Positions 1 through 64,000 of a stretch of DNA of 64,000 nucleotides are shown here, in pieces. Below the pieces are notes generated by a model. The model made no database searches and was not told where the DNA came from. It was given only the letters and a program-made list of their open reading frames with translations. Made by a program: the position numbers and the translations under genes. Position 1 is the stretch's first letter; each line of letters begins with the position of its first letter. Source of the DNA: Haplodiscus bocki (taxonomy: Eukaryota); contig OZ296654.1 in assembly GCA_965655095.1 (NCBI GenBank), forward strand, positions 25,792,001 through 25,856,000. Reading direction: 5' to 3'.

Positions 1-3000
1 TTTTGCATTTTTCCATGCACCTGCCTTTCACCAGAAAAAATTCAACTTCAAACTTTAAAAACTCGTTGAAACACTTGGTCGAAAAAATTAAACTTTTGAA
101 TTAATTGCGGAAAGTTTAAGATAGTATTTGTTGTTCCTCGGAGCCTGAAAAAAGACTTAGAACTCAACTGGTTTCACAGAGTTTTACTTATCGATCAAGT
201 GATACAAAAAATGAAATCCTTTCTCTCGCTTCCAAGATTGGAAACCTGACGTTAAAAAATATTCTTCACAGTGTTCACTTTTCGTGTCCGGCCAAATAGA
301 TGTTGTTTCTTGAAGACGGACTGATTTGAAATTTATTAAATTGTCATCGAAGAATCATGCGTTCTCTTCAAGTCGTACCGTGTACCTGTTTGTGAATGCT
401 CAGAAAGGGCGTTTTCGAAAATTTTCCAAAGTCTCAGTTTTTCATAATTAGCCCTTTTTGAAACAACCTTCCGCAAAGTAACTCATAAAGGGGTTTTGTT
501 GTATGATTTTCAAAACGGAAGCATTTTTTGGATTGATGGCAATACTTACTACACCTGAAATTTAGACCCCAAAATGGTTAATTTAGTTGAACCAACTTCA
601 TAAATCAGCATTAATGTATTTCACAAATTTCAGAGGGCTATGAAAGACAAATCTTTGAAAGAAGAAGCTGTGACTCTCTGGTCCTCAATTCTTGCAAATA
701 AAGTTCCTTGCTCAGCTAAAAAGAGCCAAAATCTTCTGGTTTGAATTTTTTTGCTTAAAAATTGCTCATTTTTTTAACAGAGAGTTACATTGCAAAAATT
801 TTAGAGTATTACAAGCGGGTGACTTGAGAAAATTTTTTTGAAAAAGTTGCACGATTAGTTATTGTTGGAACATTCGATTCGTCAACGAAAAATTTTCAAC
901 TGTTTCACTAAAAAGTAATTTTCTATGCTAACTAGTTCAAAAAACTCCGATATTTCAAGCATAGTTCCCCTTGAGAACTCTTCCAATGGTTTTAAATTGA
1001 TTGTTGATTGCTCTGTCATTATTGTCATTTCCAACTGCTACGTATAAAATCCGAGAATGTTGCAATTTTTATGTTTTTTGCGCTATCAGTATCGTGATAC
1101 CAAACCATGTCTTTTTGTAACTGCAAATGGAAAATAAGTTATTATGGCAAAATTACAAGTAAAAATAGAAAAGTCGCAAAAACTAGCAAACTGGCCAGTT
1201 TACCTTTGGACTAGGTAAGCCTCTTAATTAGCCAAAATTTCAAAAGAATTTATCGGTCCGACTCGGATAAGCTTAACTGTCACGTATGGTCCGTCCGTTG
1301 CTGGTTATCTTTAAGCAGCGGAAGGTACGAGATAAGCATATGCATGTTGTGTTTATTTCGAACATGATTACTGACACTATCAGTGACACTATCACCGTAA
1401 GTTGAATCTAAGTGCCCAAATGGAAGTGACCCTCATTGGTACCCCTGATATTGAAGGTGGACTCTCTGGCTTCTTTTTAGTTGGTTTCGATGCCATAGAG
1501 TAGTAATCTTTTATTGATATCAATACTAATATAATTACCATCAATTTTGCTATTCTTGTTGTTATTAATTTGTAATAACAATATCTTCATTTATACTGCC
1601 AGTTTGTGAGATGTTTTGATGCTACGATATACTATTAAAATCCATTCTTGACCTTTTGAAATTTTTCGCAGGTCGCTTTTTACTATAAAAAAACATCTGA
1701 AACCTCAGCGATATTTTGGTGCAGGTTGGACCTACACTTAATATTTCCAACTTCAACACTGCCGAGAAGAAGAATTCTCTCGAGTAGCTGTTGAGCGACG
1801 TTAAAGTTTATGCAAAGTATTTCATATACATTTTCACATAATTTTTCACGTATATGTTCATTGTGTTTTCATAGAACAATTAGAGTATCTTCACGGTTTT
1901 TAATACATAGATATCTTGCTTAAACTTTACTAACGAAGAGGAAGTACAATCGAAAACTTTGGAAAGCGAACACTTGCAGTATTTGTCATCAAGCCACTGA
2001 TTTTTCTTCAAAAATAGCCAAATTTTTATTCGAGATTTGTTGGGAAAACCATGTAATTACATAAATTGCTATCAAATTGGTAAAACCTGCGGCCAAAGCT
2101 ATGAGGTAAATTTCCAAAACTCTCATGGTTTTCGAAAATATTTCACATCGAAAATTTTATGGTTATTTAGGAAACTATCCAAAGAGGTCTTCCATTTTGT
2201 TAAAGCATAGAAAACTTCAGTACATTTTTGTCCTGAGTTCACTTAGCAGGTTCATAAATTTTTCAAAAACGTAAGTGCACGATCTCAATTGATTTATAAA
2301 TACTCAAAAGATTTCCAATAATGCCATTAAAATTTTCTGGTCATTTTTTTTACAGACAGTTTCACTGATTATCGGTTGGAAAAAACTTCACAAATTGCCT
2401 ATTAAACAAGTACTTTAACTCGAAACAATGAAACGATATCAAATTTTTTCCACCAATTGACTTACAGGAGTCAAGTTTTAATTACTTGTATTCTTACATT
2501 TCCCTAAACAACATTTCCTAATAAACAACAAATTTTTATTTGTAAGGGGTCATTAGATCATTTAACTTAGGTTTTGTTCCTTTTATCGGATTTTGGAAAC
2601 GTCTAAAAGGCCTTTCAAGACATTCCAACTCATTTTTTTCCCTCAAAACTATTGATTTGATTTCTTTCTTTCATCAAGCTTTCTTTCTCTCTGAAATTCC
2701 TATTTTGAAGTCTTCCATTAAATTTCTGTGGAATTATATTAAGTTATTTATCAGTTCCTATATAAGTTTTCCATTCTAGAAGGCAATCATATTTTAATAT
2801 CTCCCGTGGGATTGTTGGCATCTGATACCGGATGGTCCCGAAAATGTCATGAAGTCATTGATTTTGATTGTCCTCAGCTTTTGAAAATCTGTATTCAGCA
2901 AAATTGTCATCTAGTTTTTTTCCATTAGCTTCTCGATGTATAATTTTGTTTGTAATATGTTTTTGGTGATAATTTCTTCAATTTTAATACTCGCATCAAG

Positions 3001-3578
3001 TTATAAATTGTCAGAAAAGCCAAAAAGTTTGATTGTTATTAGGTTTCCAAAAATCCAATATGTTCAAAATCATATTTGTGCAAAACTACCTGTTGGGCTT
3101 CTTCCAAAAAATTGTTCGCCGATAACTGTTAGTAAAAGGTAATATTAGATAGGAACAATTTACATTTTTTTGATCGCATTTGAAACCTGATTTGGCCGGA
3201 AACCTCATTAGAAAGCCAAAAATTTCTATTTGTATTGATTTTTTTTCTCTTTCGAAACAACGTACTATCTAAAGTATAGCGTCTGGATGTCAAAATTTTT
3301 AATACCTATTCGATCAATCATTTCTGCGTCCCTTTGACGAAAAACATCGCAGTGCTTCTTGCTTATTAATAGTGAAAACATGCTATTAAGTTTTAGTTGC
3401 AAAACTTTTGCGTTCCATTTCGAATTATGACGGAAAAGCTTTGAAATTATTTATATTCCCATGTGATGTTGAGAAAATAGATGCAAAACTTAAACAGCGT
3501 GCCAAATTTATGAACCAGTAGTCGCATTTTTCAGTTAATTTAAGATCCCAAATCTTTAAAAAATCCGCATTTTTTCAG

Positions 3579-3840
3579 GTCTTTTTCGGGGAAGAATCGA
3601 ATGACGTGGAAAAGGCGCAGCTGGAGACTGAAAGAGATAACAGCGATGACGTCACTTCCCCTTTGGTGGGTGGTAAGGGGTGTAAGTTTGACCCAACTGT
3701 GCGACCTCACGACAGCCTGAGGAGACAGGTGTCAGAGAGTCTTCTGCAGAGGAGGAAAAGCGTGAGTGAAGAACAGCTGAAGATGAGAAAAGGAATGGCC
3801 AAGCTGGATAACGTGGATTTTGCGAAACTGACATCTAAAA
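3579..3840 (+). CDS. GAD: GAD exon A (N-terminal region: [14 protein letters not shown]...[12 protein letters not shown])
   Basis: ttttcag acceptor; open frame; donor a|gtaatt (phase 1) joins 19283 to give [12 protein letters not shown], comparable to DFSNLFARDLLP in vertebrate GAD1. In-frame ATGs at 3783 and 3795. Confidence 0.8.
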
Positions 3841-6800
3841 GTAATTCCAAATTAAACGTTTTCAATCCTATAAAAAAATGGAAATCGTGAAACGTGTCTC
3901 GGCTTTTCAGAACTATCAAATTTTTTTGACGTCATTGCCGAAAGACTGAAGCAAGAAAGTGAAAATAGCGAGCCAATAAAAAAGCGAGTAAAAAACGTTT
4001 CGTCTATATTTCGAGTAAAAAAAGCGATTGTGTTTCGTCTATGGCGTCATGATGATCATGCCGAACCAAGAAAGCGAGTGAGTTCATCAAGCTGCTAGTT
4101 ATATTCACTACTCAGCTGTTTTTTCATTCAGCGAGATAATAGTGACGTCGAAATCCTAAGAAAACGTGAACGGGTGTTTAAAATGTATTAGATTGAAATT
4201 TAGTCTGCCGATCTGGCAGAAATGTTCGGAGGTTCAAAATAACAGCGAATTAATCCTTCAAAACTTTCACTTTTCTGAAACGTAATGACTTGAGTCACTG
4301 TGTTTCATGAATATAAACTTTTAAGAATCAATTCACTGTTTTTTTGAAAGAAGATTACAAAGGCAGCATAAATAAGTACATGAAAAGCATATCTTCAGTT
4401 TCATTGAATTTAGTCCGAAGGGTTGTAGAGCCTCAATTTTGTACTAATCATCTGATAATGCGCAGTTTACATAACAATATTGTTGATATTTTTTTTGTGA
4501 ACACATGCTTGCAATCAACCCAGTGTTTCTCCAAAATTTTTCCATTCTCCAGAGAAATCGCCTTTCAAATGAGATTGAAAACTTTTTTCGAATGAGAAAT
4601 CGGATTTGGCTGAAACGTCGCAGTAAAAACATTAAGTGTACTGTCGACTTTAAAAAGGTACTGAGACGCCAAACAATACCATTTTCGATCAATATGTCTG
4701 AACATTTTGTCAATTCCGTGAACCATGAATGTTCAGCCAGTTTTAGATGTTAGCTTTTTTTACAATTCGGAATCAAAAATTTATCATGGAAGTCTCCGAA
4801 ATGTCTTTCTAAGTATGATCAAAGAAATTACTCTTACTCGTATAAATCGATAAAAACGTGGAAACCTTTCATATTTCAAAGCAAATAATCGATATAGCTC
4901 AAAAATCAAATTTTTCGGCTATTCAAGTTTTTCCGCATCTTTTTTCAAATGTAAGTAATACTTAAACTTTGAGAAATTATGTGATTAATTCTTAATTTAA
5001 GCAATAAAAATTGGTGATAGTTTGTTTTTAAATCGAAAACGAAATTTATTTTGAATCAATGCGAAACAAACTTTCAAAGTTTTTTTGTGACTGACGAGTT
5101 CTTGGTTGTGAATCTAAATAGGACCCCTGTTGATTTGCAACCTGCACTAAATATTTTCAACTGGCAGAACAAATCTTGGAGGTTTTACCTTTTTAAATCA
5201 CAAACCAGACGTGCTGCACATACTGTTTTTTTCTTATTTAGAATTTAGTATTAGTATTTCTAAACTGCGTTTTGAAAATGAAAGTATTTTGTTGCATTTT
5301 AGGAAAGAAATACAGAAATTTTTACGATTTATTCATTTCCATTAAATTCAAATAATTGTCGCTCTACTAAATTGTGATTGTCCACAAAAAATCTATAATT
5401 TCATCGAATGTGTGTTTTCGAGATCTCATGTGAATTTTCAGAGTGATTATCAATTTTTTCTACTTTTTTCGTTAGACGTTTTCATTACTTTCGAATAAGT
5501 CGACCCTTTTTTGCGGAAAACTTTTCAACAAAATACCTAAAAATCAATGTAACCGAGAGCTCCAAGATGAGCCGATTACAAGAAGTGAGTAAACCGAGCA
5601 TGAGGACCAAGACCACGGAAAATCCCCTATATTCTGCATATGTAGTCAGTTCTAAAACTCACTTTTCTGTCTGGGTGGGGGTTCAGCGACCGCGAGGAAT
5701 CCCTTGCCAATTGGGTTTAAAAACCAGTGCCTCCAGTTAAATCATTAGTCTAAACCGCATCTTGTAATAACTTGCCTCTCACAAGGTGATGCCAAATTCT
5801 AAATTTTCTGCATTCTGGGAATGAATAACAGATGATAACGCCAAATCTTTTGTTCAACATAACCCGATAGTAATTACCAATGATGTTAAATGTAAGTTTT
5901 TGATGATCTCAGATCTCTCAATTCTCGGCCTTACCGTTTTTCGTCCTTCTCATCGTGTTATCCGTGAGCCTCAGAACTGGGTGCTAATTTTGGTGCCAAA
6001 CATGTCCTTAGACCGTCATCAAGGTCGCTTCCAATTTTTGACGCCATCCACGCAAAGTGGTCAAAATGTCCTGCAAATTTTTTGACGTCCATTGCTTTCC
6101 ATAACACAATTACAGAAAAATACGAAAAGTTTTCAAAACAGCACAGAATTCCCCTAGGACGTTTTTTGGGATTCTGAGACAATTTCTGACAAAACATGCG
6201 ATACCCCGTTTTTATATATACCAAAAGAAATCGAAAAAATCTTCAAGCTCTTCACCCTCCCTACGTGAAGAAGAACTTTTAAGATAACGTGAAAATATTT
6301 TGTGGTAATCCTTCACCAAAAACTTTTGAAAAAGTACCTTGCTTGTCCCAGAGGTTTTTTGAGAAGACGCATAGCAAAACATTTTGAGACCAAAAAAAAA
6401 TCTGAAAGGCAGATATCGTTTATCCAGGCTGTTCATAAAGTCCTGAAAAATCTCGCAGCAAAATTGGTTTTAAGGAGAGAAAAAAACTGACAAAAGTTTC
6501 AAAAACTTGTTGGCATTTTTTCCGAGAGACGGAAACGTTTCAAGTAAGACGTCAAAGGCGTCGTCTTTCGAATGTGTCAAGCATTACAAGATCTTTTTAT
6601 ACTTTTTCAACAAAAATCGGGTTTGTTTCCTTTTGAAAGAGAGTAGACCCCTCAAAGTTGCTGATATTTATTGTTTCCTCTGACTTTTTTTGCTTTAAAA
6701 AATGTGATAATGTATTTTGCTCTTACTGAATTTTGTAGGAAAACGGCAACTTCTTCGAAAAAATTGAAAACGCTCTCTGAAAAACGCTAAGCCTTGCGGC

Positions 6801-9800
6801 CGCAACGATTTGAACTATTCCTAGCGTGATAGTATTATTCATTCTTTGGTCAATCTCTAGGCCAAATTTATCAAGGAAAGTTTTTTAACCATCAATTGGA
6901 GCAATTCAGAAGTTCTTATCGAGGCTTTTCTGCAATGAAATTACTCTTTTCCGGCCAGTTCAACGTGATTACTGTAGAAAGTTTGGCTTAAATTAGTGTG
7001 CTGTAGTTTCAAAAATCTGCCACTTCTCCACTACGCCTTTCCAGACCAACCCAAACAAGTGCTTACACACCTCTGAAACGAGATAGCAGAGAGACTGATC
7101 CACAAGAACTTCATATACCGAATAGGTTTGATGGGTCATTTCGCTTACTTTTGATTGGTTTTCCGACAAGACAGGGGTTAGCTTAAAACCTGAACTAGGC
7201 AGTACCCCGCCCCTCTTGCTGCTTTAACTGCAAAAGATCAATTTCTTTGAAGCTGCTACACAAAAACACTAGTTTTATCCGAGAACTTCAATTTTTGATG
7301 TGAATGTGTGTTCCACAACCTTCACAAAAAACTACTGCCTTTGCATTTAACTATTTCAAGTATTAATCAGTAGAGCCATATAAAACAACACACAAAATGA
7401 GAAGAAAAATGTTTCATGAAATTGTTGTCTGCCCTCTTCTTGGCACTTGTCCTTCACACGTCGAAATATGTCCACAGTACAGGTTCTACTGGAAATCTCT
7501 TCGCTTCTCTTTCAGAAGACTGTCCACTGAAGTGAGCTCTGCAGACTAGAATAACTTCGAAAACGTCTACTATTTACTGAATTTTTCCCTTTTTTACAGG
7601 GGTTACTTTACCAGTCTAAAAAAAACGAACAAACCCCAGATAGGCTTCCAAGATAACTCTATGTTGAAATGATAGCTCCCTGATTTTCTAGTTCAGAAAC
7701 AACAAAAACTTCTTCAGAACTCGGCGAATAACTTAACACTTTTGTTCACTTTCTTTTATCAGTCTGAGAAGGATAAAATATTCTGCAGGATTTTTGGAAA
7801 CAACGTAATGGGAGCAAACAAACGGTTCTTCTTTTTTTTCGAACTGTCAGTTCAATAGCACATCCCAGAGGTTTGTGCCCTTTCTGAATCTTACGCTCTT
7901 CTTCTGCGTGTCATTCTTATCAGTTGTGTTTTGATCACGCCGAAGGTTGCGATTTCCTTTGTTATATCACTCATCGAGGCGTGGGAGGATCATAAAAACG
8001 ACGGCTCACTCATATTGAGCTTTTTTTCTGTCGCTAAATCCATTAACAAACTATCAGCTTGTCAGGGAAAAATGTATCATAACTAAACAGAATCACTCGA
8101 AACAGATTGCAGAAAGTCAAAATGTACTCAAAATTGATAGTTTTGTGGCTAAAAACAACATAGTGAGTTAGACATCCAGGATTTTCTTATTTCGCTTTCA
8201 CAAGTAGCGTCACTTTTGCCACTTATTTTGCTAATTTCCCCTATGATGAAGTCACTATAGTGCCATTTTTTTCTGTCGCCATGAAAGTGAATAGCGCTGT
8301 CAAATTGCCGTTTTGTTTTTTTTGGGTCTATTTTTTGACTTTCTGCCTCTATAAAAATCAGTAGGCTGGCATTTTTTGTGATATAATGAATCGCAAAAAA
8401 ATCCAATGCAACCCAGTCATGCACATAGAGGTGTTTGAATATCGGGCGACCAATGCTTTCAGGCATGAACATCAAAGAGGAAATTGGGGTTTGACAATCC
8501 AGATTTTAACGTTTTCCCTCACCTCTCAGTGAATAACTTACGTAATAAAGAAGTTTCTACGTTTCCAAGCTACCTTAAACCTTGGGATTTTGTTTTGTCA
8601 TAAACTGGCATGTTTTTTGACGAACACATGCAAAAATTAAATTGAGGTTTTGGATGTTTCCCAACAAATCTTTCTTCGGTTTTCGGACAAAATGGTTTTT
8701 TTGAATTACCGAACTTCAAATGCTCATTCCTCAGAAATGAAAACAAGTAACAAAAAATTGGTAGATATTTTTGAAACACATCCTTTAATTTACAATATTA
8801 ACGTCATTTTCCCGAGATTTATAAAATTGTGAATGGGGGGATAAAATCCGAAAAATTTTCTGAAAAAGTGGCCTTTTCTCATCTCAATGAACAAATTTAA
8901 TTTTGGCACTTTCTGTAATTCGATCAAGCTCTAATTTAGCAAGATGGAAGATCTCATTCATAGCTTTGATTTAGGTTCTCTTTTATCTGAATTGATCATC
9001 ATGTCACCGAAAAGTTATCACTATTTAAATTTTGGAAAATTTTAAAAAACACGTATAAACTTCCATCAAAATGCTCTAAAAACTCTTCAAATTCTTCGAT
9101 TGCCATGAAAAATTCACCCTAGATTTACCATAACCAGGTTCAACCTTGAGGTTGATCGGGTCACTTTTCATGGACAAAAGGGATGTTGAAAATTGGAAAA
9201 TTAACGTGATTGAGTTTTTTCAGGTTACAATTATAACAACGTGCTTTTTCACGTTCTAATTATTTTGGCATAGACATGGTTGTAAAATCGTTGAAAAGGC
9301 ATTTACCTTTAATTTATCACGATGTGCTCGGTTTTCCGATATCTACAGTCAGTTACGAGAAATAAGTGTTTTTCGCCGGAAAAACGGCGATTTTCGGCCT
9401 CTGATTTTTTTGCCGTGGAGATGTATGGGTCTGAACAGCTGGAGGTGTGTGGCGGCGATTGGAGCCTTATAAATCGACACTTGCAAATAGTTAGGAGGCT
9501 ACAGCCTACTAAGCCGGTGGTGAAACAATTGAAGCAGTTATCTTGCGGTTAAAAACTGACGCAGAATGACGCTGTAGCCAAATAGGGACTGGAAAGCAAA
9601 ATTTCTCACAATTAGCATGCAAAACATGATGTTCAAAAAACGCTTTGCCGTTTTTTGCAATGAAAGCCTCCTTAGAGGTTAGACGTGCCTCAGCAGTGAA
9701 AGTTTTGAAGATGGGTCCCGGCTACCGGGCAAGTAAAGGCCGACGAAGATTGAAGGAAACACAGAGAATCAAGGTAGCGAGAGACTAGAACAATTAAATT

Positions 9801-12800
9801 TATTGAAAAATGAAGACTCTGCGAATCCCGCTTTTGGCCAAGGTACCACTTATTTCATCGGGAGCTAGCTCAACCGACGTACCTGGTTCTCATCCATCAG
9901 CTTTGTTAAAGAAACCGAAATTCAAACCTGTAAAAATTTTACAGAAGTGCAAAAATTGTTCAAAACTATAGTTATTTTCTTTTCTAGGTTATTTCCCGGG
10001 CAGCAAAAGAAATAACGAGATCAAATTTTACTCTCAGGTTCAGCGAACATTTTCCTAACTAAGACATCTAGTTTTTTACGGCCCGCCAATAAACGGAACT
10101 CTTTCGAGTTTCACCTAATAACCAGAGCCGACCCGTGTGCCTTGGCTTTTCCGCCCCAAAAAGCAATTGAATAATGAAGTTTTAACAAAGTCGTAGGGAA
10201 AGAGCTTCCATGATCCGGGACTATAGACCATATCCCGCTATTCGATGAGGAAAATCATGAGGACGAAGACATTTGTCATTGAATCACAATTACCATTTCT
10301 CTGAACCAATCAGTGGTTTGAATTGTGTCGTGTACTTAAAGTCTTCTAGAGATTGTGCTTAATCTCCCACTCTGATTGTTTTGATATACCCCCGAAGAGT
10401 TTTAAATGAATAAAGAGCACGATTAATGCAGTAACTTTTGAAAAAACTCAACCCACCTGAATTCAAATGAAATGAATCATCATGAAATGAGTCATCGCTA
10501 AAACAAAACCTCTTCTACAGAGCAAAGGATGTTCCCAAGTGCGATACTTGTCCCATAAATTGCGACTCCGTGTTCAATGGTATGCATCGGCGTCGTTTGG
10601 ACTCTCGTCTTCTGAAAACTTTGCATTTGTGGTAGAATTAAAGAGTTGTCGCTACAGTCTCTTTCAAACTGTCCAAAACTGTTTTGAAATGGAAATGAGT
10701 TCGTGAGCCACTCTTGATTTAGTGTCAGGGTTGTTAAAACTGCATTCCACGTGTCCAGAAGAACATTTTGAGAAAAAAATGGGAAAAATTAGAAATTTAA
10801 AGAATTTTTTCTGACTTTGAGCAAAAAATTCTTGGCATGGTTGTCAAAACTGCATTATACGTGTCCAGAGGAACGTTTTGGGGAAAAAATTGAAAAAAAA
10901 ACAAACATTTTAATATATTTTTTCCAGACTTTGAGCAAAAAATTTTCGACAGGGTTGTCCAACCTGCAGTATATGTGATCAGAAAAACAATTTGGGGNNN
11001 NNNNNNNNNNNNNNNNNNNNNNNNNNNNNNNNNNNNNNNNNNNNNNNNNNNNNNNNNNNNNNNNNNNNNNNNNNNNNNNNNNNNNNNNNNNNNNNNNNNN
11101 NNNNNNNNNNNNNNNNNNNNNNNNNNNNNNNNNNNNNNNNNNNNNNNNNNNNNNNNNNNNNNNNNNNNNNNNNNNNNNNNNNNNNNNNNNNNNNNNNCGT
11201 GTCCAGAGGAACATTTTGGTGCGAAAGTTTCTGAAAAATATATAAATTTAAAAAAGTTTTTGGGATTTGAGCGTAATCTTTTCACAGTTTGAGCAACAAT
11301 TTTTCGCCAAGGTTGTCTCAAACTGCATTTTACGAGTCTGGGAGATTATTTTGGGAGAGAAATTGTTCGAAGAAATTTTCAATTTTTTCGAAACTTGAGC
11401 AAAAGTTTTCAGAATTTGAGCGAACTGAAGTAAAAGTTTATTTGAATGAGAAAGTAACACAGAAAAAGAAAAATCAGCAAAAAATGTTCACTTGGTGCTC
11501 TCAAACTTCCATTCTGCGTGTCTAGAGGATCAATATGTGGGAAAATTTTGGGAAAAATGACAAATTTTAAATTTTTCCAACTTTATGCAAAAATTCGTCA
11601 ATTTATGTTGCAAAATTGGCATGCTACGTGTCCAGAGGAACATTTAGTGCGAAAAAAAGATGAAACTTTTCTATATTATTTCTATTTTTTGGACTTTGAG
11701 CAAAAACTTTCTGGCTGTTTGTCAAAAGTGCAATGTAAGTGTCAGAATGAATATCTAGTGCGATTAATTTGTTTTTGAAAAATTAGCAATGCGCAGCCAG
11801 AATTTGAAAATCAACGGAGATAAAAGTCTGCATACTGGGGGAAAAAATTTTCCTTGGTAATTTATTACGACAGAAAGTAATAAGAAGTTTATCAGTTTGA
11901 TGATTTTAATCTCCATGTAATGATCATGTAACTTTTGGTGCTTTCTTTCTTGGTGGATGATGACCAACCTGAGTGACTGCTGTGAGTGCCAAGGCGGGCT
12001 TCAGGGGTGGTTGCGACAGCGAGGCATCAATCATTTCCATTCACGTACCGAAAACGTTTCGCAATATTCTTTTTTCTTTCGGTTTTTTTGTTCTCACTGG
12101 GTTGGTCGACCGTGCCATTCTGGTGTTAGAGATTGGTCAGTACAACAGCTATAAATAGCCATAGATGTTTGAAGTCAATCCAAAAATATGTTTTGAAACT
12201 CAGCAAAGACTTAGTAGCCTAAAAATTACGAAAACGTAGAATTTAATAAATAAATCATTTTGGTTCACTCAATATACTCAAAATATATTTGATAGAATAG
12301 CTCTGCCCATGAGAGGGTAGAACGTTTTCTGATCATTATCCCAAATGTGCTGTCACTAAACGTTAGTTTTTAACTTGAAGTATTTTTTTCACGTACTGGA
12401 ATGTTCTTTCGCATATACGATGCCATTACATCAAAATTTAGAAACAGGTTTGTGGGAAAACCTGTAACCTCATGTTAGAAAACGTTCAAATCTGAAAAGT
12501 TCAGTTTGATTGCTTACTCCAAATACACAACTTGAGACAGAATAAAAGACTATAGCTTTTCGGGGTTCACATGAGGTGATTGTGAAATTAAAATAAAGTT
12601 AACGTGGAGTGAACAGGATATGATGAAATTGGTTGGAAGAGTGTTCCCGACATCTCCAGGAAATTGACGCCACTTTGGATAGTCTCCTCAAATTTCCACC
12701 CTCAATCCCGGCTGAGCTGGGCAGTTTCTATTTACGTCATCAAACAGAGCTACTCCAAACGCATAAATTGATTTCATGTCAGTCCAATAACCACCACGCC

Positions 12801-15800
12801 ATCAACCCCCCTATCCCCAGTTCAAGTTCACCTCTACCACTCCTTCACCCATAAAAAAGTATTTTCTATATTTTACATCCCTTCTTCGCCCATTTTCTAA
12901 GATAGATTGTTAAGTTGCGGAAGTAGGGCTGCGTTACCTGGGTGGTGTTGCACATTTTTACATGCCCCAGAGTATACAAATTGGTTGCCTTGGAAACTTG
13001 TCATGCAGTGCGTTAATTTTGTGAGGTAGATTTGATTGGGAAAAGCGTTAAAAATGAGTAAAAGTGGAAAATCGTGTTCAAATAAATTGAGAGAAGGCTG
13101 GGGGCTTTCCCTAGGTGCTCAAGATAGAAGAAAAAGTTTTCTCGGCCGACGAAAAAGTAGATTCATTCTCACGCAATCTGTGGATATGTATATATATTTT
13201 CCAAAAAATAGGGGTGTCTAACAACTTGCAAAGTTTAATTAACCAAGTTCGTATGGAAGTTGATACGAAAATTTAGCGCTGACTTTTCCGAAAGTTTTTC
13301 AAAAAATGTAACCGAAAGCAATTGGCATAAAAAATTTGTGTGGGTGACATCAAAATTTGAAATGACCTTCAAAATATTCGCAAGTGATATTTGACACCCA
13401 AATGAATATCTTGACGAGAAATACACAGATAACAGCCTGGAATAAAGCAGACCATCGATCGAAGAACCTGAGACCGAAACCAAGTATCTAGATTGAGAAC
13501 CGGAGCCCAAAAAAATCAAACTTATCATTAAATTAAATTGATTTACGGGTATTTTTTAACTAGTAACGTCAATTTATCCCTTGTTGTTTTTCAACCCATA
13601 GTTAAAACATGGAAGAAAAATTTTTCGATGTTATAGTTATGTTTCATTTTTTTTTCAGACAGGTTTTGCTAACTTTTATATTTTGCCAAATTTATCGGCA
13701 GTGGGCTTAGGAAAAAGATTTTTAAGCGCTAGATTTGGGTTCCAACTCCTGCATTATTACATTTTTTATGTTTCTGTTCGAATTTTTTAAGAAAATCCAC
13801 AAGATAAGGGGCAAGACAACAAACTTCTGAAGCATTTGGTAGCGGTTTGAATCCCAGTTTCCACACATTTCTGAAAATTTAATTAATGCAATTTTGAGAA
13901 CAGTTTTTCCTATTCCAACTAAAATTACCGGTTTTTTCGCTGTCGATAAAACTTTTTGATGATTTGAAATGGAGCCGTCGGGTTTTTTTCCTTTACCAGA
14001 AATTGCCAATGCCACGCAGATTTCGTCTTGCAGACTTGCTGTACATTACATATATGCGGCATCAACCATGTTACGTAACCCACAGGTATCAAGTTGCAAT
14101 CCTCTTCAAAGCCATTTTTCTGAAAGTTTTGTACATCTTGGATACCTTTTATTCTAAAAAGCAGTTTTTTATCGCTATAATTCAGGGTTTTTTTGACAAT
14201 TTAGTGTCTGTTGTCTCAGAATTATCCCTTTTTCCAGCAAAAAGTCTCAGCTCAATCCTTTTCAAAATATTTAGGAAATTGGAAAAAATGTTTTATTCAT
14301 CCGAGAAATTCTGAATTTCCGACCTTTTATGTTCATCTTACAGAGTGTTTTCAACATAAAAATTTGGATTGTTCACAAGCTGCTTGGAGTATCGGAATAT
14401 ATATTCTTTTTTTTTCAGGGCCTCAAACATGAGAAAAATATTTTGAAAACTCTCCAGTACGTCTGTTTGTAATCGCTACAGACCGATGAGCCGAAAAAAA
14501 CATCTTGTATTTAAACCTTCATTATAATCAGAGTCAGTTTCATCCAAAACTACCGGCTCGATTTCTCCAATCTTTGTTTCGATCAATAAATTTGACTCGT
14601 TCAGGATCCTTTGCAGTATGATCAAAATTAGATGCGATGAAATTTTTGATAGTTGTCTTGTTTCCACACCTAATTTTCCTTCTAAGTGTCAAATTTTTCC
14701 GATAAATTTATACCAGCGGAAAATTGAACTTGGCTGCTTTTGGATATCTTTCCTCTGTTTATTCTCTCAATATGTTATCCACTCTTGGACCAAATGATTG
14801 AAAAAGTAAAAAGAAAGTGCAGAAAATTTTGATTTGCTTTTAGAAAACATGCCTTGCTGATAATATATTCTAAACAACTACAATCTAACTAACAAAATAG
14901 ATTTCGCAGATTCTTGAAAAAAATGACTTATCAAGTTACATAAAAAGTAACCATCGGTGCTCCTATTTTTTTCTTCCTTCTACTTTTTTTTCCTTTTTTG
15001 TATCTTGTGTGTGTTAATTAGTCTGTGAAGAGAGGCATAGCTGCGTCTTTTTGGGTCTTTGCTTTCAAGAGGAGTTTTTAATGAGAATGGAAAATTTGGG
15101 AAAGCTGTAAAAGTCTTAGATCTAATTAAAGTCTAATCTTTTTACAATTCACTTATCTTATTTTTCTCCTCTTATCTCACTTAACTTCATTTCCACCCTC
15201 TCAATACTGCACGAACGTGCGTCTCTGTCTCTCCACCAAATATCTTTTCCCTACATTTCTATACCCCCTTTTTACAGGGATAACTTTTCTGTGTACCATC
15301 AAAAAATAGAAAATATTGCAATGTTTTTGCTTCCTTTTCTATTGGTATTTTTCTTATATCTCATTGTATTTTTGTAAATTTGTGAACTGTTGCTTCTGTG
15401 TTCTCTTTTTGAGTTCGGAGGTGTAGGCAGTTTCCAACGGCTATTTTTTAACAAAGGAATTTTGTGACAAAACAGTATGACACGCAAAAGTAGATTTAGA
15501 ACAGTTTATTAGTTTTCAGTCACAATTTCTCCCATTATTGAAGACTTTGACATGTTTTTTGAGATTTGGGGTCGAACGAGGAAATTTTTAATTGATAATG
15601 ATAACCTGATTTTTAGTGAGAGAAACTACATGCTTTTGCCCTTTGCTATTGATTTCAAAATGTTTGTTATGTATATAAAAATTAAGGACTGAAATTGATA
15701 AATTCTGTAAAAGTTGTACAGTATGTTAAAAGCCTGTCATAGAAACGTCAAATATTTCGTGACTTCTACCTTTCGCATATTCCCATAAAAATTTGAAGTA

Positions 15801-18800
15801 CAAAAACGGATTCCTTTGCAGACTGTGCGTCGTTCTCAGCTGCTTGACTAGCCAATTCTTTTTGGAAAAGAGTGCTAGAGACAGATCTGCAATGTTTCTT
15901 GATAATGGGTGATATCTTGGTTTTTCTGTCAGAAGATCATGAAAAATTATTCGAAAGCTGCTGAGCTTTTCATGATACAGAGTAAGATCCTACTTAAGAT
16001 AAATCAAAATGTCTAGAAGTTAGCCTGGGGGTGATTACCTCCTCCATTAATGTCACCGAGATTTAAATGCCCTCAATGTGAAAGTAACTCTACTACATAT
16101 ATTAAACATCCAAGAAAGAAGTTTTAATATCATAAAATAACCATATTAGGTCATTTAAATGACCGAATATGGTAATTGATAATTATCTATGAAAACGACT
16201 TGATGACTCACCTTCAAAATGCCTTCAAAATATTCCACGAATTGAATCTAAAACTTTCTTGTCACCATTCGAGTTATAATCAATCATCGCAATTAGTTTG
16301 AAATTGGGTGGTCTAGGAAGCCAAGCAATTTTGTTGCCTTTTTTGAAACGCAAACCATGTCAGAGCGAATTTCATCACACCAGCGAGAAGATGCAACTAG
16401 GAAGAATTTTTGTCTGATTGAAATTTCCAATCTTCACTGAGTCTTTCTTCCTCGAACTGAAAGTTGCTACAGTACAGTCGGTACAAACGCTCAAAGCACC
16501 AAAGAGTTCACCGCGAAATTTTGGCCTACTTGGAAAATAAAACCCAAATTTGATCTGTCGATACAACGCCTGCTTTGAGCTGCCCTGGGCTTCATTCTGC
16601 TGTTTCGATGTTTGAAACTCTTGTTCACTGAGCAGTAACGATTACCAAATAAAACTGATCATCTAGGAATGATTTTGTTTAGATTACTGTTTACGTAGAT
16701 TTAACATAGATCATTCCAAGGCTTCTTGCATGCAAGTTTTACATACTGTATGCAATCATGATCTGCCTGACCACCCAAGTTGAGATCTCAGAGCAAATCA
16801 ATGCTGATCCGTTTTGATTCAGAAAAAATCGGAGCAGTTTCAGGACTATTTATAACCTGGAAATGTCCAAACAGCGCTGATTCATCGCTAAACAATGCTG
16901 ATTTTCTTCGGATGCAGAAAAACAAATTCTGTTTTATTTTTTTTTATTTTTCTTCGAATGATTTCGAGTTGATCAATCTTCTTGCATTTTTTCGAAACAA
17001 GGCTGGTCATAGCTGATCACAGCTGAAACGGCGCTGATTTATGGTGAGAATTCAACCCGAGAAATTTCTAACTGACAATTTGAATCTTGTAAGATTTCTT
17101 GCATAACTGATAAATCCTGAAAGATTTCTTACAGACAATGCATTTCTTGAAATATTTTTGCAAGAAAATAGCAGGAAGTTTTAGCTGCAAGAAACTTACA
17201 GGATTCACTATTTGCAGCATGCATCTTGCCAGGCATCTGCAACAAAAGCACTTCCCAGCAAGATCTTGAAACAATCTTATAATAACCTTCCTAGATATGT
17301 TTTCGCTTCGTCTCATCTAGGGGACTCGACAAGCAGTTTCAGAAAACCAGCAGCAATAGTAATCCAATAGTCTAACTAAAGGAAACATTAGGTAGGCTAA
17401 CTATATAAGCGGAACTTAGCAGACTACCAAATAGGACTGCAGCTTAATAAGAAGATCGGTCTGCAGATTTGAAGGTGCGGGTTCGAATCCTGCCAGTCCC
17501 GTATGTTTTCTGTGTCTGCTTGGTAATTAGTCCACCAACAGTCATTGGAAGGGACTGGCTCAGGTAGTGATTGAAACTTATCATCCTTTTCCAGGGCTTT
17601 TTAAAAAATGAATATAAATGTAAAATTCAGGATGAAGCAATTCAAGATGAAGCAATTCAGGATGAAGCAATTCAGGATGAAGCAATTCAGGATGAAGTAA
17701 TTCCGTCACTCATCATGAAAGCTTTTGTTGGAAAGTTCACGTTTCTTAATTTAGAGAAAACAATTATTCCAGACGTTTGGGAGCTTTTTTCATGTTATCA
17801 ATCAGGGCTGTGAAGTTTGATGTAAATTCTAGTTATCACAGCGAAAAATTTTCTACTCGGACTTTTTCTCAGAATTTTTTTCCAAAAAAGGCAAAAAAAA
17901 TCTGTAAGCCGCCATGGTTTAAAATTGCACGTAGTGAACTAGCATTATACATTTTTTTCCAACAAAAAGAAAACTAAAAATCGGTTTCAGTTTCGCTTGC
18001 TTTGAAAGTGGCGATTGACGTCATTTTTTAGTTTGAAATGAAACTGGTTCACAAATGGTTTTCTGATACAACAAAAAAATGTTCATGGACACTTGATGAA
18101 GCAACAACGAAAAGACAGCACTTGAATTTTTTCCCCGCGTGGTATAAATGCACCTTTTACCTGAGCTGAGAAAATTCAGAAGATACACATTTTGCGGGCA
18201 GCTTTCAATCTGAAGTACCCGTAAAATTTCTATCTTTCGTCTATTATCGACTGAAAAGCACTTTAAAATGCACATTTTGTGATCTACATTTTCCCACTTC
18301 ATATTGAAATTTTTTCTCGGTTTTGCTAAATTTTTCCTAACAACACTGCGTCAATTCAACAATGATGCAAAATGTTGTAATAATGGAGATTCCCATAGGT
18401 GATGATAACAATATTTCTAGCCATGTGGCTAATCAGTGTTGGGTTTCCCAATCAGGGCGGAAATTGGTTGAAACTTATGAAATATTGGTTATGACTGAAA
18501 TTTAGAGAACTTCCTTAGGTCTAAGACATCACTACTTTTTTCAAAAGGGGGAAATTGAGAGGAATATACAGATTTCTTGGTATGTAGATTTCCTGGGAGA
18601 ATTTAATTTTCAGGATGTGTGAAACTGATACTTAATATTATCAGCTGGATTTCTGATACGTACAACTTGCATTCAGGAAACGAAGAAAAATTTTGGTACC
18701 TTCCACAAAAATTTGAAGCAATTACGAGCAGGGAATTGGTGAAAATAGTAAATGTGCAATGCATCAAATGTCATAATTTAAAATGCTTTTAGCTTATTTA

Positions 18801-21800
18801 TGTTAAGCTATCAATATTAGCATTTATTTAATTTTAGGTCATCAACATTGGCATTTACGAATCCTTTCTGTTATTCCCCCGCTCCAACTAGAACTAACGA
18901 GTATTAAAATATAAATTTAATTTTTGCTGACGCATTGCCGTCTCATTCCAAAAAATGGGCAAAATATAGAAAAAATAGTGATTGCTACATTTTTATCAGT
19001 TGATTTTTGGTTTAAATCTCAACACTTTTTCACGCATGTGTTTTTCATTTTTATAAAATCCAAAATTCTATCATCTCGAATAAAAGATACAATAGAATGT
19101 AATCACTGTCTTATTTTATTCGGAGCAAAATCAACCGCTTTTCTCTGAAGTTAGTAACAATCTTAATGACTTCGATCGTTTGTTTTCTCCAATTTTCCTA
19201 CCTTTTAACTAATAACCTAATATAGTAGTAAAACCAAAAATTTTAACTACCTTGAATAATTATTTCACTTTTTCACTTCTAGACCTCGTTCCCCATGAAG
19301 CGTACCCTCACACGTACACAGGTGAGTTTCTGCGCAGTGTGGTAGACGAGTTGATTGACTACGTAGGACAGACACACGACCGGTCTCTACCTGTGCTGGA
19401 GTTTCATCACCCGGCTCAGTTGAGGGGCAACCTGGATCTGGACGTTCCAGAGACTCCGGAACATCTGGCGCAGCTGTTGAGCGACATCAAAGACACTTGT
19501 CGATACGCTGTCAAGTCGGGTAAGAACAATAACCAAAAAACTTTCTTGAAAAAAACTGAACAAGCATTTATGACGATCTCTTCATCTGAAAGTTCGGTCA
19601 GCAAAATTAATTGGTTATGACACCTATAAAACTTTGAATTTTTTGCATTTGGAAGAAAATGGATAGATATGCTAGTAAAACTTGTCAAAATTTTGTCATT
19701 GCTCATCTTTTGGTTCCATTTGTGAATACATTAGTCATGTCTTTCAAAAAATGATTTTTTTTCAGTGCTACAGAAGAGTAAATCTTTTCCCGGGTTTCAC
19801 GATCAGGCTGATCATAGTCTATCATAGTTTGACCATAGTATGGCGCCATACTAATCATAGAAAATTTTGTATATGATCTTGCTATGATCAGCTAGGAAAT
19901 CAAATATGGTCCAGACTATGGTCAGCCTGTAATCACACACCTGTATGGCGCCAAATATGGTCAGCCTGAAGTCATGAATGGTCCAGATTATGGTTAATGT
20001 AGCTCATGTAGCTAGGGTTGAAAATGTATAGGCTCTGCACGTCATTCAATGGACAGTTATTGTTTGCTTCTTCAGGTCATCCTCGGTTTTTCAACCAGTT
20101 GTCAAGTGGAATGGACGTCACCTCAATCGCGGGAGAATGGCTGACTGCTGTCATCAACACTAACATGTTAGTTAGTTATTTAGTTGCTTAGTTANNNNNN
20201 NNNNNNNNNNNNNNNNNNNNNNNNNNNNNNNNNNNNNNNNNNNNNNNNNNNNNNNNNNNNNNNNNNNNNNNNNNNNNNNNNNNNNNNNNNNNNNNNNNNN
20301 NNNNNNNNNNNNNNNNNNNNNNNNNNNNTAGTTAGTTAGTTAAATAGTTAGTTAGCTAGATAGTTAGTTGGTTAGTTATTTATTGAAATCTTTATCAGTT
20401 AAATTTTTTGTCAATCACCATTGTCCGATTTATCATTTTGCCTAGATAGTTAACAGATTGCAACTGGGACCAATGAGAACAGAATTTTGAGCTGTTGATT
20501 GGATTTGTTTCTGACAAGCAACTATAAATAGGAAGCTATTTCCAGCGTTTCAATCGAAAAACAATCAACTATCACTACTTCAAAACTTGCAAGTTTGAAT
20601 TTGATTGATTCAAAAGGTTTTCGTAAAATTCAGTGTTTCAGATTGACAATCCCCTGTTCAGCCCAGTGCTTAAATGCACCACCAGGAGTTTGAAGCTTTC
20701 CTTGACTAAGCTAAGCGAGCTACAAAATACTCGACTAAGTTTTTATGTCTCCCAATCTCTTTTAGACTATGACTACTGATATTGAAAAGTTCGACCGCAA
20801 CTCGACCGTAACTCGACCGCAACTCGAACTCACAGTGTTGTCATCTTACTCAATTTTCCATACATGATAGGACTAGCGATGCCGTAACTGGAAAATTTCT
20901 TGTTTGGTGTCAACCAGGCATACTGCAAAATCACGCTAAATTTTGTCAAATTGCTCGCTAAAAATCATGATGTTTCACGTTGATTTCTCGCAACTTTCGC
21001 AAAATATTGACTTTTTCATCAGAATTTGATGAAAATCAGAGTCCAATTTTTTGCTGCAGGAAAAATTTTTCTGATGCAGCAAAAAGATAAAAATCTGAAC
21101 ACGCAATTTTTACCATCATGACACTTTCTGGAAGTTTGGTTTCACGTCCAGTCTCAAAATGTTGCCTTTTTTGTTCGAATTCATCGAGCTAGTTGTCTGA
21201 TAATTGAAACAAGGGCGCCAAAGTAGTTAAAATTAAATTTTGTTTGCAGCTTTTCCTAGCTTTTTTTGATGAATTTTGTTATTTTTATGTCATAACATGC
21301 TGTACAATTCGGATAAAATAGTAAAAGTTCCTTAAATCGCATTTTTTAAAAAAAAATTGGGGTCTTTTTGAAAAAAAGAACATTTCAAAATTTGGGGTAA
21401 AGTGGTGTAAAATTTGCTAAAAAAGACATAAAAGGGTTAATTTTTGAGAAAAAGTTTTCATGCAGAAGCTGGAAGGCAGAAATTATTCCCGTGGTATGTG
21501 TCTTGTTTTCATTCTAACTAATTTACAGGTTCACTTACGAGGTTTCTCCCGTGTTTGTGATCATGGAGAGAATGGTTCTGAAGAGGATGCGAGAACTGGT
21601 AGGCTGGGCAGACGGTGCGGGGGACGGAATCTGTGCTCCAGGTTAGGAGAAAATGCTATAAGAATACAACTACACACCTGGTAGCTCTGTTCTCTATTTA
21701 TCTCCCGAGGGATAACTAACTACTGCTTAGCCATCTACCGAAGCCCTGTCACTGGCAAAAACCGTAATAACAACTTAAGAACTTGAAAAGAAAGCCCCGT

Positions 21801-24800
21801 GCCCAAGGATGGGCCTTGGTTAAGAATATCCTGCATCTCATCAGAAAACTTTTGGACCATTATGCTTTTTTGGACTTTTGCGTTTTCCACTACGAGAATG
21901 TTATAAAAATTCAGTATCGAGTCCGAACCAAGTGTTTGACGTCGGCTCACAGATTGACAAGAATGATCTTATCCACAAGGAAGAGAGTACTGTGAGGGTC
22001 GTTTTCTGCCTCTGGGTTGTTAAGATGACCAGAGTGGTGAGAAAAGTACCCCACTTCGGGGTAGGGATCGTCTGAGGAACGATACCCAGTGGTCCCCCGG
22101 TTTCCTGAATTATTGTTCCTGGATGTTCCCGGAACAGCTACGGAACAAGTTCGAACTTGTGGGTTCGGAAGAAACTCATCAAGCTTTGACAAGGCACCCA
22201 AGATACGTGACTCTGTTTTGCTGATTTTTTTTTGAGAGTTTTTTAGTTACTCTGCCTTCAATCTCCTCAGAGACCTGGGAGATGTAATCTTGAGTTAGTT
22301 CAGGGTCAAGTACGTTCTGTACTCTACTGCTTCTACTGCGTTCAGGTGTTTCTCTCGAAACTGCTGCTAATTTCCTCTTATTTTTTAACGTTGCTATCAG
22401 ACGAAAGGAAAAGTTTTATCAGCGATACAGACTGAATTTGAGCTTTTATCTTTATAATGAAAGTGATTATCTCCTCTAATTATGACGGAAAAGAGTCTCC
22501 AAACAAATACGACAGTCAATGATTTTAAAGGTACAATACCAAATAGCTACAAATTATATAATAACAACTGTACTTTTATTTCTCCTATTTATACCTTTCC
22601 TTGGCGGGAAACATAATTGTTTACACGCCAAATCAAGGTACAATTAGGGAAAAGTACTTTAATCATATCATGTTTCGAAAGAATAGATGCCGACTCTGGC
22701 GGGAAATAAACACCCTTCCGTCCATTTCTTCCTTCACGGACCGCGTCTTTTCCATCTTTCGACGGAAAAGGTACGGGTCCGATCAGTCGGAAATGGACAT
22801 CAAAGTGGTTATTCCCGCGCCGACACAATAAATAAAAACATAAATAAAAGATCAAAGAGGTTTCCATACAGGGAAAAAATACAAAAAAAATGGAAAAAGG
22901 GTTTAAAGTATGGAAAATAAAGTTTATAATGCTAAAAAGATTAATGTCTACATGCTACATCACTTGAAACCACTGTTGGGAACAAACTAGGCTGATTTCC
23001 TAGCTCGTTCCACGTTTCAGCCAGCTCAGGCCTCACTTTGGCCGGCGCGTTACGTGGCGACTACGTAGCCGCTTGTAGCACTGCTTTCCGCAGTGCTACT
23101 GAAGAGAATGATTCTGGTGGCTACGTAGACGTTCCGTGTCCGTCCAAAGTGAAACAGCGTAGTAGCACAGCGGATTGGCTGAAATTCTAGTGACGTCGCC
23201 AGATTAGTTACGACGGAACACATACGTAACAAATATTCACTTTAAAAGTCAAGCTCTGTTCTAATAGTTAAGCTATTGAAACTTGTTACAACTGTCAATC
23301 TAAATAACTGCACAGATTAAAAGGTGGATTTATATAATAATTAGTTAGATTAATTATATAAAATAGCACCTAATATTAATATAAAAATACAGTGAATATT
23401 CGTTTCATCCGTATCTATTCCGTGCCAATAAGGATCAGTTCACCAGAATTACACGTATCGGATACATGTTTCTACAGGAAACAAATATTATGGGACGATA
23501 CGTAACTACTACGTATAGTCTACATGAATTACATGTGAATACTAGATAGATATGTATTTACTACGTATCCTAAATATAAATTAATGAATACATGATGCGT
23601 TGGGCATTTAAATGGATAAAATTACACGTTTAATAGTTCGTAAGTGAGTTTGAATATCTTTACAGTTCTAATTCTTGCTTGATGGACCTGGGATGTCATT
23701 TGCTGAGGGGATCGTCTGACCGCAGGCTTCGCAGACATGCTGCGACAAGTACAGACAGTTTTCACAAATAGGAGGTTGTACTTTTTTTCAGGAGGTACAA
23801 TTTCGAACCTATACGCTCTTCTTCTGGCCAGGCACAAGTACTTCCCAGAATTGAAACACAAAGGGCTCCACGCTGAAAAACAACTGTGTATGTTCGTGTC
23901 TAAGGAGGTAAGTACTGTCAGCTAAGTTTTCACTTCTTTCGTTTTTGTGGAAAGTTTAAATATGATTTTTTTTTTAAATTTTTCTGTACAGTTCAATATC
24001 AGAAAGTGGAAAACGGAAGAAGTCCTTGTGAACAAAAAATATCGACTGAAAGTTGCTACAACTTTCCTACAATTTTGATCACGTAGTAAAATTTGACGTA
24101 ACCCAATTTATTAGAAGGTTAACGCCATTTCATTTTACCTTTGTCAAGAACTTTGGGAATATTTTGCAAATTAGCAAAACAAATTCTGCTGCTCTTCAAT
24201 AGAAACAGTTCATATCAAGGTATTGTTCTTACTATGAGGGAATCCGAGTTAAACTAATTTCGAAAAAGTGTTTTCCCAGAGATTGTTTAGTAAAACGTGC
24301 CAGAGGGTTGTCAGAAAAATTGGTATTTGTCTTCTGTAATATTTTTGGATTAAAAACGTTCAAAAACATGCAATTTTTTTGCAAAAAGAAATGCAAAGAA
24401 AGGCATCACAAATTCCTAAAATTTTAACATCAGCCATTAGAATGTATGTTTGATCCTCTCGTGTAGGGTATGTTTTGGTAGGACTTTGCTACGTTCTACC
24501 GGAAACTTGTGCTGCTTTGAGTAAATAGTTAGATTTATTTAAACGTCAGCTGATAAAAAAAACGTCGTATAAAGAGTGCGTTCAGCCATCTTTTTAAAAA
24601 AACTAAGTTCTAAGATGGTCGGTTTTTTTAAACTGAAGGTAAAGATATAGGAATTAGTTAGAAAGTTTACTTACAGGCTTGAAGCGGAGTATCAGTTGAG
24701 CCAACCGAAAGTTGCATGAAATTTCTGTGAAATGTTCGAAAACAGAAATTGTCATTGACTTCTGGTTATTCAAAGTTTAGAAAACTCCAAATTTGGCAAA

Positions 24801-36800: not shown

Positions 36801-39800
36801 CTTCCTTCGGGAAATCTTCTTGTTGTTATAACCCCGTGTGATCTGATTTGTTCATTGGTTTTGTGAACATAATATTACTCAAAGTATTATCCAATATTTA
36901 ATTGATGTCCGGTAATGAAAGTATTTTTCTGTGAAAGATATTATTTAGCACGATTGTATTATTCTATTACTTTGCGTCATTTAATTAACTTTGAGATAGC
37001 TTCTCATGAGAGAACATTTTTATTTAACAGTCAAGAGCTACGAGACACCCACCCTCTTAAAGAGAAGAATCAAGACAGAACCGCGTTTCTTAGCGCATCT
37101 TACCCCCACCGCCTCCGGATTTTTATACTTGTTTTTTCTTTCGGAGTTATAAATTTTTTGTGGTTGCTCCGCCGATCCCCCGTCTCGTTAATCTGGTACA
37201 CGTGTTTAATGGAGTAGTAGTGGAGCAATTTAAAAAGGGATTAGAAAAACTCCTCGATGATTCGATTCTTCTTTGGCGATTGTTGAAGGTACTTTTCAAA
37301 TTTTTACAGGGCGCTCCTGGGTGGGCTCATCTCTGTTTTGATTTCCTCTTCTATACTTTTAATCAAAATTATTCGTTTCGCCAGTTATTCTCCGTTCTAT
37401 TATTCTCTGGTTCATTTTCCCGATGCAGAGCGACGAAGACAACACCCCACAGCAGCAGCAGGAGGAAGGCGACACCGACCCAGTTGGTAAAAAGAAGTAC
37501 TCCAGTAAGTCCCATTCTTTGTTTCCACTATCAGACTCCGGTAAGAAGACCCAAAGACGTGAAGCTCAGTGCAAGTTGTTTAAACTTCAATGCGAACTGG
37601 AAAAACTCAAATTGGAAGCTGAAGACGACTCAGAAGAATCAGACGTCGCAGAGAATTTTTGTCGAAGTAAATCTAGAACGTTATACCAAGAATGCCCCAT
37701 TAAACCTGAGAAACTTCCGGGAAACTGTTTTAATCATTGGGAACTGTGGGTCAAGCACTATAAATCTGTAGTTAAAGCTACCGGATGGTCTGATGAGCAA
37801 GCGATCGAGGATTTCCTGCTTGCCTAACATCATGGGCTGTTGAAGAATTTGAAACCGTACCCGCCATTTTGTTGAAAAGGTTGTGGGGGAGAAAACGCCA
37901 AAATTTAATGCTTTACTAGCAGTACTTGAACGTGAAATGCAACAATACCGCAGTAAGAGAGCCGCAAGACCTGAGTTCAAAGCAGTAAAACAATTGGAAA
38001 ACGAAAGCTTGAAAGATTATTTCCGAAGAGTCCGTTATTTGGGAGATTCGGCACTTTCCGAAAAATCACTCACAGAAATGATCAGTATTCACGTGATCAG
38101 TTTTTGGATGGACTGTTCGACTTCCGGTTGCAACAGAAACTCTATGAAGACCAAACAGACCGCAATTTTTGCGATTTTGCGAAGTATTATACAGGGCCCA
38201 AGAACTAGAGCTCATCCAGAAAAATTCTGAACAAATACGCGGACCACTGCTGTAGCTTTTCTGGGATGTGAGATTGACCGATCAAGGATAACCAGAAGCC
38301 TCTGGGAGAAAGAGTCATCGCTGTGACCGTGAGAATAAAAATTGTTTATTTAACTCTAAATTATGTTAATCACTCTCCCCTCCTGTATTTATTTGCTACT
38401 TAAGTGAGTGAAGATCATTTTGCCCCGTATTTAACAAGTCCTTTCTCAGGTCTCTCCCTGCTTGGACAAATGTGATGAAAGAATTAGGTTAGAAAAAAAG
38501 GAAATGATGAAAAAGAACCTAGTTGACAGCTTCCCAGTGTTTGTTGAATTCAATCCGACTTACAAATTGTTGTTTGTTAGTTGTCTGCTTGATCGAAAAT
38601 TTTTTTTCACGAAATACGATACATACCATGGCTGGATAGAAAAAACTGAGAGGAACGGAATCAAACTGTTGTTTTGGCATTAAGGAGGGAAAAAAGAGAT
38701 GGAAGAGCGAAAACGCAAAATCCTTTGTTTGTGTCATGTTGAAGTGTTTTTAATTGCAGTAGACCTAATATTTGTGGAATGAAGATATTAAAGATATGTT
38801 TGGTAGAATGCACCCTCAACTAACAGTCATTAACAAACTCACAAAACAGAAAAGACGTGAAAAGTTTAGTAAACAAACTTTTCAGGAGAGTAGTAGTCCA
38901 AGTGGGGGGGAAAGTGAGATTTGTGCCAACGTTTTTTTTTTAAATGTTTTTTAAATTTTAATTGTCAACTAAAATAACTTAAATTGGAAGGTACTCGATA
39001 GGATATAGGAGATACAAAAGCTTATTAGTGAAATGAGAGCCAATGAGAACGCTCTACGCGTGGAAACAGCAACAGCAGCATAAAATTTAAAAGTTGGTTT
39101 AATTCGAAAATCAACTTCAACGTCCATTTTCTCGAAGACTATTATAGATAGAGCAAAACGGTTTTCACCAATGAAAACTACTTTCCAAGGCGGACAAGTT
39201 GGGTGGTTTTCACCGCATTCTGAAAGTTAAAAGTTGTCGATAAACTAAAACGAAAATTATTACGGTCCGGAAAATGGTAAAATCGCGAATTCACAGTTCA
39301 GTTGCAACTTTAGAAGCGCATAAAAGTGAAAGCGGAGTGGAAACAAAGTGTTATGAATACAGAAGGAATACAATAGGAGTGCTTTTGCAGTTAATTTGGA
39401 CCACGCGCACGGCCGCCACTACCCCGCGTACTAGCATATTTACGCTCTCGCTGCTCAAAATTAGATCTTTTTTATAATGTTCCCCAATGTTTGCTTGCTT
39501 ATTTCTCAAAGATGAAAAAAGATATCAACAAACGGTTTTCACCATTGTAAACTACATCCATAGAAATGCTTAAGTTTGGAATATGAGCAAAATCGGACGA
39601 ATTTAAGATAATGAAAAATTGTAGTAAACAGAAAGTGCACTCCAGAAATGGCCAAATTGACTTCAGTTAAAAATTTCTTCTGAGCGAACCACGTATCAGA
39701 AAAGGCTCGTATTAGTCTTAAACAAAAGATAATTAAATGGACCAGTGCCCCTGAAAAGATGAATTGATTATATCCAGCCTTTTTGGAGAACTGAATGAGA

Positions 39801-42800
39801 AATGGCCAAAAAACGCCCAAAATAGCCCAAAATCTTCAAAAATCGCAGTTTTTCGCTTATTAGTTAACGAATAGCCAATAGAAATCAACCATAGCACTAG
39901 CGATTGAAAGCTTTTTATTAAGGGGATTGGAGATTAACATTAGATCAAGCATAGCAAGCTACAAATGGCCGCCCCACAAAATTGCAACTAGCTAAAATCA
40001 CGGATTTTGGAAAATGTCGACTTGCAAAACGGCTACCCCCCCCGCAGGCCAGCAGAGATAGAAAACCCAAAATTTAACACAATGTTTCTAACAACCTTTC
40101 CCAGGAAACTGACCAAGGATTTCTTGAAATTTTGCCTTTACGTTGAGAAAATCGACTTTGATTGTGGACCCAGGTAGTCAAAAATGGCCAAAATCGGTAC
40201 TTTTGCGGAAAAGTAAACACATTTTTTTGAGACCAGCTAGAGGACTCATCTTTTCGTTAAAAAACTCTTACTTAAAGGTACTAATAGGAAAATACCACCC
40301 CCGCCCTGGAAAAAAATCTTACGTAGAGAAAAATGACCTCAAATTGACCAAAAATCGATTTTTCGGACATGGAACTTTGACTACTTTCAGAAAATCGCTT
40401 TTCTCGACCAAGAATATTGAAAATAACTAAAACAAAGTATATATTGCCAGAAACTAAATTGAATGCCGCGTATAATGATGTGCTCTTTCTTTATTTATGA
40501 CGCTTAGGATAGACACAATTAATTATTGAATTTTAGACGAAACTTACGCCTTTTTTCGGACATTTGTTTTTGCATGGATGTTATGACGGGAATGGTTAGG
40601 GAAGATAATTTAACAACTTATTTTGGAAGTAATTGTTCACGCGTGACGATTAGAATAGCTGACACATCAGCCAAAAGAGGTTGTCAATCAAAATGGTGAC
40701 ATAAACGAATAGAAACGAAGAGGTATTTAGTTACTCATTTTTTAACACCCCCGTTTTGCCAGTGGATACGACCAAAATCAAGTAATCATAACTGATGTAA
40801 GCAAAGAAAATAAACACCGATTAGTACCAAAACGGATGATTAGAGTACCGAAGTGAAATAAACGAAATAACCAACGAAAATTGATAAGTCATTTTAGAAG
40901 GGATTGGACACGAATAGCCGGATGACTGACAGGAATGCCGAAAGTAATTGATTGACACCGAAAGCCAGAAAAGTGGCTAGAAACGGAATTTTCCATTAGT
41001 AATAGATGACGAAAAGAACAAAAAGTGATAATATTGGAAACGAGAGAAACGAATGACTAAAATGATTAACTAGATGAAAATACGCTCGAAGACGAACGAA
41101 AAAGTGATGTGCTAGGCGCACAAAGTGAGTGGAAATCTAGAGAACGGTTTGCTTCTTTGCTGTCAACGGATAGAGTCCGAGTCTTTGAGTCCGGGACTAA
41201 AGATTGCAGATTTACTTTATCAACCCTTGTTAGAGAGTCCGGGACTTTTTAACTCTAGATTGTGAGATTGTGATCCGGGATCATAGTCTGTTGTCTTGAC
41301 AGAATTGGGAAGTTGGACTTCGCCAGATTCTTTTGAGATGTTCTTCTTTAACGCCGTGAGACGCGGGTTAGAGAGTAATTTGGGCCCCAGCGATGGCTGA
41401 ACCGTGGATTAGCTAGAAATAGCAGTCCGGGACTGTTTTGCTTCACTCTAAGAACGTTAGAGAAAGGCGGCGAGTTATTGAAATACAACTTCTTAATTTT
41501 CTCTATCATTCGTTGATTGAGTAGCTTTCAATTCATCCTTCGGGAAATCTTCTTGTTGTTATAACCCCGTGTGATCTGATTTGTTTATTGGTTTTGTGAA
41601 CATAATATTACTCAAAGTATTATCCATTATTTAATTGATGTCCGGTAGTGAAAGTATTATTCTGTGAAAGATATTATTTAGCACGATTGTATTAGTCTGG
41701 TACTTTGTGTCATTTAATTAACTTTGAGATAGCTTCTCATGAAAGAACATTTTTATTTAACAGTCAAGAGCTACGAGACACCCTCTTAAAGAGAAGAATC
41801 AAGACAGAACCGCGTTTCTTAGCGCATGTTACCCCCAGCGCCTCCGGATTTTTATACTTGTTTTTTCTTTCGGAGTTATAAATTTTTTGTGGTTGCTCCG
41901 CCGATCCCCCGTCTCGTTGATCTGGTACACGTGTTTAATGGAGTAGTAGTGGAGCAATTTAAAAAGGGATTAGAAAAACTCCTCGATGATTCGGTTACTC
42001 TTTGGCGATTGTTAAAGCTACTTTTCAAAATTCTACACCTTCTGCAAATGCATGTTTGTAAAATAGTGACTTGAAGAAATATATGAAGAAAATTTTCTTC
42101 ATTAATTTCTAAAATAACCATATTGCGAACATGAATTTGCAGAAGGCACTCGAAGTTTTTGATGCCAATTTTTCACGTTCCCAAATAGATTTCTTAGGGA
42201 AAAAGAAAAAAAATAAAAAAATGCTTTTCCCTACGAACAGACGCAAAGAACACAAGGAAAGTGCAAGATTTTGCACAATCAACCTCACCAATGCAAAAAT
42301 GCGATCCCCCGCCACGAATTAGAAGTGTACAGTTTTTGTACTTGTCATAATACCCCCAAGCAGCTTAAGTGAAGGAGGTTCAACATCACCCCTAGAAGGG
42401 GCAGAAAAACAAACCAAGCCGAGAGTGAAATGAATTTTTGATGACCAACAAAGGCCAGTTGATTGTGATACCCCCCTTTCCATTTTTACCTTTCTTGCAT
42501 TTCTTCCTCTACCCCCAAGTCGCAATCAGGGACACAGGTAGAGGGGATTTCATCGATTGATGACAAGCACACTCTAACTAACATCATTCCTTTTCCTCGC
42601 CTGCTAATTAAGACTGTGCACTTGTCAATATTGCCCAAAAATCAATCAAAAATACCCTTTTTGCTACCTGCTATACCTGTTGTGTATATTCCCATACGTT
42701 TACCAATATGCAGAGATGCGTCATTACATTGTATGCATGCATCACAGTACTAAAAAATCAAAGACAGTTTTTATCAAAAAAATACTGGGCTGTTGTTTTT

Positions 42801-45800
42801 CTATTCCAGTAAAAGTATCAAATAAACAAGTTGGGGTCCATTAGTTCATGCAGCAATCGTTGAATTTTTTCATCCTTTGAAAATTTGCATATAATTTATC
42901 ATTTTTATTATTTCACAATTTTAAACTTCATAAATCCATCTAATACAATTCTAGTTATTTTAGATGGATCTATGAAGTCTAAAATTGCGAAATAAAAGTA
43001 GGAAGGTTTTTGTGTCCGAAACAAATTGATTTGATTTCACAAACAGATTAGTTGTGAAGAAACTTTGTTTAGATTTTAGATAACTTGAACCTCACCCTAG
43101 TTGAACTTCCATGAAATATTTCATGTTGCAATCATGCATGCAGGGATTTTTTTATAAAACATAGAAAACTCAGGGATCTTGCATGGAAAATTCTTACAAA
43201 AATTCCAAGCAACCTTTCAGGGGGCACAATTGAAAATACGCGAAATGTAAAAATCATCACGATGACAAAGTTTTGATTGCACGTAATATTTGGTAATGTG
43301 CATGGAAAATTTTACATGCTGCATGGAGGTTTCTGTAAAATTTGAAATATGTGTGCTGCATTCAGATTTTGACTGTTGCATGAAAAATTTTTGTAAAATT
43401 TCCCTGCAGCAGTCAAATTTTCATGCATACAAAATTTCAAAATTTTACATGGATCATGTAAGAACTTGTAAGAAGTGTTAGCCAACTTAAAAAAATGTAA
43501 AACTTTTATATAGTTCGACTAGAGCAATAGATTCAGTTTTTTGTCAAGATGAAGGATTTTTTATAGGACTGAAGAACATGGAACATCTTTTACATGTGTA
43601 CAACAGTATTCATATAACTGAAAAAAAATCTTCAATTTAATTGACTAACAGTCGAACTATATATTAAGGAACGCTATTAAAAAATGCATTTTTGAAGACC
43701 GTTTGCTTTTGCAGTTTATGTATTGTTGACAACTTGTAGATCAACTCGGCCCAATCTGTTACTACCCAAGTTAGACCTACAGATAAAAAAATGCATTCAT
43801 GTATGCAGCCAAATACTTTATAAAACATGGAGAATTCAGACATATAGCATACATGTGTTTTGAATGTTTACACTGCAGCAGCAAAAGTTTGTTCAAGATG
43901 TCAAGGTATAATAGAAAACGTAAATGTTCTCGCACCTCTATTGACTCAAGCACTACCGCTTCAGACATGCTGATATTTGCCATTTACTTGACGCTATGAC
44001 CGTTCAGCTATTATTTGCTAACATGAGACTTGGCGTGGGTTTTCATAAACCTAATCTGTGTTCTTTCTAATGTAATGCGCGGCCAATTTTTAAGTTTGTC
44101 TATCACTTGTAAAATTATTCAAGCTGCATCCGGAAACATGCAAAACTTAATTTTTTTTTTCGTCTGCCAAATTTTGAAAGCAAATAACAAAACCCAGCCT
44201 AATTTTATGAAATTCTTTGAAAAAACTTGAAAGACATCACAGCAGCAGAAACAATTTAGGCATAGAAAATTTTATATGAATCATCCAAAATCATTCAAAA
44301 AGTGTTTGGTAACATATAAAATGTTACAAAATTTTAATATTTTTCAACCAGGGTACGATACTAGGAAATTTATTAGGTAAAAATTGCGTAGAATTTCTAA
44401 ATTTCCTACTACATTATTGATAACTGGACCTCAAAGTAGGAACCCGATCAAATTACCTGAAATTTTTCCTTTTGGCCCTCATACATAGTCAAATTTTGAT
44501 TAAATTCTCATTCCAAATGGATAATGGGGAAAATGTTTCAAGCCGTTTTCACATTTATGAAGAAATGTTGAATAAAAGTGCCTAAAATATTCCATCATAA
44601 AGACATCTATATTGAAAATTCGAAAAAAAATGTGTGTTTGTACAAGAGATGAATTATCAAACCTGCATTCATCTCAGCTCCGTAATTTATCGCTTCAAAC
44701 TATTCTCAGGAACACCATAATCTTTTGAACGCTGATTCAATGAAACCATCTTAAGATGAACCCATCCTTACAATTGTAATGCAGTTGGCAAAATTTCATC
44801 CCTGGTCTTCCACGGGTTCGCTCAATTTTATAAAAAAAAACATTCTTTTTGCTGGACACTTGTTTATACATCTATGTGCGTTGTTAGGCAGCTGCAGTAT
44901 TTTTTTTCCAAAAAAAAACCATCCAAATCCAGTGGGGGCTGATTTTAGAGTCAAAAACTGTTTCTGACAACGATTCTATTTAGAAATTAATATGAGATTA
45001 ATATAAATTCACAATTTTGCTCTATTCTACTGTTAAAAAGTAAGTGTTCATTATAAATTTCTATTCCAGTGAGAATCCTATTTTCAATGAGAATTCCATA
45101 GCCGGTTCAACAGTTAAATACAAGTCAAAGTTTGTCAACGTTTGTAAACATAATACATTTCTTCGGTCAAACTGTGCTACGATTACATAACCGGATAAAC
45201 GGATAAACCGTATGACAATTATCTTCCCAATTTTATTTTCGTTTCCAGGGTAAGCATCCTCTGTTTCTGGGTCTGACGATGGGCACTACAGTGATTGGGG
45301 CTATCGATCAGGTTAAAGAATTGGCCCCCGTTGCTCACAAATACGATATGTGGATACACGTCGATGTTAGTACACATACAAAAAAAATCAGCTGCTTTTT
45401 CAAATTCAAAACAGAAAAATGTTTTCACAATTTGAACATGGATGAAATGTAAATGCAACTTTTCAATTAAAATGAAGCATTGTCATACAAAAATTACGAA
45501 AGCCTGGTTACATGCAATAATTTTCGAATATAACCGATATCGGACCAATATTTGATAATAATTGACAAATTGTTATGTTTAATTCAAACTGATTTCAATT
45601 TTTCTGTGTTTTTTTCAAGACTAAATGTTAATCAATGTTTATCGATATGATCAGCTGTATAATAACCTTTAATAAAATTGAAAACTGTCCTACATTCAGA
45701 TTTTTAAACTGATTTTCAGTAACATTTCGATGTAATTGGGGAACTAATTATGCTTATGAGATGGATCTGATTTTTGCGAGTCGAAATTGTTCAAATATAG

Positions 45801-48800
45801 AAATATTTTGACGTCCACGAAAACCTAATTAGCTTGTCAACCTTGAAGAGACCATTCATTAATATTCCGTCGCTTGAGTGAAAATTTTGTATTGATTTTG
45901 TTTTCATGCCCATTAGTAAGGTTAACATTGTAATGAGTTTTATCTTAGATATAATTTTCACAGTTCTGATACGAATTTTTTCACTGCCTGAAACAATCGA
46001 CTCTTCACTCTTGAAAAAATAATTAGATCATTTAGATTAAACTTCTAATACCAATCAAAACCAGAACTAACAAGCAGAGTAAATCTCAAAGTGTACTCAA
46101 AAATCCCATTGACCATCAACTTTTATGTGAAATTCAGAACTTTTGAACTCTGTTGAATTCGACGTAGCTCAAAAAGGAATTTATCTCATAAAGACCCAAA
46201 CAGGATTTACAGTACTGGAGGGACAGTTTTCTTTCTCAACTCAGCAGGTTAAAAAATTTGTGATATCGAGTTGAAGTCCTAAAGACTCTCAGCATTGAAA
46301 ACCCCTAGTACAAAGATTTGATGTTTTTTTTTGGTTTTCTTCTGATAAAAAGATAAAAATTCCTTTTTGAAGACCATCGATTTCAATGAAGATCAAAATT
46401 TTAAGTTCACATAGCATTTATGGTAGTCCTAATAACTAGGCCATATTTTGATAAAATTTCAAGGCACACAGTAACAACACTGACTTTCTGACCGGAAGCA
46501 ACCCGATACAAGCTTGCACCTTTGTGCTAATGCCCATACTGCTTCTTTACATGAGTTACTACACAAAAATCCACGAGATGAAATTCTGTAGCATTCACAA
46601 CTTGAAGACTTGGCATCCATCTAGCATAGTGTACACGGTCTAAATTTTCTCAGCCATGCTCAGTATTGAAAATTCAAATTTAAAACAAGACCATAACCAA
46701 ATCTTTCCGCTCACCGTCAAACATTTTTTCACTCAAAGCAAGTCCTAAGGCCGAAACTATTTTATCAGGGTTCTTTTACACCATGTAGATACAATAAATC
46801 TGGAAAAGTTCTTGCCGATGTTACTCAAAAATTCATTTGGAAACTGGATGCCTCTTTTTTATAGCTTATCTGTTTCTGTCAACCGATGTCTCTTTGGACA
46901 CCTTTAAAGCATAAGCCACAACACCCAGAGCTTATTCAATGGTTTTTAATGAAAGTTGTGGTTTACCAAAAGACTGATTTTGGAGTGCTGTGCTGATATC
47001 AAATTTTCAAAGTTATAGGAAGGTTTTCGCTCCCAATAGTGTCTTCATTCAATTATTCGTCAAACGTTTCACAATGGCTCCCTCCACCATCGCTTTTTTT
47101 GTTTTTCAGGGCAACTATTTTGTACGAAGTCACTCGATCCTCTTGGAGCACCTTAGCTTCTCCTGAGAGCTGAAAATTTTTCATTCGTCCTCCCTCTAGA
47201 GTTTATTTGCTATCACTGATTGACATGCAGGTACTTTAAAATCATGAAATACTCTTCTTGGAGAGTGACGTAAAAAGAAGAAGAAACACCAAAATTCCTC
47301 AACTATAGTCTCATGATGCTTCATTTAGTTTTTGCTTGGCGTTTTTGAAACTTAATTTCTTGCAAAGTTGGCTTTTCTGATAGAAAAAAAATGAGATGTG
47401 AGATTAAATTCAGGTCTGTCACGCTTTATTTTCAAGTGTTACACTGAAACTTCTTCTGGTTCAATTAATTTGCGGATATTTCTGTCTTGTACTTGACTTA
47501 AACTTCAATTACTGCTGTAACTTGGCAATATCAGGAAAATCGCAAATTGGAGTTTATACATGACTTTCAGCCACACATAAAATTAGGCAACCAATATTTT
47601 TATTGTTCGCATCTTTAGGTTATATGGGTTGCGAAAAACAAGAATTTTTTGATTCCCAATTGAGATATTCCAAAGTAATGCGGAAAAAAGTAGAATTTCA
47701 GTGAATTATGTACATTGGGCTAAAAAATTAGCGCTCTTCAGCGTTGAAGCACAAATGCCTGTGAACTAATTAGCGTAAAGGTCCCATTCATGAATTTTTT
47801 GGGTAAGGCGGGACAAAAAAATTGACGACAAATCGTGATACCATTCCCCTTATAGAAAAAATTTCGATACCAGAAACTTTTAGAAATACCAAAAGGGCCC
47901 CCTAACGATTTTTTTCTGTGAGACGAAAAGTTTTCGACATCTTTTCTGTGATATCCCCCTCTAAGATTTACCGAAGTTTTCGCGCCTAACAGATGGGCAG
48001 CCCCGACTTTGAGTTTTTCTAAGCTTGTTATATAATATACATCACAAATGAGCGTTCAGAGAACTAATTTCCAGTTCATAGCTTATCAGCTCTGAAGTCT
48101 TATGACACTTGAAAACAAGATACTCCAACGTTTTATCCCAAATGTTTTCGAAAAATAAAGCACTGAACCTTTACACTGAAAAATTTGCATTACACTAACC
48201 ACCTCCTGACATCAGTTTTGGCCTTACAAGTGGGGGCTGTTGGGTTCGTTGGCGACCGATCATTGTACGTGATTATCATCAGTATCATATGAGTAATTTC
48301 AGCGAAAATGAAAGATTCATAACATAGTATAATGAGTTTTTTTTCTTTTACGTTAAAATTTTATTAATTTTCTTGATTTTTTTGTTGTTGAGTTAACACG
48401 TTTGGTCTGTAGTTTTCTTTTTTGGCTATTTTGCAACTCTTTTTGAAAAAAAGAATTCATGATTTTTCCATTTCAATTTCTCAATAGTTATTTTTTCAGG
48501 CTGCGTGGGGAGGAGGTATGTTGATGTCAAATAAATGGAAGCACCTCTTGGAAGGAATAAACTTGTTAGTTATAAACTTTTAACTTTTCTAACTCAGTGT
48601 TTATTTGATTCATTTCCATAGTTTACAGACCAAGTTCAGAAAATTAGTTTTTTTAGGGGATCATTTTTCTTTCAACTGTTGTGACACGTTCAATTTCTGA
48701 TTATGTTCTTCACATTTCTATTAATTTATTTTGTCGTATTTTTTAATTTGGTACTGTTGTAAATCGAGTTTCATAATTTATATAGCCAGATAAATTCAAA

Positions 48801-51800
48801 TTACTATAACTATTTTTGCTTATCAAGCAAAAGTCATTCATATTCTGCATTTCTAGAGAAGATCCGAGATTCTGTTGTGAAAAAACTATACGGTTTGATT
48901 TTGGACTACATGTTAGCATTTCATATCCAAATCTTAACACTGAAAAGCGCGAGAAATTTGTTGAAATTCAGATCTGATGATAAATTATTTTTTGACCACA
49001 TTTCAAGTACTAAACTTGTTTGAAAACTACTTTAAAACACAGAAGCAACGGAACATTCTGTAAATATGCGTTTATCTTCACTTTGGACATATATTCAAGC
49101 AAATTAGAGTGTCTGACAATATGGCTGAGGTAGTAATAATGTCGAGTAAGGTCTCATAAATTGCTTGATTAGTTGTATTGTTATAGGGCTGATTCGGTCA
49201 CGTGGAACCCCCATAAACTGCTGGGCGTCACTCTCCAGTGTTCGACTCTGCTTGTAAAAGAAGACGTAAGTATTACCTCAGATCTGCCGTTGACAAAAGT
49301 GCGTGATACTTTGACGGAATTTTATGCGAATCAGGGCTGGCTAGTTAGTGCGGCGCATAATGTTGCACAATTTCTGCCTAATTCATCGGACAGATGCTGC
49401 ATAAACTTGCATGATAACTTTATCAATGATTTTAGGCCCAATTTAGCGCACATTCTATTAACAATTAGGATTTGATTGTGAAATTTATGCCATTTCCCGT
49501 GTTGAAGTCTCCGAGAAATTCAGCGCTGATCCGTTCCGATTCAGGAAGTATTCAATTCTGATTCAGCTCTGAACAGCGCTGATTGTTTTCGACTCAGAAT
49601 AACATTTATCGCTTCATTTTTTTCAAAATATTCCAATGTACCTTGATTCTGCGGCTCAAAATTCTGATTTTTTGCCTGCATTGTGAAGTGAATAATAAAA
49701 AAACAGTTGATTAAGATTCTTATGGGCCGAAATAAAGCCAAAGATACAACAAAAATTGAAAGTTTTGGGTTTTTTGGTACCGCTAAAGTAACAGAACTTA
49801 TATAGATCAAATTTTCGAAGCATTTTTTTTGGTTTTGTGAGATGAACTCTAAAATATGTTTCGAAACTTTGAGTTTTGCTGTCCTTTTGCAGAAACTTTG
49901 AGTTTTTCTGTCCTTTTGCAGAAACTTTGGAGAAAAATATTCTTTTTACAAACCTGGCAAGCCATTTTAAAGACCATTATATGCGTTTTCATGACTACTT
50001 TGAAGTTTTTATCTAAACTTGTAGATGTCAAAATTGTTTTAGAGAGAATCAGCGCCGTTGAGCGCACGGAATCTAACCTTCAAAGTTCAGAAAATCAGCT
50101 CTGAAGAGTTGATTCAGAGCTGATTCTCTCTGAAACAGCGTTGATCAGCGCTGGAAATTCAATTTCTCAAACGCTGATTGAGAGAAAATCAGAGCTGATT
50201 AGCCGTAGTATTTTTCATGTTCCCTGAATCAGCGTTGAAGTGAGGTGAAAAACGTCGAGTCTCTGAAGCAGCGCTGTTCACCTGTCAATATATCTGAGAC
50301 CTCAACCCGGGTTAGGTCACCTTAGGGCCGAAAACTTTTTGTTTTTAGCTGACCGGTGAGTTTTTGGTTTTTTTTGTGGAACCGGCACCAAGTAAGCGTT
50401 TGCTTCCTGAGCGGGAGGTTATGGATACAAATCCTCCGTAAATGCTTCTGTTTCAGAAGAACTTAATTTCATGCCACACTTTGTTTGCAGAATTTTTTTA
50501 AAGCATTTTGAGCGCATTGTATGACAATATGGGAGTGCACAGCGCTCTGCGCATTGCACAGTTCTGTAAAGATATCCACATTAAACAGCCAGCCCTGTGC
50601 GAATATTTTCTTGTAAATATTATCTAACTGCAACTTCTGAACCAAATTAGCAAAAATATACAACGCATGTTCTGCAAAATCGTTTCGCATATTCTGCTGA
50701 GATGGAAAATTGGATAAGTGATGCATGATTCAGTTTTTTTTCCAATTTCAATCGAAAATCAGATGAATATCGGCCGACAGTCTAAAATGGAAAGAGATTA
50801 TTCTGAGGTATCCAGTATTTGAATGATCAGAGAAATTCGGTATTTTGCAAACTATTTATAAATCATTAATAAAATGGAGGGAAAACATTTTTTACGTTCA
50901 CTTGCCAATTGCTCGATTCTGGAAAATTGCACCATTTCAAACTATGAATTTTTAGCATTAAATTACAGCATATATGCTCAAGAATGTGTCTCAAATTGTT
51001 ATATGTCTTCAAAATGATTGTTATTGTCTTGTTATTGTCTTCAAAGTGACTTTTTTAGGCAAAAACATATTTCATTTTGAAAACAAATCTGATTTTTTAC
51101 CTGACCTTCAATGTAGAATGGATACAAAAGGGTATTGTGTCTGAATAATGCCCTTTTGAACAATATTCGAGTTTTCTTTCAAAACATAATTTTTCTTCAA
51201 GTAAAAAAAACTGCATTTCTGCTGTGGAATGACTTTTTTTCCATCCGAAATGAATTCAAAAAAACTAAAGGGGGAAATTATTGCGGTGGTAGCCGGGCGC
51301 CCTGTTGGTTTTTTGAACTCGCTGTCTTTTAGAGATGCAAAACATTCTTATTATTTTTCGCCAAATTTAAAAAAAAGGGATGAAAATTTTTTGCTCAAAA
51401 CGACCAAATCTGACGTCTTCTCCCCGACTTTTCCAATTGCGTTCACATTTCTTCACGCTTTTCACCAAATTGTAGGACATTTGCCATAGAATGCAACTGA
51501 AATTGTGAAATTTGTCAAAACGTTCAAAATTTTTTTTTTTGAAAAAATAGATGAGTTTTTTTCGAAAAAACCTGATTTTTTTTCAAAATCATTAGAGGTG
51601 GCAAATCTGCTGTAGAATGCCTATCAAATGGCATTATCTCCTTGAAACGTTTTTTCTGCCTTATATATGAGTTTTTTGGAAAAAGTCAGAAAGTTTTTAA
51701 AATGGAAAAATAAGAAAATAAGATGAAGAAAGAGTATTTTTTTTCCAAAAGAAAAACGTTTTCGTTTTTTTCAAAACCTTCTTTAAAATATTCTGAAAAA

Positions 51801-54800
51801 AAAACAAAAATATGAAGGCGGAAATTATGCCGGTGGTGGCCGGCCCTCTTGTTATAACGGAGCATTAAAATATCGTCTCGGTTTTGTGTCAGACATTGTT
51901 AATGTAATAATAATTGTCAGGTCAGAATTTGCAAATATTACTTCATACCATAAAAAACCAACATGAACCAAAAGCACGTGGTTCAGGAAAAAATGTCGGT
52001 TAAAGAGTGTTGATTTTGGTTAATAAATTGCCGTAATTCATATAACGATTTTCTACATTGCTGGTTGTTGATGGATATTGACAAGTTCATAGAAGTAGGT
52101 ACAAAGAGATGTTTCATCCCTCACCCAAACTTAGGTTTGAAGTGACCGAGGTGTTTGTCGGATGCGCGAGTTAAATTCTTCAAGATTTTCAAGTCACCAA
52201 TCAGAGAAATGCCTCTCTGAGTTTCTCGATGAGGTTGAACAAAGTCTGTCCATAATAGTGTGTCACTATACTAATCATACAAAATCTCGTTCATAATGTT
52301 GCTATGATCAGCTAGGGTATCATATCTGGTCAAAATATGCTCAACTTGAAATCATAAATGACCATAAAATGATCATCCAGAACTTTTGTTAAATGTTGTA
52401 TCTATTTTTTCTGCTGTTGCAATTTCCAAGACTCGCTTGAAATTAAAGTTGCTCTCATGAGCAAACATTATTCCGAGTTGATTACAAGCATTGAGTGATC
52501 ATCTACGTAAAATATAGTAGCAGAATCTGTTTTCAATTTGCATAAGGGCTCTCATGGAACATTGGGTCGAGCAGTTCGGGCTTGATTAAGCTCGATTCTT
52601 CCACGAATTATGTGTTTTGACGCAAAAATAGGAAAAATTACCTTCACCAGCTTTGGCAGAGGAGGAATTATACGCTTTTTCAATTATCAAATAAATTTCA
52701 TTGTTGCAATAGCTAAGTCAGGTTCCAAATATGAACCTGACTACCTTAATATAATTTTTGTATGGTTAAATACATTAACCATAAAGGGCACCACGTATGA
52801 TCCCTTTAACAACCAGTGAATTAGAAACAGAAGAGAAAAAAAACCGGCAAGTTTTGGCAGAAATAAAACAAACATTGAGAACTAATTTTGATTTGTCATT
52901 ACCGTCCGTGACATGGGATTTTCTACCAGAATTTCTTTAATATTACGCTTTTAGAGACAACTTCTAGATTTTACATCTTTCAACTAAGAATGTTCCAAGA
53001 AATTTGATGGTGTTCAGACTAACGTGTGCAGTCATTGATCAATATAAAGATAACATCAAGGTTGTTCTGCTTTTTAAATGCGCAGAAAATTTTTTTGCTT
53101 CTAAAATCTAAAAACTTTACAATGTGGCAAAAAATAACGGAATTTTTCTGGAATAATTAATTATTTATCAACTTTTCTGAACCTCCTATAAGCTCTCATC
53201 TCTGTTATTGATAATTCAGTATATCATATGTAAAGTTCTAATTAGAAAGTATCAAATTTTTCTTTTGGGAACAGAAATCAAAATTTCCTCTACTAGATGG
53301 AATATCATTCATGATTCGTGGAACATAACTTATGATCATCCGTGACCCTTTTATGGATGAATCAAGGATGAATCACGGATGATAGTCCACGAGTGGTCAA
53401 CCTGGGACTGTGATGCCATCTTGGTATCATTAATTTTAAATGCTCTTTGAATATTATGTGTACCCAGTGTTTGGAGTTGAACTTTTTTTGCCAAGAAATT
53501 GGATTTTTTGGACTTTTGCCCATACCCTGAATTTTTTTTGTTTCTACTGCAAAGGTTTTGGATCTTTCTGGTTTTTTTTGCCAAAAACTCCAAAAATTTT
53601 TGGGATTACTTTCCGCAATCTTGAAAAATCTTGCGTACCTTGCCAAAAATAGTTGCCAATATCTTGGCAACAAATCTCAAAAATCAAAGATTCCAATCAT
53701 TGGGTGCCATCACTTCGCTGAGGAAATCAGCAGTCACAATTCAATTCTACAACTTCAAGATATAAAACTCAATGCCTAATTCGGAAGTCTGAAACGTCAG
53801 CTAAAAGACTTCATTGATATTTTGTAGCCTTCCCAATCGCAACATCTCTAACTGAAAAAATAATGATGGTGAATTTCTAAAACTTATGCGGATTGCGTTC
53901 GACGGATTTCACCTTCCGATAGCAGCTTGTACTAAAATAATGTGAACGATGTTGCCGGTTACACAATTTTGTGTCTGACTGGTATGAGAAAGAATAAGGT
54001 GACTCGAATAAGGGAATATAGTTGCAATTTAGTTTAAAGCTTTATTGAAGACAAAACGTGAAGGTCAATTCATAATATCATCCTTTCTGAAAGCTCATTT
54101 TTTTTACTAGCATGGGCGTTTTAATTAATTATCAATTTGAAAAAAAAAATTTTTCTGTTCAAAATGCATGTCCCGTTCATTTTATTGATGATAGAACAGT
54201 ATTGTGATTTTTCTCGAGGAATGAGATGTTTCGCTAGTGGGTACAAAAAGGCTGTGTTTACTTAATCACAAGAGACACGTCCATACGATACCAATTGCTG
54301 CTGGTAGAATAAAGGAATGAATTCCAATTAAAATTCACAATATTACGTCATCTAACCAACATTTTCAGCTTCTTTCTGAACACCCTATTACTTTTACAAA
54401 CAATAACTAGATTGATATCTTCAGTTTTCTTTTGATTGCTTCGGGGTTTGCTCCGACGAATCAAGAGATCAAACCCGAATTCTTGGGTGCAGTTACGATT
54501 TCTTGAAATGAAAAGACTCTGACTTTTGGAAGGATCTGCAATTTGAGAACCAGCAAATTTTTCAAAACGCGGAGGTTTCAGTTTTTGGTCTAAATGTCTT
54601 ACCCTTTTGAACTTTTCTTTTTGAAGGAAAATAGTCATTTAGTTTTAACTTTTAGTTAAATTAATAAGTTGTTCAATGGAAATGAAATTGAACGGGAACG
54701 AAGTCAGAGATGAGTCTGTTTTTATTTTTTGAAAATACAAAAATATCGAGTGAATTTTACCCTAGTTGAGCACTCAAGAAATAACTTATAAGTCCAACTC

Positions 54801-57800
54801 TCGTCCTCACTCTGTCAGAGACGCACTGCAAAATCTTGCTTAAAATGCTCTGATCAAGGGGTAGAATTTAGTAAATTAAGTCTGTACTGTAATAAGATAT
54901 CTAAGTTACCATTGGACTTTCCATCGAACTATGAATGCCAAGTTGTATCTCTGGGAGGACAACACGGACAGAAAAAAAAATTTTAATTGGATTTCATACA
55001 GGGACACCAGGTTAATTTCGGTATATTTTCCGACCAAAGACCAAATTCGGCCCGAAACTTTATTTCTCTCTTATTAGGGGTTACGTAGCAGCGTCAATTA
55101 AAACGTCGATAATTTTAGAACATCAAGGGATTAAGTACAATAAAATGTTCATGTATATAAGCATTTTAATCTGCTAACGTTCATATTTTTGCAATGCTTC
55201 AAAACCTAAAAGACATATTTTCAGTTTTCCAAATCAGAATTTACTTCAAAAGCAGAGAGGAAATTGAAAAAATTCAAGTCGTCGGTGATGCCCATATTGC
55301 TCTGAATCACAAAAATTTTCAATCGTCAAAACTTTGGATTTTGTGCCAAGGAAGACTATCTCGAGAAATTTTGAACATGGTAGAAATTATTGGAGCTTTC
55401 AGTGAGTCTTACGAGGAAAAAAAATGCTGTTATTGTCGGCCTCTTTTATACTGAGAGCGCCCACTGAAAAAAAACCCACCGTTGTGATACCTTCTTTGCA
55501 ATTCAAAAAAAATTTTCAATTGTCAAATACCAAAGTAATTCTCATACGCAGTTTGCACAAACAATTTTTTTTGGAAAAACCAAAGAAAAACATCTTGAAG
55601 CATTTTCTTTTGCTTATACCAACAAAATTTCGAGAAATTGAATATTTATTTTTTATTTGTAGTTTTGACCAAAATCACGAAATTAACCAGATAAATCTCA
55701 CTTGATTTGGTAAACTTTCGAAAAAAAAGTACTTTGGCTTATTTGCCAATTAAGCAAACATCGTCATCTCCGAAATACTTTGGACCCAATTTCAAGTCCC
55801 ATCCCAATCTGTGTTCGGTCCTAATTGTCGGAGAACCATATTTCCGTCATCTAATTCCGGTGAAAACTGTGTTAAAAAAGCCTTTATCACAACTGTCAGA
55901 ACGAATCTGAATTTCGCTAAAAAACACGGTTTGTGAAATACTTTATGTTTTCAATCGTAATGAATAATACTTCAATATAAAGAAATATTTAATTCAGTAT
56001 GTAGACTTCTTGTCTGCTCCGATGATTTGCTAATTCTGACTCCATCGACAGCAAAATCTTTGAGGAAAATTTTTCGCGCAAAATGTTCCTCTGGACACGG
56101 AGAATGCAGTTATGACAACACCAGTCTAACAATTTATCGCTAAGTCCGAAAAATATTCAAAAATTTTGAAAATCTTCAAAAAACTGTTTCGCTGAAAATG
56201 TCCGTCTGGACGCGTAAAAATCATTTTCAGGGAATATCTGCCAGACAGCCGAATTTTTTTTGTTCAAAGCCCGAATAAAGCGTTAAATTTTCAGATTTTT
56301 AAAATAAAATCGGTCAAAAATTGCTCAGAAAATCAATTTTGAGAATAACAGTTTTTTTGTCTGAAATTGTACTTACTGACCTCAGCAGGAGTCTTTCTGC
56401 GCTCTAGGGTGCCAAAACTTTTCTTGAACATTTCAGCAATCTCATTTTTGTGCCATTTCCGACGCACTGTTGACGAAAAATGTCACAGAGCTGCTGCGCC
56501 TCTTGTTTGTACATGCAATCTTTCCCTAGTTCACAAGAAAAACAATTTTTGCAAAAATCTTGCAGAATTCTTGCAATCAATACAACTTTTGCAAAATTCT
56601 TCTAAAAAAATACATATCTTGCAAGATTGGTGAATTTGAAAGTAAATCTTGCAAAATTCTCTCAACAATCTTGCAACCCTTTCGCATTTCTTGCAAAAAT
56701 TTTGCAAGAGTTGTGTTTTTTTGCATCTTGCAAGAAATGCATTTTTTGTGAGAATCTTGCAAAATCTTGGAAAAAATAAATTATCTGTATACACATTACG
56801 CTCTGATAATTTGTGCACTTCACCAAACGCAAGCATAATCAGCCGTTAGAGGTAAAATTTGTTGGACTTTACACCTGTTGAACGTGTAGCTGCTCTCAAC
56901 CAGTAAAGCCGAGTTGACGTCTCACGGACATTCAACGCTGATCAACTCTGATTGGGAAATGTTTCAGCTCCCATTCAGCGCTATTCGTTACCTGAAAATC
57001 CCTGGACAGTGCTGATCCATTGCTGATTTTTGACGATTTAGAATTTTTTTGGTTTTTTTTGCTAATATTCAAATGTACCTCGGTTTCGAGGCACCTATTT
57101 CTGATTTCTAGACTGTCAGGTGGTGGAGGGGTACTTGGAATAAAAAAGGTGTTGGCTAATCTTCATTTTAGCCAATGTTGCTAAACGGCGTGTGCCCTGC
57201 AGTGTTAAAAAGTCCCAGAAACTTACACTGTCATTAGTTTTGTAAATTTGCCCTGCATGGCAGTGCGGACAATCACGTGACCAGACAAGTTATTGAGCAA
57301 GTAAGGCTTGGAGCCAATAGAAAAACGCTACTAGGCTAGTTAAATTAGGTTTTTTTGTTTCTTGAACTTGTGCAGATCCTACCGAATAAATCAATTTTGT
57401 CCAAAATCACCAAATGGTGGTAGTGTTTATCCTCCAAACATTGTGTCGATCTTGCCGCCAAAAAAACTTTAGTTTAATTCCATATCACCTGTTCCAGCAC
57501 GAGAATTATTTTGTCTTGGCTCTGGGATTGATGCAGCGTCTCTTTTAACCGTTTTGATATATCCTTTTCTCTCCCTTCCTGTTCTCGTCAATCAGATGAG
57601 TCAAGTTCAAACAGCAAGAATACAAACTGCGCTCTTCACTTCTTGTGTTTCTAATAAAATTTAAAATCCTGATCCCTTCGTTTTTTGTAGACACTTCTGG
57701 AAGTTACTATCAACTTTTTGATAGATTTTTAATGAGAATTTGGGGTCCTTTCAAAATCTGAGCGTTTTTCGTGACGCGATAAGATTAATTTGAGAAAAAA

Positions 57801-60800
57801 GTGAGCAACAAAATTTAGGTTGTTCAATTTTTTTCACAAGTTAGAGACTCAACGGAAAATCAAATTTTTAAAAACTTCTCAAGTGAAAAAAACTGACAGG
57901 GTTCAAATTCTCAAAAACCTTTTCTCGTTTATTCTGAAGAGCTTTCACGATTTTATCCAATTTTTCGCAGTCAATTTTCAGGATGTTGGGGAAAGTTCCA
58001 ATTAATTCGATACTGGGAATGCCATTTTATTTACCACTTCATGCGGTTTAATCACTTCTGACTACGATATCACCTTTTGGTTTTCTCACCTAATTGTGTT
58101 AATATCAGAACTGATTCAAAGCTAAATTCAATATTTGAGAGCCAAAAAACTGCGCTGATACTCTCTGAAACAGAGCTGTTCAGTGATGAATTGTCAAGTT
58201 CAGAGAAAAACAAACCCGATGTTTTTCATAATCTCTGAATCAGCCCTGAAAACTGAAAACGTAAATGGGCTAAAATCAGCTTCGAATATCTCTAAGACTT
58301 CAACCCAGGAATGTATTGGTTGAAATGGTGAAATTGAGGCTAGTTTTTTTTCTCGAATAGTGTGGAGCAGAAGAAATCATTTTTTTTTCAACTGCGGCGA
58401 CAGAAATGGCTGTTGTTGCAGCACATCTGCGAGGCCTTCGGACAAGCTCGCGCGGAGAAAAACACAACCCCGGAACTTCTAGGGATTAAACGAGACTTAA
58501 CAAACACTGAACTATATGTTTTATATAAAAATTAAAAGTATTGCATGTAAAAGATACTCAGTGTATACGTATCAATCCGGTGATCGAGATTCGGACGGGA
58601 CCGTTACGGAAGAAACGATTATTCAACTTTCTTCAACGCGTCTATTTTTGTTCTCGAAGGTGCTATATTTACAATCAATTTATAGAGTTATTAATATAAA
58701 TCCACCTTATCAACAAGTAGTGAAACAGTTGAAACTGAATTTGACAATGTCATTGAGTTTGCCTAATAACAGTTGCAAAATATAGAGCGTGACTTTGAAA
58801 TTAAAAATTCATTCCGTACGTATTCCGTCGCTAACAATTTTGTGAAGTCTTCTGAATTCATTCCATTCAGCTCTGCTAGCATGCTGTGTCATTTTGGCCA
58901 ATTACTAAACAGTTCCGTTTTCACTTATTTCCTTTACTTCGGCAAAACTGCTACAAGCAACGCTACAAGCGACTACGGATCCGTTTCGGAACGCAATGGT
59001 GAATTTAAGGAACCAGCTAGTTGAAGCGAGGATTGGACAAGGAACGAGCCTAGTTCCGCTCCAAAAGTGTATTCAAACGATGCGCAGTGAGACCATATGT
59101 ACATTTTAACATGTAATTACCAAATTCATTTATTATTATTTTCAATTTGATGATTTCTCCAATAATAATTTCGTACTATGGGAAAACTTTTGATCATTTG
59201 TTTGTAATAATACTTTCGGTGTCGGCGCGGGAACAAGCACCTTGATGTGCCTTTCTGAAGGATTAGGCTCGCAGATTTTCCGTCGAAATATGGAAAAGAC
59301 GCAACCTTTGAGAGAAAAATGGATGAAAAGGTGTTTATTTCCCGCCAAATTCGACACTTTCGCCACCTTTTCAGATAATTTGATTTTAATTTTTTTCGCT
59401 CTCTGTACCTTGACTAGACGTGTAAACAATTACGTATTCCTGCCAAGGAAGAGGTATAAATGGGAGAAATGAGAGTGCTCTTATAATTAATATTGTACGA
59501 CTTGTGTTGTTTTACACGTTTCCCACTTTGCAATTCAGTTAACTATCTTTGATTCAAAGTTTTTCCTCTTTTAAAAGAAAAGCTACATTTTCGTTGCACT
59601 CAACAATTTTTTTACGCCATAAAAACGATAATTCAGTCTTCAAATATTGCTGAGCTTTTCCCTTCAAAAGATGGGGACATTGAGAAGTAAGCGAAAGTTA
59701 GCAGTTGTTTTAAGAGAAACACAAAAAGACCATCCTAGGGACAGCCCGTCACGAAACTCATCCGTTCCTGGAATCACCGAGAAGTACATCACCCAGATTT
59801 TTGAAGAGATTGAATGCAGGGTCACTAAGAAACTGTCCTAGGATTTCAGCAGGACAACGTCCCGCTTTTTGGGAGCTCTGTCTAATTTGGACGACTTTCT
59901 CTTGAACCCACAGTTACGGACACTCTCCGGGAACCTCCTGGAACACAAAGACAGAAAACCAGGAACCAACTGGGGATCGTTACCAGAATGATCCCCATCC
60001 TGAAGTGGAGTTCTCTATCTGTCAGTCCCACAATTTAATTGCCTCGGACCCAGATGAGCCCTCCCAGAGCGGTATATGGTAGCATAAATCTGTATCCTGG
60101 AGATAATTTATTTGTCAGTTTTTATCAATTTTTAGGACTCCCAGTCAAGAACAGTCAGGAACGCCCTCAAACAAAAACTCCCCTCCGTCTTTATACTTCG
60201 TGATACCCCCTTCCTTTTAAAGTTGATGTAGAAAACATTTTCGTATACCAAAGAGCCTCTCTACGATACTGTCGGCAGTGTGAAACATAATTTTTACGAC
60301 AAAAAATATCATTTGCAAAATTTTCCAGAAAAAAGGTGTTCTACGGGTTTTTTAGCCTTGTGGGCGGCTACATTTTGGGGCTATTCCCACCTTGTTTTAT
60401 CTCCGTACGAATATTTCTGAATTATTCAAGTAACCTCATGAGTAAGGCAGTAACGTTTTTTCGCAATTAATCATATTCTTCGGCGAACTAACACTATACG
60501 AACGGAAGTATCTGAAAAAATTTGTATGTTGCATTAATTATCTTTTTTCAAGAAAATCTTCCCAATTGATTTCTTTTTCATGCATCAATAATGTACATCC
60601 CTTTTCTCCCCTCTAGGGCCTCCTTGAGAGTTGTAACGCCCTGCACGCGGACTACCTGTTCCAACAGGACAAGCACTATGACGTCAGCTACGACACGGGA
60701 GACAAGGCGATCCAGTGTGGACGTCACGTGGACATCTTCAAGTTCTGGCTCATGTGGAGGGCCAAGGGCAGAGTGGGCATGGAGGCACATGTCAACCTGA

Positions 60801-61501
60801 TGTTCGAATTGAGGGACTATCTGGTGAAACTGTTGAAGGAAAAGGAGGGATTCAAACTACTTGTCGAAGATGTATGTAATTTTATTTAGATAATAAAATT
60901 TAAATCAATAAAGAATTTTTGGAAACTAAGAATAATGGAAATAGAACAAAATCAGTTTGATAAAAATTATAACAAGGTGCCCATTTTAGCTCCGGGATGT
61001 TTTCATCTGTGCAAATTTGTTCATAAATCGATAATGCGTTTTAGATGAAAGATTTTTTGGAAAATCGAAAATTTTTCTAGAATTGATTGAAACGCCGAAA
61101 TTTAATCATCAATTATTTAACAGTATACCTGAAGTTTGCTTAAATTTTGCAATAATACTTAGAAATTTTGACAAATTGAAAACCAATAATTGGATAAAAT
61201 AAACACACGTTTTAATGAAAAACTAGCATCGGATTTTGAGACAAACATGTTAGCTTTTGCCGATGTTCGAAATTTTATTTATTCTAGTTCAAAACCAAGT
61301 AATCTTTTTCTGAAAGGTTAAGTTAGGCTTCCATTATGAACGTTTCTGTTCTCGTATTACCTCATTTTGCGATCGCAGGGGCTATTTGATGAGAACACTG
61401 TTTGTTTTCAGCCTCAATTTCTGAACGTGTGTTTCTGGTACATCCCCGCTTCAATAAGAGATTTTCCTGACGGTGAAATGAGAACAAAGAAACTACACAA
61501 G
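3579..61501 (+). CDS. GAD: Glutamate decarboxylase (group II PLP-dependent decarboxylase), spliced gene, partial at both ends; join(3579..3840,19283..19519,20076..20166,21529..21641,23792..23907,28002..28081,28436..28490,45249..45365,48500..48564,49187..49265,60617..60871,61412..61501)
   Basis: Exons join in frame with matching phases (1560 nt, 520 codons, no stops). Motifs seen: [43 protein letters not shown] (PLP lysine), [39 protein letters not shown] plus NTNMF are the GAD-type residues; CSAD/GADL1 have NQLF and SQY. Confidence 0.97.
9573..10656. mobile_element. Candidate old solo LTR (1084 bp)
   Basis: 6-bp terminal inverted repeat TGTAGC...GCTACA; flanks GACGC/GTCTC match only 3/5; interior looks richer in GC than the flanks. 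Confidence 0.35.
10728..11760 (+). repeat. Diverged ~110-120 bp tandem repeat (core GTTGTCAAAACTGCATTCTACGTGTCCAGAGGAACATTTTG) spanning an assembly gap
   Basis: Core recurs at about 10730, 10840, 10954, 11198, 11312, 11495, 11607 and 11719. Confidence 0.9.
10998..11197. other. Assembly gap (200 N)
   Basis: Run of N. Confidence 1.
16773..17061. mobile_element. Short MITE of the same family
   Basis: ACCCAAGTTGAGATCTCAGAG ... GAGAATTCAACCCGAG; internal AGCGCTGATT motifs. Confidence 0.65.
17433..17501 (+). pseudogene. tRNA-Cys(GCA)-derived pseudogene / SINE head
   Basis: Acceptor stem GGACTG/CAGTCC, anticodon loop CTGCAGA, T-arm GCGGG-TTCGAAT-CCTGC with B box GGTTCGAATCC (17480..17490); D-arm degenerate. 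Confidence 0.7.
17624..17703 (+). repeat. 15-bp minisatellite (AATTCAGGATGAAGC) x5
   Basis: Directly visible; accounts for the IQDEA repeat in the ORF track. Confidence 0.95.
19283..19519 (+). CDS. GAD: GAD exon B (LVPHEAYP...[10 protein letters not shown]...CRYAVKS)
   Basis: ttctag acceptor, g|gtaaga donor; lies within ORF-track entry 19252..19620. Confidence 0.95.
19789..20017. mobile_element. MITE, CATAG/CTATG-motif family (related sequence at ~52245..52370)
   Basis: CCCGGGTT ... AGCTAGGG; shares ATACTAATCATA...TTGCTATGATCAGCTAGG with ~52270..52317. Confidence 0.55.
20076..20166 (+). CDS. GAD: GAD exon C ([31 protein letters not shown]), 91 nt
   Basis: ttcag acceptor, at|gttagt donor, hallmark motif. 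Confidence 0.97.
20167..20380 (+). repeat. (GTTA)n microsatellite beginning at the exon C splice donor
   Basis: gttagttagttatttagttgcttagtta N... tagttagttagttaaatagttagttagc. Confidence 0.9.
20195..20328. other. Assembly gap (134 N) inside a (GTTA)n microsatellite
   Basis: Run of N. Confidence 1.
20791..20828 (+). repeat. 11-bp tandem repeat (TCGACCGCAAC) x~3.5
   Basis: Directly visible. Confidence 0.9.
21529..21641 (+). CDS. GAD: GAD exon D ([37 protein letters not shown]), 113 nt
   Basis: ctaac branch-like site plus tttacag acceptor; g|gttagg donor. Confidence 0.97.
21991..23747 (-). mobile_element. Solo LTR, family 1 (1757 bp)
   Basis: TGT...ACA ends; perfect 5-bp TSD AGTAC (21986..21990, 23748..23752); homologous in inverted orientation to 58414..60068. 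Confidence 0.9.
23792..23907 (+). CDS. GAD: GAD exon E ([39 protein letters not shown]), 116 nt
   Basis: ttttcag acceptor, gag|gtaagt donor. Confidence 0.97.
28002..28081 (+). CDS. GAD: GAD exon F ([26 protein letters not shown]), 80 nt
   Basis: ttttag acceptor, ag|gttatg donor; contains the PLP-stacking His of SHYS. Confidence 0.95.
28436..28490 (+). CDS. GAD: GAD exon G ([19 protein letters not shown]), 55 nt
   Basis: tttttag acceptor, gag|gttagt donor; aligns to RGKIIPADFEAKILEAKQK of GAD1. Confidence 0.93.
29002..30501 (+). mobile_element. Solo LTR, family 2 (1500 bp)
   Basis: TGTC...GACA ends; TSD ACCAT/ACCAC (4/5); decayed reading frame running to the 3' CA; only one copy in the window. 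Confidence 0.65.
33190..33839. mobile_element. MITE, TGCATG-motif family (left boundary uncertain, interrupted)
   Basis: Ends AGCTCAACTAGGG; shares AAATCATCACGATGACAAA and downstream sequence with 43250..43520. Confidence 0.65.
34107..34335. mobile_element. MITE, Merlin-type (229 bp)
   Basis: Terminal inverted repeats GGATCTTTTCTGTTAACTCCCCCCCC; perfect 8-bp TSD AATTTCCT (34099..34106, 34336..34343). GG termini with an 8-bp TSD are typical of the Merlin superfamily. Confidence 0.85.
34486..37308 (+). repeat. 5' LTR (2823 bp)
   Basis: Direct repeat of 38913..42037; TG...CA ends; lacks the 311 bp found at 40285..40595 of the 3' LTR. Confidence 0.95.
37309..37328 (+). promoter_or_regulatory. 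Primer-binding site, tRNA-Asn type
   Basis: GGGCGCTCCTGGGTGGGCTC directly follows the LTR's CA and resembles the reverse complement of metazoan tRNA-Asn(GTT) 3' ends as I recall them (TGGCGCTCCYGGGTGGGCTC), with the first T changed to G. Confidence 0.8.
37423..38293 (+). pseudogene. gag: Frameshifted retrotransposon gag followed by a short reverse-transcriptase-like remnant
   Basis: [32 protein letters not shown]; [18 protein letters not shown] (resembles the capsid major homology region); [17 protein letters not shown] in a shifted frame; then [15 protein letters not shown] (38246..38290), resembling the VxFLGxxI RT motif. Confidence 0.8.
38900..38912 (+). promoter_or_regulatory. Polypurine tract
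   Basis: AAGTGGGGGGGAA immediately before the 3' LTR. Confidence 0.85.
38913..42037 (+). repeat. 3' LTR (3125 bp; first base T>A)
   Basis: Starts AGTGAGATTTGTGCC (5' LTR: TGTGAGATTTGTGCC); ends CTACA followed by the TSD. Confidence 0.95.
42323..42623. mobile_element. Candidate small TIR element
   Basis: AAGTGTACAGTTTTT / TAAGACTGTGCACTT imperfect inverted repeats; no clear TSD. Confidence 0.35.
43095..43524. mobile_element. MITE, TGCATG-motif family
   Basis: CCCTAGTTGAACTT ... AGTTCGACTAGAG; colinear with 33555..33839. Confidence 0.7.
45249..45365 (+). CDS. GAD: GAD exon H ([39 protein letters not shown]), 117 nt
   Basis: ttccag acceptor, gat|gttagt donor. Confidence 0.96.
47805..47975 (+). 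repeat. Dispersed repeat (TCGTGATAC.CC / TTTCGATACCAGAAA family); related copy at ~60195..60320
   Basis: Shared motifs tcgtgatacc, ataccaaa, gtgagac/gtgaaac...ttttcgac. Confidence 0.5.
48500..48564 (+). CDS. GAD: GAD exon I ([21 protein letters not shown]), 65 nt
   Basis: ttttcag acceptor, tt|gttagt donor. Confidence 0.96.
49187..49265 (+). CDS. GAD: GAD exon J ([26 protein letters not shown]), 79 nt; PLP-binding Lys codon at 49215..49217
   Basis: ttatag acceptor, gac|gtaagt donor, NPHK motif. Confidence 0.98.
49496..50311. mobile_element. MITE, AGCGCT/TCAGAGCTGA-motif family
   Basis: Ends CCCGTGTTGAAGTCTCCGA / TCTGAGACCTCAACCCGGG are imperfect inverted repeats; sub-terminal TCAGCGCTGA-like repeats. 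Confidence 0.75.
51100..51853 (+). mobile_element. Helitron/Helentron-like non-autonomous element with two tandem 3' ends
   Basis: Hairpin GCCGG-TGGTGG-CCGGC (51829..51844) followed by CTTGTT; similar end at ~51270..51306; related fragment at ~21230..21508. Confidence 0.5.
56070..56345 (-). repeat. Inverted dispersed copy of the ~115 bp repeat family
   Basis: CAAAATGTTCCTCTGGACACGGAGAATGCAGTTATGACAAC is the reverse complement of the core; second unit at about 56195. Confidence 0.85.
56524..56775. mobile_element. MITE fragment, CTTGCAAG-motif family (related fragment at ~17085..17322)
   Basis: Starts CCCTAGTTCA; dense TTGCAA/CTTGCAAG palindromes. Confidence 0.6.
56908..58309. mobile_element. 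MITE of the same family, with unrelated sequence inside
   Basis: Left end CCGAGTTGACGTCTCA, right end CTAAGACTTCAACCCAGG; arms similar to those of 49496..50311. Confidence 0.6.
58414..60068 (+). mobile_element. Solo LTR, family 1, diverged copy (1655 bp)
   Basis: Starts TGTTGCAGCACATCTGCGA (other copy: TGTCGCAGCATGTCTGCGA); ends CTCCCAGA (degenerate CA end); TSD GCTGT/GCGGT (4/5); colinear homology with 21991..23747. Confidence 0.8.
60617..60871 (+). CDS. GAD: GAD exon K ([51 protein letters not shown]...FKLLVED), 255 nt
   Basis: ctctag acceptor, gat|gtatgt donor; catalytic-loop Tyr (YLFQ) and QCGR. Confidence 0.98.
61412..61501 (+). CDS. GAD: GAD exon L ([30 protein letters not shown]), 90 nt, followed by a GC donor
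   Basis: ttttcag acceptor; NVCFWYIP motif; ends KLHK then aag|gcgagt. Confidence 0.93.
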
Positions 61502-64000
61502 GCGAGTTATAATTTTCATTTTGGATCATACGGAGTATGAGGTTAATATTCAAATCAGTAGTTTCCTTTTTCATCCACGATTTTGCGAAAGCCTTATTCC
61601 AGACTTCAGACTTCAAATTCAAAATCAACTTCTGTATTTAAGAACACGCATTATCGTTTGAGCAACATACCACAGGCAACAACGCGGCTTTTCAATGAAA
61701 TTAGTTTTCTTTTTTCAAAAAAGTATTGGTTGAGGACAAAAATTTTCGATACTGTTCAAAATTTGCATATAATATTTTTCCCAGACTGCTTCGAAACGCT
61801 TCTCTGAACATGTAGAATTGTAATCTGTACATTTCAGAGTTCTGCAGGTGTCTGATGGATTGTTCTCCGAAGACAATTAAAACACAGGCCTCAAAACACT
61901 CTTTTTGCCAATTTCCATAAACTTTTCGTTTTTGAGCCAAACTTTGATGTGACATCGATTCTCAACAAACCTGGTCCCAATCTGAATGAACCGGGAACCT
62001 TGCGTGGTGGCGTTTTGAGGCAACGAAAACGTATCGAAGTTTCATTTTGAATTTTTTCTCAGAAAAACACAAACAAAAACCCTACTTTTATATCGTGTTT
62101 TCCACATTTGATAGGTTCAATTCTGTCTCCTCAGAGCTTTATCGACCTGCAAAATCTATAAACTACAAAACGAGAAGGTTTGTTAATTGGTTTCTTGCAC
62201 TCGCCTACTTTTAAAAATAAGTTTTCAGAAGCAAATCGCAGAAAAAACGTTCAATTTGAAATGTTTCTCTGTTTTTTACTCGATGCACAACCATAAATAA
62301 CCAGAACCTGTTGCTAGATGAATTTTATTCTCATCAGAACAAAATAAAATTACCCAGTTGTAAGTTTTCTCAAGATATGATAGAGGACTATCTTCTATCT
62401 GACAAAAAAATAGAAGATTTTGAGCTCGCACATCAGGTTTGTTGATTTTCAAACGAGCTTTACGAACTTATGAGCCATCAATTGCACCTAAAAACCTCAT
62501 CCATTAGCCTGTGAAAACGTATATTTGACAGAAAAGGTACGTTTTAGCATGCCCACACTTTTTGATTGCAAGTTGTCAAAAGAAGAATCAGAAAAAAAAC
62601 TGTTTTTTTTCTCATTTTTTTTTTCAGTTTGACTTATGTCATCACTTTATATCAACTCAATTCAGTTTTGCAATAAACCGCTGCAAAAAGAAAAATTTTA
62701 ACTATCATGAAGCAAAATTGCTGATTCAAGAACTTTTGTTGGCTTTCTGCTGCAAGAAATCAAAAACTGCGCCCTTCACAAAAAACTTGCTGATTTCAAA
62801 ACTGTGTATCTCAAAGCATGATTGATCAATTGACTTCCATTATCTACGATCAGCAGAAAGACGTCGATGTAACTAAAATATGGGCTTCTCTGGCAACCAG
62901 TAACTTTTTGAAAAATTTATTTAAACATAAGACGCAGTAAAAAGATCTTTTTGCATTAACTTGACATAATTGAGGACGCTCTCAAATAGAGATTTCAAAA
63001 GAACTTTCAAATTTTCATCTAAAAAAAACTAAAATGGCTGAACCCCAGTCTCACGCGAAAGTTTAATTTCTTGATTGCCTTTTCGAGAAAAGTTTTTTTT
63101 CAAAAATTATCAGCAAAATAAGTTTTGCAACTTCCCTCCACGGAAAGCTTCGAAGAGAAGTTAAACAGTCCACAGGTGTTGGAGATTTTCTTCTGTATCA
63201 AGGTAGTCAGACTTGGTAGCTTCCACTTCCTGTATAAAAAACACACGGAGTGTACCGTAAATAGCTTTCCTATAAAGAGCAGCTACGAATCCTGTGAAAA
63301 ACCTGTTTGTTCTGCTAGTTTTTATACGTTGTCGGAGATATTTCTTTATCAATAACACATGATTTTCGAGATTAGTCGGGGTTTTCAGACAACTCAGCTC
63401 TTTTTAAAAAATTCAAAATGAATATGCGATAGAAATTTCAAAGTCTGACATTCTTCGAGTTCAAAATATTCAAAATGAACAGTATTTTCAAATTTTTTTT
63501 TTAAAAAAAAAAGATTATTTCTCCGAAAGAGTTCCCTCCGAAACAGTTCCCTCCAGTATCTGGATTTTGATCTTTTCTGTGCCAAAATACACATTTTCCA
63601 CCAAATAAAGAAATGATTATGGCAGCAACTTTTTTCTCAGAACACTTTTATACTAGAACGGCCCAAAAACATCTGGTATCCTCTGTTCTCAGTGTTGAAG
63701 CTTAATTTCTTCCTAAAATACTGGCTTGAGTTTCTCCTCAATGTCCCATTTGGAATTGTTGAACTTGTTTAAGGTCATTCAAGGAAATTCTTTAAGATTC
63801 GATTCTTCTAAGAAGAATTTGAACTGTATAAATGCCCAAAACATCCCCACTTTTGTATAATCTTGTCATTGAAACTCTCTCTTCTTCAAACCGCCTCAAA
63901 CTCTTCCAAAAGGATCATCAGAGAACTGGCGATTTTACGCAATATTGTATCGGCTTTGAAGAAAATTGTTTGTCGACAAAGCTCAACTTGTGAAACATTG

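Follow-up and report, generated by a model that had tools for sequence, protein, structure and literature searches.

Introduction

Can a long terminal repeat (LTR) contain part of a real protein, and if so, which protein is it? The question is raised by two solo LTRs of one family in the stretch of 64,000 nucleotides analysed here (the window; Haplodiscus bocki, assembly GCA_965655095.1, contig OZ296654.1, positions 25,792,001 to 25,856,000). Both carry related reading frames of approximately 135 codons that run off the 3' terminus of the LTR. According to a sequence-only reading of the window, the LTRs of this family hold the code for a long N-terminal segment that reads through the primer-binding site, and every solo LTR would hence be a portable promoter plus open exon. 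We consider it very probable that the frame represents the first 135 codons of gag, that the solo LTRs are a neutrally decaying by-product, and that in two subfamilies the LTR end has moved further into gag, likely by in-frame duplication of the primer site.

Two solo LTRs in a decarboxylase gene

The two related peptides were found again in the window, and the TG..CA and target-site duplication (TSD) boundaries assigned to them are true LTR ends, as can be seen from two-LTR elements and from solo LTRs with target duplications. Copy A (21991-23747, minus strand, 1757 bp, TG...CA) is flanked by a perfect 5-bp target duplication, of which the right copy in element orientation is located at 21986-21990 and the left copy at 23748-23752. 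Its 5' gag segment (21991-22397, minus strand) comprises 135 codons and an A, which in 5' LTRs opens the next codon. The frame of copy A is broken by an ATA at the start position and by a frameshift near 22225-22233. Copy B (58414-60068, plus strand, 1655 bp) belongs to an older subfamily; its LTR end is decayed (TG...GA) and its target duplication matches at four of five positions. The gag segment in copy B (59671-60068, plus strand) is interrupted by a stop at 59839-59841, i.e. after 56 codons, and carries a deletion further on. Contigs of four sequencing runs span the LTR junction at 21991 and show the LTR to be strongly repetitive.

Both solo LTRs are intronic in the same pyridoxal-dependent decarboxylase gene of the glutamate/cysteine-sulfinate decarboxylase type (PF00282), which extends over at least 41 kb (19291-60871, plus strand); copy A is inserted in antisense and copy B in sense orientation. 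The window also contains a duplication at 34507-37308 and 38932-42037 (94-97% identical, spacing 4.4-4.7 kb), which is probably a second LTR family. Gag-like frames of apparently another retrotransposon are situated between the duplicated parts, at 37363-38230.

Anatomy of the element family

The LTR family is very abundant in the genome, with 5433 and 4423 candidates at first look, 1284 exact matches to one 20-mer and, repeats included, 2038 to the junction 16-mer. Among 24 whole LTRs of the younger A type, we found 11 solo LTRs with a perfect and two with a near TSD, seven 3' LTRs that follow a polypurine tract, and four 5' LTRs that precede a primer site. The LTRs of the family are 1.6-1.8 kb long. 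Two two-LTR elements of approximately 13-15 kb, each within a shared 5-bp target duplication, show the pol order reverse transcriptase (RT), RNase H and integrase (PF00078, PF17917/PF17919, PF17921, PF00665). The gag capsid was matched by PF03564 above the cut-off and by PF03732 below it (20.8 of 24.1 bits), and two CCHC-like, i.e. zinc-knuckle-like, motifs are visible in Gag. At the protease position, two frames gave no Pfam match; a D-S-x motif is visible there. A search of the PDB with the RT resulted in weak matches to retroviral RTs only. Both the polypurine tract before the 3' LTR and the tRNA primer site after the 5' LTR are present; the primer site is complementary to 12-13 nt of the tRNA-Leu(CAG) of this genome, CCA end included.

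Judged by its LTR ends, TSD, primer site, polypurine tract, gag and pol order, the family is of the Ty3/gypsy type (Metaviridae). The integrase-before-RT order of the Ty1/copia elements (Pseudoviridae) was not found in the two-LTR elements. PF03564 and the BEL-type RNase H/peptidase A17 domain are associated with BEL/Pao elements; that domain was not matched here, PF17917 and PF17919 being the only families hit by the RNase H frame.

Several further features of the family were observed. In autonomous elements, pol and the 3' LTR are separated by an extra region of 4-5 kb (L031:4665-8709, L034:408-3320, L186:618-4956, L187:164-4465). Its antisense frames, 150-512 residues long, have the appearance of exons that belong to a single spliced gene, with a basic C-terminus and a C2H2-like zinc finger for which Pfam gave no more than weak hints. 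This region has 6477 first-look candidates, many of them open; it resembles antisense ORFs known from Ty3/gypsy elements of plants. A young gag-only derivative of approximately 7.1 kb (L083-L086, e.g. G000:C1:99885800-99895200), to which subfamily D belongs, has LTR pairs of 95-99% identity and no pol match but keeps the gag that is initiated in the LTR. Copies of a second family are found directly beside several matches as nested or adjacent insertions (L008:1144-1392, L003:23-517, L011:2180-3426). The target duplications often start with G or A and end with C or T, an uncounted impression that hints at a weak palindromic target preference. Furthermore, a tandem array with a period of approximately 424 bp (G000:C1:161094516-161170702) matches the 3' pattern of tRNA-Leu(CAG), which has 616 forward matches genome-wide; it is possibly a large gene array for the primer tRNA.

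Upstream of the reading frame, the LTR contains candidate regulatory parts, for which the coordinates are given in copy A on the minus strand. A TATA-like box, regarded as a candidate core promoter, is located at 22586-22593, approximately 190 nt upstream of the ATG, and is matched in 26 of 35 LTRs. The motif TCAKTY at 22430-22435, approximately 35 nt upstream of the ATG and found in 29 of the 35 LTRs, may represent an initiator or a poly(A) cleavage site. A conserved non-coding block (22604-22818) harbours three TTSSCGC sites; most of the 35 LTRs have two or three such sites in constant positions, upstream of the TATA-like box (22604-22818 in copy A, 59222-59350 in copy B). The motif, which we take to be E2F-like, would fit a promoter that is active in dividing cells. 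An INR consensus is given in the available part of PMC3601003, according to which the borders of U3, R and U5 need RNA data.

The LTR frame continues into gag

The sequence-only reading had left open whether the frame continues into gag in full-length elements, and it does. In two-LTR elements, the frame starts approximately 406 nt inside the LTR, passes through the tRNA-Leu(CAG) primer site and is gag from there on; one of these elements has a natural stop-free frame of 508 residues that begins just before the LTR ATG and reaches the capsid region, while the whole Gag in database proteins comprises approximately 552 residues. The LTR contributes 135 codons plus one base, and the junction is read as His-Met-Val-Thr-Gly, with a Met codon made of the last LTR base and the first two bases of the primer site. 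At all 12 LTR/primer-site junction loci examined, the LTR peptide is in register with gag, and at five of these 12 one frame could be aligned to Gag 1-552. The proposal of a long Gag N-terminal segment that reads through the primer site was thus borne out. The ATG start is kept in 56 of 60 copies. Moreover, the frame is open to the LTR end in 25 of 30 A-type and seven of 30 B-type copies, in line with the earlier statement that no shared stop occurs before the LTR end; the 30 copies of each type were chosen by likeness to the coding stretch, which favours intact copies and inflates the open share. RNA structure over the coding segment and the junction was nothing special (z -1.1).

It could be argued that the frame in the LTR encodes a separate accessory protein or represents an upstream ORF, and that Gag proper starts at the ATG of the junction. 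An in-frame ATG does form there, the Pfam capsid matches start only near residue 240, and the segment itself has no Pfam, PDB or viral-fold match. However, natural open copies have no stop between the two parts, indels at the junction are always multiples of three, and it is the upstream ATG that is so widely kept, followed by the most constrained codons of the segment (2-15, see below). We regard this alternative as highly improbable, although both the LTR ATG and the junction ATG could be used as starts.

As part of gag, the LTR-encoded segment begins with a basic tip (five Lys/Arg within the first 20 residues), shows a hydrophobic face with a spacing of 3-4 residues over residues 34-81 and ends in a tail rich in Ser, Asn, Thr and Pro. 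AlphaFold2 applied to 11 natural frames predicted a single helix over residues 24-77, with a pLDDT of 81-96 for residues 31-70, low values elsewhere and a mean of 62 for the N-terminal model; the model of the full Gag was unusable at a mean pLDDT of 36.5. The basic N-terminus suggested before is present, and so, by prediction, is the long amphipathic helix. This helix would likely serve as a self-association or host-contact segment of Gag; that the LTR-encoded part takes part in self-association, in nuclear import or in contacts with the host is a guess. Searches with the segment gave no Pfam family, no PDB sequence match and no viral-fold match at E<=0.001. In the homologue searches, close relatives were found throughout the best 120 of 973, 150 of 2121 and 120 of 1628 matches. 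One locus (L053) with a compensating frameshift was left out of the protein alignment.

Selection acts on the replicating element

The impression that the peptide is better conserved than the upstream LTR DNA was not confirmed. Per 100 nt, copies A and B have a DNA identity of 0.44-0.71 over the coding stretch, against 0.67-0.76 over the conserved blocks upstream of it (LTR positions 501-600 and 901-1200). The coding stretch is marked by the distribution of its changes instead: differences between subfamilies amount to 0.315, 0.254 and 0.490 at the first, second and third codon position, whereas no such rise at the third position is seen in the two conserved blocks upstream (0.33/0.26/0.33 and 0.23/0.22/0.24). 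It is because of this third-position excess, and not because of DNA-level conservation, that we judge the stretch to be coding, and in these counts the coding signal exceeds chance by far. The upstream blocks lack codon periodicity, so that a further coding frame there was rejected.

The comparison of dN/dS between subfamilies, which had been suggested as a check of the peptide, gave a value below 1, namely 0.37 for A against B (codon bootstrap 0.27-0.50). This value is based on pairwise codon counts in the 30 A-type and 30 B-type natural copies chosen by likeness, with a transition/transversion ratio of 4.1, a simple correction and non-independent pairs. Resolved by codons, A against B gave 0.12 for codons 2-15, 0.64 for 16-34, 0.18 for 35-90 and 0.79 for 91-135. 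As estimated from these values, only about half of the LTR segment is clearly constrained, with 0.64 and 0.79 in the linker regions; the two constrained blocks coincide with the basic tip and the predicted helix 24-77. The two window copies compared with each other gave 0.48. In contrast to the differences between subfamilies, constraint was not found in inserted copies. Changes private to one copy resulted in a dN/dS of 0.94 for A (50 synonymous, 114 nonsynonymous) and 1.42 for B (46 synonymous, 160 nonsynonymous, 12 of these stops), the 5' and 3' LTRs within one element differ with 0.93 (two pairs), and the 11 TSD-proven solo LTRs alone gave 1.15 (15 synonymous, 42 not; p=0.77 against neutrality). 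Low dN/dS between subfamilies together with neutral private changes leads to the conclusion that the peptide was constrained while elements replicated and became free after insertion.

This conclusion bears directly on the view of solo LTRs as promoter-plus-exon modules. Under that explanation, solo LTRs are kept for this function and the host uses the LTR peptide as an N-terminal tag on chimeric proteins. There are thousands of LTR copies, the 25 of 30 young copies mentioned above have an open frame up to the LTR end, a host intron contains copy B in sense orientation, and gene predictors call many proteins that consist of LTR plus flank (2121 representatives, E<=0.001). However, the private changes are neutral also when solo copies are taken alone, 23 of the 30 older copies and both window copies are broken, and a conserved donor-like site is missing: in the last 420 nt, at most three of 35 LTRs share a splice-donor-like site. 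Where the frame of a solo or 3' copy is open, it meets a stop after about 1-53 codons in the flank. Open frames in solo LTRs are found because the copies are young. Hence, as a statement on function, the portable exon is not supported, and we attach hardly any credence to host use of the modules in general; a few exapted solo copies may exist among the thousands, which would be compatible with the copies sampled.

The LTR end has moved in two subfamilies

The junction between LTR end and primer site is an in-frame repeat array with periods of 24 nt and 42 nt in the DNA. According to a rough motif count, 0-5 units are present in 82 database proteins. Two derived subfamilies differ from the unextended ones in the position of the LTR end, which is located 24-48 nt (C) or 42 nt (D) further downstream. 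Subfamily C has 71 matches, of which 30 loci were read; all 30 run past a primer-like relic, and their solo and 3' LTRs end 24 nt later. Among 19 end pairs of this subfamily, 11 perfect and one near TSD were found at +24, one perfect TSD at +48 and none at the old end; the remaining pairs comprise four 3' LTRs behind a polypurine tract and two without a resolved end. Four further loci have the intact old A-type end followed by one unit and then by flank (three) or by a full primer site (one). In subfamily D (84 matches, 30 loci read), the LTR includes a complete 42-nt unit, whose primer site is decayed, so that its coding content rises to 150 codons. The primer site follows the LTR in eight of the 30 loci. 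The 20 end pairs of subfamily D contain seven perfect and three near TSDs at the new end, i.e. 42 nt past the relic, and none at the old end, besides four unpaired 5' LTRs, four 3' LTRs and two pairs without a resolved end. Counted from the tRNA 3' end, the relics pair over 8 and 0 nt, the sites in use over 12.

The relationships of the subfamilies were analysed in a tree of 95 natural copies, with every second C and D locus included and rooted at the midpoint. Subfamily D falls within a 100/100 clade alongside nine unextended B copies, while C groups with A at 100/100, its exact place there depending on weak internal branches. The simplest reading of extended subfamilies nested among unextended ones would be two independent extensions.

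How could the end of an LTR be shifted into a gene? During the standard replication cycle of LTR elements, both LTRs receive a copy of the RNA stretch that begins at the 5' end and reaches to the primer site in use. A gag start situated in this stretch would be duplicated for free in every LTR, and it would persist in solo LTRs after LTR-LTR recombination. When the junction is duplicated, the additional unit of 24 or 42 nt would supply a second full primer site with its own CA end downstream. A switch of reverse transcription to this downstream site would add the upstream unit to both LTRs, the upstream primer site, no longer used, would decay, and gag would be kept in frame by the length of the units.

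Alternatively, the longer LTR ends may have arisen by DNA-level slippage or unequal recombination in one LTR and spread to the other by conversion, with the primer site unchanged. Slippage typically produces short tandem repeats such as these units of 24-42 nt, and the 82 database proteins vary in unit number (0 to 5). However, extended solo and 3' LTRs have their TSD at the new end, from which it follows that the integrase cut there. In 5' LTRs, moreover, the full primer site follows the new end and the upstream copy is truncated or decayed. Slippage accounts for the duplication but not for a fixed shift of both LTRs, and we consider it very unlikely as an explanation of the longer ends. Duplication of the junction with a switch of the primer site in use is a likely route by which an LTR takes in coding sequence, as read from the last 8-16 codons. 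A search for an older primer or junction relic in the first 135 codons gave none above shuffles (best score 11.3 versus 11.1); therefore, the junction mechanism is shown only for these last codons. One could go further and assume that in-frame junction duplication acts as a ratchet that walks the LTR into gag, that repeated steps placed all 135-150 codons there, and that this is a general, overlooked route of LTR growth that seeds thousands of promoter-plus-ATG exons. We mention this wider idea as a speculation that we hold to be rather unlikely.

Comparison with known systems

Elements of the Ty3/gypsy type usually have non-coding LTRs and a gag downstream of the primer site. The family shares with animal Ty3/gypsy elements (Metaviridae) the TG..CA LTRs, the 5-bp TSD, primer site and polypurine tract, a zinc-knuckle-like gag and the order RT-RNase H-integrase; it differs from them in its coding LTR and in the extra region of 4-5 kb with antisense frames. 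Coding sequence that overlaps an LTR is also known from HIV nef and MMTV sag, where it is situated in U3 and read from the 3' LTR. In contrast, the frame described here starts near the LTR's 3' end and is read from the 5' LTR.

The closest likeness in the position of the gag start is Ty1 of Saccharomyces, a Ty1/copia element. As far as the available part of PMC5454406 goes, the Ty1 LTR has 334 bp, its RNA starts at nt 241 with a 5' UTR of 53 nt, and substitutions in the primer site at 335-347 keep the GAG protein, i.e. the LTR contains the start of gag, and the gag coding sequence includes the primer site. By arithmetic from these figures, approximately 13 gag codons are located inside the Ty1 LTR. 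Compared to Ty1, the family in Haplodiscus bocki has about ten times more gag codons in the LTR (135-150), a gypsy-type pol order, LTRs of 1.6-1.8 kb, a tRNA-Leu primer and a junction repeat array with shifting ends. Judging from this layout, the element resembles Ty1 at the gag start and is not a member of the Ty1/copia group. More than one tRNA-binding site per genome has been described for Drosophila gypsy and Ty3 (PMC1635307); according to the available part of that paper, the second site is situated close to the 3' end, where a different part of the tRNA binds to it, whereas the primer-site copies found here are arranged in tandem, keep the frame and go with different LTR ends. A literature search of partial coverage gave no account of more than 100 gag codons in an LTR, nor of shifts of LTR ends via primer-site duplication.

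Significance

The anatomy of the family is an extreme variant of a known arrangement, the gag start in the LTR, and copy A itself is a dead by-product of it. Approximately a quarter of Gag is encoded inside the LTR, while LTRs are usually viewed as non-coding, with boundaries fixed by the primer site. For genome annotation this is a warning, since solo copies yield thousands of spurious proteins composed of LTR plus flank, and from the conservation of a peptide in solo LTRs it does not follow that the host uses it. For the biology of the elements, subfamilies C and D provide dated snapshots of an LTR boundary that moves by whole in-frame units, which makes the lengthening of LTRs directly testable.
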